A stretch of 59,467 bases of DNA, the filler included. It is 10 parts of 10 records of this genome, joined end to end, with 100 filler letters (N's around TTAATTAATTAA, not from the genome) between each part and the next. Parts side by side here need not be neighbours in the genome. Positions count along the whole stretch, not along the records: positions 48,710 to 53,974 come from SRR31147125_145591; 9 more parts are not named here. One strand, 5' to 3'. The position numbers and the translations under genes are program-made. Within the stretch, counting starts at the first letter, position 1. The number at the start of each line of letters is the position of its first letter. Under the pieces are notes generated by a model. It did not search any database. It had not been told where the DNA came from and was given only the letters and a program-made list of their open reading frames with translations. Of this stretch, positions 1 through 59,467 are shown piece after piece.

Positions 1-1
1 G

Positions 2-2455
2 CCTCTCTCTTTCCTTTTCTTCGAGTCGGGCCTGTCGAAAGTGGTCCTCGTCCGGGAACCCGTGCTGCTGCAGTTTATCCGCGAAAGCTTCTTCAGTCTT
101 CTCAAGTTCACTGCTTCTTCCGGCAATACGCCGTTTCAATGTTTGAATACCGGTTGTTGCCGAGGACAGCTGTTGCTGCAGTTCATTGAGATGCGTTGCA
201 GCTTCTTTCTCGGCTGTTTCTGCGTCACGGGCTGCACGGCTGAGCCTGTTTTCCTCGGTTTCTGGATTTTTGTCCCCGAACAGTGCAGATCTCTCCGTGT
301 GCCACGTATGTAATTCATTTGTGAGATGAGCCTGACCACGCTGGTGTTCGATGAGTATTCCCGTGTGAGTCTCGACTACTGCGTCCAGCCGCTGTCGTTC
401 GCTATCAAAGTGTGTGAGCTCTTTTTCGATATCGTCTTTTGCCTGCATCTCTCCTTCCCAGGCAGACGCCCGTGACTTCAGCAGCGACAGTGTAGACTCG
501 AGGTTTTCTTCTTCGAGCTCGATCTTTGTAGGGGCGAGTGAACATTCAATTTTCTCCCGCTGGCTTGCATATTGTTCGTTGATTTCATCGTTCCTGCGCC
601 GGACTGATGCGAGCACGGTTTCGCCATTTTTTCTATGATGTTCAGCTTCAAAGAGGATTTTTTTCCTTCTGTCCATGCTCGTTCGAGTTATATCAGCTGC
701 CTTCTCACAGGACCTGATGACTTCCTCCTGTCGCTCAGCTTTACCGATGAGAACAGAAATCGAATGGATTCTCCGGTCAGTTTTGTCGGGTGTGGGAACG
801 CTACCAGCAGCATAGGGATGCTCTGTCGCACCACACAGCGGACAGGCCTGGCCGTTTTCCAACCGGCTCCGATGATCCGAGAGTTCGGAAATTTTCATGA
901 GATATGCCCGTTCCCGCAGCAGGTTATCCTTCTCCGCCAGGTACTCCCGCAAAAGGCGTCCATTCAGCAGGGCGTGCAAATTCTCCTGTTCTACAGCGAT
1001 TCTTTCAACCGCTTCGCTGTGATCCCGCTTACATTTTTCATATGCGGCGGTGTGTTTTCGCACCTCACCTGCCGCCTGTTCAAACTTCTTTTCTGCCTTT
1101 CGGCAATCGTCCGTATTGCCTGCAAGCGCTTTTTGTGTTGCCCGGATGTTTTCCAGTTGTTCCTCGATTCCTGCAATCCCGTTTAACAGCCATTGATCTT
1201 CCGCATGTTTTTTAAGATAGGTGGTAGCTGCATCGTGTTTTCGTTCAGCTTCTTTTCGTTTGTTCCGGATAGTTTCCCTGGCATCCGTATTGATTTTTAT
1301 TTTGGCTGTAGTTACTCCGATGGATTGTTCTTTTTCGGATAGTGCACGATTCTGAGCTTCGATCTTCTGGTCGAGAGATCTGATTTTGACGATGAGCGGG
1401 GCGGCTTCTCCCAATGTTTTCCTGGCTGCTGCGGTCGCAGATTCGGCAGTCTGCAGCGTGGTCTTTTGCAGGGCGACCGTCCGTGTCAACTCGGGAATCA
1501 GCACCTGCTCGGTTTCGGCTGTCGCCCGGTCGTCCGATTGCTGGGTACGAATCGCCTCCAGTGCTGCATAATCACCCTCCAGCGCCGCTGCCCTGAGTCC
1601 CCATTTCAGCCGCGAACGCCCAGTTTTAAACGCGTCAGCTTCCCCTTGCAGGGTCAGTGCTTCACCCGAGAGGATCTTGATATCTTTTTCCAGGTTTTCT
1701 ATACCTGTCAGCCACGCGAGAGCGCCTTCCCTCTCGGCTATCTGCACGGCAAGGGCCTTTTCTTCTTTACGTTTTACGGCGAGTGTCTGCCGGAGACGTT
1801 CTTCATTTTCGGTGTCCAGGATCTCGATTGCGGCAGTCTCTGTCCTCAATCGTTCTCGTTTTGCCTGTTCGTCCCGCTGTCGCTCATGGACGCGGCGTGA
1901 GATATCGGAATAGATTTCGGTGCCGGTGATCTGTTCGAGAATCCGTGACTTCTGCTCTGCATCTGCTTTCAGAAACGTATCGAATCCACCCTGGGCGAGC
2001 AGGATCGATCGGGTGAATCGGTCGAAATCCATGCCCGTCTTCTGCTCGATTACCCCGGTGACGAGGCTCCTCTTGGTCTCGATGGGCGTTCCGGTTGCAT
2101 CATCAACAATCTGGTGCTCCGGAAACTGCAGTGCGCCGGTTGGTTTTTTCCGGGCTCTTCGTTGTTCCCAGCGACAGCGGAACCGGCCGAACTGGGATAC
2201 GAAGAGTACCTCGGCAGAACATTCCCCGGTCTGGCGGGACATGATCTGGTTTCCGCTTTTGGTGATCTTTCCCAGTCGGGGAGTTGTTCCGTACAGGGCC
2301 AGACAGATTGCATCGAGGATGGTTGATTTACCGGACCCGGTCGGCCCGGTCATTGCGAATATGCCGTCAGAGACATATTCCGGTGCGGTAAAGTCGATGC
2401 ACCATTCCCCATAAAGCGAGTTGAGATTTTTAAATCTGAGTTCGAGTATTTTCAT
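2..2455 (-). CDS. sbcC: SbcC/Rad50-like SMC ATPase, 3'-truncated at the window edge
   Basis: Not in the ORF track, presumably because it has no stop inside the window. Manual translation from ATG 2455 gives MKILELRFKNLNSLYGEW..., Walker A GPTGSGKST and LLAQGGFDTFL. The same frame gives the zinc hook CPLC at 833-844 and coiled-coil sequence at the edge. Lies directly downstream of sbcD. Confidence 0.95.
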   Translation of the reverse strand, partial: MKILELRFKNLNSLYGEWCIDFTAPEYVSDGIFAMTGPTGSGKSTILDAICLALYGTTPRLGKITKSGNQIMSRQTGECSAEVLFVSQFGRFRCRWEQRRARKKPTGALQFPEHQIVDDATGTPIETKRSLVTGVIEQKTGMDFDRFTRSILLAQGGFDTFLKADAEQKSRILEQITGTEIYSDISRRVHERQRDEQAKRERLRTETAAIEILDTENEERLRQTLAVKRKEEKALAVQIAEREGALAWLTGIENLEKDIKILSGEALTLQGEADAFKTGRSRLKWGLRAAALEGDYAALEAIRTQQSDDRATAETEQVLIPELTRTVALQKTTLQTAESATAAARKTLGEAAPLIVKIRSLDQKIEAQNRALSEKEQSIGVTTAKIKINTDARETIRNKRKEAERKHDAATTYLKKHAEDQWLLNGIAGIEEQLENIRATQKALAGNTDDCRKAEKKFEQAAGEVRKHTAAYEKCKRDHSEAVERIAVEQENLHALLNGRLLREYLAEKDNLLRERAYLMKISELSDHRSRLENGQACPLCGATEHPYAAGSVPTPDKTDRRIHSISVLIGKAERQEEVIRSCEKAADITRTSMDRRKKILFEAEHHRKNGETVLASVRRRNDEINEQYASQREKIECSLAPTKIELEEENLESTLSLLKSRASAWEGEMQAKDDIEKELTHFDSERQRLDAVVETHTGILIEHQRGQAHLTNELHTWHTERSALFGDKNPETEENRLSRAARDAETAEKEAATHLNELQQQLSSATTGIQTLKRRIAGRSSELEKTEEAFADKLQQHGFPDEDHFRQARLEEKERER

Positions 2456-2480
2456 GTTTTGCGATTATGGAGTGACACCA

Positions 2481-3743
2481 CTACTCCGCGTTGTGATCGT
2501 GTTCAAACATTTCAGTAACGATTTCATCATAAGACGTAAGCAACTCTTCTTTTTCCTGGCCTGTTACCTCGACCGTATCAAGACAGCGGGTAAAAACGTC
2601 CCGGTGATCCAGTTCGCTGAGGAGTTCGCTTTTGTCGCCGGCTTTGATCACGCGGTTGATGACTCGTTGATTTTTGATTCTCCGGATCTCCATCGTTGAT
2701 TCAGCCAGGGCCTCGTCAAGTCTTTCCCGCAGGTCGGTGATGATTTCGGCACCGCTGTAGTCGATTTCGAGCCATGCGCTGCTTTTTTCCCTGCGCAGAC
2801 TGTCGATGTCGGACAGAATATCTTCAAGGGTGCCACCAACTCGAACCAGCTGTTGAAAGGATGGGATCGGGATGTTTCTGATTTTCGGATGATCTTCACA
2901 GAACTCGATGACCACTACCTGCTTCTGCTGTTCAGCCTCGCCGAAGCCCATTGGCAGCGGCGACCCGGAATAGCGGATGTGGTCGGTTCCCGCGACGTTC
3001 TGAGGAACGTGCAGGTGTCCCAGTGCAACGTAGTCGAGCGATGAGGGAAACGCATCGCTGCCGACACGAGCCAGGGAACCGACGTAGAGTTCGCGGACCC
3101 CGTCGCCGTCGACAGTTGCGCCGCCCGCCGCGAAAAGGTGCCCCATTGCCAGTATCGGAATGGGCCCATGGTGCCCGGCCTGATCCAGCAGTTCGTTACG
3201 TCTCCTTTCGGCACACGCAACAACAGATGCGTAATGTGCCTTGAGGCCCGCCACCAGTTTCCTGTTTTTGTCATCGATCGTCTCTCCCGGCTCCACCGTC
3301 CTGACGTCGCGGTCGCGGAGATACGGGACTGCACACACGACGGCTGTGTGCCTCGGGGCCGGAATGTTCCTGCCGGAGATGCATAGAGGAATTACTTCAT
3401 CATCCGGTGAAGCACCGGCAGCTCCAACCACATGGACATTGAGCGATTTAAGCAGCTCTCCGGGAGCGCTCAGAAATGACGGAGAATCGTGGTTACCCGC
3501 AACGACTACAACATGCTGGCAGCAGGATTCGGCAATGCGTCCGAGAAACCGGTAGTAGAGCTCCTGTGCTCGATTGCTCGGGGTTGTGGTATCGAAGACA
3601 TCGCCGGCAACCAGCAGCACATCTATGGCCTCGTCTTCCAGGGTCTGAATCAACCAGTCGAGGAATGCAGAAAATTCTTTGTAGCGCTTTTTTCCATATA
3701 GCGAACGTCCTAAATGCCAGTCGGATGTGTGTAGTGCTCTCAT
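2481..3743 (-). CDS. sbcD: SbcD/Mre11-like nuclease subunit
   Basis: Metallophosphoesterase motifs HTSDWHLG, AGDVFD, AGNHDS, GHLF, ALGHLH and YSGSP; adjacent to sbcC. Confidence 0.96.
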   Translation of the reverse strand: MRALHTSDWHLGRSLYGKKRYKEFSAFLDWLIQTLEDEAIDVLLVAGDVFDTTTPSNRAQELYYRFLGRIAESCCQHVVVVAGNHDSPSFLSAPGELLKSLNVHVVGAAGASPDDEVIPLCISGRNIPAPRHTAVVCAVPYLRDRDVRTVEPGETIDDKNRKLVAGLKAHYASVVACAERRRNELLDQAGHHGPIPILAMGHLFAAGGATVDGDGVRELYVGSLARVGSDAFPSSLDYVALGHLHVPQNVAGTDHIRYSGSPLPMGFGEAEQQKQVVVIEFCEDHPKIRNIPIPSFQQLVRVGGTLEDILSDIDSLRREKSSAWLEIDYSGAEIITDLRERLDEALAESTMEIRRIKNQRVINRVIKAGDKSELLSELDHRDVFTRCLDTVEVTGQEKEELLTSYDEIVTEMFEHDHNAE

Positions 3744-4148
3744 TGGATCTTTCCTGTATCGACGGGACGGCGGGGGAGGTCAATGTGCGCTCAGTTCAAC
3801 TCGTGACAAAACATGTCGTGCCGTTACCGTTATCGCCTGTAGGTATTCCGTTATTTTGTCTGGAATATGATCGGCTCTGTTGGATCCTCATCTGTATTTG
3901 TCAAGGTATCAACGTCTGCTCAGAATAGACATAATCAATTGATTTGTGCAAAATAAAAGTGATGCAGCCAATGACGAGCAGGCCAATAATCCAGTGTACA
4001 GAGTTGCCGGTGTGTGGCAAACGATATAGTTAAATAGTCCTTATACCTTGAATTTCACAGGATCACAGGTAAAATCAGGTGATACAGAGGGATTCAAGCC
4101 GGTCAACGGAGCACCTGAGCTGACTATCAGATAAAATCAGGAGGAGCT

Positions 4149-4856
4149 ATGATTGTTCAGACTATGAAAATCCTCACCGTTGTACTCTCGTTCACTCTGA
4201 TGTTTTCAGCTTCCGGGACAGCCGGGGACGAGGAACTCACGCTCTGTGGGATACAAGGTTCAAGAAATCACTCCATCTGCTTTTCAATTCTTACAGAGGC
4301 GTACGGCAGGCTGGGCTTGTCCGTCAGCGAGTTGCCGATGCCATCCAAGCGATCTCTCGTTCAGTCGAGCAGCGGATTCTGCGATGGTGAGGTGCAGCGT
4401 ATTGCAAGAATCGGGGAGCTTTACCCGAGCCTGTTGATGGTTCCGGAACCGCTTATCACCCTGGAAAGCTACGCATTTATTGTCGATCCCGCTGTTTCGG
4501 TCAGGAGCGTGGATGATCTTTCGAAGTATGTTATCGGAATTCCGCGCGGAATTGTAAATCTGGAGAAAATGACTGAGGGGCTGAACAGGATCTTTGTCAA
4601 AGATCACAATCAGCTCATGACAGTTCTGGAGAACGGAAGGGTCGACCTGGTGATCACGTCGAAAACATTTGGCATGGACTACTTCAAAAACGATCCCGAC
4701 ACGAATATAACGATGGTGGAGCCACCGCTTACCGTTAAACCCCTCTATCACTTTCTGCACAGTACCCACAAAGACCTGATTCCCCGAATAACTGAGGTGA
4801 TAAAGGAAATGAAAACAGACGGCAGTCTTGCGCAGATCATTAACTCGGCAGATTGA
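4149..4856 (+). CDS. Periplasmic solute-binding protein (family 3-like)
   Basis: Signal peptide, AGGAGG RBS, and GRVDLVI / PLYHFLH...L...IKEMKTDG patterns typical of this family. Confidence 0.8.
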   Translation: MIVQTMKILTVVLSFTLMFSASGTAGDEELTLCGIQGSRNHSICFSILTEAYGRLGLSVSELPMPSKRSLVQSSSGFCDGEVQRIARIGELYPSLLMVPEPLITLESYAFIVDPAVSVRSVDDLSKYVIGIPRGIVNLEKMTEGLNRIFVKDHNQLMTVLENGRVDLVITSKTFGMDYFKNDPDTNITMVEPPLTVKPLYHFLHSTHKDLIPRITEVIKEMKTDGSLAQIINSAD

Positions 4857-4890
4857 CGATTCGCACGTTGATTTCATACCTATCACATTG

Positions 4891-6073
4891 ATGAAAAACC
4901 GACTGGCCAGTCATATCTTCGTATATTTTCTTGTGGCGCTTTTCTTTGTGTCACTACTGACGGCAGTGACACAGATGATCGTTCAGCATCGCAAAATGGT
5001 CGATTCGATGCAGTCGCGTGTGGATTATATCAGAAACAGTTATGTCGATATCGTCAGTTTGAGCCTGTACACCCTGGATGAGGAATATCTCGCCATCTGT
5101 TTAAACAGTCTGCTCAATGTCGAGTATGTGCGTCGAGTTGCAATTATTGAAAAAGGTGAGAAGGGAGGGCGACGCTACGAGATTGGCGCTGCCGCCGTTA
5201 AGGGTGAGGCTGCAGAAGTCTTCACGCTTGAATATCACATACCGGGAAAGGGGGATGTGACATTCGGTGAACTAGAAATTGTTTTCGACCGGGAAAAAAT
5301 TGTCCGGGAGATTTTCTGGTCTGGTCTTTCCAGTTTCCTGACTATTATGGTCCTTATTCTGCTGTCCTTTTTAGGGTTGTTTTACCTTTTCCACCGGAAG
5401 ATTACTGCCCGCCTGTCCCGCTTGACCACGTACTCCGACAAAGCCGGTCTGGACACAACCGCATCGCCTGATTTCCTCAATGGGAGGACAGGGGAAAGCA
5501 GCGCAATGGATGAGATCGATCAATTGGCGCATTCACTGAACGACATGCGGATCAGGCTGTCACAGGATGTGATCCTGCTCAAGGAAAGAGAGAAGGAGCT
5601 GACCAGCAAGACCAGAGACCTGCAGATCTATGAACAAATTATTTCCGCCAGTGAGGATCTGATGTCTTTTATCGACACCGATTACCGCTACCGGGCAGTC
5701 AACAGGTCCTATGAAACACATTACTGTACGACCAGGGAGAGTATCATCGGTAAGTCGATTCCGGAGTTGCTGGGGGCGGAAAATTTCGAGACTAAGGTCA
5801 AGAAAAATTTGGATAATGCACTTGCTGGGGAGAACGTCCACTTTACCGAGTGGTTTACATATATAGACGGGGCTTCTCGTTTTATGGATATTAAATACTA
5901 CCCGGTGAGAAATTCAGGAAATGATGTCGAGGGTGTCGTGGCCTGTGTTCGTGACTTAACCGGGTTCAAGGAGGCGGAAAACGAACGGGATCGATTACGG
6001 GAGCAGTTGTTTCATGGGCAGAAAATGGAATCAATTGGTACTCTGGCAGGAGGGATCGCCCACGATTTCAACA
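4891..6073 (+). CDS. Membrane sensor histidine kinase (2 TM, HAMP-like, PAS, HisKA), 3'-truncated
   Basis: Two hydrophobic helices, DEIDQLAHSLN HAMP-like segment, PAS domain, H-box ESIGTLAGGIAHDFN at the contig end. Start set at ATG 4891. Confidence 0.9.
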
Positions 6074-6173
6074 NNNNNNNNNNNNNNNNNNNNNNNNNNN
6101 NNNNNNNNNNNNNNNNNTTAATTAATTAANNNNNNNNNNNNNNNNNNNNNNNNNNNNNNNNNNNNNNNNNNNN
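6074..6173. other. Artificial contig spacer N44-TTAATTAATTAA-N44
   Basis: Identical 100-nt spacer with stops in all six frames; recurs nine times in the window. Confidence 0.99.
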
Positions 6174-6212
6174 AATTCGCCGGACTCTGTCAGACGGATG
6201 ATTCGGTTATGA

Positions 6213-6677
6213 TCAGACCTTGAGGCCTTTTTTCGCGACGAGTTTCTCCAACTTGTAGAGAAACTGCGTGCGGTCGATCGGTTTGACGATGTAGTCATCC
6301 GCACCGGCTTCCAGAAGCGATTTAACGGTATCAGCCGTATTGTCCGAAGTACACATCACGACAACAGAATCGGGATTATGGCCTTTGATGGTACCAAGCG
6401 CTTCCAGTCCCGAGATTCCCGGCATGTGCATGTCCAGGATGACCAGCCGGGGCTTCAGATTCCGAAACTCAAGAATACCTTTTCGCCCGTCCTCTGCTTC
6501 GGCAACAACATCAAACTCAACCGAACGAAGCAACTGAACGAGAATGCGACGATCGACAAATTCATCATCGACCACCAATGTCGTGATTCCGCGTCCGGTC
6601 CGGTCCAGCCCGAAGCCGCCTTTTTTCTTTTTCTTTGGACTATCACTTTCGAGGCGCATCATGTCCTCCATGCTCAA
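6213..6677 (-). CDS. Stand-alone CheY-like response regulator
   Basis: Receiver motifs VVDDE, ILDMHMPG, MCTS and YIVKP. The true start may be a slightly later ATG. Confidence 0.9.
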   Translation of the reverse strand: MSMEDMMRLESDSPKKKKKGGFGLDRTGRGITTLVVDDEFVDRRILVQLLRSVEFDVVAEAEDGRKGILEFRNLKPRLVILDMHMPGISGLEALGTIKGHNPDSVVVMCTSDNTADTVKSLLEAGADDYIVKPIDRTQFLYKLEKLVAKKGLKV

Positions 6678-6807
6678 TAAGGCACAAGCTGATTTGGGTC
6701 ATGAACAATTGTATCACAAGCGGTGGGAGGAACGGGAACCTGTGCACGGTTGGAGAATCACGTCGAATCCCCGAACCGGCATAGGCGGCAATTCAGTCCC
6801 TGCCCGT

Positions 6808-7893
6808 TCAGTCGACGAGCGGCTGCAATTCCGGCATGACCCATTCACCGTTGAAATAGGCTTCCGTGGGTTCGTAGATCCGCAGAGCCAGATTCCAATC
6901 CTCAAAAATGTCCATATAGTTCACAGCGTTCCTGTCACCGCCGAAATGGATCGTGATGGAACCATCGGAATCGGTTACGGCGAACTGACTGTTGATATTG
7001 TAAACGTCGCCTTGCGGATAGCCCTCGGCATCGTAGACCGTAACAGACCAGAAAGCGGAGGTGGGAACGTCCTTGAGAATGAGAGTCTGCGGCTCAGTAC
7101 TGTCGGCGTAGATAGACGGATAGACCGCACGCTCTGCCGTCAGACCGCCCCAGCCCACAGCGGCACCGATATTGTGCTCTTTCAGAGGCACGTCGCCTTT
7201 CTTCCCGAAAATCACCTCTGATGAAACCTGCTCCTCCCTGGCAATCTGCTGATACCCAGCCCGTATAGCCAGTATCTCGTCCATGTCCCAATTGCCTGAC
7301 GGAGTGTAGGAACCCCTGTCTTTCTGCTCCAGTTTCAGCTGGTCCTGCAGGTCGTGGGCCATCGCCATATCATCAGGATCCATTACATTGACCTGAGTAC
7401 GAATCGTGATGTTGACATAGCGACGACCGACGTTTTCCTGGGTAATCGTATAGGTACCGGGCTCAACGAAGGCCATGGGGTTGTAATGCTCATCGGTGAT
7501 GAACCACGCACTCTGATACCGTCCGTTGGTTTCCGGCATGGTCAACACGGCATCCTCAGTCAGGTCCAGGATGGCCGTCGAGTATATCGTGTCGAAATTG
7601 ATGCGCATGATGGTCCGATCCTTCGGATCGGCTCCTTCCCTCAGATGCATGAAAACCCCGACTCCATTGGTATCTGTGGCCTGGGCGATTCTCTGGACAT
7701 AATCGGCAAAGATGACTTCCGATTCCGCCAGACTGTAGTTTTCTTCGGTGACGACCGTCTTCGGTGCGTCACCGGACGCCACCGGATGCATTTCCGGCGC
7801 TTCCGCATCGACCGCACTGCTACAGCCAGCAAGGGCCCACGCCATGACTGCCGTCAGAATGGCCAGGTAATACCTGTTCATCATTTTGTTCAT
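6808..7893 (-). CDS. DUF1254/DUF1214-type lipoprotein
   Basis: Lipobox LAGC; RINFDTIYS...LDL, AVGWGGL, FWSVTVYD and LRIYEP motifs; AAGGAG RBS. Confidence 0.85.
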   Translation of the reverse strand: MNKMMNRYYLAILTAVMAWALAGCSSAVDAEAPEMHPVASGDAPKTVVTEENYSLAESEVIFADYVQRIAQATDTNGVGVFMHLREGADPKDRTIMRINFDTIYSTAILDLTEDAVLTMPETNGRYQSAWFITDEHYNPMAFVEPGTYTITQENVGRRYVNITIRTQVNVMDPDDMAMAHDLQDQLKLEQKDRGSYTPSGNWDMDEILAIRAGYQQIAREEQVSSEVIFGKKGDVPLKEHNIGAAVGWGGLTAERAVYPSIYADSTEPQTLILKDVPTSAFWSVTVYDAEGYPQGDVYNINSQFAVTDSDGSITIHFGGDRNAVNYMDIFEDWNLALRIYEPTEAYFNGEWVMPELQPLVD

Positions 7894-8079
7894 TTTTTTC
7901 TCCTTATGGTCGATCGTTTCTATCTGTATGTTGTCCGCTTCATGCCGTGGCAGCGATCACAGGGAACGGTTCCTTTTTTGCTGGATACGAATGACGCTGG
8001 ATCCGGGTGAACAGCCGATCACCTGATCAGTTACCCCACATCGTCTGATCTGTCGCCGCCGGCGACGGCAAGGTGTCTG

Positions 8080-8865
8080 TCAGCCCCCTTCAGAAGCCGT
8101 CCGAATCGCAGCAACCTCTCGTTTTGCCGCTCTGAGATCAGCCAGGAACTCCTCATCGGCATGAAGCCGGGCGACAGTAGCCGCTCCCATCATTCGGCCG
8201 TTTTCCACGTCGCTCTGCCAGTGAACGTTGCAGATAATCCGACTCTCGCAGAATTCATACCCCCGGGCGAGGATGGCGTCGACCTCCTCGGGTACGATCT
8301 CAGAGAGTATCAACGCCCATCCCCAACCGATGGCCGAATGGCCGGAAGGATAGGAACCGTCCTGCCTCAGGCCGTCTTCTTCATCGGGCGTGCCGATCGG
8401 CTCTCCATTCACCATGAAGGGACGGGCCCTTTGGTAGTGGACTTTAGCAGAGTAGGTGGAAAGGCCGGCGTCGGTCAGGCTTCGGCGCATCAGCATATAC
8501 AGGTACGGGGTCTCTTCCCGGCTGATCTCGAATCCGAGTACGTCGGAGAACCCCCCTGCCGCTTCAGGGAAATGCAGATCCGCGTCCCGGATCGCCAGTT
8601 CCCAGCGCTCGGTTCCTCGGAAGGCGAAACTGGCCTCGGCGATCTCCACATCCCGGGCGAAAGCCGACGACCCTTCGATCGGAGGAGGGGGAATTAGTGC
8701 GAGACTGTCAGGCAGTTCGTCTCCGGCCAGGTAGCCCATTAGATATCCGGGCTGGATTTCCGGTATTTCCGCCGGTTGACCCATGCCCGCACAGCTGCTG
8801 AAAAGGCCGGTGCAGATAAGACAATAGAATAAGATTCGAATCTGCTGAAGCTTCTGGCTGATCAT
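8080..8865 (-). CDS. Class A non-specific acid phosphatase (PAP2 superfamily), lipoprotein
   Basis: All three PAP2 motifs are present: KVHYQRARP, YPSGH and SRIICNVHWQSD; N-terminal lipobox-like FSSC. Confidence 0.92.
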   Translation of the reverse strand: MISQKLQQIRILFYCLICTGLFSSCAGMGQPAEIPEIQPGYLMGYLAGDELPDSLALIPPPPIEGSSAFARDVEIAEASFAFRGTERWELAIRDADLHFPEAAGGFSDVLGFEISREETPYLYMLMRRSLTDAGLSTYSAKVHYQRARPFMVNGEPIGTPDEEDGLRQDGSYPSGHSAIGWGWALILSEIVPEEVDAILARGYEFCESRIICNVHWQSDVENGRMMGAATVARLHADEEFLADLRAAKREVAAIRTASEGG

Positions 8866-9412
8866 GCTGTCTCCTGTCCCGCCGGCCCCCCGGACAACGG
8901 GTCCTACCGGTACCGCTACATATCAAAAGCTCTTTGTGCCGACGACTACTGGATTCGCTTCCGACAGTCGCTCTTCACATCATGCTGCCTTTCAATGTTA
9001 AGCAATATTTATAGTATACTATTATTTTCTTATCAAATGGATTTTCCTCGATATATCCTCGCCACGACAGGATGCGGGCCTGGTGATTCTACCGGTTCTC
9101 CGGGAACGACATCTGTCGTTTCCTGTACCGATGAAAGAGGATCACACCGGCGACCGGGGGCAGAATGCCCCGTCTGACGAAGAACGGGACAACGAAGACT
9201 CAGGCAAAGAACCTGAGAAACGGGATCTAAAGGCCGAGGCGGTAGTCAAAAGAAGAAAGAAGACCGCAGAGCAGTAGGTAGAACGACAGTACAAGGCCGA
9301 CTCTGGGCTACTCCGGCTTGAGCCACAGGCAGTACTCATGAATGTTCAATAGACGTCTCCTGCGCTACAGACCGACTTCTGAATATCCTGACAGAGACTC
9401 TCCCGATGGTCC

Positions 9413-10447
9413 TCAGCCGGCCGGAATGGTAAGAACCGGAGCGACGCGATCCAGGCCCGACCCAGCCATCGTGAACAGCGTGAGCAAATTGGAAAAAACG
9501 ATCTTGGAATGAATGTCGGTATCCTCTATCCAAAACCATCGGTTTCTGTAGGGAACGGCGACAAAACTGTCGTCCGGCCTGCTGCGTCCGGATTTGACAT
9601 TCAATATGGCGCCGGACGGATCATAACCCGGCTTGGCTCGTCCTTCTTCTATCGCCTCGGGATCCACATCGATATCGGCGGCTAGATCGGTGAGAACACT
9701 GTACAGCGACCGTGTCAGAATCGCGATTTCTCCCTCGTCTCCCGGTAACAGTCCGTAGACCATCCGATAGGCCTCCCGGTCCGTCGGTAATCCCAGGAGC
9801 TGTTTCAGCTGTTGTATATCCTCCACTGCTCGTGAAGACGTCTCCTGGGTAATCATCAGAAGTACATCTTCATTGCTGGCCCTGACCTGAAAATCGAGAT
9901 AGCCTTCCGCCTGGATACGTTTGAGCAGGGTGAGAACCTCTTCGAACTCCTGATCGGCCGGACGAATCGTGGTCGCCCTCGCCCGTCGGTTGGAAATACC
10001 GTTGATTTCTTCGCATAATACTCTGAAGGAGGCATCGACAGAGGCTCCGGTCTGCAGCAGTTGGACCAGCAATGCCGGAGAGATCGGTTTCATAACACTT
10101 TCGGCGTACTCATCTCCCACGAGCGGCGCATAGGAGATTGTCGGCTTATCCGCATAGGTACCACTCACGCCCGCGTCGGCGGAAAATGACGGATAGATAT
10201 CCACGCCGCCGTTGATTTTGTATTCAAGCGTGTAGGACTTGATGATGGACTTCACGTCCAGGAACAGCGGCATATCTCCATACCGGATTCGAACGATGTT
10301 CTGGAGCATCTGCACTTTCATGGATTCTGCGATGGCATCCGTGTATTCGGGTTTATCATGTTCAATCGTCCCCGCCCCGAAAGATGTGCAGCCCAGGAGA
10401 ATGGGAATCATCAACAAGATAGTCATCCATCTGCCAACATGCTTCAT
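9413..10447 (-). CDS. Hypothetical lipoprotein
   Basis: 344-aa ORF with lipobox LLGC and GAGGT RBS; no function recognised. Confidence 0.8.
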   Translation of the reverse strand: MKHVGRWMTILLMIPILLGCTSFGAGTIEHDKPEYTDAIAESMKVQMLQNIVRIRYGDMPLFLDVKSIIKSYTLEYKINGGVDIYPSFSADAGVSGTYADKPTISYAPLVGDEYAESVMKPISPALLVQLLQTGASVDASFRVLCEEINGISNRRARATTIRPADQEFEEVLTLLKRIQAEGYLDFQVRASNEDVLLMITQETSSRAVEDIQQLKQLLGLPTDREAYRMVYGLLPGDEGEIAILTRSLYSVLTDLAADIDVDPEAIEEGRAKPGYDPSGAILNVKSGRSRPDDSFVAVPYRNRWFWIEDTDIHSKIVFSNLLTLFTMAGSGLDRVAPVLTIPAG

Positions 10448-10763
10448 TCAGATACCTCTGTTTATCTTAGCATCCGGCATTCGAATTGTCTGCGGCAGTA
10501 TCCGACACCACAAATCGTTCGCGGTTGTGATGGTTCTGTTCGCGATACTCGTGACGTTCTGAGCATTCGACAGAGGTCAAATTACAGGTCGGAATGCCCC
10601 ATGAGTCAGTAACATAGAAAAGATACTGCCCGAAAAGCCGATTGTCATGTGTTGGGGAATACTCCGGCAACAGGCAAGAAAAGGAAGCCTGATCTTCCCG
10701 ACCAGCACGGATCCCCTGCTCGGGACCGGTGATTGTAGAAGCTGCTCCGGTACACAGCTGCGA

Positions 10764-11561
10764 TCAGTTGATCCCATCAATGATCATCTGCTGCGCCTCT
10801 TCCCAGTCGTCATAACAATTGACGATGAAGCCATGCCGTGCCTCGATGAAACACTGAGCAGTAACGCGCACCCCGGCATCCATCAGCCTGGAAGCAAAGT
10901 TATGGGCTTCTGTTTTCAGGACATCCCTGCCGCCGGTGATGACGCAGGTTTCCGGCAATCCGGCAAGCTGTTCATCCGAAGCCAGGAGCGGAGAGACGAA
11001 AGGCGATTGACCTTCGGAATCTCCCAGGTACATCCGGTTGTACATCCGGGCCCTTTCGGCACCACCCCGGCCTGTTCCTTCTCCTTCGCCCTTTTCTTCG
11101 GGATCGGTTGCCAGATCGAGGGGTGCATAGCACAGGAACTGCTTCCTGATACGGAAATCTCCGGTCTGGTTGGCCCGGATGGAAACGGCTGCCGTCAGAT
11201 TGCCGCCGGCACTGAATCCGCACATGCTGATATCATGGGTATCTCCGCCGTAGTCGGCAGCATGGCTGAAGATCCATTTCATCGCGTCGTAGACTTCGTT
11301 GAAGGCGACCGGATGCCGGTGTTCAGGAGACAGTCTGTAATCGATATCAAAGACAACTCCACCGGTTTCGGCGGCGAGCCTGGCCGCGCAGAGTACATCC
11401 CGCTCGGCATGCTCGATAACGAACCCGCCTCCGTGAAGATATACGATCAGGGGAGCCGGAGATTTCTTCTGTTTCGCAGTGAAGACATAGGTGAGGCAAT
11501 CCCCTTCCCCGGTAGGAATCCGGAGGGTTTCCTGATCAACATCACGAAGGAAACCCCGGTA
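10764..11561 (-). CDS. Alpha/beta hydrolase, hormone-sensitive-lipase-family esterase, 5'-truncated
   Basis: The frame extends upstream of the track ORF through IVYLHGGGF and DYRLSPEH; nucleophile GFSAGG, acid DVL and HGF histidine. Confidence 0.9.
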   Translation of the reverse strand, partial: YRGFLRDVDQETLRIPTGEGDCLTYVFTAKQKKSPAPLIVYLHGGGFVIEHAERDVLCAARLAAETGGVVFDIDYRLSPEHRHPVAFNEVYDAMKWIFSHAADYGGDTHDISMCGFSAGGNLTAAVSIRANQTGDFRIRKQFLCYAPLDLATDPEEKGEGEGTGRGGAERARMYNRMYLGDSEGQSPFVSPLLASDEQLAGLPETCVITGGRDVLKTEAHNFASRLMDAGVRVTAQCFIEARHGFIVNCYDDWEEAQQMIIDGIN

Positions 11562-11661
11562 NNNNNNNNNNNNNNNNNNNNNNNNNNNNNNNNNNNNNNN
11601 NNNNNTTAATTAATTAANNNNNNNNNNNNNNNNNNNNNNNNNNNNNNNNNNNNNNNNNNNN
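11562..11661. other. Artificial contig spacer
   Basis: N44-TTAATTAATTAA-N44; GC content drops sharply across it. Confidence 0.99.
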
Positions 11662-12045
11662 GTTCGAACATTCTTTTTTGTTGTATTTGGCATTAGCCTT
11701 TCATTAACAACACTTGTTAGTTGGAAAGTTTGGGTAATCAGTCTTCTTTTTCTAATTGTACTTTATGGTGTTCGTTACCTGATGTTTTGGGGTGTAGAAC
11801 GAAAAAATATTTTTCCACAGGTATTGATTGCTCCAAGAGGTCTGATTTCAATATTACTCTTCTTTGCAATTCCTGAAGATTTTAAAGTGCCTGAATTTGA
11901 AAGTGGAGCCTTACTTGTTGTCATTATCTTCTCAAGTTTAATTATGGCTTTTTCATTAATAAAAAGTGGGAAAAAAATACCAATTGATAATTCTGAATCA
12001 AATTCAATTGAAGAAATAGAACAAAACTTAAAAGAGACCGAATGA
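11662..12045 (+). CDS. Cation:proton antiporter family membrane protein, C-terminal part
   Basis: Open from the contig edge (VRTFFFVVFG...); APRGLISILL motif typical of CPA antiporters. Confidence 0.8.
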   Translation, partial: VRTFFFVVFGISLSLTTLVSWKVWVISLLFLIVLYGVRYLMFWGVERKNIFPQVLIAPRGLISILLFFAIPEDFKVPEFESGALLVVIIFSSLIMAFSLIKSGKKIPIDNSESNSIEEIEQNLKETE

Positions 12046-13322
12046 AAATAATCGTTTTAACCATCTTTCTTTTAACTTCATTTACAACATTTTCGCAAAG
12101 GAATTCTTACATTAAAAATGAAAAGGATGTGCCTGAATATAGCCTGCCTGAACTATTAAAAAGTAATAGTGGGAAAAAAATAAAATCGGTAAAAAAATGG
12201 GAGAAGTTAAGACGTCCTGAACTTTTAAAGATGTTCACTCATGAAATATACGGTAAAGTTCCTAAAGATATCGGTATTAAAGAAAATATTATCAATGAAG
12301 CGGATGGTTTAGCTTTCAATGGTCTGGCAAAACGGAAGCAAATTGAACTGGTTTTTGAGGAAAATGGGAAAACACTACATGCTGAAATTCTAATTTACTT
12401 ACCTGTCGGGAAAGATAATGTGCCTCTGTTTTTGGGATACAATTTTTATGGAAACCATACTATTTCTGATGATGTTGATATTCGGCTAACTGAATCCTGG
12501 GTAATGGATAATCCTTCTCTGGGTATCGTTCATAATCAAATTACAGAGCAATCAAGAGGTGCTCGTACAAACAGATGGCCAGTTGAGAAGATTATAAATG
12601 CTGGTTTTGGTTTGGCAACTATATATTATGGAGATATTGATCCAGACTGGAATAACTTAGAGGATGGTATACATTCACTTTTGTATGAGAATGATCAATT
12701 ACATCCCCGGTCAAATGAATGGGGATCGATATCTGCCTGGGCTTGGGGGCTATCACGTGCTATGGATTATTTTGAACAGGATCCGGATGTTGATGCAAGT
12801 AAAATAGTTGTTTTTGGACATTCACGTCTAGGTAAATCTGCACTTTGGGCTGCTGCGCAAGATGAGCGTTTTGCTATGTGTATTTCCAATAATTCAGGCT
12901 GCATGGGAGCTGCGATATCCCGAAGAAGGTTTGGCGAAACAATTGGCAGGATTACTTCTTCTTTTCCACATTGGTTCTGTAATAATTTTAAAAAATATGT
13001 GGGAATGGAAAGTGAACTTCCGGTTGATCAACATCAGTTGTTGGCACTTATAGCTCCACGTCCGTTGTATATTGCCAGTGCTAAGGAAGATTGGTGGTCT
13101 GATCCTAAGGGTGAATATCAGTCAGCTTTTTACGCATCTCCTGCGTACAAACTTTACCAGAAAGATGTGCTGTTAGATCGTAAAATGCCTGGTGTTGAAG
13201 AGCCTATTATGGGAACAATTGCTTATCATATTCGAAATGGTAAGCATGATATAACAGATTACGATTGGGGGCAATACATTAAATTTGCCAATCGCCATTT
13301 GAAGCAAGAACTAGCAGAATAA
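12042..13322 (+). CDS. CE15 family glucuronoyl-esterase-like protein, secreted
   Basis: Signal peptide; WGSISAWAWGLSRAMDY, nucleophile motif GHSRLGK, DQHQLLALIAPRP and GKHD. Confidence 0.9.
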   Translation: MKIIVLTIFLLTSFTTFSQRNSYIKNEKDVPEYSLPELLKSNSGKKIKSVKKWEKLRRPELLKMFTHEIYGKVPKDIGIKENIINEADGLAFNGLAKRKQIELVFEENGKTLHAEILIYLPVGKDNVPLFLGYNFYGNHTISDDVDIRLTESWVMDNPSLGIVHNQITEQSRGARTNRWPVEKIINAGFGLATIYYGDIDPDWNNLEDGIHSLLYENDQLHPRSNEWGSISAWAWGLSRAMDYFEQDPDVDASKIVVFGHSRLGKSALWAAAQDERFAMCISNNSGCMGAAISRRRFGETIGRITSSFPHWFCNNFKKYVGMESELPVDQHQLLALIAPRPLYIASAKEDWWSDPKGEYQSAFYASPAYKLYQKDVLLDRKMPGVEEPIMGTIAYHIRNGKHDITDYDWGQYIKFANRHLKQELAE

Positions 13323-13341
13323 CATCATCGGAAATATTAGA

Positions 13342-13992
13342 TTAAAAGAATATTTCTGTTCTGATATTTTCAGCAATAACTCCGTGATTTTCTAGTATAG
13401 AAGTCACTTCATCAATCATATCTGAATTTCCACATAAATAACAGATGGTATCTATTGAAACAGGTTTTTCTTTCAAATAAAAACTTACTCTGCCAAAATA
13501 ATCAGCACCTTCAACTCGAGATGCACAAAGGCAATAGCGTTCTTTTTCAAAAGAAGCACCTCCATATGCTTCATCGGTGAAACGAACACCATGCAGCATT
13601 TGATAATTAAGTTCGGGGTAACTTTTTACAAACGAATGAAAAGGTGAAATTCCTGTTCCAGTGGCAATAAACAAGGCTTCTTTTCCTTTTTTTGTCTTTT
13701 CATCCAAAATAAAAAATCCACGTGGTCCTTCAACTTGAAGTCCTGTGCCTGGTTTTAAATGACGTAAATAGCGAGTAAAGTCTCCTTTTTCAACTTCTCT
13801 AATGAGGAATGATAACCGTTCGTCGTGAATTGAACTATAAATGGAATACTCTCGTCCTTCACCTCCATTTGGATCACGAAGGATAAGGTACTGCCCAGAT
13901 TCAAACTGAAGATTATTGCGTTCTAAATGTAGGATGAAAGTCTCTGGTGTTAGTAGTTCAACCTCAAGTACTTTGTGAATTTGTATTTGCAT
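13342..13992 (-). CDS. FAD/NAD(P)-binding oxidoreductase, ferredoxin-NADP reductase-like
   Basis: REYSIYS, GPRG, ATGTGISPF, YLCGN and a C-terminal EIFF. Confidence 0.9.
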   Translation of the reverse strand: MQIQIHKVLEVELLTPETFILHLERNNLQFESGQYLILRDPNGGEGREYSIYSSIHDERLSFLIREVEKGDFTRYLRHLKPGTGLQVEGPRGFFILDEKTKKGKEALFIATGTGISPFHSFVKSYPELNYQMLHGVRFTDEAYGGASFEKERYCLCASRVEGADYFGRVSFYLKEKPVSIDTICYLCGNSDMIDEVTSILENHGVIAENIRTEIFF

Positions 13993-14004
13993 AGTTTTTT
14001 ATAT

Positions 14005-14868
14005 TCAGGCTTTTACATGACGTTCGGCATGGTAGGATGACCTTACTAAAGGACTACTTTCTACATAGCTGAAACCACGTTTGTAAGCTTCTTTACGGTA
14101 AATTTCAAATTGTTCGGGTGAAATATATTCAACAACCTGCATCAGGTGAGGGTCTGGTTGAAGGTATTGCCCCAGTGTAAGTACTTTACATCCGGCTTCT
14201 TTTAAATCATCCATGGTTTCGAGTAGCTCATTCGAAGTTTCCCCCAAGCCAAGCATCAACCCAGATTTTGGAACTATACCCGAAGCAGCTATGTATGAAA
14301 TAACCTTTAAACTCCGATCGTATCGGGCAGTACTTCTAATTTTAGGAGTCAGGCTTCTAACAGTTTCAAGATTATGGGAAATTACATCTGGACTTGCATC
14401 AATTACTTGTTGTACCAATTCTTCTTTTGCATGAAAATCCGGTATCAATGTTTCAATTGTGGTATCCGGACTAAGTTGCTTAATTGTTTTAATTGTATGA
14501 GCCCAAAACCTTGCCCCACCGTCAGGAAGATCATCACGATCTACAGATGTAATAACGCAATGCTTCAATTTTAGTGTTCGTATTGTTTCTGCCAATCGTT
14601 TCGGTTCGTTCCAATCAACCGGATCTGGAATGGCATTTTTCACATAGCAAAAACGACAGTTTCGTGTACATTTATCCCCCAAAATCATAAAACTTGCTGT
14701 TCCTGCATTCCAGCACTCTCCTTTGTTGGGGCAGTTTCCACTGGTACATATTGTATTGAGTTTGTGCTCGGCAATCAGCCTTTTTACTTTTGAATAGTTT
14801 TCTCCACTAGGCAAAGGCGATTTCATCCATCTGGGCAATCGCTCTCGTTTGTCTTTTAAATCTTTCAT
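14005..14868 (-). CDS. lipA: Lipoyl synthase
   Basis: CTSGNCPNKGEC auxiliary-cluster motif, radical SAM motif CTRNCRFC and the C-terminal VRSSYHA. Confidence 0.97.
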   Translation of the reverse strand: MKDLKDKRERLPRWMKSPLPSGENYSKVKRLIAEHKLNTICTSGNCPNKGECWNAGTASFMILGDKCTRNCRFCYVKNAIPDPVDWNEPKRLAETIRTLKLKHCVITSVDRDDLPDGGARFWAHTIKTIKQLSPDTTIETLIPDFHAKEELVQQVIDASPDVISHNLETVRSLTPKIRSTARYDRSLKVISYIAASGIVPKSGLMLGLGETSNELLETMDDLKEAGCKVLTLGQYLQPDPHLMQVVEYISPEQFEIYRKEAYKRGFSYVESSPLVRSSYHAERHVKA

Positions 14869-15018
14869 TAACGCAATCAGTTTGCCAAATTAACAGCTAT
14901 CAAAAAGGCTTGTTCAAAAAATCTTATTTCGTGATTAAATAAGATATTATAAAACATGATCATTCTCTTCTGAATGAAAAATTATTATATTCAGCTATTC
15001 ACTAAAAAAAAACACCCT

Positions 15019-15363
15019 ATGAAAACATTCAAACCGTATTTATCGCTAAGTAAAACAATCGACAATTATGTTTTAAGCGTTGTCCTTTCTGTGCCTAAGG
15101 AATTTAGTGTTGAAAAAATCGAACAACAAGAAATCGACACAGGGATTAAGACATATTGGGGAGTAATTATCACAGTGTCTGATAAAACCCAGTTAGTTAA
15201 TGGGCCTGATGTACAGGTTCTTTCAACTTTTGCAAATATTGATTTAGATAAGTCTGAAACTTATCAAACAATAAAATGTGTAGTTCAGCCCCGTACTCTT
15301 GATGGTGGCTATGGTTCTGCTCAGGATGAAGAAGGGGATATAAATTTTGATGACTTTGGATAA
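15019..15363 (+). CDS. Hypothetical protein (about 114 aa, acidic tail)
   Basis: Open frame in an AT-rich contig followed by a terminator-like hairpin; start set at the second ATG. Confidence 0.65.
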   Translation: MKTFKPYLSLSKTIDNYVLSVVLSVPKEFSVEKIEQQEIDTGIKTYWGVIITVSDKTQLVNGPDVQVLSTFANIDLDKSETYQTIKCVVQPRTLDGGYGSAQDEEGDINFDDFG

Positions 15364-15382
15364 TCTTGATTCCTGATTTATT

Positions 15383-15422
15383 CAGAAGGCACTATAGGTT
15401 AAGCAATAGTGCCCTCTGTTTT
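15383..15422 (+). terminator. Probable intrinsic terminator
   Basis: Stem CAGAAGGCACTAT / ATAGTGCCCTCTG (one mismatch) followed by TTTT. Confidence 0.6.
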
Positions 15423-15467
15423 GTCTAACTTCATTTTTTATTAACTTCACATTCTTATCGTTAATTA

Positions 15468-16898
15468 ATGCGCTATAGTTTTCTTTTTATATTATTTTTT
15501 TGTCATTGAGTTCCAAGTCGAATAGTATACGAACGGAAGATTCAATAAAATTTACTAATGGATTTGCTAAAATTGATAAACTACTATTTTGTAATATTGA
15601 TAGTGCTTTGATTCTTAGTAAAATCATGCTTCAAGAGGCTCATTTTCATTCGGCTACAGAATACAAGATTGGTGCAATGATTTATATAGGAAAATCATAC
15701 ACTGAATTAGGATATAAGGACTCTTCAATTAACATTTTAAACAATGCTTTAGAGTTGTCCGAAAAATACAATCAAAGAACTTCACAGATAAAGGTACATA
15801 CGGCATTAGGGTATGCAAATAATAAGATATATCAATCAGGCATAGCAATTAAACATTTATTAGAAGCTAAGAAGCTACTGTTGGATTCGGATACATATAC
15901 AATGATTTTTGATGTTCAGAACTACCTTGGTATTAGCCATCGTAGAATGAGAGATTATAAATCAGCAATTAATATTTTTAATTCTCTGATTGATAATTCT
16001 CTTTATCAAATGAATTCAATACAAAAGTTTTCAGTATATAACAATTTAGCAAATTGCTATTCAGTACTAAAAGAATATGATAAAGGGGAAGAGTATTTTT
16101 ATTTAGCTTACAACTCAGTAAAGGAAGAAAATTATCCAAGGATGCTAGCATTGATCACCTACAATCTTGGTGCCCTGTATGCAAAACGAAAGAAATATGA
16201 TCTGGCTCAAGAATTTATATTGAAATCTCTTGATTCCTATAAAATAATTAATGACGCAACTCAATTGGAGAACTGTAACAGAGTGCTTGGTGTAATTAAT
16301 CAGAACCAGAAGAACTATGAACAAGCGAAAGTATACCATTTCAAAGCGCTTGCGATGGCAAAAGAAAATAATAACCCCAGAGCAATTCTTGGAAATTACA
16401 AGAATTTATACATTACCTATCGACGACAAGCCGAAGAGACCGATAGCAAGGAGATGTTACAAAAGAATTGGATTATTTTAGAAAATGGGCTTATTTAAAT
16501 GATAGCCTTTATGAAGTCGAAATGGCTGAGAAAATATTAACTCTTGAAAAAGAGTTTGAGACTGAGAAAAAACAGCCAAATAAATTTGCTTGAAAAGGAT
16601 AATGAGCTTAAGGAGAGCACTATTAAAACACAACATGCACAAAGAAATTCGTTGCTAATTATTATCGGTTTGGCACTTGCTGTAATGTCGGTATTTATAT
16701 ACTGGTATTTCTTCTATAGGAGGGTAAATAAATTACTACAGGTGCAAAGTAAACGAATCTTGGAGCAAAATGATGAAATTTCCACCAAAAATGAGAAGCT
16801 ACAAAAAGCAATTAGTACTCGTAATAAGCTATTTAGCATTATTGCACACGACTTGCGAAGTCCTTTAACTTCGATGGCTAATTTTTCGACATTAATTA
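15468..16898 (+). CDS. TPR-repeat sensor histidine kinase, split by three apparent single-base frameshifts, 3'-truncated
   Basis: Adding one base to each of the T run near 15495-15501, the A run near 16461 and the A run 16567-16572 joins a signal peptide (MRYSFLFILFFLSL), TPR repeats, the ETEKKNSQI linker, a TM helix and the H-box IAHDLRSPL. Confidence 0.85.
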
Positions 16899-16998
16899 NN
16901 NNNNNNNNNNNNNNNNNNNNNNNNNNNNNNNNNNNNNNNNNNTTAATTAATTAANNNNNNNNNNNNNNNNNNNNNNNNNNNNNNNNNNNNNNNNNNNN
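16899..16998. other. Artificial contig spacer
   Basis: N44-TTAATTAATTAA-N44. Confidence 0.99.
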
Positions 16999-17463
16999 AT
17001 GATCGCCGGCATCGTGGCCTGTTTTCTCACCTATTAGGTGTGGCGCTACCCACTTTCCATGCACACGGCCTTTTGGGGGCTTTTTAGCGGATTGGCTGTG
17101 GCCTACCTGTGCCGCGGGCTGGGGGTCCGGGACAACGAGGAAACGCGACAGCGGCAGGCCGAGGTGCGCGGTTGGCTGGACAGTGTGGACGCACCGTCCG
17201 AAAGTGGCCGTAAATGGCGGGGTTGGATGAAACTGATGGTACCCATCTGGTTCTTTTTCGCCATCGGCCCGGCGTGCCTGTTGGGGAACAACGCCTTTTC
17301 CTTCTGCGGGTTTCCGTCCCTGTGGTCCTGGCAGATCGTTCGGTGGATTCTTGGGATCATCATGATGTGGGCCCTATGTTTCAAGGCTGAAATGTCCACC
17401 ACCAGCGAAGAGCAGATTCGCCGGGCGGATGAAGAGGCCCATATTGTGGTCAAGGAGGTATGA
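16999..17463 (+). CDS. Membrane transporter C-terminus, probably a sodium:solute symporter; in-frame TAG at 17035-17037
   Basis: The frame reads MIAGIVACFLTY*VWRYPLSMHTAFWGLF... with further TM helices. Confidence 0.65.
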
Positions 17464-17493
17464 CCCGGCCGGTGGGTCGGCTGGTGCAAGAAA

Positions 17494-17682
17494 ATGCATG
17501 GAAATGACGGCATACCGCAAAAAGAACCATTCAACGATCCCGTTGTCAGGGAAAGAGGGATCCATAAGGAGGAGCAGTATGAAAAAGAAGATCTGTGGCT
17601 GATTGGCGTGGTGGCTTTTTCGATTATCTGGACGCTGGCCTTAGGCTCGATTCCATTCTGGCTACTGGATGCTGGCTTCTGA
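17494..17682 (+). CDS. Small single-TM hypothetical protein
   Basis: 62 aa with a charged N-terminus and one clear C-terminal hydrophobic helix; co-oriented with the transporter. Confidence 0.5.
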   Translation: MHGNDGIPQKEPFNDPVVRERGIHKEEQYEKEDLWLIGVVAFSIIWTLALGSIPFWLLDAGF

Positions 17683-17759
17683 CTCCTGTGGTTCCCCATG
17701 ATCCCAGCGCATTCCCCATCCTGGAAGAACCCAAATCCGGGCCCGCCGGCCCCGCATTT

Positions 17760-18470
17760 TTACTTTTTCCGCATATACACCACCAGGCTCTTGCCCACCA
17801 ACGGATCGAACAACCGATCCACAAACCTGGTGATCCATGGTTTTTTCATGATGTCCCAAACCAGTAAGCGATGGTAGAGGGCGACCAGTGCCGAGTCGGT
17901 TCGGGTCGGTCCCACCAGGCATTTGAGCCACCAGAACGGTGTGTGGATGCTGTGGGCGTAATGATGCCCGCGAAGACGGGTGCCCGCTCGCTCCAGCTGA
18001 TCGATTAACTCATGTTTGCGATAAATGCGCACATGCCCCTGGTTGGCAAGGCCGTACTCCCTGGCAAGGGCCCAGCAGATGCGTTCGGGCAGAAAGCGGG
18101 GAACGCTGACCACCAGCGGCTTGCCGGGCTTAAGGACCCGGACGATCTCGCGGATTGCCTTCCGGTCGTCCGGAATATGCTCCAGCACCTCACTGCAGAT
18201 CACCAGATCGAAACACGCATCGCCAAAGGGCAGGCGGGTGACGGTTGCGGCGGTGAGATTCCAAATGCCGCCGCCATGCTCTTTCAGCCGATCATGGAAG
18301 CGGAGCCGCTGCCGGGCCGCCCGCAGGTCGTCCGGGTTCAGGTCCGCACCGGTCACGCGTACCCCCTTGAAGCGGTAGGCGGCTGCGGTGTGTCGACCGG
18401 AACCACAACCGATGTCCAGGACGCGCGCACCCGGAGGGAGCGGCAAACGGTTAAAATCGACCGTAATCAC
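17760..18470 (-). CDS. Class I SAM-dependent methyltransferase
   Basis: VLDIGCGSGRH, LPFGDACFDLVICSEVLEHI and RVLKPG. Start set at GTG 18470 behind GAGGTG; overlaps the upstream glycosyltransferase. Confidence 0.92.
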   Translation of the reverse strand: MITVDFNRLPLPPGARVLDIGCGSGRHTAAAYRFKGVRVTGADLNPDDLRAARQRLRFHDRLKEHGGGIWNLTAATVTRLPFGDACFDLVICSEVLEHIPDDRKAIREIVRVLKPGKPLVVSVPRFLPERICWALAREYGLANQGHVRIYRKHELIDQLERAGTRLRGHHYAHSIHTPFWWLKCLVGPTRTDSALVALYHRLLVWDIMKKPWITRFVDRLFDPLVGKSLVVYMRKK

Positions 18471-19704
18471 GAAGCACCTCATGGTAGGCGGTCACGGTTT
18501 TTTGGGCGGCGCGTTGCCAGCTAAAATACCGCAGAACCCGTTCGTATCCGCGCCGGCCCAGATCGGCGGCATGGTGGGGATGGTCCAGCAGATCAGCCAT
18601 CGCCCGCACCAGGGCGCCGGGATCCCTGGGCGGCACCAATACTCCCGCGTCACCGACAACCTCGGGCAGCGCGCCGCCCGTGGTGCTGATCACCGGTACG
18701 CCACAAGCCATGGCTTCGCCGGCCGGCAACCCGAAACCTTCATAGACGGACGAGACCACGGCCATGGACGCACGGGCATACTGGCGGACAAATTCGGCAT
18801 CACTGATAGGGCCGGTGAAACTGATCCGGTGGCCGATGCCCAGGCGCCTTATCAACCGCGCAATTCCGCCGTTTTCTTTGGGTGAACCGACCACCACCAG
18901 ACGGATGGACCGATGCCGGGAGAGCTCCGCCACCGCATGCAGCAGGTAGTATAGTCCCTTTAACGGAACGTCCGAACTGTTGGTCACGATGATGCGTCCC
19001 GGCTCCCGCCCAATTTCCGGAACGGGGTAAAACAAACGGGTGTTGATGCCATTGGGCACTACGCAAAATCGTTCCCGGGGGATCCGAAACGCCCTGGCGA
19101 TATCCTTGCTGGCGCTTTCGGACACGGTGATGATTCGCCTAAGCGTTCGGGAAACACGTTTTTGCATGCCAATGAAAGAGAACCAGCGCCATTGTTTCAG
19201 TTTTTTCCAAAACGGGCGCACGGCCCGTATGGCGATGTCCCTGTCCACGGTAATCGGATGGTGAATGGTGGCCACGGTGGGGATCTTCTTGGCGATGGAC
19301 CAGATGCCATACGACAGGCTTTGATTATCGTGAACAATGTCATAGCGATGCATCCGGGTGCGCAAAAACCGCTGGGCACGGAATCCGAACGTGAAGGGTT
19401 CGGGAAAGCCCATGGTGGATACCCCCACCCATTCCATCAGATTGACCGGGTCCGACAGCTCCCGAAGGCCGGGAACCCGGAACAGATTTTCCGGATCGTA
19501 CAGATCCAGACAGGCCGGTTGGTGGAGGGGAATGTCGGGGTCCAGTATGGGATCCGGTGGCCCGGAAACCACTTCCACATGATGACCGAGATCTTTCAAT
19601 GCCCGGCTCAGGTTTTTCAGGTAAACCCCCTGACCGCCACAGTGGGGATTGCTCCGATAACTCAGCAGGCAGATATTGAGTGGCCGATCGAGGATGGGCG
19701 TCAT
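18451..19704 (-). CDS. GT4-family glycosyltransferase
   Basis: GGQGVY N-terminal motif and YEGFGLPAGEAMACG (EX7E) motif. Start set at ATG 19704 behind AGGAGG. Confidence 0.93.
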   Translation of the reverse strand: MTPILDRPLNICLLSYRSNPHCGGQGVYLKNLSRALKDLGHHVEVVSGPPDPILDPDIPLHQPACLDLYDPENLFRVPGLRELSDPVNLMEWVGVSTMGFPEPFTFGFRAQRFLRTRMHRYDIVHDNQSLSYGIWSIAKKIPTVATIHHPITVDRDIAIRAVRPFWKKLKQWRWFSFIGMQKRVSRTLRRIITVSESASKDIARAFRIPRERFCVVPNGINTRLFYPVPEIGREPGRIIVTNSSDVPLKGLYYLLHAVAELSRHRSIRLVVVGSPKENGGIARLIRRLGIGHRISFTGPISDAEFVRQYARASMAVVSSVYEGFGLPAGEAMACGVPVISTTGGALPEVVGDAGVLVPPRDPGALVRAMADLLDHPHHAADLGRRGYERVLRYFSWQRAAQKTVTAYHEVLRDYGRF

Positions 19705-19925
19705 AGGGAATAAATCGATCCTCCTGTTTGAAAAAATTAACGAAATTATCGTCCGATCCGGTAACGCGTCAAGTCTTTTCACAGGGTCACGACTTTTTAG
19801 GATCCCGGCCACCGAATCCCTTTAGTTTGAAAATCACCTGCCGATATCAAAAACGTACCCGGAACGGCTGGCATGAACCCCAAACCAATTAATCCTATCA
19901 ACCCCAAGCAGTGTCTGTTTTACGC

Positions 19926-21470
19926 ATGGAAGAAACACATAAAGAAACCCTTTTGTTTGTAGACGACGAGGAGAGCATCCTGGAGGTTGCCTCGGAATAT
20001 TTCAAAGCGAAAGGATATAGTATACTTACCGCCGAAAATGGGCGGATTGCAGCGGATATCATCGCCGAAAAGAGAATCGATTGCTGCTTTACGGATATCA
20101 ACATGCCGGAAATGGACGGATTGGAACTGGCCGAGCACATCCGCCTGGTTGATAACACTATTCCGGTCATCATCATGACCGGTTACCCGTCCTTGGATAA
20201 TACCATTCGTACCCTCAAAAACGGTGTCGTCGACTTTCTGATCAAGCCGGTCAATCTCAACCAGTTGGAAATTTGCGTCAAACGGGTCCTGCGGGAGCGG
20301 CAGCTATTCATCAAGAACATTTTTTTGACCAAGGAGGTGGAGGGCAAACAGCGGATTGAAAACCTCAATCGCGAATTGACCTACAAAGTCGAAGAACTCA
20401 ACACGCTCAACCGCATCATGACCGATTTCACCACGATCGGTTCCAGTTTCGACCTGTTCAAGCGCGTGGTGGACCTTTCCACTGAGCTGACCCATGCCGA
20501 CGAGGCCTGTTTTTACGTGATTAATGAATCAATCAAGCGACCGGTGCGGGTAGCCCGGTCGGTTGCCGGGAACAGCGGAGATTCAGTAGGAACGATTACC
20601 GGTGAATCCGACGCGGATATCAGCCAGTTAATCCTGGATAATTGTGAAGAGAACAAGCCGCTGCTGATTCACAGCAACAGCAATTTGCCAGGGCTGCCCC
20701 ATGATTTACGGTCGCTGATGCTTGTCCCGCTCAACATCCGCAATAAAGTATTCGGCGTATTGGCCGTATCCGTCACCGGCGGGGACATCCGGTTTTCGGA
20801 AAAAGATCTGTACTTCATGTCCTTCATGACCAATAAGGCCGCCTACGCCATCGAAAACATAGCCCTTTACGAGAATATCTACGAAAACCTGTTTGCCACC
20901 CTGTATGCCTTCGTAAAGGCCATCGAAGCGCGCGATCCATATACCGAACAGCATTCCAACCGCGTCACCCGTATCGCCATGACCTTGTGCCGGTCCATGG
21001 GGGGCAGCCAGGAGGAGCAGGATATCCTCAATGTTGCCGGTCAGCTTCATGACATCGGGAAAATCGGCATTCGGGATGACATCTTGCTTAAACCCGGCCG
21101 CTTAACCGATGAGGAATTTCGCATCATCAAGGAACATCCCGTGATCGGCGCCAATATCGTGGAGCGCCTGGGGTTGTGGGACCGGGAAAAACATATCATC
21201 AAATGCCACCACGAGCGCTTTGACGGCAAGGGGTATCCCGATGGCTTGGCCGGCGAGAATATTCCCATGTTGGCCCGCATCCTGTCGGTGGCCGATGTAT
21301 ACGATGCCATCGCCTCGGATCGTGCCTACCGGTTGAAGATGGAGGAGTCCAAGATCCTTCAAATCATGTATGGCGGGTCCGGTACACAATTCGACCCCGA
21401 TGTCATCAATACCTTCAGATCGCTCTACGATCGGGGGGATCTCAGGGAAATTATCGCAACTACCGCATGA
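19926..21470 (+). CDS. Response regulator with REC, GAF and HD-GYP (c-di-GMP phosphodiesterase) domains
   Basis: VDDE/TDINMP receiver, central GAF-like region, and HSNRV, LHDIGKI, HHERFDGKGYPDG, VADVYDA. Confidence 0.93.
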   Translation: MEETHKETLLFVDDEESILEVASEYFKAKGYSILTAENGRIAADIIAEKRIDCCFTDINMPEMDGLELAEHIRLVDNTIPVIIMTGYPSLDNTIRTLKNGVVDFLIKPVNLNQLEICVKRVLRERQLFIKNIFLTKEVEGKQRIENLNRELTYKVEELNTLNRIMTDFTTIGSSFDLFKRVVDLSTELTHADEACFYVINESIKRPVRVARSVAGNSGDSVGTITGESDADISQLILDNCEENKPLLIHSNSNLPGLPHDLRSLMLVPLNIRNKVFGVLAVSVTGGDIRFSEKDLYFMSFMTNKAAYAIENIALYENIYENLFATLYAFVKAIEARDPYTEQHSNRVTRIAMTLCRSMGGSQEEQDILNVAGQLHDIGKIGIRDDILLKPGRLTDEEFRIIKEHPVIGANIVERLGLWDREKHIIKCHHERFDGKGYPDGLAGENIPMLARILSVADVYDAIASDRAYRLKMEESKILQIMYGGSGTQFDPDVINTFRSLYDRGDLREIIATTA

Positions 21471-21760
21471 CCCGGGTTGCTTTTATGCTCCACCCCAGTC
21501 GCCCGCCAGTGTGTCAAGCAACGGCCTGCCATCGATTTTGTATACTATACGCCCCTATCCATCGCTTACCGATTCGACCTGTGGACTAAACGTTCCTCTC
21601 CCGCATGGGCGTTGCAGAGAACCGAATACCCCAAATCGTGTCTCCTTGCATTCCCACCCTTTATCATTTTAGCTGAATGGTGTAAAAAACGGGGTAATGA
21701 TCGATGCCCCCTTGGGATGCCCCATGGCAGATCATGCTCGACAAAAGGAAAAGGAGCCGT

Positions 21761-22159
21761 ATGATAGCCTGGTCGGAACCACAGGGTCTGAAAATCTGGA
21801 TCCTGAGAGGATTCAGCTTGCGGGGAACGGTTCTGCTGCTCGCCGTCCTATCCATCGCCATTTCCGAAGTCCGCTTCAGTTGGGTGGAGATCCTGGCGGG
21901 GCGTTATCTTGCGGCTACCAACAGCAGCCGCCCGGAATCCGGCAATGTTTGGGAGCAGGGCAGATTGAAACAGGTCGCCACCCAGACGTTGGAACAAATG
22001 GCGACCAAAAAGCTCACCGCCCAGCGAGAGGCCCGTGAAGCGGCGTCGCTTGCCCAACTGATCGACAACCTATCGGTATCCCAGGGAACCATGATCTCCG
22101 CGGATCAATTCAAGGCACTCTACAGTAAGATTCCCGAGGGCGCCGCGCGGGCCCTTTTT
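21761..22159 (+). CDS. Hypothetical membrane-anchored protein, 3'-truncated
   Basis: AAGGAG RBS before ATG 21761, an N-terminal hydrophobic helix, open to the contig end. Confidence 0.65.
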
Positions 22160-22259
22160 NNNNNNNNNNNNNNNNNNNNNNNNNNNNNNNNNNNNNNNNN
22201 NNNTTAATTAATTAANNNNNNNNNNNNNNNNNNNNNNNNNNNNNNNNNNNNNNNNNNNN
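22160..22259. other. Artificial contig spacer
   Basis: N44-TTAATTAATTAA-N44. Confidence 0.99.
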
Positions 22260-22557
22260 ACACGCCCGACCAGATGGGGAACTGGACCTTGCCGCCTTCG
22301 AACTCCGCCCATACCGATGCCCCTTCTTCGGGAACAAGAAACACGCCGATGTCCTCGTTACCGCCGTAGGGAAAGCATGGCGATGCCCAGTCCGACCAAT
22401 TCTCCTTGCCGGTACCAAGCACCGCCGGCACTTCCAAACGGCAGCGCCCGAGACGTTCGGGGTCGTTGTTATCGCGCACAAAACCCCGGTATTTGCCGTA
22501 CCAGCGGTTCTTGTAACGCTCCTCATGTTGTCGGTCCTGGGTTTCGATCACAGACAA
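22260..22557 (-). CDS. Baseplate spike protein (gpV/VgrG OB-fold), 3'-truncated
   Basis: YGKYRGFVRDNNDPERLGR...WASPCFPY...VPEEGASVWAEFEGG...PIWSG is the OB-fold signature. Confidence 0.9.
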
Positions 22558-22566
22558 TCCTCCCGC

Positions 22567-22893
22567 TTATTTCAGTGGCAGAACGCCGCGCAGTACCTCT
22601 CGCACCACACGGGTCGCAAGTCCATCAGCCTTCTTTTTCGGATCGGCCTTGGTCACCGCGTGACGAAGGGCATCCTTGGCCGCCGTCTGGAGATTGATTT
22701 CCTTAGTTGCGACTCCACTTTTCACCTCTTTTGCTCCCATTCGCTCAATGACACCGATAACCGCATCCAACGCCGCGGCCTTGGCCCGGCCCCACGAAGT
22801 CAGTTTGATAATCGCCAGAAGCGTCGCGAGAAAAGTCCCGATGAGCTCCTTGTGGTCCAAAATAAAGGTCAGAATCTGTTCAAGCTGTTGCAT
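22567..22893 (-). CDS. Putative holin
   Basis: 108 aa with one N-terminal hydrophobic helix and a basic tail; overlaps the end of the peptidase gene. Confidence 0.55.
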   Translation of the reverse strand: MQQLEQILTFILDHKELIGTFLATLLAIIKLTSWGRAKAAALDAVIGVIERMGAKEVKSGVATKEINLQTAAKDALRHAVTKADPKKKADGLATRVVREVLRGVLPLK

Positions 22894-23311
22894 GGTCGTT
22901 TCCTCCTGTGTTTTTCAGCGCTTCTGCAAGCGCAACGTATTTCCCGTCGAGCTGTCCCCAGCGGGCTCGTCCGTCTCGCACATCCACATGAATAAATCCC
23001 TTATCCGGATAGACGCCGATTCCGCCGTTGTGAAAGGCCTCAATATCTTCGGCCAAGCGATACATCTCGGCCGGAGTCATTCCTATCACTACGATGTCCG
23101 CCGCGGTTCCGAGCAGATGCTGACTTCGGGTTGCTCCGCCTATCGCCCGATTGTGTTCCGAACAGCGGTAACCGCTGGTGACTCGAACCGGCAGACCTGC
23201 GAGATCGCGCAGCTCCTGCAGCGCATCCACCAGCCGCTGGTTGATCTCGGCCCGGTCGCAGCATCGACATGCGAATTCATGCCGTGAAAAGTTCTTGCTT
23301 AGATCTCCCAT
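22880..23311 (-). CDS. Peptidase M15A family protein, putative endolysin
   Basis: FSRHEFAC, SGYRC...N..IGG, SQHLLGTAAD and FIHVDVR zinc-peptidase motifs. Confidence 0.92.
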   Translation of the reverse strand: MGDLSKNFSRHEFACRCCDRAEINQRLVDALQELRDLAGLPVRVTSGYRCSEHNRAIGGATRSQHLLGTAADIVVIGMTPAEMYRLAEDIEAFHNGGIGVYPDKGFIHVDVRDGRARWGQLDGKYVALAEALKNTGGNDHATA

Positions 23312-23324
23312 TTATTTCGCCTCC

Positions 23325-24587
23325 TTACCGTCGTTGCCCGCTATCCGCGTCGATGGTCACCATCTGAGGCGGTTCTTCCTGGGGTGTCAGCGGCGCTTCC
23401 TGATCGTTTTGCTTGCCCTTGGCCTCAATCGACTTGTCGCCGGCTCCTTTACCCAGGGCGTTTTTCTTGAGTTTGAGTTCGCACTGATATCCACCGTCAC
23501 CGATGGCGTGGCGGATCGAATGGCAGTAATAGATTCCGGAGAACTTCTGACCGACGCCCTTGACTTCCACGTTCTGTTTGGCCCGCAGTACGGGAATGCC
23601 GATGGTGACGGCGACGGCCTCGACCTGGCGGAGCTCGGCTTCCTTGAACTTGCCTTCGGCCAGGTCCTGGGCGGGTTCCTGACGCGGCTCTTCGTGGAAG
23701 CCTTCGGAACGTTCAAAGCTGGGAACGATTTGTCCCGACTCCTGTTCCTTAAAGGCTCCCTCGCCGGTATTTCCGTCGACCAGGTAGGTGCGCTTACCGA
23801 GAGACGTGCGCTCCGGCGTGGTCTCGTTGTTGGCGGTATGTTCCACGGGCTCTTTCTTGCGTGGATTGACGCCGGTGGTCTTGGTCTCCGTTCCGGCTCC
23901 TTTTGCCCCCTGTGATTGGGTGGACGGGCGGAAGGAACGGGCGCCCTTACGTTCGGTGAAGTATTCAAGGACCGCGGCGGGCTTTTTCTCCAGCTCGCGG
24001 GGATGAAAGTGCAGTTCGTCGTCCTGGATGTAAAAGGCGTAGCCCGTAACTCCGTCGCCATCCTGTTCACGGGCTTTGATTGCGAGTTCCTTGAGAAACT
24101 GGGCGTCGGAGATGTTGCTTTGCGCGACCCGCAGATGTTGTCCCTTGGTGGGCTTCACCACCGACGTCAGCCCGTTGGCGGAGCTAATCTCCTCAGCGAT
24201 CTCCGAGTAGAGGATGCCCGGAGCGGGCTTTTTCCAAACCTTCTGGTTCTCTTTGCCTGCCAGTTTGAAACCCTTGTCATAGGCCTTGATGCGAATGGTT
24301 GGATCGCCGCTCTCTGGAAAGTCGTAATCGATGTCCTTGATGACTGCCTTTTTGCGCGGGGAGAGGTTGTCGACATATCCGAAGCGCGCGACGATCTCGT
24401 TGCCCTCCTGGAACAACGGATCATCCACAAACTGCAGGTTGCGGTTCGTGACCGACAACTCCAGGACATCGAGTTCCTCCTCGTTGTCCTCAAAGACGAA
24501 TGAGGTTATCTCCTGCGTGATGTCCGCCGATAATGTCTGTCCCTCGATCTGAATCAGGAACGTCGGTTTGAATGTGTCGAAATCCAT
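23325..24587 (-). CDS. Phage late control D / baseplate hub protein
   Basis: gpD-like layout: FGY, Q.N.SD.QFL..LA, G.P.LRA, GVGQKFSGIYY...HAI...GY. Confidence 0.85.
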   Translation of the reverse strand: MDFDTFKPTFLIQIEGQTLSADITQEITSFVFEDNEEELDVLELSVTNRNLQFVDDPLFQEGNEIVARFGYVDNLSPRKKAVIKDIDYDFPESGDPTIRIKAYDKGFKLAGKENQKVWKKPAPGILYSEIAEEISSANGLTSVVKPTKGQHLRVAQSNISDAQFLKELAIKAREQDGDGVTGYAFYIQDDELHFHPRELEKKPAAVLEYFTERKGARSFRPSTQSQGAKGAGTETKTTGVNPRKKEPVEHTANNETTPERTSLGKRTYLVDGNTGEGAFKEQESGQIVPSFERSEGFHEEPRQEPAQDLAEGKFKEAELRQVEAVAVTIGIPVLRAKQNVEVKGVGQKFSGIYYCHSIRHAIGDGGYQCELKLKKNALGKGAGDKSIEAKGKQNDQEAPLTPQEEPPQMVTIDADSGQRR

Positions 24588-24686
24588 GCGCCTAACTCCG
24601 GTTGTACCGCCGGCATGGCGGTCTTCACCGGATACTTACCGGAGCCTGGGAAAAGTTGTCGGCGCGAATGGAATGAAAGGCTTGAG

Positions 24687-24977
24687 TCAGCTCAGCAGAC
24701 GCATCAGAACATGTTCAACGGACGGAATACGAAGCACGGTGCCGGGTTCGATCTCCAGGGGGAAAAAGATGTCGTTGTAATCGCAGATGATCCACCACAG
24801 ACCGGCACGGTCCAGGTAGCGGTGGGCCAGCAGATCCAGCCTGTCGCCCTCGACCACCGTGTGGAAGCGATCATCGGGACGGGGAGTTGTATCGACGCGC
24901 GGACGGACTCCCAGAAACTCATCATCATGATCCGTGTAAAGGATGCCCGCTGCATAGCGGGAACGACGTCCGATCAT
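24687..24977 (-). CDS. LysM/gpX-like tail protein
   Basis: HTVVEGDRLDLLAHRYL...WWIICDYN...PGTVLRIP. Confidence 0.85.
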   Translation of the reverse strand: MIGRRSRYAAGILYTDHDDEFLGVRPRVDTTPRPDDRFHTVVEGDRLDLLAHRYLDRAGLWWIICDYNDIFFPLEIEPGTVLRIPSVEHVLMRLLS

Positions 24978-25450
24978 CCGCGCACCTCCGAGTAATCCAC
25001 CGACTCGTCGATGTACTCCTCGAGCACCATGTCGACTTCGGCATGTTGGGGAAGTAGATTGTCCCTGTCGAACAGGTGAAAAAAGCGCGCCTTGACCTGC
25101 CTGACCACGCAGAGCACACCGGGATAAAGATCACCAAACATGAACAGCACACGGTGCGGCGCGTTCTTGAGCATCGTTCCTGCATGCTCCGGGTAGAGGA
25201 GCGAGCGCAGCCAGTCCACCGATTCCTTGACCGGTCCCTTGAAGAATAGAATCTTGAAGCTGATCTTACGGGGCTCGCCGGCCACATATTGGTAGCGGGG
25301 ATGGCTCATCCCTGGAATCTTGATGGCGGCGTAAGCGGTGCTTTTGTCGTCCACGATATCGTTGGGGTTGTATTGGAAATCCAGGTAGTCACCCGTATCC
25401 ACATCCACGATGTATGCTGCGATCTCTTTCTGGTCCCAGGCCACGATCAA
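24974..25450 (-). CDS. Tail tube initiator-like protein (gpU / CIS-tube-like)
   Basis: FQYNP, IPG...P.YQYV.G, and P.RVLFMFG patterns; located between the tape measure and LysM genes. Confidence 0.7.
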   Translation of the reverse strand: MIVAWDQKEIAAYIVDVDTGDYLDFQYNPNDIVDDKSTAYAAIKIPGMSHPRYQYVAGEPRKISFKILFFKGPVKESVDWLRSLLYPEHAGTMLKNAPHRVLFMFGDLYPGVLCVVRQVKARFFHLFDRDNLLPQHAEVDMVLEEYIDESVDYSEVRG

Positions 25451-25758
25451 AACTCCTCGATCTCAATCACGGTCTTGCCCAAGTTAAGGGCGTGGTCCAT
25501 CTCTCTGCGCATGCCGCTGGAAACCCCATCTCCGATATAGGCCCAGACCTCGTCACAGCTTTTCATGAAAATCAGTCCACAGGAGATGCCGATCTCCCGC
25601 TCCGACGCCTTTTCATCGTCAAGGAAGCGGGTAAACAAAAGATGGGGTGCGAAAGGAGAAAAACCGCGCTCCACAGCCTTGCGGCACAAGCGCTCGGCGA
25701 CAGTTACATTGCGGGTGACGTCTCCCGCATATCGACTGCAAATGAATATTTTTTTCAT
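25447..25758 (-). CDS. DUF4406 / nucleoside deoxyribosyltransferase-like small protein
   Basis: KIFICSRYAGD, PFAPHLLF..FLDD...ER..G, CDEVW and SSGMRRE. Start set at MKKIF. Confidence 0.75.
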   Translation of the reverse strand: MKKIFICSRYAGDVTRNVTVAERLCRKAVERGFSPFAPHLLFTRFLDDEKASEREIGISCGLIFMKSCDEVWAYIGDGVSSGMRREMDHALNLGKTVIEIEEF

Positions 25759-25765
25759 GCTATCC

Positions 25766-28480
25766 TCACAGCGTTTCGTAATTCTTGATTTTGCGCTCAC
25801 GCAGATCGCGATATACCGATTGGGCAACCTGACGTCCATCGAGCAAGGTGGTCACCGAGACGTCGATGGGCCGTTCCGCGAGCGCGTCGAATTTGCTCAG
25901 GATGGCCTCCAATACCGGCAGGAGGTTCTCTCCGGTGGACGACTGCGTGAAACCGTTATTTCCTGCTCCAAGGACACCTCTGGTCTCGCCGAGAAGACGC
26001 GATTGTTCAGGAGGCGCAGCCTCCGGTCTCGTTTCCATGATCGCCGGTTCGGTTCCGAAGAGAGGCGTTCCCGCCGAAGGGATTTCACCAGCTACAACCG
26101 GCGTAAGCGCCAGTGTCCCGGCCAGCATCGATGGTACGGCTACACGTCCCAACATATCGTTCATGAAACCGAAGGCTCCAGCGATTGCCTTGGCAGGAAC
26201 CGTCGCGGCCTTGGCGATCCCTCCAGCCAGCGCTTCCAGTAGTGCTGATCCGCTACGAGTCAGATTGGCCAGCGGACCTTCCTTGGCGTCGGAAAACGGC
26301 AACAGATCGCGAACAAAAGACAGGGCCGACTTGGCCGCCCGGTACGGTGCGGTGACCGCCGATTTGATCCCTTCTCCCACCGTGGTGAGAATGGCTTTCC
26401 CGCTTTCAAACGCGGTGCCTGCCAGGTTGGATACAGTGGATGTCACGGAATCCCACGCTCCCGAGGCGGCGTTCTTTACCTTTTCCCAGGCGGAAGATGC
26501 GACTGAAGCCAGCCCCTCGAACGGAGCTTTGATCCACTCCCAGGCGCTTTGCGACATTGATCTGAGACCGTCCCAGGCCATGGATGCGGCGTTGGTGATG
26601 TGACTCCACGCACTTGAAGCCGCATCGGCGATCCAGGTAAAGGGTGCGCTCACGAAGGACCACGCCGACTGAGCAAGGTTGCCGATCCCGTTCCACAATT
26701 CACTCGCGGTGGAACGAATCCCGTCCCAGACGCTTCCGGCTACATTACCGATCCAGTTAAACGGCGCGGCCACGGCATCAAACGCCGCTGCGCCGAGACC
26801 CTTGATCCCGTTCCAAGTGGAAGCGACCACGCCAGTGACGCCGCGCCACGCGGACGCGGCCAACTCGACGCCTTTTCGAAACGGCCAGGTCAGCGCCGAG
26901 AGGATGCCGGAGCCCAAGGACTTGATGCCTTGCCATACCCAGCGAACAGCGGAGAACATCCCCTTGAGCGCCACACCGAGTATCTTGCCCGGCAACGAAA
27001 GGACTCCCAGCATACCTTTGGCGAGAGTCTTGAGAATCGCCGCCCCGGAATTGCTCAGACTGGACAAAGGTCCTGTCTCGGCATCTGAGAACGGCAGCAG
27101 CTTTCTGAGCCAACCGAGCGCCTTCTTGAGAAGTTCGAAAGGATAGGTCACCGCCGACCAGAGACCTTTTCCCAGGGCGATCAATAGCCGTTTGCCGGCT
27201 TCGAAAAAGGTCGTGTCGCCCGAGAAAAAGCTCCGCACCGCCCCGAAAACATCCCTCAAAGTTCGCACCAGCGGCAGGTCCATGAACACGGCGACCAGCG
27301 ACGATGCGATGGCGGTGAAGAACCGTCCGATAGACGAGAACAATCCCTTGATAAAATTCCAGACACCGACGATCACATCCCGGGCCCACAGAAACGGTGT
27401 GGCCAGGAAATTAAAAACGGCGCTGCCTATGGACTTTAATCCGTCGACTACTGAGAGGTCGCCGGTGAGCACTTGCCAGACTGTGTAAACCACCCGGCCG
27501 ACCATGCGGAGCGCCTGGACCAGGAGGCGGATCGGCAGGAAAAACTTGTAGATGAACTTCCCGGCCTCGATGAAAGCCGTGACAATGGTCTTGCCCAGCC
27601 AGACGACCGCGCGCACCACCCAGGTGACGATCTTGACGACCGCCACCAGGTTGTAGATTACGAACTTGAGCAGATACGCGCCCACCTTGGCGATGACACC
27701 CAAAACCGTGCCGAGCGTTTCTCCCAAACTTCGATAGGATGAAGCGTCGGCGGAAGATGCCGCCAAGCCGAAGATTTCCAGAACCGAAAAGACCGCCTTG
27801 TAGAGAGCGCCGTATGCCTGCATGAGCGCACTAACCGCCGGTTCAAGAATCGCCCGGATCTTTCCGAACGCGTTGGAAAAGGCTTGCCATAAACCTGTCA
27901 GGAATTGGCGCACCCGGTAATAGATACGGAACACCGTAACTACGAGTCCCATCAATCCGGCCGCCTCTAACTTTTTGGCCAGCTCAGCCGACATCCGTCC
28001 GGACCCTCCGCTCAGGGAAGAGATCAGCTCACGGATACCGCCCACGACGAGTTTTACCTTTTCCCACGCTCCAAGAATCGTGTCGCGGATGCCGCCGAAG
28101 TTGGTCTCCCACGCCCGTTTGAGCAAATAGACGGCCAGCACCACGCCTCCGATGATGGCCACAACCGGCAGAAAATAGGTAGCGAACACCGACCCGACAC
28201 CGGCCACAGCCGCTCCCATGGCCGCGAGACCGGCCTTGATGGCGGGAAGCATCAAACCGATGGTCCCCGCGGCGGCGATCACGCCGCCCACAACCACGAG
28301 CACCGCACCAAGGGCCATGGACAGGGTGAGAACAACCCTGGTCAATCCCGGCATGGACTTGGCCAGTTTCTGAAAGAAGAGCACGGCTTTGGAAATGCCC
28401 TGAATAATCGGTGTGACCACCGGGAGCAGTGTGCGGCCGAGGATTTCAGACAGGTTACTGATCTGCTGCCACAGGAAGCC
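25766..28480 (-). CDS. Phage tail tape measure protein, 5'-truncated
   Basis: About 900 aa open to the contig edge, Ala/Gly-rich, periodic Trp/Phe repeats, AWETNFGGIRD segment and duplicated LLPFSDA..GPL motif. Confidence 0.92.
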   Translation of the reverse strand, partial: GFLWQQISNLSEILGRTLLPVVTPIIQGISKAVLFFQKLAKSMPGLTRVVLTLSMALGAVLVVVGGVIAAAGTIGLMLPAIKAGLAAMGAAVAGVGSVFATYFLPVVAIIGGVVLAVYLLKRAWETNFGGIRDTILGAWEKVKLVVGGIRELISSLSGGSGRMSAELAKKLEAAGLMGLVVTVFRIYYRVRQFLTGLWQAFSNAFGKIRAILEPAVSALMQAYGALYKAVFSVLEIFGLAASSADASSYRSLGETLGTVLGVIAKVGAYLLKFVIYNLVAVVKIVTWVVRAVVWLGKTIVTAFIEAGKFIYKFFLPIRLLVQALRMVGRVVYTVWQVLTGDLSVVDGLKSIGSAVFNFLATPFLWARDVIVGVWNFIKGLFSSIGRFFTAIASSLVAVFMDLPLVRTLRDVFGAVRSFFSGDTTFFEAGKRLLIALGKGLWSAVTYPFELLKKALGWLRKLLPFSDAETGPLSSLSNSGAAILKTLAKGMLGVLSLPGKILGVALKGMFSAVRWVWQGIKSLGSGILSALTWPFRKGVELAASAWRGVTGVVASTWNGIKGLGAAAFDAVAAPFNWIGNVAGSVWDGIRSTASELWNGIGNLAQSAWSFVSAPFTWIADAASSAWSHITNAASMAWDGLRSMSQSAWEWIKAPFEGLASVASSAWEKVKNAASGAWDSVTSTVSNLAGTAFESGKAILTTVGEGIKSAVTAPYRAAKSALSFVRDLLPFSDAKEGPLANLTRSGSALLEALAGGIAKAATVPAKAIAGAFGFMNDMLGRVAVPSMLAGTLALTPVVAGEIPSAGTPLFGTEPAIMETRPEAAPPEQSRLLGETRGVLGAGNNGFTQSSTGENLLPVLEAILSKFDALAERPIDVSVTTLLDGRQVAQSVYRDLRERKIKNYETL

Positions 28481-28481
28481 C

Positions 28482-28581
28482 NNNNNNNNNNNNNNNNNNN
28501 NNNNNNNNNNNNNNNNNNNNNNNNNTTAATTAATTAANNNNNNNNNNNNNNNNNNNNNNNNNNNNNNNNNNNNNNNNNNNN
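28482..28581. other. Artificial contig spacer
   Basis: N44-TTAATTAATTAA-N44. Confidence 0.99.
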
Positions 28582-29241
28582 GTAGTAGAGAAGTTGAAAG
28601 AAAAGGGCAAGCTTGAAAACACTTTGATTGTAATTACTTCCGACCACGGAAATTACAACTATGCAAAATCAACGATTTACGAAGGCGGCGTAAAAATTCC
28701 TCTAATGATGTATTGGCCTGCCGGAATTGAAAAAGGTCAGACCTACAATGATTTGGTTCAAAACATCGACTTCACTCCAACTTTTCTTGATTTGGCAGGA
28801 GTGAAACTGAATTCAGTAAAAGAACTGGATGGAGTTAGCTTAAAAGAGACATTAAACGGTAGCCAAAAACCAGTTCACGATTACCTCTTTTTTGAATTGG
28901 GCTTCGCACGAGGCGTAATGACCAAAGACTGGAAATACATTGCAGTTCGTTACGATGAGAAATCGGAAAAACTGGTAGATGAAGGACATGTTTGGACAGG
29001 ATGGGACGAACATAAATTTAAACAACCTTACTATATTAGAAACTCTCATTTGGGGTATCATGCTGCTTTGTTAAACGAACACTATTTCGAACGTAATCAG
29101 CTTTACAACCTGAACAAGGATCAAAAAGAAGATAAAAATATTGCAGAAGCAAATCCGAAAAAGGTAAAGGAAATGAAAAAGCTTCTGATTAAAAGTTTAA
29201 AGTCGTTTCCCAGTCGGCCTTATGGGGAGTTTGTGAATTAG
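28582..29241 (+). CDS. Sulfatase, C-terminal part
   Basis: ENTLIVITSDHG, YEGGVKIPL, NIDFTPTFLDLAG and QLYNL. Confidence 0.9.
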   Translation, partial: VVEKLKEKGKLENTLIVITSDHGNYNYAKSTIYEGGVKIPLMMYWPAGIEKGQTYNDLVQNIDFTPTFLDLAGVKLNSVKELDGVSLKETLNGSQKPVHDYLFFELGFARGVMTKDWKYIAVRYDEKSEKLVDEGHVWTGWDEHKFKQPYYIRNSHLGYHAALLNEHYFERNQLYNLNKDQKEDKNIAEANPKKVKEMKKLLIKSLKSFPSRPYGEFVN

Positions 29242-29261
29242 AAAAGAAATTGTATTTAACT

Positions 29262-30683
29262 ATGAAGAATCTTGTAACAACCATTTTAGGATGCCTTTTA
29301 ACTCTTGGCATTTTTGCAAAAGACCGGCCCAACATTATCTTAATAATGACCGACGACCAGGGCTGGGGACAAACCGGGTATTACAACCATCCGATATTAA
29401 AAACGCCTAACCTCGATAAAATGGCTGAGCACGGTTTACGTTTCGACCGTTTTTACGCTGGTGCTCCAGTGTGTTCTCCAACCCGGGCAAGTGTGTTAAC
29501 CGGAAGATCTTGTGTCCGTTCAGGGGTGCCTTCGCATGGTTTTGCACTTCGGAAACAAGAGAAAGTTTTGCCACAGGCTTTAAAAGATGTTGGCTATGCA
29601 ACCGGACATTTTGGAAAATGGCATTTAAATGGTTTACGCGGTCCAGGTGCTCCGGTTTTTGGCAACGATTCCCACTCGCCCGGAGAATTTGGTTTCGACA
29701 CCTGGCTTACGGTTACCAACTTTTTCGATATAAATCCGATTATGAGCCGAAACGGTGATTTCGAAGAGTTTGAAGGAACATCTTCTGAAATTATTGTTGG
29801 TGAAGCATTAAAATTCATTGAAAGTACAATTGAAAAACAGCAACCATTTTTTGCAGTAATTTGGGATGGCTCACCGCACGATCCAATGGTAGCTAATGAA
29901 GAGGATATGAAAGGTTTTGAAAATCTCAATACCAAAAGCCGTCATCATTATGGAGAGTTGGTGGCTTTCGACCACAGCCTGGGAAAATTACGCAGTCGTC
30001 TTCGCGAACTGGGTATTGCAGAAAATACTATAATCTGGTTTTGCAGCGATAATGGTGGGCTGCCAAAAATAGAGCCTGAAACTGTTGGTGGTTTGCGTGG
30101 AAACAAAGGTAGTGTTTGGGAGGGCGGTATTCGTGTGCCTGGCATAATCGAATGGGAAGGTCACATAACACCCGAAATAACTGAATTTCCGGCCTCTACA
30201 ATGGATATTTTTCCAACCATTGCCGATTTACTTGGGATTTCAAAAAATGTTATGCTAAAACCTGTGGATGGAATTAGCCTGATACCGCTCATTCAGAATA
30301 AATCAAAAAAATCGCGTAAAACACCAATTCCATTTTTGTATAACGGTAATGGAGCTTTGGTTGATAATGAATATAAACTGGTTGCAACAGATATTAAGAA
30401 CCAGGAATTTGAGCTATTTAATTTGCAGAATGATAAAACAGAATCGACAGATATTTCAAAAGAAAATCCCGAAAAATTTGAACAAATGAAAAAGGAATTT
30501 ATTCGGTGGAATATCTCTGTGGAGAAAAGTGTTAGTGGTTTGGACTATCCTGAAAAAATGGTGAATAAAAACGAGCCTGAACGCCATTTCTGGATGGATG
30601 ACCCTCGTTACAAAATTTTTAAAAAAGAACATGGAAATCGTCCGGAATATTCGGGAGAGTACAGGGAGATGAATAAAAAATAA
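29262..30683 (+). CDS. Formylglycine-dependent (S1) sulfatase, secreted
   Basis: Signal peptide, PNIILIMTDDQG, CSPTRASVLTG, GKWHL and SDNG. Confidence 0.95.
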   Translation: MKNLVTTILGCLLTLGIFAKDRPNIILIMTDDQGWGQTGYYNHPILKTPNLDKMAEHGLRFDRFYAGAPVCSPTRASVLTGRSCVRSGVPSHGFALRKQEKVLPQALKDVGYATGHFGKWHLNGLRGPGAPVFGNDSHSPGEFGFDTWLTVTNFFDINPIMSRNGDFEEFEGTSSEIIVGEALKFIESTIEKQQPFFAVIWDGSPHDPMVANEEDMKGFENLNTKSRHHYGELVAFDHSLGKLRSRLRELGIAENTIIWFCSDNGGLPKIEPETVGGLRGNKGSVWEGGIRVPGIIEWEGHITPEITEFPASTMDIFPTIADLLGISKNVMLKPVDGISLIPLIQNKSKKSRKTPIPFLYNGNGALVDNEYKLVATDIKNQEFELFNLQNDKTESTDISKENPEKFEQMKKEFIRWNISVEKSVSGLDYPEKMVNKNEPERHFWMDDPRYKIFKKEHGNRPEYSGEYREMNKK

Positions 30684-30695
30684 AAGTCAGAACTA

Positions 30696-32063
30696 ATGAA
30701 CAAAATAAGCAGAAGAGATTATTTAAAAACAAGCCTGATAGCCACTGGAGGTTTAGCTCTGGGAGGATTATCCACAGGATGTAGTAGTCTGTTTTCAAAA
30801 CAAAAACTGAACATTGCTTTAATTGGTGGAGGCGGAATTGCAAAAACTGCATTTGGCGATTGTAAAAATGAGAACGTAATTGCCATAGCCGATGTAGATG
30901 ATGCAACAGGAGCAATAGGTTTCGAAGCCTTTCCAACCGCAAAACGATACAAAGATTGGCGCAAAATGCTGGATGCACATTACAAAGAATTAGATCTGGT
31001 AATTGTAAGTACTCCAGACCATACCCACTTTGCTGCAACCTATGCCGCTATGGAGCGTGGAATTGCTGTCCACACCCAAAAACCTTTAACACATAACATT
31101 TGGCAGGCGCGCACTTTACAGGCGGCAGCACATAAGTTTAATGTACAAACCGTAATGGGAAACCAGGGACACAATTTCGAGGGTATGCGTTTAATTAAAG
31201 ACTGGTACGATGCTGGCTTGGCAGGTGAGGTTCGCGAAGTACATGCCTGGACAAATAGAACAACGAAAAACAATGCAAATGCCAGATTGGGATTTCCGGC
31301 AGAACCTATTCCCGAAACATTAGATTGGGATTTGTGGTTGGGACCTAACGCTAAACGTGCGTACAACAAAACGTTTTGCCCAAAAGGCTGGCGTTGGCAC
31401 TGGGATTATGGTTCAGGAGGCTTGGGAGACATTGGTTGCCACACTCTCGATATCCCGATTTATGTAATGGGACTTGGGTATCCATCATTGGTATACATGG
31501 ACAATTCGTTAGATTTTAGGCATGAGTTTGATGATAAAATCCCCAATCCAGAGGGAGCAACCTATGTGTATGAATTTCCGGCTTCTGGAAACCGACCAGC
31601 TGTAAGAGTTTATTGGTACGAGGGCGGTCGTATGCCAAAATTCCCCAAAGAGGTACATGCAGAAACTCCTGAAATGAAAAAGGCAATTGCTACTGGTGGT
31701 TGTATGATGATTGGCGATAAAAACACTGTGCTTTCGCCAAGTATGAGACCCGGTAATCCGAAACTGATTTACAATTGGGAGGAAATAAAACAAAATCCTG
31801 TGGAAAAAACTACTCCGCGCGCTGTTGGAAACCCGGTTAAAGAAATTATTACTGTTGTAAAAGGAGATATTGATAAATGTGGTTCTAACTTCGATTATGC
31901 CGTGCCACTTACCGAGATTGTTTTGCTGGGCACAATAGCCATTCGCTCTAACAAAAAAGTGGTATACAATTCCGAGGCCATGACTTTTTCTGATAGCTCG
32001 TTAAATAAATACATTAAAGAGCCGGTACGTAATGGCTGGGAATATGGCGAGGGATTGATTTAA
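30696..32063 (+). CDS. Gfo/Idh/MocA oxidoreductase with Tat (lipo)signal
   Basis: SRRDYLK twin-arginine motif, IGGGG, STPDHTH, QKPLT and GDIGCH. Confidence 0.92.
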   Translation: MNKISRRDYLKTSLIATGGLALGGLSTGCSSLFSKQKLNIALIGGGGIAKTAFGDCKNENVIAIADVDDATGAIGFEAFPTAKRYKDWRKMLDAHYKELDLVIVSTPDHTHFAATYAAMERGIAVHTQKPLTHNIWQARTLQAAAHKFNVQTVMGNQGHNFEGMRLIKDWYDAGLAGEVREVHAWTNRTTKNNANARLGFPAEPIPETLDWDLWLGPNAKRAYNKTFCPKGWRWHWDYGSGGLGDIGCHTLDIPIYVMGLGYPSLVYMDNSLDFRHEFDDKIPNPEGATYVYEFPASGNRPAVRVYWYEGGRMPKFPKEVHAETPEMKKAIATGGCMMIGDKNTVLSPSMRPGNPKLIYNWEEIKQNPVEKTTPRAVGNPVKEIITVVKGDIDKCGSNFDYAVPLTEIVLLGTIAIRSNKKVVYNSEAMTFSDSSLNKYIKEPVRNGWEYGEGLI

Positions 32064-32144
32064 GTTCATTAATCCTTTATTAATTTTATTATTGGTATCG
32101 GCTTTTACTTTCATGAAATAAAAACTCAGTTAATAGAAAAAATA

Positions 32145-33588
32145 ATGAAAAACCTACTTTTAAAATCAACAATAGCATTTCTATTTGCTATTAATGTATT
32201 TAGTGTTATTGCTCAAAAACAGAAACCAAATATCGTTTTTATACTTGCCGACGATTTTGGTTACTCAAGTGTTAATTGTTATGGTGCCGATAAAAGCCTG
32301 TTGAGGACACCGTATATTGATGAGTTGGCTGAAGCGGGAATGCGTTTTACCCATGCACATACACCGGCATCAATATGTTCGCCAACCCGCTACGGCTTTT
32401 TAACCGGACGCTATCCCTGGCGTTCATCAATGAAATTTGGCGTGGTTGATCCCAATGGAGCTTTGTTGCCCAACCCTAATCGGGTAACCATTGCTGATAT
32501 TCTTAAAGAACAAGGCTACAACACAGCTGCAATTGGTAAATGGCACTTGGGTTATGGCAACAAACAACCTTGCGATTTTACCGGTAAACTTACCCCCGGG
32601 CCTCTCGATTTGGGATTTGATTACCATTTTGCTGTACCGCAGAACCATGGCGATTACTGGGGCGTGTATATTGAAAATGACGAGATTTACGGTTTGAGAA
32701 GCAAAAAACAGCAACCTTACTCAAGAACATTCTATGGCAAACCATATCTTGGTTTTGATGCACCACAACGAGTAAACCGCGATGTGATGCGCGATTTAAC
32801 CGAGAAATCAGTTGAGTGGTTAAAACAGCAATCGGCCGATACTCCATTCTTTTTATATTTTGCTCAGGTAGCTGTCCATCGACCAATTACACCATCGGCA
32901 TATATGCGCGGGGTAAGCAATTGTGGTCCTTATGGCGATTTTATTCAGGATGTGGATTTAAGTGTTGGTAGGATAGTGGAAGCCTTAAAGTATTTGGGAT
33001 TGTACGAAAATACCATCATCATTTTTTCAAGCGACAATGGAGGTGTTATACCACAAAATAAGCCTGATGATGAGGAAAGCCAGGCGATAAAATGTGGTTT
33101 GAAAATTAATGGTGACTTAAAAGGACGAAAACACACCATTTGGGAGGGAGGTACTAACGTACCATTTATTGTAAGCTGGCCCGGAAATGTTGAACGTGGC
33201 TCTGTTTCTGATGCTTTGGTAAACATGACTGATATTTTTGCCACTGTTTCGGAGATTGCCGGCGATGGTTTGCCAAGTAATGAAGACGTTGCACCCGATA
33301 GTTTTAGTTTTCTCCCGGCCTTACAAAAAAATGGAAATGATAATCCTCGTAAATCGATGGTTACAGCCGATGCGAAGGGAATGCACGCCTTGCGTATGGG
33401 CGATTGGAAATACATAGACCCAACTCCGCCAGAGGGGTACCCCGAAAATAAATTGAACCAGTTTAAAAACGAAAAACCACAATTATATAATTTGGCAGAC
33501 GATCCTGCAGAAACTACAAACCTAACTGAACAATATCCAGAAAAAGCAAAAGAGCTTTTGAAAGAATTGAACCACATTAGGGAGGCTT
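32145..33588 (+). CDS. Arylsulfatase-type S1 sulfatase, 3'-truncated
   Basis: PNIVFILADDFG, CSPTRYGFLTGRY, GKWHLG and SSDNG. Confidence 0.95.
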
Positions 33589-33688
33589 NNNNNNNNNNNN
33601 NNNNNNNNNNNNNNNNNNNNNNNNNNNNNNNNTTAATTAATTAANNNNNNNNNNNNNNNNNNNNNNNNNNNNNNNNNNNNNNNNNNNN
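33589..33688. other. Artificial contig spacer
   Basis: N44-TTAATTAATTAA-N44. Confidence 0.99.
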
Positions 33689-33730
33689 GAACTCGAAAAA
33701 ATAAGAGAACAGGTTCAGAATCTTGAATAA
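33689..33730 (+). CDS. YicC/YloC family protein, last 13 codons
   Basis: [13 protein letters not shown] is the conserved YicC C-terminus, in its usual position upstream of gmk. Confidence 0.85.
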   Translation, partial: ELEKIREQVQNLE

Positions 33731-34339
33731 TTTTGATCAAAGGGAAGGGGCGCTTTTTGTCGTTTCGGCACCATCAGGTGCAGGGAAGACCTCCTCTGTC
33801 GAGAATTGATTGACAGCGTCAAAGATTTACGTCAGTCTATCTCGTTTGCGACTCGGGAGATCCGTCGTGGTGAGCAGGATGGAGTTGATTATCATTTCAT
33901 TGCTCAGGATACCTTTCGCGGCATGATCGACCAGCACGAATTTGCTGAGTGGGCTGAGGTCCACGGAAATTACTACGGAACCGCTGTTGCGACGCTGAAA
34001 GAAGCAGCCCGGCAAGGTGTTGACCTGTTACTGGACATCGATTGTCAGGGAGCCGCGCAGTTAAAAAAGAATTATCATCAGGGGGTCTATATTTTTATTC
34101 TTCCCCCCGATATGGATATTCTTGAAAAGCGCTTAAGGGATCGTCAGACGAATAACGAGGCTGATATTGTCAGGCGTATGAAAAATGCCGATGATGAAAT
34201 CAGACAGGCGGCCTGGTATGATTACCTTGTTGTGAATGATGATTTTACCTCTGCAAAAGAACAGTTGACCGCAATTATTGCTGCAGAGCGGAATAAAGCA
34301 GATAGAAACCGATACCTACTGAATAAGTTTAATAAATAA
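33723..34339 (+). CDS. gmk: Guanylate kinase (one base apparently missing near 33793)
   Basis: From TTG 33723: ...[14 protein letters not shown]. Adding one C gives LCRELIDS, in frame with the track ORF (ATR..R.GE.DGVDYHF, HGNYYGT, LDIDCQG). Confidence 0.95.
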
Positions 34340-34349
34340 GGAGATAAAA

Positions 34350-34556
34350 ATGGCACGTGTTACCGTTGAAGATTGTCTGGATGTCATCCCGAATCGCTTC
34401 CTTTTGGCTATGGTGGCGGCCAAGCGCTCTAAGCAGCTTTATAAAGGAGCCGAGCCGTTGATCGAAAACAAGTCGAACAATAAAAAAGTTGTTGTTGCGT
34501 TGCGTGAAGTGGCCGCTGAAAAAATCGAGTTTGAAATTCCGCAACGTAAACGTTAA
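34350..34556 (+). CDS. rpoZ: RNA polymerase omega subunit
   Basis: [10 protein letters not shown]...NRF.L...AAKR...[16 protein letters not shown]. Confidence 0.97.
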
Positions 34557-34564
34557 TGATTTAC

Positions 34565-34608
34565 ATCTCCGGCTCTTGATGTCCGTTCTGGAGCCGGAGA
34601 TTTATTTT
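34565..34608 (+). terminator. Hairpin with T-rich tail between rpoZ and rel
   Basis: Perfect 11-bp stem ATCTCCGGCTC / GAGCCGGAGAT followed by TTATTTT. Confidence 0.65.
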
Positions 34609-34635
34609 CAGGCCGGACTGGCTCTGGTCACACAC

Positions 34636-36789
34636 ATGCTTCAAATCAATCATATCATTGAGCAGCTCCACAGTTATCACCCTGATGCTGATGCCGATCG
34701 GCTGATCAGGGCGAGTCAGTTCTGTGAAAGAGCTCATATCGATCAGAAAACCCCTGACGGAAGAGAGTATCTGCAGCACACTCTCGAAGTCGCCTCAATT
34801 TTAGCGCGTCTCAAAGTCGATGAAGTCACACTTGTCGTTGCCATTCTCCATGACTGCTTGACACCTGAAATCGTTTCAAGCGAAGAGGTTAAGCAGGAAT
34901 TTGGTGAAGAGGTTCTCTCGCTGATAGAAATCGGCAACAAAATCAGCAGTATTCCATATCGTCAGAATAATCGGGCTCAGGTTGAAAGCTTCCGGAAAAT
35001 GTTCGTGACGATGGCGCGCGACCTGCGCGTCATTTTGGTCTACCTGGCCGACCGGCTGAGCGATATGCGCATGATCAGTTATCGTGATCCGGATGAGCAG
35101 CGTGAATACTCTCGCGAAACCCTTGAAATTTATGCTCCTCTGGCCAACCGCCTTGGTATCAGCTGGTTAAAGAGTGAGCTCGAAGATTTGTCTCTCCAGG
35201 TTCTGGAGCCGGATAAATATGCAGCTCTGGCCAAAAGGATCACCGCTCATAAGCAGGAGCGTGGTGAATATGTTGAGAAAGTCCGGCTCCTGATTTGTGA
35301 CTTGCTGGACAAGAACAAACTGACCGGTGACGTCACCGGTCGTTTTAAGCATTTCTATTCGGTTTATCGGAAGATGGAACGCATGGGTGTTGATCTGGAT
35401 CAGATTTATGATCTGACGGCATTTCGCGTCCTCGTCGACTCGGTTAAAGAATGTTACGAAGTCCTGGGTTTGATTCACGCAACGTGGAAGCCGATTCCTG
35501 GCCGTTTCAAAGATTACATCGCCATGCCCAAGAGCAACATGTACCAATCGTTGCATACAACCGTCATTGGTCCCTATGGTGAACGTATGGAAGTTCAGAT
35601 CCGCACGCATGACATGCACAGTATCGCGGAAGAGGGCGTTGCTGCCCACTGGAAGTACAAAGAGGGTGGCGTTGTTTCCGTCACGGGGCGCGATGACCAG
35701 CGTTTCAACTGGCTTCGTCATGTTCTCGAGTGGCAAAGGGATGTCAGCACTGATTGGGATCCGAACAGCTCCCATATCGATCTCTTTCCGGAAGAGGTCT
35801 ATGTCTTCACACCTGGTGGAGATGTTAAAGAACTCCCGAAGGGCTCGACACCAATTGATTTCGCCTACGCGGTCCATACGGATGTGGGGCAGCAGTGTGT
35901 CGGGGCACGCATTAACGGCAAGCTCTGTCCGCTGAAAACAGAACTGAAAAATGGGGATATTGTCGAAGTCCGGACAGCCGTCAACCATACGCCCAGTAAA
36001 GATTGGCTGGCTTTTGTAAAAACGTCAAAAGCACGTAATAAGATCCGTCAATGGGTTAAAGCAGAACAGCGTGAAAAGAGTATTGAAATCGGACGTGATC
36101 TGCTTGAGAAGGAATTGCGTAAGCACGATTACAGCTTAAAGCGTGCCCTGTCACTGGATAGTTTTGATCAGGCTGTCTCCGAGCTTGGCTTCAAAACCCG
36201 TGATGATCTGTTTGCTGCGGTTGGGTATGGAAAGCTCTCTGCTGGCCAGATCATCTCTCACGCCCTGCCGAAAGAGGACCTGAAGAATCGACCTGAGAAA
36301 CAGGGCCCTATCGGTAAAGTCCTCGAAAAATTTGGACGGCGTAAGTCTCAAAGTGCAATCATGATTGGTGGAATCGACAATGTCATGGTTCGCTTCGCGA
36401 ATTGCTGCAACCCGCTTCCTGGTGAACCGGTCACCGGTTTTATTACCCGAGGGCGTGGTTTGACAGTACATGCGAGAGATTGTGATCAGGTGAAGGCCAG
36501 TGACCCCGAAAGGAAAATCGACGTTGAGTGGGATATGCAGCGCAAGACGTCCAGGCCGGTCAAGATTCAGGTTGTCTGTACGGATCAGAAAGGGATGCTG
36601 GTTGGCATCTCCGGAGCGATCAGTACTGCAGATGCCAATATCGTCAGTGCGACGGTTCATGCCCGGGGTGATAAAAAAGGAACAAACCTTTTTGAAATCG
36701 ATGTCGAAAATCTGGAGCACTTGAACAGGGTGATTCGTGAGATCAAGAAAGTCAAAGGAGTCCTGCGGGTCAACAGAGTCAGAAATTAA
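34636..36789 (+). CDS. rel: Long RelA/SpoT homologue (HD-SYNTH-TGS-ZFD-ACT)
   Basis: YAPLANRLG, RFKDYIA, YQSLHT, EVQIRT, AAHWKYK, TGS motif DFAYAVH, CCNPLPG and an ACT domain; gmk-rpoZ synteny. Confidence 0.95.
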   Translation: MLQINHIIEQLHSYHPDADADRLIRASQFCERAHIDQKTPDGREYLQHTLEVASILARLKVDEVTLVVAILHDCLTPEIVSSEEVKQEFGEEVLSLIEIGNKISSIPYRQNNRAQVESFRKMFVTMARDLRVILVYLADRLSDMRMISYRDPDEQREYSRETLEIYAPLANRLGISWLKSELEDLSLQVLEPDKYAALAKRITAHKQERGEYVEKVRLLICDLLDKNKLTGDVTGRFKHFYSVYRKMERMGVDLDQIYDLTAFRVLVDSVKECYEVLGLIHATWKPIPGRFKDYIAMPKSNMYQSLHTTVIGPYGERMEVQIRTHDMHSIAEEGVAAHWKYKEGGVVSVTGRDDQRFNWLRHVLEWQRDVSTDWDPNSSHIDLFPEEVYVFTPGGDVKELPKGSTPIDFAYAVHTDVGQQCVGARINGKLCPLKTELKNGDIVEVRTAVNHTPSKDWLAFVKTSKARNKIRQWVKAEQREKSIEIGRDLLEKELRKHDYSLKRALSLDSFDQAVSELGFKTRDDLFAAVGYGKLSAGQIISHALPKEDLKNRPEKQGPIGKVLEKFGRRKSQSAIMIGGIDNVMVRFANCCNPLPGEPVTGFITRGRGLTVHARDCDQVKASDPERKIDVEWDMQRKTSRPVKIQVVCTDQKGMLVGISGAISTADANIVSATVHARGDKKGTNLFEIDVENLEHLNRVIREIKKVKGVLRVNRVRN

Positions 36790-36817
36790 GATCCCTTTCA
36801 CGTTTGGAGGTTGAAGC

Positions 36818-37198
36818 ATGATCGAAAAAGTACAAACAGAACAGGCCCCAGAGGCGATCGGTCCCTATTCTCAGGCAGTTCGTGCCGGTGATTATCTTTT
36901 CTGCTCTGGCCAGATTCCATTACTTCCTGAGACAGGCTGCCTTGTTGAGGGGGACGTGGTTGTCCAGACCCGTCAGGTTATGAATAATTTAAGCGCTGTT
37001 CTGAACGCAGCAGGAGTTGATTTTAATAAGGTTGTTAAAACAACGATTTTTTTAACGGATCTGAATGACTTTGGGGTGGTGAATGCTGAGTATGGGGGAT
37101 ACTTTACTGCGACGGCTCCTGCCAGGGCAACTGTTCAGGTTGCTGCACTGCCAAAAGGAGCTCGGGTCGAGATCGAGGCGATCGCTTTTCTCGCGTGA
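36818..37198 (+). CDS. ridA: RidA/YjgF imine deaminase
   Basis: AP.AIGPYSQA, SGQIP and PARATVQVAALPKGARVEIEAIA. Confidence 0.95.
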   Translation: MIEKVQTEQAPEAIGPYSQAVRAGDYLFCSGQIPLLPETGCLVEGDVVVQTRQVMNNLSAVLNAAGVDFNKVVKTTIFLTDLNDFGVVNAEYGGYFTATAPARATVQVAALPKGARVEIEAIAFLA

Positions 37199-37216
37199 TT
37201 GATCACGATTTCAGAC

Positions 37217-37259
37217 AATAAAAAAGGGATAGGCCTTAACAGGTCTATCCCTTTATTTT
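37217..37259. terminator. Bidirectional intrinsic terminator between convergent ridA and rpmB
   Basis: AAAAAAGGGATAGGCCT-TAAC-AGGTCTATCCCTTTATTTT hairpin flanked by A and T runs. Confidence 0.85.
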
Positions 37260-37281
37260 GATTTGGTTAAGCCAAGGTTGA

Positions 37282-37472
37282 TCAGACAACCTTTTGGATT
37301 TTCCCGAACGGATACAGCGTGTGCAGACCTTCATGGTCTTGACAGAGCCGTTCTGGACAGCACGGACCTTTTGCAGGTTCGGGTTCCATACCGTACGGGT
37401 TTTATTATGGGCGTGACTGACATTGTTTCCGGTCACGGGCTTTTTTCCACAGATTTCACATTGTTTAGACAT
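37282..37472 (-). CDS. rpmB: 50S ribosomal protein L28 (zinc-ribbon type); one base apparently missing near the 3' end
   Basis: [10 protein letters not shown]...[11 protein letters not shown]...CTRC. One extra A in the GGAAAATCC run gives the normal ending GKIQKVV*. Confidence 0.95.
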
Positions 37473-37519
37473 TGTCACATTCCTCCTGAAAGTTTCGAAC
37501 GCGCATTACTAACACACTT

Positions 37520-38002
37520 TTAATCCATATGCAAATGATTTACAAAGTTTTCGTCTGAAAGTTGATCATCACCAAAGACGTCGATTCCATTCTTTTTAAG
37601 AAGCGCAGCTGTCGTCCCCATTCCCGGTATCAGTTCCTGACCGAGATAGATTTTTCGGGTGCCGCACGAAGGACTTCTCTGTTGAAGAATTGCTGTCCGG
37701 CAACCGCAGATCTCAGCAATCTTGAGTGCCTGATCGCCACCCGCCAGGAACTGAGCCGTCAGGTTGTTCCCCTCTTCATCGATAATGACTCCTTCGCCAT
37801 TCACGACAGTGAGCCCATCTCCACTTTGAAACCAGCATTTTTTTCTTGGTGTCGGCAATCCGGCCAGCTGCTCCGGGCAGACAGGTATCGGTAGCAGGTT
37901 ATGTTTGGTGATAAACGCTTTGACCTCGTGCGATTCGTTGTCCGTGCCGTCATAGCGGGTTGTTAATCCAAGCAGGCAGCTGCTGACCAGAACAGGCTTC
38001 AT
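37520..38002 (-). CDS. DUF523 family (2-thiouracil desulfurase-like) protein
   Basis: VSSCLLG..RYDG, PVCPEQLAGLPTPR and SPSCG. Confidence 0.9.
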   Translation of the reverse strand: MKPVLVSSCLLGLTTRYDGTDNESHEVKAFITKHNLLPIPVCPEQLAGLPTPRKKCWFQSGDGLTVVNGEGVIIDEEGNNLTAQFLAGGDQALKIAEICGCRTAILQQRSPSCGTRKIYLGQELIPGMGTTAALLKKNGIDVFGDDQLSDENFVNHLHMD

Positions 38003-38013
38003 AAACAGCAAGA

Positions 38014-38673
38014 TCAATCTTCTGCTGACGGATTGACAATGGCATTCGCGGGGTGGTTGCCCTTGTCGATGATGACGTGACGCCCGGACACTTTAACGCG
38101 ATCTTCAGCAAACCATTGAATAGCCAGCGGGTATATGACATGTTCTTGTTCAAGAATTCTTGCTGACAGTGTCTCTTCCGTATCATCTGTGTGTATCGGT
38201 ACAACGGCCTGAACGATGATCGGCCCGGTATCAACGCCATCGTCGACAAAGTGGACCGTACAGCCTGAGAACCGTGCCCCGTACTCAATCGCTTTTTTCT
38301 GGACATGAAGCCCGGGAAACGCCGGCAGTAGAGACGGATGAATATTGATGATCCGTTGCGGAAAAGCTTCAAGAAATACATGAGATATGATGCGCATGAA
38401 GCCTGCCAGAACAACTAAATCCGGTTTGACAAATTTCAAAGCATCGACGACCTTCAGATCGAAGCTCTGGCGCTCAGTAAAATCCCGATGATTGATGCAA
38501 CAGGTTTCGATTCCTGCATCCTGGGCCCGTTTAAGAGCTCCTGCTCCCGGGTTGTTGCTCATCACCAGAACGATTTCGGCGTCAATTTTTCCGGATCGAG
38601 ATTGATCGATTATCGATTGTAGGTTGGTTCCACCGCCCGAAGCCAACACCGCGATGCGTATTCTTTGTTTCAT
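38014..38673 (-). CDS. purN: Phosphoribosylglycinamide formyltransferase
   Basis: SGGGTNLQ, LAGFMRI, NIHPSLLP, HFVD.G.DTGPII and EH..YP. Confidence 0.97.
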   Translation of the reverse strand: MKQRIRIAVLASGGGTNLQSIIDQSRSGKIDAEIVLVMSNNPGAGALKRAQDAGIETCCINHRDFTERQSFDLKVVDALKFVKPDLVVLAGFMRIISHVFLEAFPQRIINIHPSLLPAFPGLHVQKKAIEYGARFSGCTVHFVDDGVDTGPIIVQAVVPIHTDDTEETLSARILEQEHVIYPLAIQWFAEDRVKVSGRHVIIDKGNHPANAIVNPSAED

Positions 38674-38688
38674 AGCTGCTGACCCGCT

Positions 38689-39729
38689 TTAGATCAATTC
38701 AACGAAAGCGCTGTCCGATTGCTTGATCTCACCAATGACGACAGCGTCTTCTCCAAGGGCAGACAGGCGGTCCAGAATGTCCTGTGTCTCATCGGTCGGG
38801 ACAACCAGAACCATGCCGATTCCATAGTTGAAGGTTCGGTACATTTCAGATTCGTCGATGTTGCCACCTTCGCGCATCAGCTCAAAAATAGCCGGTTTGT
38901 CCCAGCTGTTCCTGTTGATAACTGCTTTGCATTGCTGTGGTAGAATGCGCGGAATGTTTTCCAGGAGTCCGCCACCCGTGATATGAGCGACTCCCTTTAA
39001 AGTGAAATCACGCATTAGATTGAGAACACTTTTGACGTAAATCTTTGTCGGCGTTAGAAGAGCTTCGCCCAGAGGTTGATCAAGTTCATCCGGCTGATGA
39101 TCGATTTTGAGATTGAGAGTGTCAAAAAAGATCTTTCTCGCCAGAGAAAAACCGTTGGAGTGCAGTCCGCTGGAGGTGATGCCGATGATCTGGTCGCCTT
39201 TGGTGATGGATGAGCCGTCTATGATCGCGTCATTATCGACAACGCCAACCGCAAATCCGGCCAGATCATATTCCTCGGAGGAGTACATGCCGGGCATTTC
39301 AGCGGTCTCGCCGCCGAGGAGTGCGCAGTTTGACTGCCGGCACCCTTCCGCGATTCCTTTAACGACATCGACAGCTTGCTCAGGATTGAGCTTGGCCGTT
39401 GCCAGATAATCGAGGAAGAAAAGCGGCTCTGCTCCTTGAACAATAATATCGTTGACGCACATGGCGACCAGGTCGATTCCAACGGTGTCATGGCGGCCCA
39501 TCATAAACGCAAGTTTCAGCTTTGTCCCCACGCCGTCGGTTGCCGCAACCAGAGTTGGGCGTTTGTATTTGCTGCTGTTGAGGGAGAAAAGCCCGCCAAA
39601 CCCACCGATATCGGTTACAACCTCCGGTCGATTGGTTTTCTTGACGAATGGCTTGATCTGATCAACAAAGCGGTTTCCCGCATCAATGTCGACCCCTGCA
39701 TCTTTATAGGTGATCGGTTTGTCGCTCAA
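38689..39729 (-). CDS. purM: Phosphoribosylformylglycinamidine cyclo-ligase
   Basis: YKDAGVDIDAG, TDGVGTK, GGETAEMP, SSGLHSNG, HITGGG and TFNYGIG. Confidence 0.97.
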   Translation of the reverse strand: MSDKPITYKDAGVDIDAGNRFVDQIKPFVKKTNRPEVVTDIGGFGGLFSLNSSKYKRPTLVAATDGVGTKLKLAFMMGRHDTVGIDLVAMCVNDIIVQGAEPLFFLDYLATAKLNPEQAVDVVKGIAEGCRQSNCALLGGETAEMPGMYSSEEYDLAGFAVGVVDNDAIIDGSSITKGDQIIGITSSGLHSNGFSLARKIFFDTLNLKIDHQPDELDQPLGEALLTPTKIYVKSVLNLMRDFTLKGVAHITGGGLLENIPRILPQQCKAVINRNSWDKPAIFELMREGGNIDESEMYRTFNYGIGMVLVVPTDETQDILDRLSALGEDAVVIGEIKQSDSAFVELI

Positions 39730-39941
39730 TCTGCTCGCTCCTTGTTCATTAAAATGGACGGCATTAGACCACTGGAGGCCGTCGATGTCAATCCGCTAAA
39801 AAGGCCTCGTTTTGATGTTTGAACCCTTTGATCTTTTGCTGTATCAGGTGAATGAACTGTGGTATTTTCGACGCGCACGTCGTTGTCACTATTTGCCTGT
39901 GGGAATTTATCATTATTATGCCATTTTCGGCAGTTAAAACA

Positions 39942-40424
39942 ATGCCTGAACACAGGTTTAAGCGCTTGCGTGATTGTGTCGATATTGATGCTGTTTTAAG
40001 AATAGAGCAGCGTTGTTATCAGAAACCCTGGAGCAGGACCCATTTCCTGCAGGAATTCGACAATCCGGTTTCCAATGTTACAGGCGTTCTGCTGGAAGGA
40101 ATTCTGGCCGGGTATATCTGCTATTGGTTGATTGCCGGTGAAATGCAGATTTTGAATGTTGCCGTAGACCCCGATTACAGACGTCGTGGCCTGGCGGCAT
40201 TGCTTCTGCAGAAAGCTCTTGCCGATGCCGGACAGATCGGCCTCAGCTCTGCCTGGCTTGAGGTGAGATCGGGAAATATCGCAGCGAAGACTCTTTACGA
40301 ACATTTCGGTTTTGAAGTCAAAGGGTGCCGGAAAAATTATTATCAGGATGGAGAAGATGCTTTGCTGATGTTGATCGATGTTCAAAATTCAAAATCAACG
40401 GAGAGGGTTGATGAAAAATCATAA
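39942..40424 (+). CDS. rimI: RimI-like GNAT acetyltransferase
   Basis: ILNVAVDP.YRRRG, LEVR..N..A..LY..FGF and R.NYY.DGEDALLM; start position uncertain. Confidence 0.9.
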   Translation: MPEHRFKRLRDCVDIDAVLRIEQRCYQKPWSRTHFLQEFDNPVSNVTGVLLEGILAGYICYWLIAGEMQILNVAVDPDYRRRGLAALLLQKALADAGQIGLSSAWLEVRSGNIAAKTLYEHFGFEVKGCRKNYYQDGEDALLMLIDVQNSKSTERVDEKS

Positions 40425-41280
40425 GACAATCATTTTGTCGAATCAGGAAATTGCACCTCAATACTATCGGATGAGAATCCTTGCACCTGAGTACACGCGA
40501 CACGCCAAAGCTGGTCAGTTTGTCATGTTACGTGTGCAGACAACGCATCAGCCTCTTTTGCGCCGTCCCTTCGGTATTTTCAGGGCAGGGTTTATGCCCG
40601 CAGATTGTGATTCCATGCCACCCAAAGAATTTATCGAGATTATCTACAAGGTTGTTGGTGGTGGGACTGAAACCATGAGGACCCTTGGGACTGGCGATAC
40701 GGTTGAGCTGCTCGGCCCACTGGGTCAGGGATTCGAGTTCGGAAAACCCGACGAAGACAAGATTCTTGTTGGTGGTGGCATCGGTCTTGTGCCTCTGTAT
40801 ATGCTCGCTGAAAAGCTCGTCGATCAATCCAAGGTTCGCTTGCTCATGGGTGGGAGAACGCGGGATGATATTATTACGGTCACCGAATTTGAACGACTCG
40901 GTGTCGAAACCTACGTCTCGACAGAAGATGGCAGCCTTGGTGAGTCGGGCCTTGTGACGGAGGTTCTGATCCGGCGTCTCAGCGAAAATCCTTCTGCAAC
41001 CGTCTATGCCTGTGGCCCGATGCCGATGATCAGGGCGGTCGAAAAAATCTGTCGCGAATATGGTGTTCCGCTGCAGGTCTCACTGGAGGCGCTTATGGCG
41101 TGTGGAGTCGGGGCTTGCCTTGGATGCGTCGTCAAGGGTGCCGGCCACAGTGATGACAACCCGAGCTATCTGTGTACATGCAAAGTCGGGCCGGTGTTCC
41201 AGGCAAAACAGCTTGATTGGTCAGAGGACTCAGCGGGGAACCAGGCATCAGTTTGTGGAGGCTGTCATGATCAAGCGTAG
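40411..41280 (+). CDS. pyrK: Dihydroorotate dehydrogenase B electron transfer subunit
   Basis: LRRPF, GPLG.GF, GGGIG..P, YACGP and the 2Fe-2S motif MACGVGACLGC...C..GPVF. Confidence 0.95.
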   Translation: MKNHKTIILSNQEIAPQYYRMRILAPEYTRHAKAGQFVMLRVQTTHQPLLRRPFGIFRAGFMPADCDSMPPKEFIEIIYKVVGGGTETMRTLGTGDTVELLGPLGQGFEFGKPDEDKILVGGGIGLVPLYMLAEKLVDQSKVRLLMGGRTRDDIITVTEFERLGVETYVSTEDGSLGESGLVTEVLIRRLSENPSATVYACGPMPMIRAVEKICREYGVPLQVSLEALMACGVGACLGCVVKGAGHSDDNPSYLCTCKVGPVFQAKQLDWSEDSAGNQASVCGGCHDQA

Positions 41281-41350
41281 AGAGAAAATCATCAAGCCGG
41301 ATCTCTCCGTCGATGTCGCCGGAATGCGTTTACGCAATCCGATTATGCCG
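41267..41350 (+). CDS. pyrD: Dihydroorotate dehydrogenase, N-terminal fragment
   Basis: PDLSVDVAGMRLRNPIMP, overlapping the end of pyrK. Confidence 0.8.
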
Positions 41351-41450
41351 NNNNNNNNNNNNNNNNNNNNNNNNNNNNNNNNNNNNNNNNNNNNTTAATT
41401 AATTAANNNNNNNNNNNNNNNNNNNNNNNNNNNNNNNNNNNNNNNNNNNN
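41351..41450. other. Artificial contig spacer
   Basis: N44-TTAATTAATTAA-N44. Confidence 0.99.
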
Positions 41451-41479
41451 GCGCGCTAACCAGGCTGCGCTACGCCCCG
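41451..41479 (-). tRNA. 5' end of a tRNA, most likely tRNA-Pro; anticodon lost at the contig edge
   Basis: The reverse complement CGGGGCGTAGCGCAGCCTGGTTAGCGCGC is an acceptor 5' strand plus D-arm typical of tRNA-Pro. Confidence 0.85.
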
Positions 41480-41894
41480 AATAGGTACGAAAAACATAAG
41501 CATGATACTAAAAACCGGGCAGTACTCAGTCCAATTCCCTCATGAGGTATGGCAGATCAGTCTCTCCAGCACCTTGAAGGAGGACATTACTACCATTCTA
41601 ATCGCACAGAATCAAGTGAAAGATAGACTCCAGAGAAGTATCATGCAGGACGCCCCTCCATACCAGCGCCTAACTATTCAACATTATATACAATATAAAC
41701 TTGGCATTCAGGAAGAAAATGTCCTTCCTCGGATATTTCTGGAAAAATGCCACCTCGTCGTTTGATATAAAATTGGGTATATAATACCGATCTCAAGCCA
41801 AACGACGAGAAGCCATGACACTTTCACATGTAATGAAGAGGTTGGACGAAAAGACAATTTCCCACGGTAGCCTTATCAAGGAGACCTGCTGAGC

Positions 41895-43248
41895 ATGAAA
41901 CTGCTATCCAAAGAGACGGATGAATCCCGTTTGCTGAAGCTTAATTATGAGATCAGTAAGCTTTTGTCCTCAACCACCCCTCTTGAGCACACGTTAGATA
42001 AGCTGTTGTCAATTTGCTGCAAAATTGAAGGAATTGAATGCGGAACCCTGTACCTGGCAGACAGCCTGACCGATGGACTGAAATTAGTCTCGCATCACGG
42101 TCTTCATGCATCCCTGAAGGGGAAATATGCAAGCTACGACTTCACCTCTCTTGAAATCAGATTTGCGAAGAAAGCAGAGCCCATTTATCTCAATACATCT
42201 GAGTTGAAAGAGCACATGTATTCGACAAGGGAAATGGCACGTGAAGGGTTGCAGTTTTTTATTTCAATACCGGTTGTCTATGACAATAATGTCGTCGCAG
42301 TAATCAATTTATTTTCTTTTGAGCTCAAGCAGATAACAGAGAGCACCCGTATAGCTCTCGAAGCCTTCGCAATGCGTGCGGGAGCCCTTATTGCCAGAAT
42401 AAACGCCATACGGGCCTCACAGGAAAGCGAACAAAGGTATCGCTCGCTGCTGGAAACCATGAATGAAGGATTTCTTATTATAGACGAGAACTACACAGTT
42501 ATATACGGCAATAATAGAATCTGTGAGATGCTCGGCTATAGATTTGAAGAGATAATTGGCCTGCCTGTTTCTTTTTTCTTTAATAAAAGGAACAAATTAA
42601 TACTGCAAAAACAGATTAAGAGGAAAAAGCGCAAGGGGTCTTTGTCCTATGAAATCACCTGGCAGAAATCCGATGGAAAGGAGATCATCACGCGCATTGC
42701 TCCCCGTGCAATCCTGGATGATAATCGAAATTTCAGAGGAGTTTGCCGTCATAGCTGATGTTACCGAAATTAAAAGAACGGATGCCAAACTCAGAAAAAA
42801 CGAGCAGGCTCTCATTGACAAGACAACGAGTTTGCAGGAGGTAAATACCGCGTTGCATGTATTGCTTAAAAAGCGAGACGCGGACAAAGTTGAGATTGAA
42901 GAGAAGATAATCAGTAACATTGAGCAACTCATCATTCCCCTCCTGAGTAAAATCAAAGAAAGATCGCTGGACCCTACGCAGAAATCATTATTCGATATCC
43001 TCGAATCCAGTATTTCGAGCATTGCCTCTCCGTTTTCAAAGAATATTTTCGCCAAACACTTAGAACTTACGTCTACCGAATTTGATATCGCAAATTTCAT
43101 TCGCGAAGGTAAGTCGACGAAGGAAATATCTGAAATAATGAGTTTATCTCCCCGTACAGTTGAAACTCACAGGTTCAGGATACGGAAGAAATTAAAACTC
43201 AACAATCAGAAAATCGGCCTGAGATCCTACCTGCTATCCCTCCAGTAA
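41895..43248 (+). CDS. GAF-PAS-LuxR(HTH) one-component regulator, split by an apparent frameshift near 42740
   Basis: ORF 41895 encodes GAF and PAS; ORF 42649 carries EVNTAL.VLL and the LuxR HTH LTSTEFDIA..IREGKSTKEI...VETHRFRIRKKL. Two added bases (GGA AGT TTT GCC) join them. Confidence 0.88.
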
Positions 43249-43272
43249 ATACGTACACAACGTACGTATTTA
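43246..43272. promoter_or_regulatory. Perfect 11-bp inverted repeat, candidate regulator binding site
   Basis: TAAATACGTAC-ACAAC-GTACGTATTTA overlaps the LuxR stop codon and lies upstream of the next gene. Confidence 0.5.
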
Positions 43273-43381
43273 TTGCGTGTATTTACCGTCTTGATTGTGC
43301 CACTTAATCCCTTTATGATGGCGTCAGTATTTCACCTGGGTCAGGGGCGCTGCCTCTCAGAATGTTAGGTTTACATGAAGC

Positions 43382-44767
43382 GTGAATCAGGACATGGCTG
43401 GTATGCAACACAACGAAACAATCAAGATCGGGCTTCTCGGGGACTTCTCCGGAGATTTCTCTATTTACGGACGAGCTCAGAAACATGCCGCCGAGTTGGC
43501 TATTAAAGAAATAAACGATGGTTTCACCCTCTTTGGCGGTCACCTCAGGGCTCCGGGAAAATCCACCTTTACCAGAAGTTCATCCACCCCTCCAACGATC
43601 AGATCGCAAAGAGACACGCTTAGGTTGTCGGACAAAGGCGATGATTTCAACCTGGAGAAGATACTTTTTGCCGAGGAAGATAAAATACTGATTCAGTCCG
43701 GCGAACAAGGTCTCTTGAACCGGAAAGTATCTCTGGCCCCTCGAGACAGTCAGTCGCGGTTGGGACCGCTGGAATCCCTAACCAACGATCTCATCCATAA
43801 CGAAAACGCAGATGTACTCTTCGGCGGGTTCACCAGTGCCTCGAGAGAACGAATCAGGCCCATCATCAACAAGCATAAACAACTATACTTTTATACCAAC
43901 CAATACGAAGGCGGAGTAGCAGACAGCTATACGTTTTGCACCGGGGCTGTCTGCGAGCAACAGGTTTTGCCAATATTGCAATACATGGTTCAAACGTTTG
44001 GCCCACGTATATACACGATTGCCGCTGACTACAACTTTGGGAGACTGACGGCAGCATGGACAAGGACCTGGGCTCCAAGGTTCGATGCGGAAGTCATAGG
44101 AGAAAGATTCATCCCTATCGGTGAGTCAAAGTATGAAGATGTAATAGCGAGGGTTAAAAAGAGCAACCCGGACTGGGTCATGACGCTCATCATCGGCGAG
44201 GCCCAGCAAAACTACTACCCTCAGGCATCTGCCGCGAATGTCAACAAACCGATGGCGACCACGGTCAACATGGCCTCAGGCTATGAACATATTCGCTTCA
44301 GCCCGCCCGCCATCGTCAATATGCACAACGCGATCAATTACATGATGGAGGTTCCTTCAACCAGGAATATCGCCTTCGTCAAACGGTGGTTTAATGTGTT
44401 CCCCAATGACGCCTATATCGGCCAGATGGCTCAGAACACATACTTCAGCGTTCACCTGTATGCCAAGGCTGTCAGACTTGCGGGCACCGCTGACCAGCAA
44501 AAGGTCATAAAAGCGCTGGAGTCCGGCCTGCACATCGAAGCACCCGAAGGATCTGTCTTTCTGGACCCATCCACTCATCATGTTTCCCACTACATGCGCC
44601 TGGCAGCGGCGGATGAAGATCACAATATAAAGTTTAAAAACGACTGGCCCAATATAGCGCCATGGTGGCTCCATCGTCTGGGGGTCAATCTGGTTCACAA
44701 TCCAGAGAGTAAACAATATACGCTGGATGACGACCCCTACATCAGTGACGTTACAAACCTCGAATAA
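43382..44767 (+). CDS. AmiC/UrtA-like amide/urea-binding protein without a signal peptide
   Basis: IKIGLL.D.SG, GGFTSASRE.IRP, YFYTNQYEGG and AADYNFG; no hydrophobic leader at any candidate start (43382, 43394, 43403). Confidence 0.85.
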   Translation: MNQDMAGMQHNETIKIGLLGDFSGDFSIYGRAQKHAAELAIKEINDGFTLFGGHLRAPGKSTFTRSSSTPPTIRSQRDTLRLSDKGDDFNLEKILFAEEDKILIQSGEQGLLNRKVSLAPRDSQSRLGPLESLTNDLIHNENADVLFGGFTSASRERIRPIINKHKQLYFYTNQYEGGVADSYTFCTGAVCEQQVLPILQYMVQTFGPRIYTIAADYNFGRLTAAWTRTWAPRFDAEVIGERFIPIGESKYEDVIARVKKSNPDWVMTLIIGEAQQNYYPQASAANVNKPMATTVNMASGYEHIRFSPPAIVNMHNAINYMMEVPSTRNIAFVKRWFNVFPNDAYIGQMAQNTYFSVHLYAKAVRLAGTADQQKVIKALESGLHIEAPEGSVFLDPSTHHVSHYMRLAAADEDHNIKFKNDWPNIAPWWLHRLGVNLVHNPESKQYTLDDDPYISDVTNLE

Positions 44768-45046
44768 CTAAATCTCAGCTGTACGAACAGACTGAATTAA
44801 TCGACATCGGCTGCAGCTCAGCCGGTGGAACCATATCATTCTGTTTTCAGGTCGGAGGAGGCGACAAAAAACCACGAAGGAAACCAATTGAGAGCGCGAT
44901 TCTTCTGCGTTCTGCTGAAGGTTATCCGTAACACCAAAAGAATATGCTCAGTGGTTATTCAACGAGCAAAGAGAAATACGAAAAGTAAAGACTGTTACGT
45001 TCATGTTTTTGAAAAACCAAACAATAAAGTAATGGAGATACGTACG

Positions 45047-46099
45047 ATGAACAGGCTGATAAAAAAATCATGCATGACGTTAGGCATCCTGGTTTCCTTA
45101 ACGCTTCTGGTCGTTGCCACCGGTTACAGCAAGATGGTAGTAAAAGTTGCGCATATTGACCCTGCGGACCCCTTCATGTCCGCAGATCATGCGGGCGCAG
45201 TCGTTTTTAAAAACATGGTGGAGAACGGCACTAACGGCGAAATCGAAGTACGGCTGTACCCCGCCAGCCAGCTCGGCAATGAAAGGGATTCAATGTCAAT
45301 GCTCAAATCCGGGGCAGTGCAGGTTGTCCTGTCCTCAGCCGGCGGATTGGCTACCATGTACCCGCTCCTGGGCGTCCTGGATACTCCGTTTGCGATTCCG
45401 AACATGTCTGTTGCCTGGGACGTTTTTGACGGTCCGTTCGGCGCTCAACTCAAAGCCTCCATTTTTGAAAAAACCGGAATTCGCTGTTTAGAGGTTCTCG
45501 ACCAGGGTGGTTTCTTTCACTTCACCAACAACAAACGCCCGGTTAAAAGCCTTTCCGACATCAAGGGAATCAAGTTCCGCACCATGACTCTGCCGAGTCA
45601 TATCAACTTTTTCAAATCGATGGACGGTTCCGCGATTCCTATTGCATGGTCCGAGCTGTACACCTCTCTGCAGACCGGTGTAGTCGATGGCCAGCACAAC
45701 CCGTTTGCACCAATCCTGGGTGCCAAGCTGTACGAGGTACAGAAATACCTGACCTTGAGTGGACATATGTGGAGTACCCATTGGTTCCTCGTCAATAACG
45801 ACTGGTACGAGTCACTGACCGATGAGCAGAAACAGGTTGTCAACAATGCCGCCAACGTTGCAAAAACAGCCGGACGGGCGATTACCAAGATTTATGAGTC
45901 CAGCGAGAAAGGGTTCCCGACCATCGCAAAGGAGATGGAAGTAAATGCGCTGAGCCTTGCGACAAAGGAAGAGTTCGCAGAAGTAACGATTCCGGCAATG
46001 ACTGAGTACATCAAGGAGAGTCTTGGTGAAGAGGGCGTTGCACTTCAGGCGGACTACCTGGAAGCAATCAAAACGTCTCGTGAGAAACTGGGATTCTAG
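45047..46099 (+). CDS. dctP: TRAP transporter substrate-binding protein
   Basis: Signal peptide from ATG 45047; YPASQLG.E, D.KG.KFR, ELYTSLQTGVVDGQ.N and YEVQKY. Confidence 0.95.
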   Translation: MNRLIKKSCMTLGILVSLTLLVVATGYSKMVVKVAHIDPADPFMSADHAGAVVFKNMVENGTNGEIEVRLYPASQLGNERDSMSMLKSGAVQVVLSSAGGLATMYPLLGVLDTPFAIPNMSVAWDVFDGPFGAQLKASIFEKTGIRCLEVLDQGGFFHFTNNKRPVKSLSDIKGIKFRTMTLPSHINFFKSMDGSAIPIAWSELYTSLQTGVVDGQHNPFAPILGAKLYEVQKYLTLSGHMWSTHWFLVNNDWYESLTDEQKQVVNNAANVAKTAGRAITKIYESSEKGFPTIAKEMEVNALSLATKEEFAEVTIPAMTEYIKESLGEEGVALQADYLEAIKTSREKLGF

Positions 46100-46157
46100 C
46101 TTGGCAGACAGTATCAAACACTGCTGACAATCCTTGTTGTACATGAACGTATCTATG

Positions 46158-46197
46158 AAGCAGCCGAAGTTACCTGAACCGTGTGCTTCGGCTGCTT
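46158..46197. terminator. Intergenic hairpin after dctP (terminator or mRNA stabiliser)
   Basis: Perfect 12-bp stem AAGCAGCCGAAG / CTTCGGCTGCTT. Confidence 0.6.
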
Positions 46198-46255
46198 GTA
46201 TTACGCTTCTTGATCCAAACCAATAAAAATCGGACATGAAAATCAGGGTGTAATC

Positions 46256-46831
46256 ATGGGCCAAACCAACAGATTATCCGGTGAACTACCATCTATCACA
46301 ACCAGGATTTTACAGGTTGCGAATGTTATAGAGACAACCACCATGGTTGTTGCAGTTATCATGGGGGCACTCATGACGCTTGTCGTCATCTTTGGGGTGT
46401 TCGCTCGCTATATAGTTCAGAACCCCGCAGTGTGGACAGAGGAGTTGGCCCGTGTGCTGATGATTTGGACCGCATATCTCGGGATCTCTATTGTGCTGAG
46501 AAGAAGGGGGCACCTGGGCATTCTCTATGTTGTCACAAAACTCCCCCTTCCGCTACAAAGAATAGTAAAACATTTCAACGACCTGCTGATCTTCATTTTT
46601 ATGATCGTACTGGTATTGAACGGGTTGGACATGGTCGCCGCGGCAAAAAACCAGTTTGAGCCTGCCACCGGAATCACGATGAACTATCCATTTTCGATTA
46701 TTCCGCTCTGTGGCCTGCTGACCGTCGCTCAGCTTATTTTGCAGGTAATGGTCGACGCCTGCCTGTGGGGAACGAAAATTTCCCGTTTGATCAAAACCTT
46801 TCTCACCTATAATCGTTACTCATGTGTGTAG
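46256..46831 (+). CDS. dctQ: TRAP transporter small permease
   Basis: Four TM helices, V.ARY, WTEELAR and GH motifs. Confidence 0.92.
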   Translation: MGQTNRLSGELPSITTRILQVANVIETTTMVVAVIMGALMTLVVIFGVFARYIVQNPAVWTEELARVLMIWTAYLGISIVLRRRGHLGILYVVTKLPLPLQRIVKHFNDLLIFIFMIVLVLNGLDMVAAAKNQFEPATGITMNYPFSIIPLCGLLTVAQLILQVMVDACLWGTKISRLIKTFLTYNRYSCV

Positions 46832-46864
46832 CTTGACACATTGAGCTTTCACGGGAGCCTTACC

Positions 46865-48151
46865 ATGTCCATTTGGTTAATTCTTCTCTTCTTCACTCTC
46901 CTCATACTCGGCATGCCTGTCGGTTTCGTCGTTGGCATAACCGCAACGGTTGGGATCTATTCTGTCGGAGGTACCGACCTCTTCAGCCTCATCCCCACAC
47001 GTTTTTATGCCGGAGCAGACCTGTTTCCGTTAATGGCAATGCCGCTGTTTATTCTTGCCGGTGAAATAATGAACCGGACTAAAATTACCCACGCCGTCAT
47101 CGATTTCGCCAACACGCTGGTGGGCTGGATCAGAGGCGGACTCGGACACGCCAACATCCTGGCCAGTGTATTTTTTGCAGGCTTAACGGGCAGCGCCGTT
47201 GCCGATACTGCAGCAATCGGCACCATGCTCATCCCCGCAATGGCCGAAAAGGGGTACGGGAAAAAATTTGCAGCTGCGGTCACTGCGGCATCATCCTGTA
47301 TCGGTCCGATCATTCCTCCCTCTACGATCATGGTAATCTATGGTTCATTCATGGGGGTATCAATCGCCGGGATGTTTGCAGCCGGACTGATTCCAGGACT
47401 GTTAATGGCGCCAGCCCTGATGTTGATCACCAGAAGATACGCGATAAAAAACGAAATACCGGTTTACTCAAAGCCCCCGACGTTGAAAGAATTCTTCTTG
47501 TCATTGAAAAAATCGATCGTGGCGCTGCTCATGCCCATCATCATATTAGGTGGGATCCTGACCGGGTGGTTCACCCCAACCGAGGCGGGAGCAATCGCCG
47601 TTTTATATGGCCTGATAATAGGGTTTGTCGTCTATCGGAATCTCAAGATCAGGGACATGTGGGAAGTGCTCGCCAGCATGACATCAGTTACCGCCATTGT
47701 CTTTCTGATACTGGCGACAGCAACCATTCTTTCCTGGATTCTTGCCGCAGAACAGATTCCGCAGCAGCTGGCTGCAAGTGTTCTGGAAATTTCCGAGAAT
47801 AAATTCCTGGTATTGTTCTTCATCAACATGCTCCTGCTGGTGGTCGGCTGCTTCATGGACCAGACGGCCGCACTGATCATCCTAGGACCGGTTTTGTCTC
47901 CTTTGGCAATCAGCGTAGGAGTTCACCCGATGCAGTTCGGTATCATCATGTGTATCAACCTGGTCATCGGCCTGACGACACCGCCGCTTGGCGCCTGTCT
48001 GTTCAGCTGTTGCAGTATTTCCGGAATATCGGTCGAGGAAATCACCAATGAAATCTGGCCGATGATTCTGATGCTGCTGAGCGTATTGGCACTGGTCACC
48101 TACGTTCCCGCAGTTTCACTGACACTTCCCAGGCTACTTGGCTTCGTTTAA
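46865..48151 (+). CDS. dctM: TRAP transporter large permease
   Basis: AMPLFILAG.IM, GSAVAD, GPIIPPS, FTPTEA and IGL.TPP.G. Confidence 0.96.
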   Translation: MSIWLILLFFTLLILGMPVGFVVGITATVGIYSVGGTDLFSLIPTRFYAGADLFPLMAMPLFILAGEIMNRTKITHAVIDFANTLVGWIRGGLGHANILASVFFAGLTGSAVADTAAIGTMLIPAMAEKGYGKKFAAAVTAASSCIGPIIPPSTIMVIYGSFMGVSIAGMFAAGLIPGLLMAPALMLITRRYAIKNEIPVYSKPPTLKEFFLSLKKSIVALLMPIIILGGILTGWFTPTEAGAIAVLYGLIIGFVVYRNLKIRDMWEVLASMTSVTAIVFLILATATILSWILAAEQIPQQLAASVLEISENKFLVLFFINMLLLVVGCFMDQTAALIILGPVLSPLAISVGVHPMQFGIIMCINLVIGLTTPPLGACLFSCCSISGISVEEITNEIWPMILMLLSVLALVTYVPAVSLTLPRLLGFV

Positions 48152-48207
48152 AAACAACAGATAATATATTTTTTTATAAACAAAGAAATTCAACAGAGGA
48201 AGTCAGC

Positions 48208-48609
48208 ATGCCATATCCCAAAGGGTTCTTAGAGAGCAGAGCAATTGTCAAGCCCGGTGTCTATACGGTGATACCGCCGGAAGGTCGTGTTATCAACTCG
48301 ATCCCCGGTTTTGAAGGGTGTAAGCTCACCATCATCGCATCGCCCAAACACGGTGCCAGTTTTGTACAGTACGTCGGCGAAGTCTCACCCGGCGGTAAAA
48401 CCACCCGCCCCTTCGTGGATGAAGACGGGATTGAATCGTTCCTCTTCGTAATGGATGGCGACGGGTGCCTGAGCGTAACAGTCAAGGATCAGACCGAGAC
48501 GCTCAAGCCGGGCGGCTACGCGTTCGCTCCTGCTGAAACCGGGATCTCGTTCGAGAACACCTCCGACCAGCCGGTACGCGTGCTTCTCTACAAGCAGCGC
48601 TTCGTGCCG
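48208..48609 (+). CDS. allE: (S)-ureidoglycine aminohydrolase (bicupin), 3'-truncated
   Basis: LLESRAIVKPG.YTVIPPEG.V.N.IPGFE.C...I.ASPK.GASFVQY resembles the AllE/YlbA N-terminus. Confidence 0.85.
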
Positions 48610-48709
48610 NNNNNNNNNNNNNNNNNNNNNNNNNNNNNNNNNNNNNNNNNNNNTTAATTAATTAANNNNNNNNNNNNNNNNNNNNNNNNNNNNNNNNNNN
48701 NNNNNNNNN
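48610..48709. other. Artificial contig spacer
   Basis: N44-TTAATTAATTAA-N44. Confidence 0.99.
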
Positions 48710-49649
48710 CTAAATATACTAAGCTGCCGGATAATACATTGCTATATTTCCGTTCATGTTTATCAGGGATTTTTGGCGTTTTCCTAAATTACTAATTAAG
48801 AGAAACCATTCTAAAAAATCAAATACAACGACTCGATAATAATTAACTAGGCTATTAAGTTAAGTCAGCAAATCTGAGAGGCGGTGAAGCCATCACTGCA
48901 CAACCTAATCTCGTGAATAGCTGACTTTCTACTTGCCTACGATTAAACCGGTAACAAAACTCATCCAAATAGCTTTGTAGATGCTTTTTATCTAACCCGT
49001 GAAACGTTCCCCGTACGAACGATTTGGCGTTGCCGACGACGGTATGCAACCAATGCAACATTTCGGAATCTGCATCGAACACTTGATACTCGTGCAGATA
49101 CTTTTCAGACAACGGCTTCCTATAGCTAGGATAAGCATCGCTCTCAACAATTGACCCTTCTGCAATAGCATTCTTTGCAAACTTTCCAATCGTCTTGCCT
49201 TTGAGATTGGGAACGACCTGCATCTTCGCATACTGCGGTTTTCCATCTTCGTCCTTAGATACAGCGACTAAAACCTTTGTTTTCGCAGTTCCTCGACCTC
49301 TTTTACTGCCTTTCTTCGTTTTTCCGATGTAAGTATCGTCGAATTCTACGATTCCAGTCAGCATGTAATTGCCGTCTCGGTCAGCCATTGCTTTCCGTAT
49401 CCGGTGGAGTAGAAACCAAGCAGTGTTATACGGCAGCTCTAATTGCTTAGATAGCTGCATTGCGGATATACCGCGCTTATCCTGCGCAACGAGACACATT
49501 GCTAATATCCAAATACGCAGTTTAAGATGGGTTTTGTCCATTACGGTACCAGCGGTTACAGATGTTTGGTGCTTACAGTTCTTGCACTGATACTTCTTGC
49601 GAGTTTTGATATCGTAGTATTCTCTGCACCCACAGATCGGACGTAAGCG

Positions 49650-50096
49650 TCAAATGTCCTCGTCGTCCTCATCCCAGTCGTCATACTCAGGATACTGCTC
49701 AGGCGGTTCTCCTTTTGTTCGGATAACTTGCGATTCGTCGATCGATTCATCTAGTTCCTTGAGCACCCGGCACGCGAATCGCCACTCATCGCCAAAATCA
49801 AAGATATAAAGGAATTTCTTATCGCGCTTAAGGCCCGCTTTCCGCAAAGTATAATCACAGGTGTGCCGATAATCGTCTTCATCATACGGCATAGCCATAA
49901 AGTAGCTGTCTACGTGACTCCATATACGGTTATCCATAAAGAATGCGTGCGCATGATCATTCATAAAATCAAAAGCGTTTAGTATTTCATCGCTCAGCTC
50001 CTCCAGTGTGACCTGATCGGAAATTTTAATGTGTCGGTAGCAACCTGCGCCGGCAGATGCAGATATTACAAGGACTTTGGACTTGATTGGCGAAGC
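49650..50096 (-). CDS. pRiA4b ORF-3-like domain; no nearby start, probably fused to TnpC
   Basis: YRHI.I....TLEEL...IL.AFDF.NDH.HAF and FLYIFDFGDEWRF motifs; its stop codon lies inside the IS66 terminal repeat. Confidence 0.8.
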   Translation of the reverse strand, partial: ASPIKSKVLVISASAGAGCYRHIKISDQVTLEELSDEILNAFDFMNDHAHAFFMDNRIWSHVDSYFMAMPYDEDDYRHTCDYTLRKAGLKRDKKFLYIFDFGDEWRFACRVLKELDESIDESQVIRTKGEPPEQYPEYDDWDEDDEDI

Positions 50097-51633
50097 TTTT
50101 TGGCAGCAATTCCTCAACAAGTGCTGGATCACACATATCCATCTCCGGCGAAGCCTTAAGCACCCAGACCAAATAATCATATGGATTGATACCGTTTTCC
50201 TTTGTTGTCTCAATTAGGCTGTACAAGATCGCGCTAGCCTTTGCACCGCGCGCAGTGTTCGCAAATAAGAAGTTCTTTCGCCCAATTATAAACGGCTTTA
50301 TGCTTCGTTCCGCTCGGTTATTGCTAATCTCCAAACGCCCATCTAGTAGATATCTACGCAGGTATTTCTGCTGGTTTATAGCGTATTGCACCGCTTTGCC
50401 GTATGCTGATTTCCCGGAAGCGTTCTGTGTTCGCAGCCATTGAAAGAACTCTTGCGCGATAGGTGCAGATTGCTCCTGCCGTTTCAGATAGCGTTCATCT
50501 GCGGAAAGGTCAGCAAAACTGCGCTCCAACGCAAACAGCTTGTCGCAGTACTGTTTTGCACGTAACGCCAAAGAACCGGCTCGCGCCTTTTCGGGTAAAC
50601 CTTTCTGCGCCTCGTCAAATTTTCGCCGGGCATGTGCCCAGCAGCCAACCACCGTGATTTCATGCTGCAGCCGATGGTAACCCGAATAGCCATCCGCATG
50701 CAGATAGCCTTTGAAATTTGCTAAGAAATCTTTTGGACGCTGCGCTTTTCGATCCGGCTGGTATTCGTACAACACAATCGTCTGTTTTGCATCCCCGCTC
50801 GTTCGATACAGCCACATAAAGCTCTTGCTCTGCGGTTTCTTGCCTTCTTCGTGCAGCACCTGCAGCGTAGTTTCATCCGCATGGAGCACTTCGCGCTGTA
50901 AAAGCTGGTCGCGCAGCTTGTCGTATATGGGAACCAGATAATTCTCTGTACACTTAAGCAGCCAGTTAGACATTGTTTGCCGGGAAAGCGGAATACCGTT
51001 TCGCTTCCAATCCTGCTCCTGTCGATACAACGGCACACTCATTACAAACTTCTGTGTTATGAGATGCGCTACCGCCTCTGCTGATGCAATACTTCCCTTG
51101 ATTAACGGCGTATCCGTTTTGGCTTTGACAATCGGTACACTGCACGCGTTCTTTTCGCAGTCTCGGCAACCATAGGTATACTGAATATGTCGCTCGATCA
51201 CTGCCTTTGCCGGAATCAGTTTCAACGTTTCGCGTACGTTTTTCCCAATCACGTGAAGCGGTTCAGCGCATTGCGGACACGACTGCTCTTCCTCGGGTAG
51301 CGTATGCTCAATGATTTCTACCGGCAGATCCTCGGGCAGTCTTTCCTTGCACTGCGCCGCTTTCTTTCGGTAATGTGTCTTTACCTCGCTAACTTGTGGT
51401 TCCGGCACGTTTCCGTCAGCGTATACTTCTACTTCGTCGAACAGGCTCAACTGATCGTATTCGCTCTTCTCACTGGAGCTGCCGAACTGCTTACGACGCG
51501 CCAACCGCATTTGTTCCATAAGAAAATCGACCCGCTGCTGCAACTCGTTATTTTGTTGTTTTAATGCGTGAAATTCATTGGATAATGCCTGAAATTTCTC
51601 GTATTCAGTCTTTGAAATAGTGACGGTTTCCAT
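50026..51633 (-). CDS. tnpC: IS66 transposase TnpC
   Basis: FGSSSEK, CPQC/CRDC zinc finger, LHADET, LHADGYSGY, CWAHARRKF and ISNNRAERSIK. Confidence 0.96.
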   Translation of the reverse strand: METVTISKTEYEKFQALSNEFHALKQQNNELQQRVDFLMEQMRLARRKQFGSSSEKSEYDQLSLFDEVEVYADGNVPEPQVSEVKTHYRKKAAQCKERLPEDLPVEIIEHTLPEEEQSCPQCAEPLHVIGKNVRETLKLIPAKAVIERHIQYTYGCRDCEKNACSVPIVKAKTDTPLIKGSIASAEAVAHLITQKFVMSVPLYRQEQDWKRNGIPLSRQTMSNWLLKCTENYLVPIYDKLRDQLLQREVLHADETTLQVLHEEGKKPQSKSFMWLYRTSGDAKQTIVLYEYQPDRKAQRPKDFLANFKGYLHADGYSGYHRLQHEITVVGCWAHARRKFDEAQKGLPEKARAGSLALRAKQYCDKLFALERSFADLSADERYLKRQEQSAPIAQEFFQWLRTQNASGKSAYGKAVQYAINQQKYLRRYLLDGRLEISNNRAERSIKPFIIGRKNFLFANTARGAKASAILYSLIETTKENGINPYDYLVWVLKASPEMDMCDPALVEELLPKSFANQVQSPCNICICRRRLLPTH

Positions 51634-51711
51634 ACATACATTATACCATGTTTCGAGCTGCAATTACATTAAAAAGCGCCGTAAAATCAGGCGAATCAGC
51701 ACTTTTTCACG

Positions 51712-52068
51712 TTATCCAAACGCCATGCTTTCACACTGTTTTACTGCCTTTGGCTGCGCGATCGAGAGCCCTTCCATGAGCCATCTGTACTGCTGCTGTG
51801 TGATGTGCTTTGCCTGCTCCGTTGATCGCGGCCATTGGAAGCTGCCGCGCTCCAGGCGCTTATACAGCAGCACGAATCCATCGCCTTCCCAATAAAGCGC
51901 TTTAATTCGGTCGCATCGTCTGCCGCAGAACAAGAACAAGCTGTTGCTGAACGGATCCAGTTCGAAGCTCTTCTGTACAATCAGCGCCAGCCCGTCAATC
52001 GACTTTCTTAGATCGGTATATCCGCAGGCGATGTAGATGCGCTCTGCGCCGATGAAGTCGCTTAGCAT
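51712..52068 (-). CDS. tnpB: IS66 accessory protein TnpB
   Basis: TDLRKSIDGL, FLFCGRR.DRIK.LYWEGDGF.LLYKRLE.G.F.WP. Confidence 0.96.
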   Translation of the reverse strand: MLSDFIGAERIYIACGYTDLRKSIDGLALIVQKSFELDPFSNSLFLFCGRRCDRIKALYWEGDGFVLLYKRLERGSFQWPRSTEQAKHITQQQYRWLMEGLSIAQPKAVKQCESMAFG

Positions 52069-52430
52069 ATCTTCGAAAGTGCTCGGAGCGCTGTTTCAAT
52101 GGCTTCAGCATCTGCGCCGTTATGGATTTGTATTTCGGCGCCGCCGAGTTGCACGGTGACTGCGGCACCTGCGCTTCGTCGAATTGGCGTAACTTCAGTA
52201 AACACGGGCTGTTCTATTTCTTGGGACAGCGGTAATTTGACTGGTTTCGTTTCTTTTGGAATGGCTTCGCATACGCGTTTGAGTCGATAGTAATATGTCT
52301 TTTTGTTGATTCCGTGTTCAGCGCACCATGCCGATACGGTCATTCCGCTGTTTCGGCATTGGCTGACCATCTGCGCCCATTCGTTGAGTCGTCCTGATTT
52401 GTTCAGTTTCTGTATATCCATTGTTTTCAT
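52062..52430 (-). CDS. tnpA: IS66 accessory protein TnpA (HTH)
   Basis: W...V..CR.SG.TV.AWC.E.GI...TYYY; overlaps tnpB. Confidence 0.92.
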   Translation of the reverse strand: MKTMDIQKLNKSGRLNEWAQMVSQCRNSGMTVSAWCAEHGINKKTYYYRLKRVCEAIPKETKPVKLPLSQEIEQPVFTEVTPIRRSAGAAVTVQLGGAEIQIHNGADAEAIETALRALSKIC

Positions 52431-52766
52431 ACTCCAGTTCTGTCTTGAGGTCTTTCAAGGTGCCTTGAGGTGCCTCAAGTCTTCTTTGGAGTTATTTTCT
52501 CATGTTGGATACTGCGCTGTACAGGTGTCGGTTCGTTTGACGCTTACGATCGGACAGATAAATCCATCCGGCCAACGTAGTTCAAACAGAAATTCTCTGC
52601 ATTCTTCTTCGCTGTTTAACCGCTCTTGTATTTCCATAAAACTTATGCTTTTTTGCTGTGCCATAGCTTTTTTTCGCCCTTTCCGTAACTATGGCTCCAT
52701 TCTATACTACGAATTGTCCTATTTTATGGGCTTCTCTCTTCTGCGCTAAACTAATAGCCTAGATAA

Positions 52767-53090
52767 TTAATACACTACCACTCCATCCCTTGCTCTTCTA
52801 ATCTCTTCATCAGACCACTTTCTTGCCCATATCACTCTGTTTTTTCTTATGAAGTAGTGTGACCTACACTTATATGACCAATTACCGATAGACGGTGAAA
52901 GCGAGATGCTAAGTCCATCATATATCATTTTCCACTGATTGGGCGCTAGCGGAAGTGCAACTTTTTCGTTGCACCCACAGGCACATTTGTGAACAGTAAT
53001 ATTATACTGCAAACAAATATATAGCGTGTTCCTTTTAATTTTCTCAGGCACTCTCTCTACGAAGATGTGCTTAAACTTTCTTGTCCTCAT
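52767..53090 (-). CDS. DUF6527-like Cys/His-rich protein
   Basis: FVE..P, LYI, HKCACGC, W......SLSPSIGNW...CRSHYFI...V.W; overlaps the ThiF stop by 20 nt. Confidence 0.85.
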   Translation of the reverse strand: MRTRKFKHIFVERVPEKIKRNTLYICLQYNITVHKCACGCNEKVALPLAPNQWKMIYDGLSISLSPSIGNWSYKCRSHYFIRKNRVIWARKWSDEEIRRARDGVVVY

Positions 53091-53974
53091 TGATAAACTC
53101 TCCCATACTTATTTCATATACTGAATGGTAACAGCCAGCATCGTCCCTGTAAAACCCATTTAGTTGCTTCCACTTAATAACTGCCATTATAGCATTAAGT
53201 GCATTAATCTCAGCTATCTGAATATTAGACGCATATATATCCTCGTTTGAGGCTTGCTGAGAAATCCGCACTTCTACATGATCATTCTTATCAGGTGTAA
53301 CAAGCGTCGTTCGTGCAGCTCCAGATAAGTAATCTCCAATATCATTTAATCCTATCCCACAATCAATAAATGGTATCTTATACTCTATCAGCTTGTTTAT
53401 GATAATTGTTTTGCTGTCTCCAGCGTCAATGCAGATGAAAACGAAATCCAAGTCCCGCAGTAAATCACAGTTACTATCATCAACATATTCATCATGGGCT
53501 ATAATACCTTCCTTCATATTAGAGTAAATATCAGAAAAGTAATCAACTTTACTCATCCTTTTCTCAAGTACACTTTTCTCTGGTGCGCCCGGAGCTCGAA
53601 AAGCATTATGCTGATTGAACTCATCGCCGTCAAACAAGTGAATCGTCGAAACCGGTGTTTTTGCCATGAACTCAAGCAGATATGCGCCAGTTCCTCCTAA
53701 CCCTATAATGCCAATATTCTGTTTCTCCAGCTTCTCAGATATTGCTCCTATAGTTGCTCGTCCCGTATTAGTATCGCAGTACTTAAATGGCAAATCCTCC
53801 GTTGACTCTATATACTCGTGTGTGACACTCGTTACATCCGGATTAATGAACTTTGCCTGTGAGGATATTATGCCTGAATACTGCGCAAACTTATCATAAA
53901 AATTCGCATATCCTCCGCTCTTTGGCTTGCTCGAAAATGAGTGGCTCGCTACCAACCCATGCCCGAAATCCTTT
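53071..53974 (-). CDS. ThiF/E1-like adenylyltransferase with an N-terminal extra domain (DUF6791-like), 5'-truncated
   Basis: IIGLGGTG nucleotide loop, FDGD...HNAFR, SKVDY, FVFICID and NIQIAE.NALNA; preceded by SFSSKP...Y..FY.K...Y..IIS. Confidence 0.9.
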
Positions 53975-54074
53975 NNNNNNNNNNNNNNNNNNNNNNNNNN
54001 NNNNNNNNNNNNNNNNNNTTAATTAATTAANNNNNNNNNNNNNNNNNNNNNNNNNNNNNNNNNNNNNNNNNNNN
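53975..54074. other. Artificial contig spacer
   Basis: N44-TTAATTAATTAA-N44. Confidence 0.99.
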
Positions 54075-54746
54075 TTTGACGAACCCCTCTCCAACTTGGA
54101 TGCCAAGCTGCGAATCCAGATGCGGGCCGAGATCAAGCTGCTTCATCAACGGGTGGATTCCACCATTATATATGTGACCCATGATCAGGTGGAAGCCATG
54201 ACCCTGGCCGATCGTATCGTGGTGTTGAGAGACGGCTACATTGAGCAGGTGGGGACCCCCATGGCACTTTTCTCCACACCGGCCAACACCTTTGTGGCCG
54301 GATTTATCGGGACGCCTCCCATGAATTTGATCAATGCACTCATCGCCAAGAAAGACAATGGGACTTTTCTGAAGTTTGAGGGAGGGCTTGAAATTCCCAT
54401 TCCGGTAAAAAAGGGTGAACAAAAAGAAAAGAGGGAAGAAGGAGAAAAGGGGCGGGAACTTCCATTCAGGGATGGACAGGCCGTCGTCATGGGACTTCGA
54501 ACCGAAGAGATCACTCCGGCGGATATGGCTTCGGAAATTCCCGACGAATGGCAATTCTCCGGTGTGGTGGAGGTGGTTGAACCATTAGGGAACGAGACCC
54601 ATGTTCATGTCAACATGAACGGCGAGAAAATGATCGCCAGAAGTGACGGCAAACGATCGATCCGGCATGGGGATCGCCTCTCTTTTGCTCTCAATCTCAA
54701 TCAGATGCATGTCTTTGACGCCGAAACGACCAAGAACATTTATTAA
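54075..54746 (+). CDS. MalK/UgpC-type sugar ABC transporter ATPase, C-terminal part
   Basis: [37 protein letters not shown] and a TOBE tail. Confidence 0.95.
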
Positions 54747-54765
54747 TTTTTCAGAGGAGTGAATC

Positions 54766-56625
54766 GTGAATCCCTTTGGCACCAGCAGAGTGGACAGTCC
54801 GTTTCAAAAGCATGCGGATTTGAGATCTCTTTTTTCAGAGCAGTTCCTGCGGCTGAAATCACTTGTCCAGGAAATTGCCGCCGATCCCAACCATCAATCC
54901 AGAGGCGTGGTGTTATCGGGAAATCCCGGATCCGGGAAAACCCATCTCATCATGCGCCTTGCCGGAGAGATGATCAATGCAAATCGTATTCTCTTTATCC
55001 GGCAACCCAACAATCCCGAAGCCATTTTTTATCACATCTACTCCCGGATGCTGGAATCCCTTGTGGAACGGGTGCCGGGAACCGAATATACCCAGATTCA
55101 GTATTTGCTTGCCAAAAGTTTTTCCAGCATCATCATTAACGAGATCCGGAAACTGGAACACCCCAGTGAAAACATGAGATCCATGGATGCGCTGCTCTCT
55201 CAAAGTCATCTCAATATTTATCGGGGACTGGGAGGAGACGATACCGAGACCCGTCGGAAAAATTGGCGCTTCATCGAAAAGAGGACACTGGAGTGGTGGG
55301 GAAACACCCACGGATTCGGCGGAGAAGGATCGGCCATTGTCAAAGCGCTGATCAAGTATTGCTCATATTCCGATATTGGCCGGCGGGAGATTATCCGCAA
55401 GTGGCTGACCGGAAACGAATTGTCGGAAACTGAGCTTCGGAGTACGGGGTTCGAAAATCGCGTCGAGCCTATGGATTCCATGGGGCTGGAGGCATTTGCC
55501 GTTGAGGCCATTCGGGTACTTGGTAAACTCTCCATCGAAGATGAACCGCTGATTGTGGTGTTTGATCAGCTGGAAGGGCTGAAATACAATGAAGAGCTTT
55601 TGATCAATTTCGGCGAAGCGGTAAAGGAACTCTTCACCCATATTCCCAACACCTTGATGATCTTCAATCTCTTTCCAGAAAGATGGGAAGCCTATTCCGC
55701 CATTTTCGATCCATCCGTGGTGGAGCGGATTTCCCAAAACAGCGTCTTTTTGAATACCCCTTCAAGGAGTGAAATGCGGGAAATTCTCCAATGCCGGGCC
55801 AAAGAAGCCTCTCTGGATCTCACCAGGCTCTTCACCCCCGACGAGCTGGAGAAGATCGTCAGTGGAGAGAGCATCCGGACGGTGCTGAACAATGCATCGG
55901 ATTACTATCGTCTGAAAAAGGATAATATTCCTCTACCGCAACCCTTGAGTTCATTCAAAGATCGGATTCTTCTTGAGATTCGTCATCTCAAGGAAGAGAT
56001 ATCATGGCTCAAAAAGCATCTGGATCTCTCCATACCGGCATTCCAGGAAACCGGGCAGACTGAAAAAATATCTAAAATTCTAAATGATTATTCGGAGTCA
56101 GCCGAGAAAGAGTATGAGGAAATGCTGCTGATCAGCGATGCCGATGACGCCGGTAAACTCCAGGTGATGCTGCGAGCCATGGGAAAAGGCACCCAGCTCA
56201 AAGCCGGACCCATGAAAAAGGGCCGCAAAGCCGTACCGGAAAACGTGATGGTACGAACCGGCAGCGGCAGGACGACAGTAACGGGCTTTTTGCATATCAG
56301 GGGCAATGCATTCACCAGTCGATTGAAGAATTTCAATGAATTGACAGAGAGCCATCCGGACACCTTTTTTCAGCTGATCCGAGATGCGCGTCAGGAAAAG
56401 ATCACCGCCAAAGTGGCCATGCAGGAGATGATTCGTCTCAACAACCGTGACAACGGCACGTTTGTGAGCATGGATCGGGATAATCGAATTCTGTTTGAAT
56501 CCCTGTATCGTCTCATCACGGACATTCAAAACCGGGATATTGATATGGATCTTCAAGATGCCGTCAAGGTGATCAAAAAACTCCATCAAGATTACTGGCT
56601 GATCCGGTTGCTTGAGAAGAATTAA
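54766..56625 (+). CDS. Uncharacterised P-loop (AAA+-like) ATPase, 619 aa
   Basis: Walker A GNPGSGKT, Walker B IVVFDQLE after a long helical insert, candidate arginine finger VVERI; GAGGAG RBS. Confidence 0.85.
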   Translation: MNPFGTSRVDSPFQKHADLRSLFSEQFLRLKSLVQEIAADPNHQSRGVVLSGNPGSGKTHLIMRLAGEMINANRILFIRQPNNPEAIFYHIYSRMLESLVERVPGTEYTQIQYLLAKSFSSIIINEIRKLEHPSENMRSMDALLSQSHLNIYRGLGGDDTETRRKNWRFIEKRTLEWWGNTHGFGGEGSAIVKALIKYCSYSDIGRREIIRKWLTGNELSETELRSTGFENRVEPMDSMGLEAFAVEAIRVLGKLSIEDEPLIVVFDQLEGLKYNEELLINFGEAVKELFTHIPNTLMIFNLFPERWEAYSAIFDPSVVERISQNSVFLNTPSRSEMREILQCRAKEASLDLTRLFTPDELEKIVSGESIRTVLNNASDYYRLKKDNIPLPQPLSSFKDRILLEIRHLKEEISWLKKHLDLSIPAFQETGQTEKISKILNDYSESAEKEYEEMLLISDADDAGKLQVMLRAMGKGTQLKAGPMKKGRKAVPENVMVRTGSGRTTVTGFLHIRGNAFTSRLKNFNELTESHPDTFFQLIRDARQEKITAKVAMQEMIRLNNRDNGTFVSMDRDNRILFESLYRLITDIQNRDIDMDLQDAVKVIKKLHQDYWLIRLLEKN

Positions 56626-57416
56626 AAATAGGGCTCGATATCAATGGTGTGTGACTTTACCGCATCAATGTCCGCAAGTGTGGATTCAATGCGTTCCCGA
56701 ATGTCATCCCTCTGCTCTTTCGGCACTTTGACCGTTACCGTTACATTGCCGTCTTTGGCAGATACTTTGGCATTGGGAAAATCGAATAGGGCATACCGTA
56801 CGATATGGGAGAGCCCCAAATCGGCACACTTCTGCCGTGACCCATCCGTTTCCTGAAATACGGGAGTCTGAACCGTTTTGGCAATGATATCCACCGCGTC
56901 ATCCACCGACAAATGTCCGATACGAATCACCAGATTGTGCTGCTCTGAATCCTGAATATCGATGCCGTACAGATACATGCCCCATTTTCTCCGCTCTTCG
57001 TCGTCGTTTTTCAGCATCGTTCTCGCCTTGTCCGCAGAGATTCCCCAACGGGCCATCTCTTCGGCGACGCGGGTTTCAGTGTCGGCAACGATGCGTACTT
57101 TCAAGACATGTGAAATGTTTTGCACAAAGTGGTGACCGGCTAATCCGTGATAGATGCAATTCCCGGCCATGAATCGTTCCAGAAGTGCCGCCTCCATGGC
57201 CGAAACAAACCTGTTTTTTCCATTGGGGATACTATCCAGAACGGAAAACGCATCTTTCAAGTTTCTGACCAACTTTACTTCTTCAAAGTGAAATTCTTCC
57301 AGACTGTCTATGATTTCATCACGGGAAATACAGGTGTATCCCAATTTTCCGGCTAATTTTTCCGCGACGGCTTTCCCCTTTGTATAACTTCCTCTTGAGA
57401 TTGTAATGATCGGCAT
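56622..57416 (-). CDS. Cytidylate kinase-like family protein with C-terminal extension
   Basis: IITISRGSY..G..VAE.LA..LGY, VRIVA...R and D.ERR.W...YG. Confidence 0.85.
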   Translation of the reverse strand: MPIITISRGSYTKGKAVAEKLAGKLGYTCISRDEIIDSLEEFHFEEVKLVRNLKDAFSVLDSIPNGKNRFVSAMEAALLERFMAGNCIYHGLAGHHFVQNISHVLKVRIVADTETRVAEEMARWGISADKARTMLKNDDEERRKWGMYLYGIDIQDSEQHNLVIRIGHLSVDDAVDIIAKTVQTPVFQETDGSRQKCADLGLSHIVRYALFDFPNAKVSAKDGNVTVTVKVPKEQRDDIRERIESTLADIDAVKSHTIDIEPYF

Positions 57417-57479
57417 GAGTCACTCCTTTTTAGTTACTGTTTTAAAAAATTTCAAACGATTTCGAACCCATCATATTTT

Positions 57480-59290
57480 TCAGAGCCCACTTGTATCGCT
57501 TAATTCTCTCAAGGCTTCAAGTTGAGGACGCAATGTGTATTTACGGGTATGCTGTTTGATCAGTTCTTCGAGATAGTTGGGCCATACGTCGGCTTTCCCG
57601 GCAAACAGTGCGATCTTTCCGGCTTTCTCGATCCATCGAACGGAATGGTGATAGTATTTTGATTTTCCCGCATTCATATAGGGTTCCGCCTGTTTTTTAC
57701 ACTGTTCAATGGCCCAATCGGGAAACGCTTTGTAGACGGCATCGACCACAGTGCCAATCAAGTCGTATCCCCAGTATCCTCCGCTATCGATGGTCTCAAT
57801 GACCTCTTTATGCATCCCCTCATGGAGATAGATGGCAATGGCGCTATCCTTAAAGAGGGCGCTCTCCAGTTGGTCCAGCATTCGGGGCTTGAGAGTGCTC
57901 CATTGGCTCCCGGAAAGAGAGGCCAACACTTGATAATCTTTTAGCTCTTTGGACTCTTCGAATGCTGCTTGGGCAGCGGTTAAAGCAAGATCTTCCCGAG
58001 ATTCCTTTTTTGCTTTATCACATAACCAGCGGGCCACATGCCTTGATATCCCATCAAGCGTCAAACCGTGTTCGGCAAGCTTGAAGGCGTCATCGACTTG
58101 TCCTTTTTCATAGAGTACCTGGGGGATCCCTTCCATGTCTTCCACGTCAACGCTATGCTCTATCGCATAGGATACCGCTTCACTACATCGATTCTGCCCA
58201 ACCAAAATGCTCAAATATGAAGCCACATGCCCTTCTGTTTTTGCCAGATTAAGGCATTCCCGTATTCGCCCCTGCCGTTTGAGGACTTCAAGACGCGCAT
58301 AGGTCAATTCATCGGCATATTCCGGAGGGTTTCCGTCCCAAAGCTCTCCTGCATTCTCATCGCCTTGGAGTATCGGGACAAGCGGTGGATAATCCCATCC
58401 CTGCTCGAGTGCGACCCGCGGAGCCGCAAATAGATCTGTATATCCATATTCATAGACGGTACGATCCCAATTTTCCAACTTTTCTTCCCAGGCACGTTTT
58501 TCATCTTTTGGGAGATCGATCATAAAAAGTGCTTCCGTTAAAAATGGAATGGCGTCATAAGACAATTCATCAATCATTCCGTCAAAATCGTATAGCAAAG
58601 ACTCTTCAATAAAAGGGGTTAATATGGCGTCTATTGTCAGCAACGCATTCATTCCGTCGTTTGCCTCCAGCAGTGGCGGCACTTGCTCGAGCAATTCGTT
58701 TAGACCTTCTGAGATTTCATGCTCAAACGCATGATCGTAATAGTCGTCATGATCGACATATCTGAATAGTCTTTGCGTTTGGCGTTTGATGGATGACGTA
58801 TTGATTGACGCTTTTTTAATTTCTGACGCGCTGGATGCGGGGATTTGGAGGATGACTCTGTCTTGTTTAGGCTTTTTCCAAGGGCTGGGATCATTTTTTC
58901 AACCTGCTTTATCAATGGGGGGTGAGCAGTTAGAAGCTGAATCAAAATTTTTCTCAACGCCTCTTCATCAAGCCCGAAAAGCAGTTCATCAGGAGCGGCG
59001 AGTTCAATAAATTGTTCGGGTTCCTCCACATAGTTGAGCAGTGTCGCCACCGTATGTTTGCAGATACCGCCCCAATCGTAAGGGCAGCTGCAGAATGTGG
59101 ATTTGATCTCGTCTTCACCCAACTCGATCTTCACCCGGTACATATCGTAATCACTTCCCTCTACCTCAGCAGTGATCACGTTGCCGCGTTTTTCCATATT
59201 TTGAACATAGCCGTCTTCAAGACAATCATATCCCCGATCATAGGATTTACCGGTTGCCAGCGTTTTAATATCGGATTTTGTAATGCTCAT
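57480..59290 (-). CDS. SWIM zinc finger protein, split by an apparent frameshift around 58830-58880
   Basis: N-terminal part has RG......V, V.GS...Y.V and CSCPYDWGGICKH. The downstream frame is open upstream of the 404-aa ORF (SIKRQTQRLFRY...), so one added base joins them. Confidence 0.85.
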
Positions 59291-59328
59291 CTTCACCTCC
59301 CGCATCAATACTTTTTATTTGAACGCCG

Positions 59329-59367
59329 GTTAAGCGGGGGCGGATTTCAAATCCGTCCCCGTTTAAC
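59329..59367. repeat. REP-like palindrome or terminator hairpin
   Basis: GTTAAGCGGGGGCGGATTT-C-AAATCCGTCCCCGTTTAAC is a long inverted repeat with three G-T/T-G pairs at most. Confidence 0.6.
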
Positions 59368-59467
59368 AAAGGCTTTCGATGTTCGTTATGAGTAGCTAAT
59401 CATGCGCGGTTATATGAAAAAACTCACGCTCATTGGGTCGAGGATTTTCATGCTTTGTTGTGTCGGG

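Follow-up and report, generated by a model that had tools for sequence, protein, structure and literature searches.

Two open reading frames in a 59,467-nt stretch of DNA (hereafter, the window) were identified as the distal genes of a Type II Bub ubiquitination-like operon, a class formerly called 6E.2 or DUF6527. The frames correspond to bubBD, which is cut at its 5' end, and bubE, and we hold this assignment with high confidence. The window consists of ten short contigs with N44-TTAATTAATTAA-N44 spacers between them, and both genes sit on the contig at 48710..53974. A sequence-only reading of this DNA had proposed the tail end of a ubiquitination-like, non-metabolic operon that pairs DUF6791-ThiF with DUF6527. 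Pfam matches, an NCBIfam model scoring above its cut-off, and the gene order in relatives all bore this out, and each item that had been described was found at the position given for it (Table 1). The DUF6791, ThiF and DUF6527 matches were far from chance by E-value. Domain identity, the gene order of relatives and the E2 fold of DUF6791 were directly supported, and every catalytic residue within the fragment was retained.

The name Bub was introduced by Ye, Gong, Chambers and Corbett (bioRxiv 10.1101/2024.11.21.623953) for the operons previously designated "6E/DUF6527". In the preprint, a Type II Bub operon encodes BubA (Ubl), BubBD (an E2-E1 fusion) and BubE (DUF6527), a DUF6527 partner is the mark of Bub operons, 544 operons are listed in the supplement, and biochemistry is reported for Citrobacter and E. 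coli systems only. The suggestion that the window holds a little-described system did not stand, since structures and biochemistry have been public since November 2024 and the Citrobacter Bub entries of the PDB (9ea4, 9ea5, 9ea8, 9eae and 9eav) were released on 2025-09-24. A literature search for DUF6791 by name returned nothing. In the literature searched, up to June 2026, phage protection had been shown for no Bub operon, and neither targets nor a biological role of Bub had been established.

Table 1. Features of the contig at 48710..53974, in window coordinates.
Feature	Position	Strand	Basis or remark
bubBD 3' fragment (E2-E1 fusion)	53071..53974 (open frame 53071..53973)	-	300 codons + stop; 5' end lost at contig end
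E2-like (DUF6791) remnant, fragment residues 1-68	53770..53973	-	Pfam DUF6791 2.5e-16, positions 84-149 of 149
ThiF-type adenylation core, fragment residues 79-207	53353..53739	-	Pfam ThiF; glycine-rich loop G91-G96
Arg126 codon	53596-53598	-	invariant; equivalent to R219 of Ye et al. by numbering
Tyr247 codon, crossover-loop tyrosine	53233..53235	-	invariant in 14 and in 43 sequences
bubBD end / bubE start overlap, 20 nt (translational coupling)	53071..53090	-	shared by both ORFs
bubE (DUF6527), 107 aa	52767..53090	-	Pfam DUF6527 2e-24
Putative dyad Ser67 / His78 of BubE	codons 52890-52892 / 52857-52859	-	conserved; role from the preprint
IS1595-family element	48837..52772	.	26-nt inverted repeats, 85% complementary, 48837-48862 / 52747-52772
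Zn_ribbon_IS1595	52500-52664		Pfam
DDE_Tnp_IS1595	48855-49541		Pfam
IS66-family element (tnpA, tnpB, tnpC, PRiA4_ORF3 ORF)	49643..52547	.	inside IS1595 transposase gene; Pfam matches
38-codon open frame beyond IS1595 element	48722..48835	-	translation; hydrophobic fraction 0.69 over first 16 residues

The E1 part of BubBD

The bubBD frame stayed open to the contig end and encoded a product of 300 aa, in which the C-terminal part of DUF6791 was followed in one frame by ThiF (Pfam, 1.7e-15). These two matches account for the ThiF/E1 domain with an extra N-terminal domain that had been noticed previously, and the open frame agrees with the earlier judgement that the operon is incomplete. The fragment passed the NCBIfam equivalog NF004805 (PRK06153.1-4) with 384 bits against a cut-off of 352, covering profile positions 95-391 of 392. 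Because the matches to NF004805 and DUF6791 both start inside their profiles, about 91-94 N-terminal residues of BubBD are absent. The relative P0003 is 391 aa long, and its residues 92-391 were 88% identical to the window fragment.

The adenylation site was intact: G91, G93-G96, D115, D117, R126 and D183 were all invariant in an alignment of 14 sequences. There was no cysteine in the crossover loop across fragment residues 222-250. In the Bub family, according to the preprint, the crossover-loop tyrosine is the proposed site of a Ubl~Tyr oxyester, and conjugation was abolished by the substitutions S106A, R219A and Y342F (bioRxiv 10.1101/2024.11.21.623953). S14, R126 and Y247 of the fragment were invariant in both of our alignments (14 and 43 sequences). 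Equivalence to the residues of the preprint was based on this invariance together with numbering offsets. That is, the corresponding residues of relatives L030 and L062 are 105, 218 and 341, each 1 below the published number, and by this constant offset Ser14 corresponds to the mutated S106 and Tyr247 to Y342. In the P0003 model, the loop around Tyr338 (the Tyr247 equivalent) was the sole segment with pLDDT below 50.

The best solved relative of the E1 part by profile search was Citrobacter BubCD (9ea5, 4e-8). The same entry was closest to the P0003 model (pLDDT 85.6) in a Foldseek search, with 5e-13. A phmmer search of PDB sequences with P0003 gave TcdA-type proteins only, and BubCD was reached only with a profile.

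The E2-like domain

Of the E2-like domain, only the last ~68 residues fall in the window. This remnant carried the motif F13-S14-S15-K16-P17, with the Ser14 codon at 53932-53934; F13, S14 and P17 were invariant and K16 was nearly so (at least 90%) in the 14 as well as the 43 sequences. Neither alignment contained a conserved cysteine at the E2 site or in the crossover loop. The only invariant histidine of the domain, His65 in P0003 numbering, belongs to the absent N-terminal stretch; it is presumably the histidine that, along with an invariant Lys, accompanies the E2 serine in Type II Bub and acts as its partner.

The E2 fold was tested on a relative, for which residues 1-160 of L004 were modelled (pLDDT 87.3). 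VIA-align matched this DUF6791 model to Citrobacter BubB (9eav_D) with a Z of 9.6 and an rmsd of 3.5 over 119 aligned residues; the second-best Z was 5.8, and the other rows were mostly UBC, UEV or RWD folds. Foldseek found nothing at E <= 0.001 with the same domain model, its weak E2-fold matches including Atg3 (0.029), BubB (0.073) and Cap2. These model comparisons indicate that DUF6791 is the E2-like domain of the E2-E1 fusion BubBD. A separate E2 gene had been anticipated upstream; instead, because the E2 is the fused DUF6791 domain itself, with its serine motif inside the window and its match to BubB, only ~91 bubBD codons and bubA would be expected there.

The bubE gene

The downstream gene encodes the 107-aa protein that had been singled out for its HxCxCGC and CxSHY motifs and its 20-nt overlap with the E1 gene, all of which were present. 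The motifs read H34-K-C36-A-C38-G-C40 and C75-R-S77-H78-Y79. In a 16-sequence BubE alignment, H34, C36, C40, P66, S67, C75, S77 and H78 were invariant and C38 was nearly so, and the same residues were invariant among 10 close relatives. The predicted zinc ligands Cys36, Cys38, Cys40 and Cys75 are all kept, as are Ser67 and His78. The preprint describes BubE as a protease of the Ser-His kind whose C4 zinc site is structural (bioRxiv 10.1101/2024.11.21.623953). The earlier description of a DUF6527-like metal-binding protein was therefore too narrow, in that the protein would not be merely metal-binding. No model in PADLOC v2.0.0 or NCBIfam matched BubE.

The tail of the window BubE was unusually short, with only 28 residues past CxSHY, whereas the median among 118 homologues is 60.5. 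It lacked the hydrophobic N- or C-terminal extension that the preprint calls conserved and links to membrane association (bioRxiv 10.1101/2024.11.21.623953). The nearest BubE, P0123 (77% identity), has 104 aa and is as short as that of the window; a short tail is thus probably the native state in the small clade to which they belong. On the other hand, an inverted repeat of the IS1595-family element abutting the gene covers the last bubE codon and the stop, and so the BubE C-terminus may be non-native.

Gene order and distribution of relatives

In related loci, a DUF6527 ORF (bubE) lay downstream of bubBD in all 80 cases and was adjacent in 79. Judged by start codons in the bubE frame, the 20-nt overlap seen in the window recurred in 21/80 loci, and a 4-nt overlap was found in 41/80. 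Wherever upstream sequence was at hand (77 loci), a Multi_ubiq ORF was found upstream (77/77), in keeping with the Ubl gene that had been expected there. No sulfur-carrier or tRNA-modification genes were found upstream of bubBD in the related loci; a thiS/moaD or tRNA-modification context, which had been named as evidence against the ubiquitination-like reading, was thus absent, and Multi_ubiq and DUF6527 partners stood in its place. An IrrE/M78 peptidase gene occurred within 4.5 kb upstream in 53/77 loci, which agrees with the association of CapH+CapP with Bub operons reported in the preprint (bioRxiv 10.1101/2024.11.21.623953). Full-length BubBD relatives (386-400 aa) had both domains, DUF6791 and ThiF.

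In E. coli ES2 (locus L081), the order is a multiubiquitin gene, DUF6791-ThiF, and a gene with the RefSeq name 'ubiquitination-like system serine protease family protein'. Its BubBD, with DUF6791 at 10-159 followed by ThiF, was 44% identical to the window fragment. Against the E. coli collection, megablast gave no match and blastn matched 3/5,426 genomes at 63% identity. The DNA of the whole contig had no match in the plasmid collection, in which a protein search hit 139 records, every one below 60% identity. A protein search of the phage collection gave no match in 50,697 records.

Contig and nested insertion elements

Apart from bubBD and bubE, the contig carried only IS genes; it had no thiamine or molybdopterin genes, as had been observed before. 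The two genes had a GC content of 0.40, against 0.486 in the IS66 element and 0.491 in the other nine contigs pooled, which substantiates the AT-richness reported for both. The rest of the operon was not found on the other nine contigs; a tblastn search of all ten contigs with P0003 gave the known fragment only, and the remaining six matches in the window had E >= 3.6. Past 53974, one run contig of 1589 nt with the same DNA extended 280 nt further.

The IS1595-family element showed no clean target-site duplication at its flanks, which had 8/12 letters in common and the same reading frame. The IS66-family element inside it was flanked on both sides by an exact 8-bp duplication, GTCCGATC, and ended in inverted arms that match perfectly over 13 nt; 12 of these belong to the IS, and the outermost pair of complementary bases belongs to the flanks. 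A run contig of 2905 nt ended exactly as the IS66 element does, with a depth of 18.2 against about 8.4 alongside. A GC content below that of the rest of the window, together with a recently active IS66 within IS1595, fits the reported tendency of Bub toward mobile DNA.

The 38-codon frame beyond the IS1595-family element is possibly a displaced C-terminal tail of bubE, but this identification is uncertain. A blastp search of 120 BubE homologues with this frame gave nothing below E 10, and the equal shortness of P0123 speaks against displacement.

Alternative explanations

The most serious alternative accepts Type II Bub descent but holds that the copy is decaying or inactive, with the operon broken up by IS elements, the native bubE tail lost and the upstream part maybe disrupted. 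The nested IS1595 and IS66 elements do begin within the last two bubE codons, and IS66 has been recently active, given its perfect 8-bp duplication, a depth about twice that of its flanks, and loose ends at a second site that also have 8 letters in common. The short BubE tail and the frame with a hydrophobic start beyond the IS, with its similar, in-phase flanks, point the same way. However, both ORFs are unbroken and all catalytic residues within them are retained, the tail is probably native given the length of P0123, and the IS1595-family element lacks a clean target-site duplication. Moreover, the coding match to P0003 reaches the last codon of the contig, the run contig continues for its 280 nt, and position 53974 does not figure among the listed loose ends. 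We therefore regard decay as unlikely, while giving it more weight than any other alternative to an intact Type II Bub operon.

A different E1 system, namely Cap2 of Type II CBASS/Pycsar/MBL, Bil, or Type I Bub with its JAB-E1 fusion, seems very improbable. PADLOC E1-E2 (Cap2-type) models matched the fragment (best 1.6e-9), yet weakly, partially and over the E1 region only, and the NCBIfam 6A-MBL cap2_3 model scored 19.9 bits, far under its cut-off of 320. Among solved structures, Type I BubCD comes closest to the E1 part, but the N-terminal domain of the window protein is DUF6791 with a predicted E2 fold rather than JAB, and the downstream partner is DUF6527, the Bub mark according to the preprint. 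The crossover loop and the E2 site are, in addition, without conserved cysteine. Least credible, to the point that we give it almost no weight, is that the ThiF protein is an adenylyltransferase of metabolism (ThiF/MoeB sulfur-carrier activation) or of RNA modification (TcdA-type, on tRNA) beside an unrelated small Cys-rich zinc protein. Single-sequence searches did give weak matches to ThiF, MoeB and TcdA models and structures, and some homologues bear such names in their database records. Against this, the bit scores fell far short of the curated cut-offs (36 vs 159 for ThiF NF006395, 27 vs 304 for TcdA, 24.5 vs 266 for MoeB), whereas the specific equivalog NF004805 was passed. The ThiF domain is fused to a domain modelled with a BubB-like E2 fold, its Multi_ubiq and DUF6527 partners are invariable in relatives, and the contig has the gene content described above.

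Proposed mechanism

Taking the assignment to Type II Bub as our working model, the mechanism published for the family would apply to this copy as follows. The ThiF-type domain of a BubBD homodimer would adenylate the C-terminus of a Multi_ubiq-type Ubl, BubA, here using G91-G96, Arg126 and Asp183. Tyr247 of the crossover loop would then carry the Ubl as an oxyester, from which it would move to Ser14 (with Lys16) of the fused E2-like DUF6791 domain and end on a lysine of the target protein, with no catalytic cysteine involved. BubE would fold as a small beta-sandwich, in which Cys36/38/40/75 make up the C4 zinc site and Ser67 and His78 the dyad; it would cleave conjugates, and because of this cleavage it is proposed to act as an off-switch. 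By analogy with the family, the window copy may be active. We infer that bubA and the first ~91 bubBD codons are present beyond the contig end, and that the role is probably a stress or defence function induced by DNA damage or phage.

Discussion

Among known systems, the window most resembles the Type II prototype, BubA-BubBD-BubE of E. coli ZDHYS365, whose BubBD has the same domain order (bioRxiv 10.1101/2024.11.21.623953). The two share the invariant Ser, Arg and Tyr, a DUF6527 gene directly downstream with C4 cysteines and Ser-His, and a layout of overlapping genes. The window copy differs from a complete Type II operon in lacking bubA and the BubBD N-terminus, which are cut off by the contig end, and from the Type II systems of the preprint in its short BubE without hydrophobic extension. 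It also differs from the Bub operon of E. coli ES2, both in the low identity of BubBD (just 44%) and in its flanks, which are nested IS elements in the window and a tRNA-linked integrase island in ES2.

Type I Bub (6E.1), as in the BubAB-BubCD-BubE operon of Citrobacter sp. RHBSTW-00271, likewise has a cysteine-free E1 with a crossover tyrosine, an E2 serine and BubE. It provides the closest solved structures, through the Foldseek match for the E1 part and the Z score for the E2-like domain obtained with models of relatives, although structure-based sequence identity to the modelled relatives is just 9-14%. Its fusions are JAB peptidase-E1 and E2-Ubl, whereas that of the window is E2-E1, without JAB. 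Cap2 has an E2-E1 fusion in common with the window protein and weak profile matches over the E1 part. According to the preprint, however, the Cap2 pathway runs through cysteine thioesters, what Cap2 conjugates is a CD-NTase and not a Ubl, and its partner is the JAB peptidase Cap3 (bioRxiv 10.1101/2024.11.21.623953); the window protein has no conserved cysteine and a DUF6527 partner. ThiF, MoeB and TcdA share the Rossmann-type adenylation fold and nucleotide-binding residues, but the window protein has an extra E2-like domain and other gene partners, and scores far below the cut-offs of those families.

The contig end truncates the operon and two nested IS elements adjoin it, and we therefore regard it as an unremarkable and incomplete representative of a known class. 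A fragment without the Ubl gene, the promoter region and a regulator does not help with the targets and role of Bub, and beyond its correct annotation this copy matters little. Instead of ThiF and a hypothetical protein, the two genes should be annotated as partial bubBD and bubE from a Type II Bub operon. The Bub family itself is of interest because it performs ubiquitin-like conjugation without any catalytic cysteine. Finally, a more speculative reading, which we think improbable, groups the window copy with its two nearest relatives, P0003/P0123 and P0004/P0124, in a small and divergent Type II Bub clade, no member of which exceeds 56% identity to any other BubBD found. The BubE extension would have been lost in this clade; alternatively, the IS1595-family insertion would have cut the tail off in the window copy, leaving the 38-codon frame. 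If either were true, it would offer a natural means of testing whether regulation of deconjugation requires the BubE extension.

Identity of the gene pair

We concluded that the two minus-strand genes at the contig end represent the 3'-terminal part of a Type II Bub operon, the type that encodes BubA (ubiquitin-like), BubBD (an E2-E1 fusion) and BubE (a DUF6527 Ser-His protease). The span that a sequence-only reading had assigned to the pair was confirmed, as was the 20-nt overlap of the two ORFs. The upstream ORF, a BubBD fragment, matched DUF6791 (2.5e-16, only profile positions 84–149 of 149) and ThiF (1.7e-15), and BubE matched DUF6527 (2e-24). The operon type proposed in that reading, DUF6791-ThiF plus DUF6527, was correct. 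The fragment also scored 384 bits with the NCBIfam equivalog NF004805 (PRK06153.1-4, 'hypothetical protein'), above its cut-off of 352, and the alignment covered profile positions 95–391 of 392, indicating that about 91–94 N-terminal residues of BubBD are missing. Identity as ThiF, MoeB or TcdA was rejected, the NCBIfam models scoring far under their cut-offs. PADLOC models of Cap2-type E1-E2 proteins gave weak matches to the E1 part only (best 1.6e-9).

A homologue search with the fragment (8,000 candidates scored) returned 7,574 proteins at E <= 0.001. The best 120 of these 7,574 were almost all 386–400 aa long, and nearly all were annotated as DUF6791 plus ThiF. Among the matches listed, the nearest homologue, P0003 (391 aa), was 88% identical to the fragment over residues 92–391, the second-nearest, P0004, was 56% identical, and the others were about 50% identical. 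The protein search placed homologues on 139 plasmid records, and none was found on phages among 50,697 records. For BubE, no NCBIfam model matched at E <= 1 in the release searched, so automatic annotation of this bubE may still read 'DUF6527' or 'hypothetical'.

Coordinates of the features described (Bub and insertion-sequence features in the window; fusion genes in related loci)
Feature	Position	Strand	Details
Contig carrying the Bub pair	48710..53974		
BubBD fragment ORF	53973 to 53071	minus	300 codons; open from contig end 53973 to stop 53071-53073
BubE ORF	53090 to 52767	minus	107 codons
IS1595-family element	48837-48862 and 52747-52772		inverted repeats, 26 nt each, bounding the element
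IS66-family element	49643-52547		2,905 bp; tnpA, tnpB, tnpC and a PRiA4_ORF3 ORF (49650-50213)
Far-side open frame	48722-48835	minus	38 codons, hydrophobic start; just beyond the far IS1595 inverted repeat
M78-UvrD-PD-(D/E)XK fusion	e.g. L030:1515-4907		loci L012, L015, L023, L030, L032, L033, L045, L048, L054, L062, L066, L073, L077, L080

The DUF6791 domain

The structure model of P0003 (pLDDT 85.6; sole segment below 50 at residues 336–340, around the crossover tyrosine) was closest in Foldseek to Citrobacter BubCD (5e-13), which likewise came first in a profile search of PDB sequences (4e-8). We also modelled residues 1–160 of the relative L004 (pLDDT 87.3). Foldseek gave weak rows only for this model (Atg3 0.029, BubB 0.073). 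VIA-align matched it to Citrobacter BubB with Z 9.6 and rmsd 3.5 over 119 of 128 residues; the runner-up had Z 5.8, and the remaining rows were mostly E2, UEV or RWD folds. In the operon of E. coli ES2, part of a tRNA-Leu-associated integrase island, the gene order is multiubiquitin protein, ThiF family adenylyltransferase and 'ubiquitination-like system serine protease family protein', the last being the RefSeq name for the E. coli BubE (L081:5800-6177). The ES2 adenylyltransferase consists of DUF6791 (residues 10–159) and ThiF. On the strength of this operon and the structure matches, DUF6791 is the E2 domain of BubBD, and no separate E2 gene is expected upstream. The sequence-only reading erred in placing one there: the 'extra N-terminal domain' it described is itself the E2.

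Conserved residues

Conservation in BubBD was scored in two alignments, of 14 and 43 sequences. In the F-S-x-K-P motif of the fragment, F13, S14 and P17 were invariant and K16 was at least 90% conserved; invariant in the E1 part were G91 and G93–G96 (glycine loop), D115, D117, R126, D183 and Y247. Neither alignment contained an invariant cysteine, and the fragment has no cysteine between residues 222 and 250. Ye, Gong, Chambers and Corbett (bioRxiv 10.1101/2024.11.21.623953), who renamed the '6E/DUF6527' operons Bub, report that conjugation uses two oxyesters, Ubl~tyrosine on the crossover loop of the E1 and Ubl~serine on the E2. In E. coli ZDHYS365 BubBD, S106A, R219A and Y342F abolished the BubA-BubA product. 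The equivalent Ser, Arg and Tyr in the related loci L030 and L062 are residues 105, 218 and 341, a constant 1 below the published numbers with identical spacing; on this basis we equate S14, R126 and Y247 of the fragment with the mutated residues. The E2-like domain has an invariant histidine, His65 in P0003, whose position falls in the missing part of the window's BubBD, and we infer that it is the 'accompanying histidine' of the preprint.

Window BubE carries H34-K-C-A-C-G-C40 and C75-R-S-H-Y79, as the sequence-only reading had noticed. In homologue alignments, H34, C36, C40, P66, S67, C75, S77 and H78 were invariant and C38 nearly so. The preprint describes BubE as a conjugate-removing Ser-His protease that has a C4 zinc site. 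The C75-to-H78 spacing (+3) exactly matches C99/H102 in the Citrobacter protein as published there; the spacing of S67 and H78, 11 residues here and 10 in Citrobacter (S92/H102), agrees to within one residue.

Neighbourhoods of related loci

We surveyed 80 genome loci from many phyla of bacteria and archaea. A DUF6527 ORF lay downstream of bubBD in 80/80, adjacent to it in 79; in the sole non-adjacent case, a Bacteroidales MAG (L024), a 686-aa ORF (6881-8941) separates the two. Start codons permitted the 20-nt bubBD/bubE overlap of the window in 21/80 loci and a 4-nt overlap in 41/80. Upstream counts were restricted to 77 loci, three ending without upstream sequence. All 77 had a plus-strand ORF upstream of bubBD, overlapping its start by 26 nt in 75, and in all 77 this ORF matched Multi_ubiq; the ubiquitin-like genes for which the sequence-only reading had proposed to survey homologue neighbourhoods were indeed present. 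These BubA-type ORFs (e.g. L030:4995-5750) and the ES2 BubA (L081:3817-4572) share a conserved tail in which the invariant last residue is serine, not glycine; the main text of Ye et al. mentions a C-terminal glycine for Type I only.

The 4.5 kb upstream of bubA contained an IrrE/M78 peptidase-domain gene in 53/77 loci, paired in 34 of those 53 with a small HTH gene (CapH+CapP-like). In another 14 of the 53 (14/77), the peptidase domain belongs to a fusion of about 1130 aa, M78-UvrD helicase-PD-(D/E)XK nuclease, whose gene immediately precedes bubA in the same orientation; this protein may sense damage or regulate the operon as a built-in component. In four Bacteroidota loci (L007:1969-4458, L017, L069, L072), a gene for a subtilase (Peptidase_S8) of about 830 aa precedes bubA on the same strand.

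Contig break and insertion sequences

The window (59,467 bases) joins ten contigs of 5.0–7.7 kb with N44-TTAATTAATTAA-N44 spacers. Their GC ranges from 0.348 to 0.577 (n=10), so the neighbouring contigs are uninformative on the Bub pair and need not derive from a single genome. GC of the two Bub genes was 0.40, against 0.486 for the adjacent IS66 element, bearing out the earlier remark that both genes are AT-richer than it, and 0.491 for the other nine contigs together. A sequence search of those nine did not recover the missing 5' part of bubBD. One public sequencing run contains this DNA and may be its source. Its contigs cover the whole stretch without differences, and one of them reaches 280 nt past 53974, a position with no listed loose end; the break therefore reflects a limit of the assembly rather than a physical end.

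The IS66 element splits the IS1595 transposase gene in its zinc-ribbon region and is flanked by an exact 8-bp target duplication, GTCCGATC. Its depth in the public run was about twice that of the flanks (18.2 vs about 8.4), and loose ends at a second insertion site again had 8 letters in common; with these signs of recent movement, the element looks recently active.

The outer IS1595 inverted repeat overlaps the last codon and stop of bubE, and an insertion that cut off the BubE tail has to be considered. Window BubE has 28 residues after CxSHY, compared with a median of 60.5 in the 118 of 120 homologues with the motif, and tails of 32 residues or fewer occurred in 3/118. The hydrophobic start of the 38-codon frame beyond the element hints at a severed tail. 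This frame lies in an AT-rich flank of 127 nt (48710-48836, GC 0.315), and the 12-nt stretches adjoining the two IS1595 ends agree in 8 letters, in register with the bubE reading frame; the open frame may be the displaced tail, or chance. However, the nearest BubE, P0123 (104 aa), is equally short, and the IS1595 ends show no clean target duplication. We consider truncation by the insertion improbable.

Relation to published Bub systems

Type I Bub, as described by Ye et al., combines a Ubl fused to an E2, a JAB domain fused to an E1, and a DUF6527 protein. Phage protection by Bub could not be shown by its authors in the preprint, and the available text of an EMBO J paper of June 2026 (PMC13373217) leaves that position unchanged. 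With Bub operons biochemically characterised in the preprint, the sequence-only description of a 'little-described' system does not hold. The window Bub pair is a new, yet fragmentary, example of an already known and biochemically characterised operon type.
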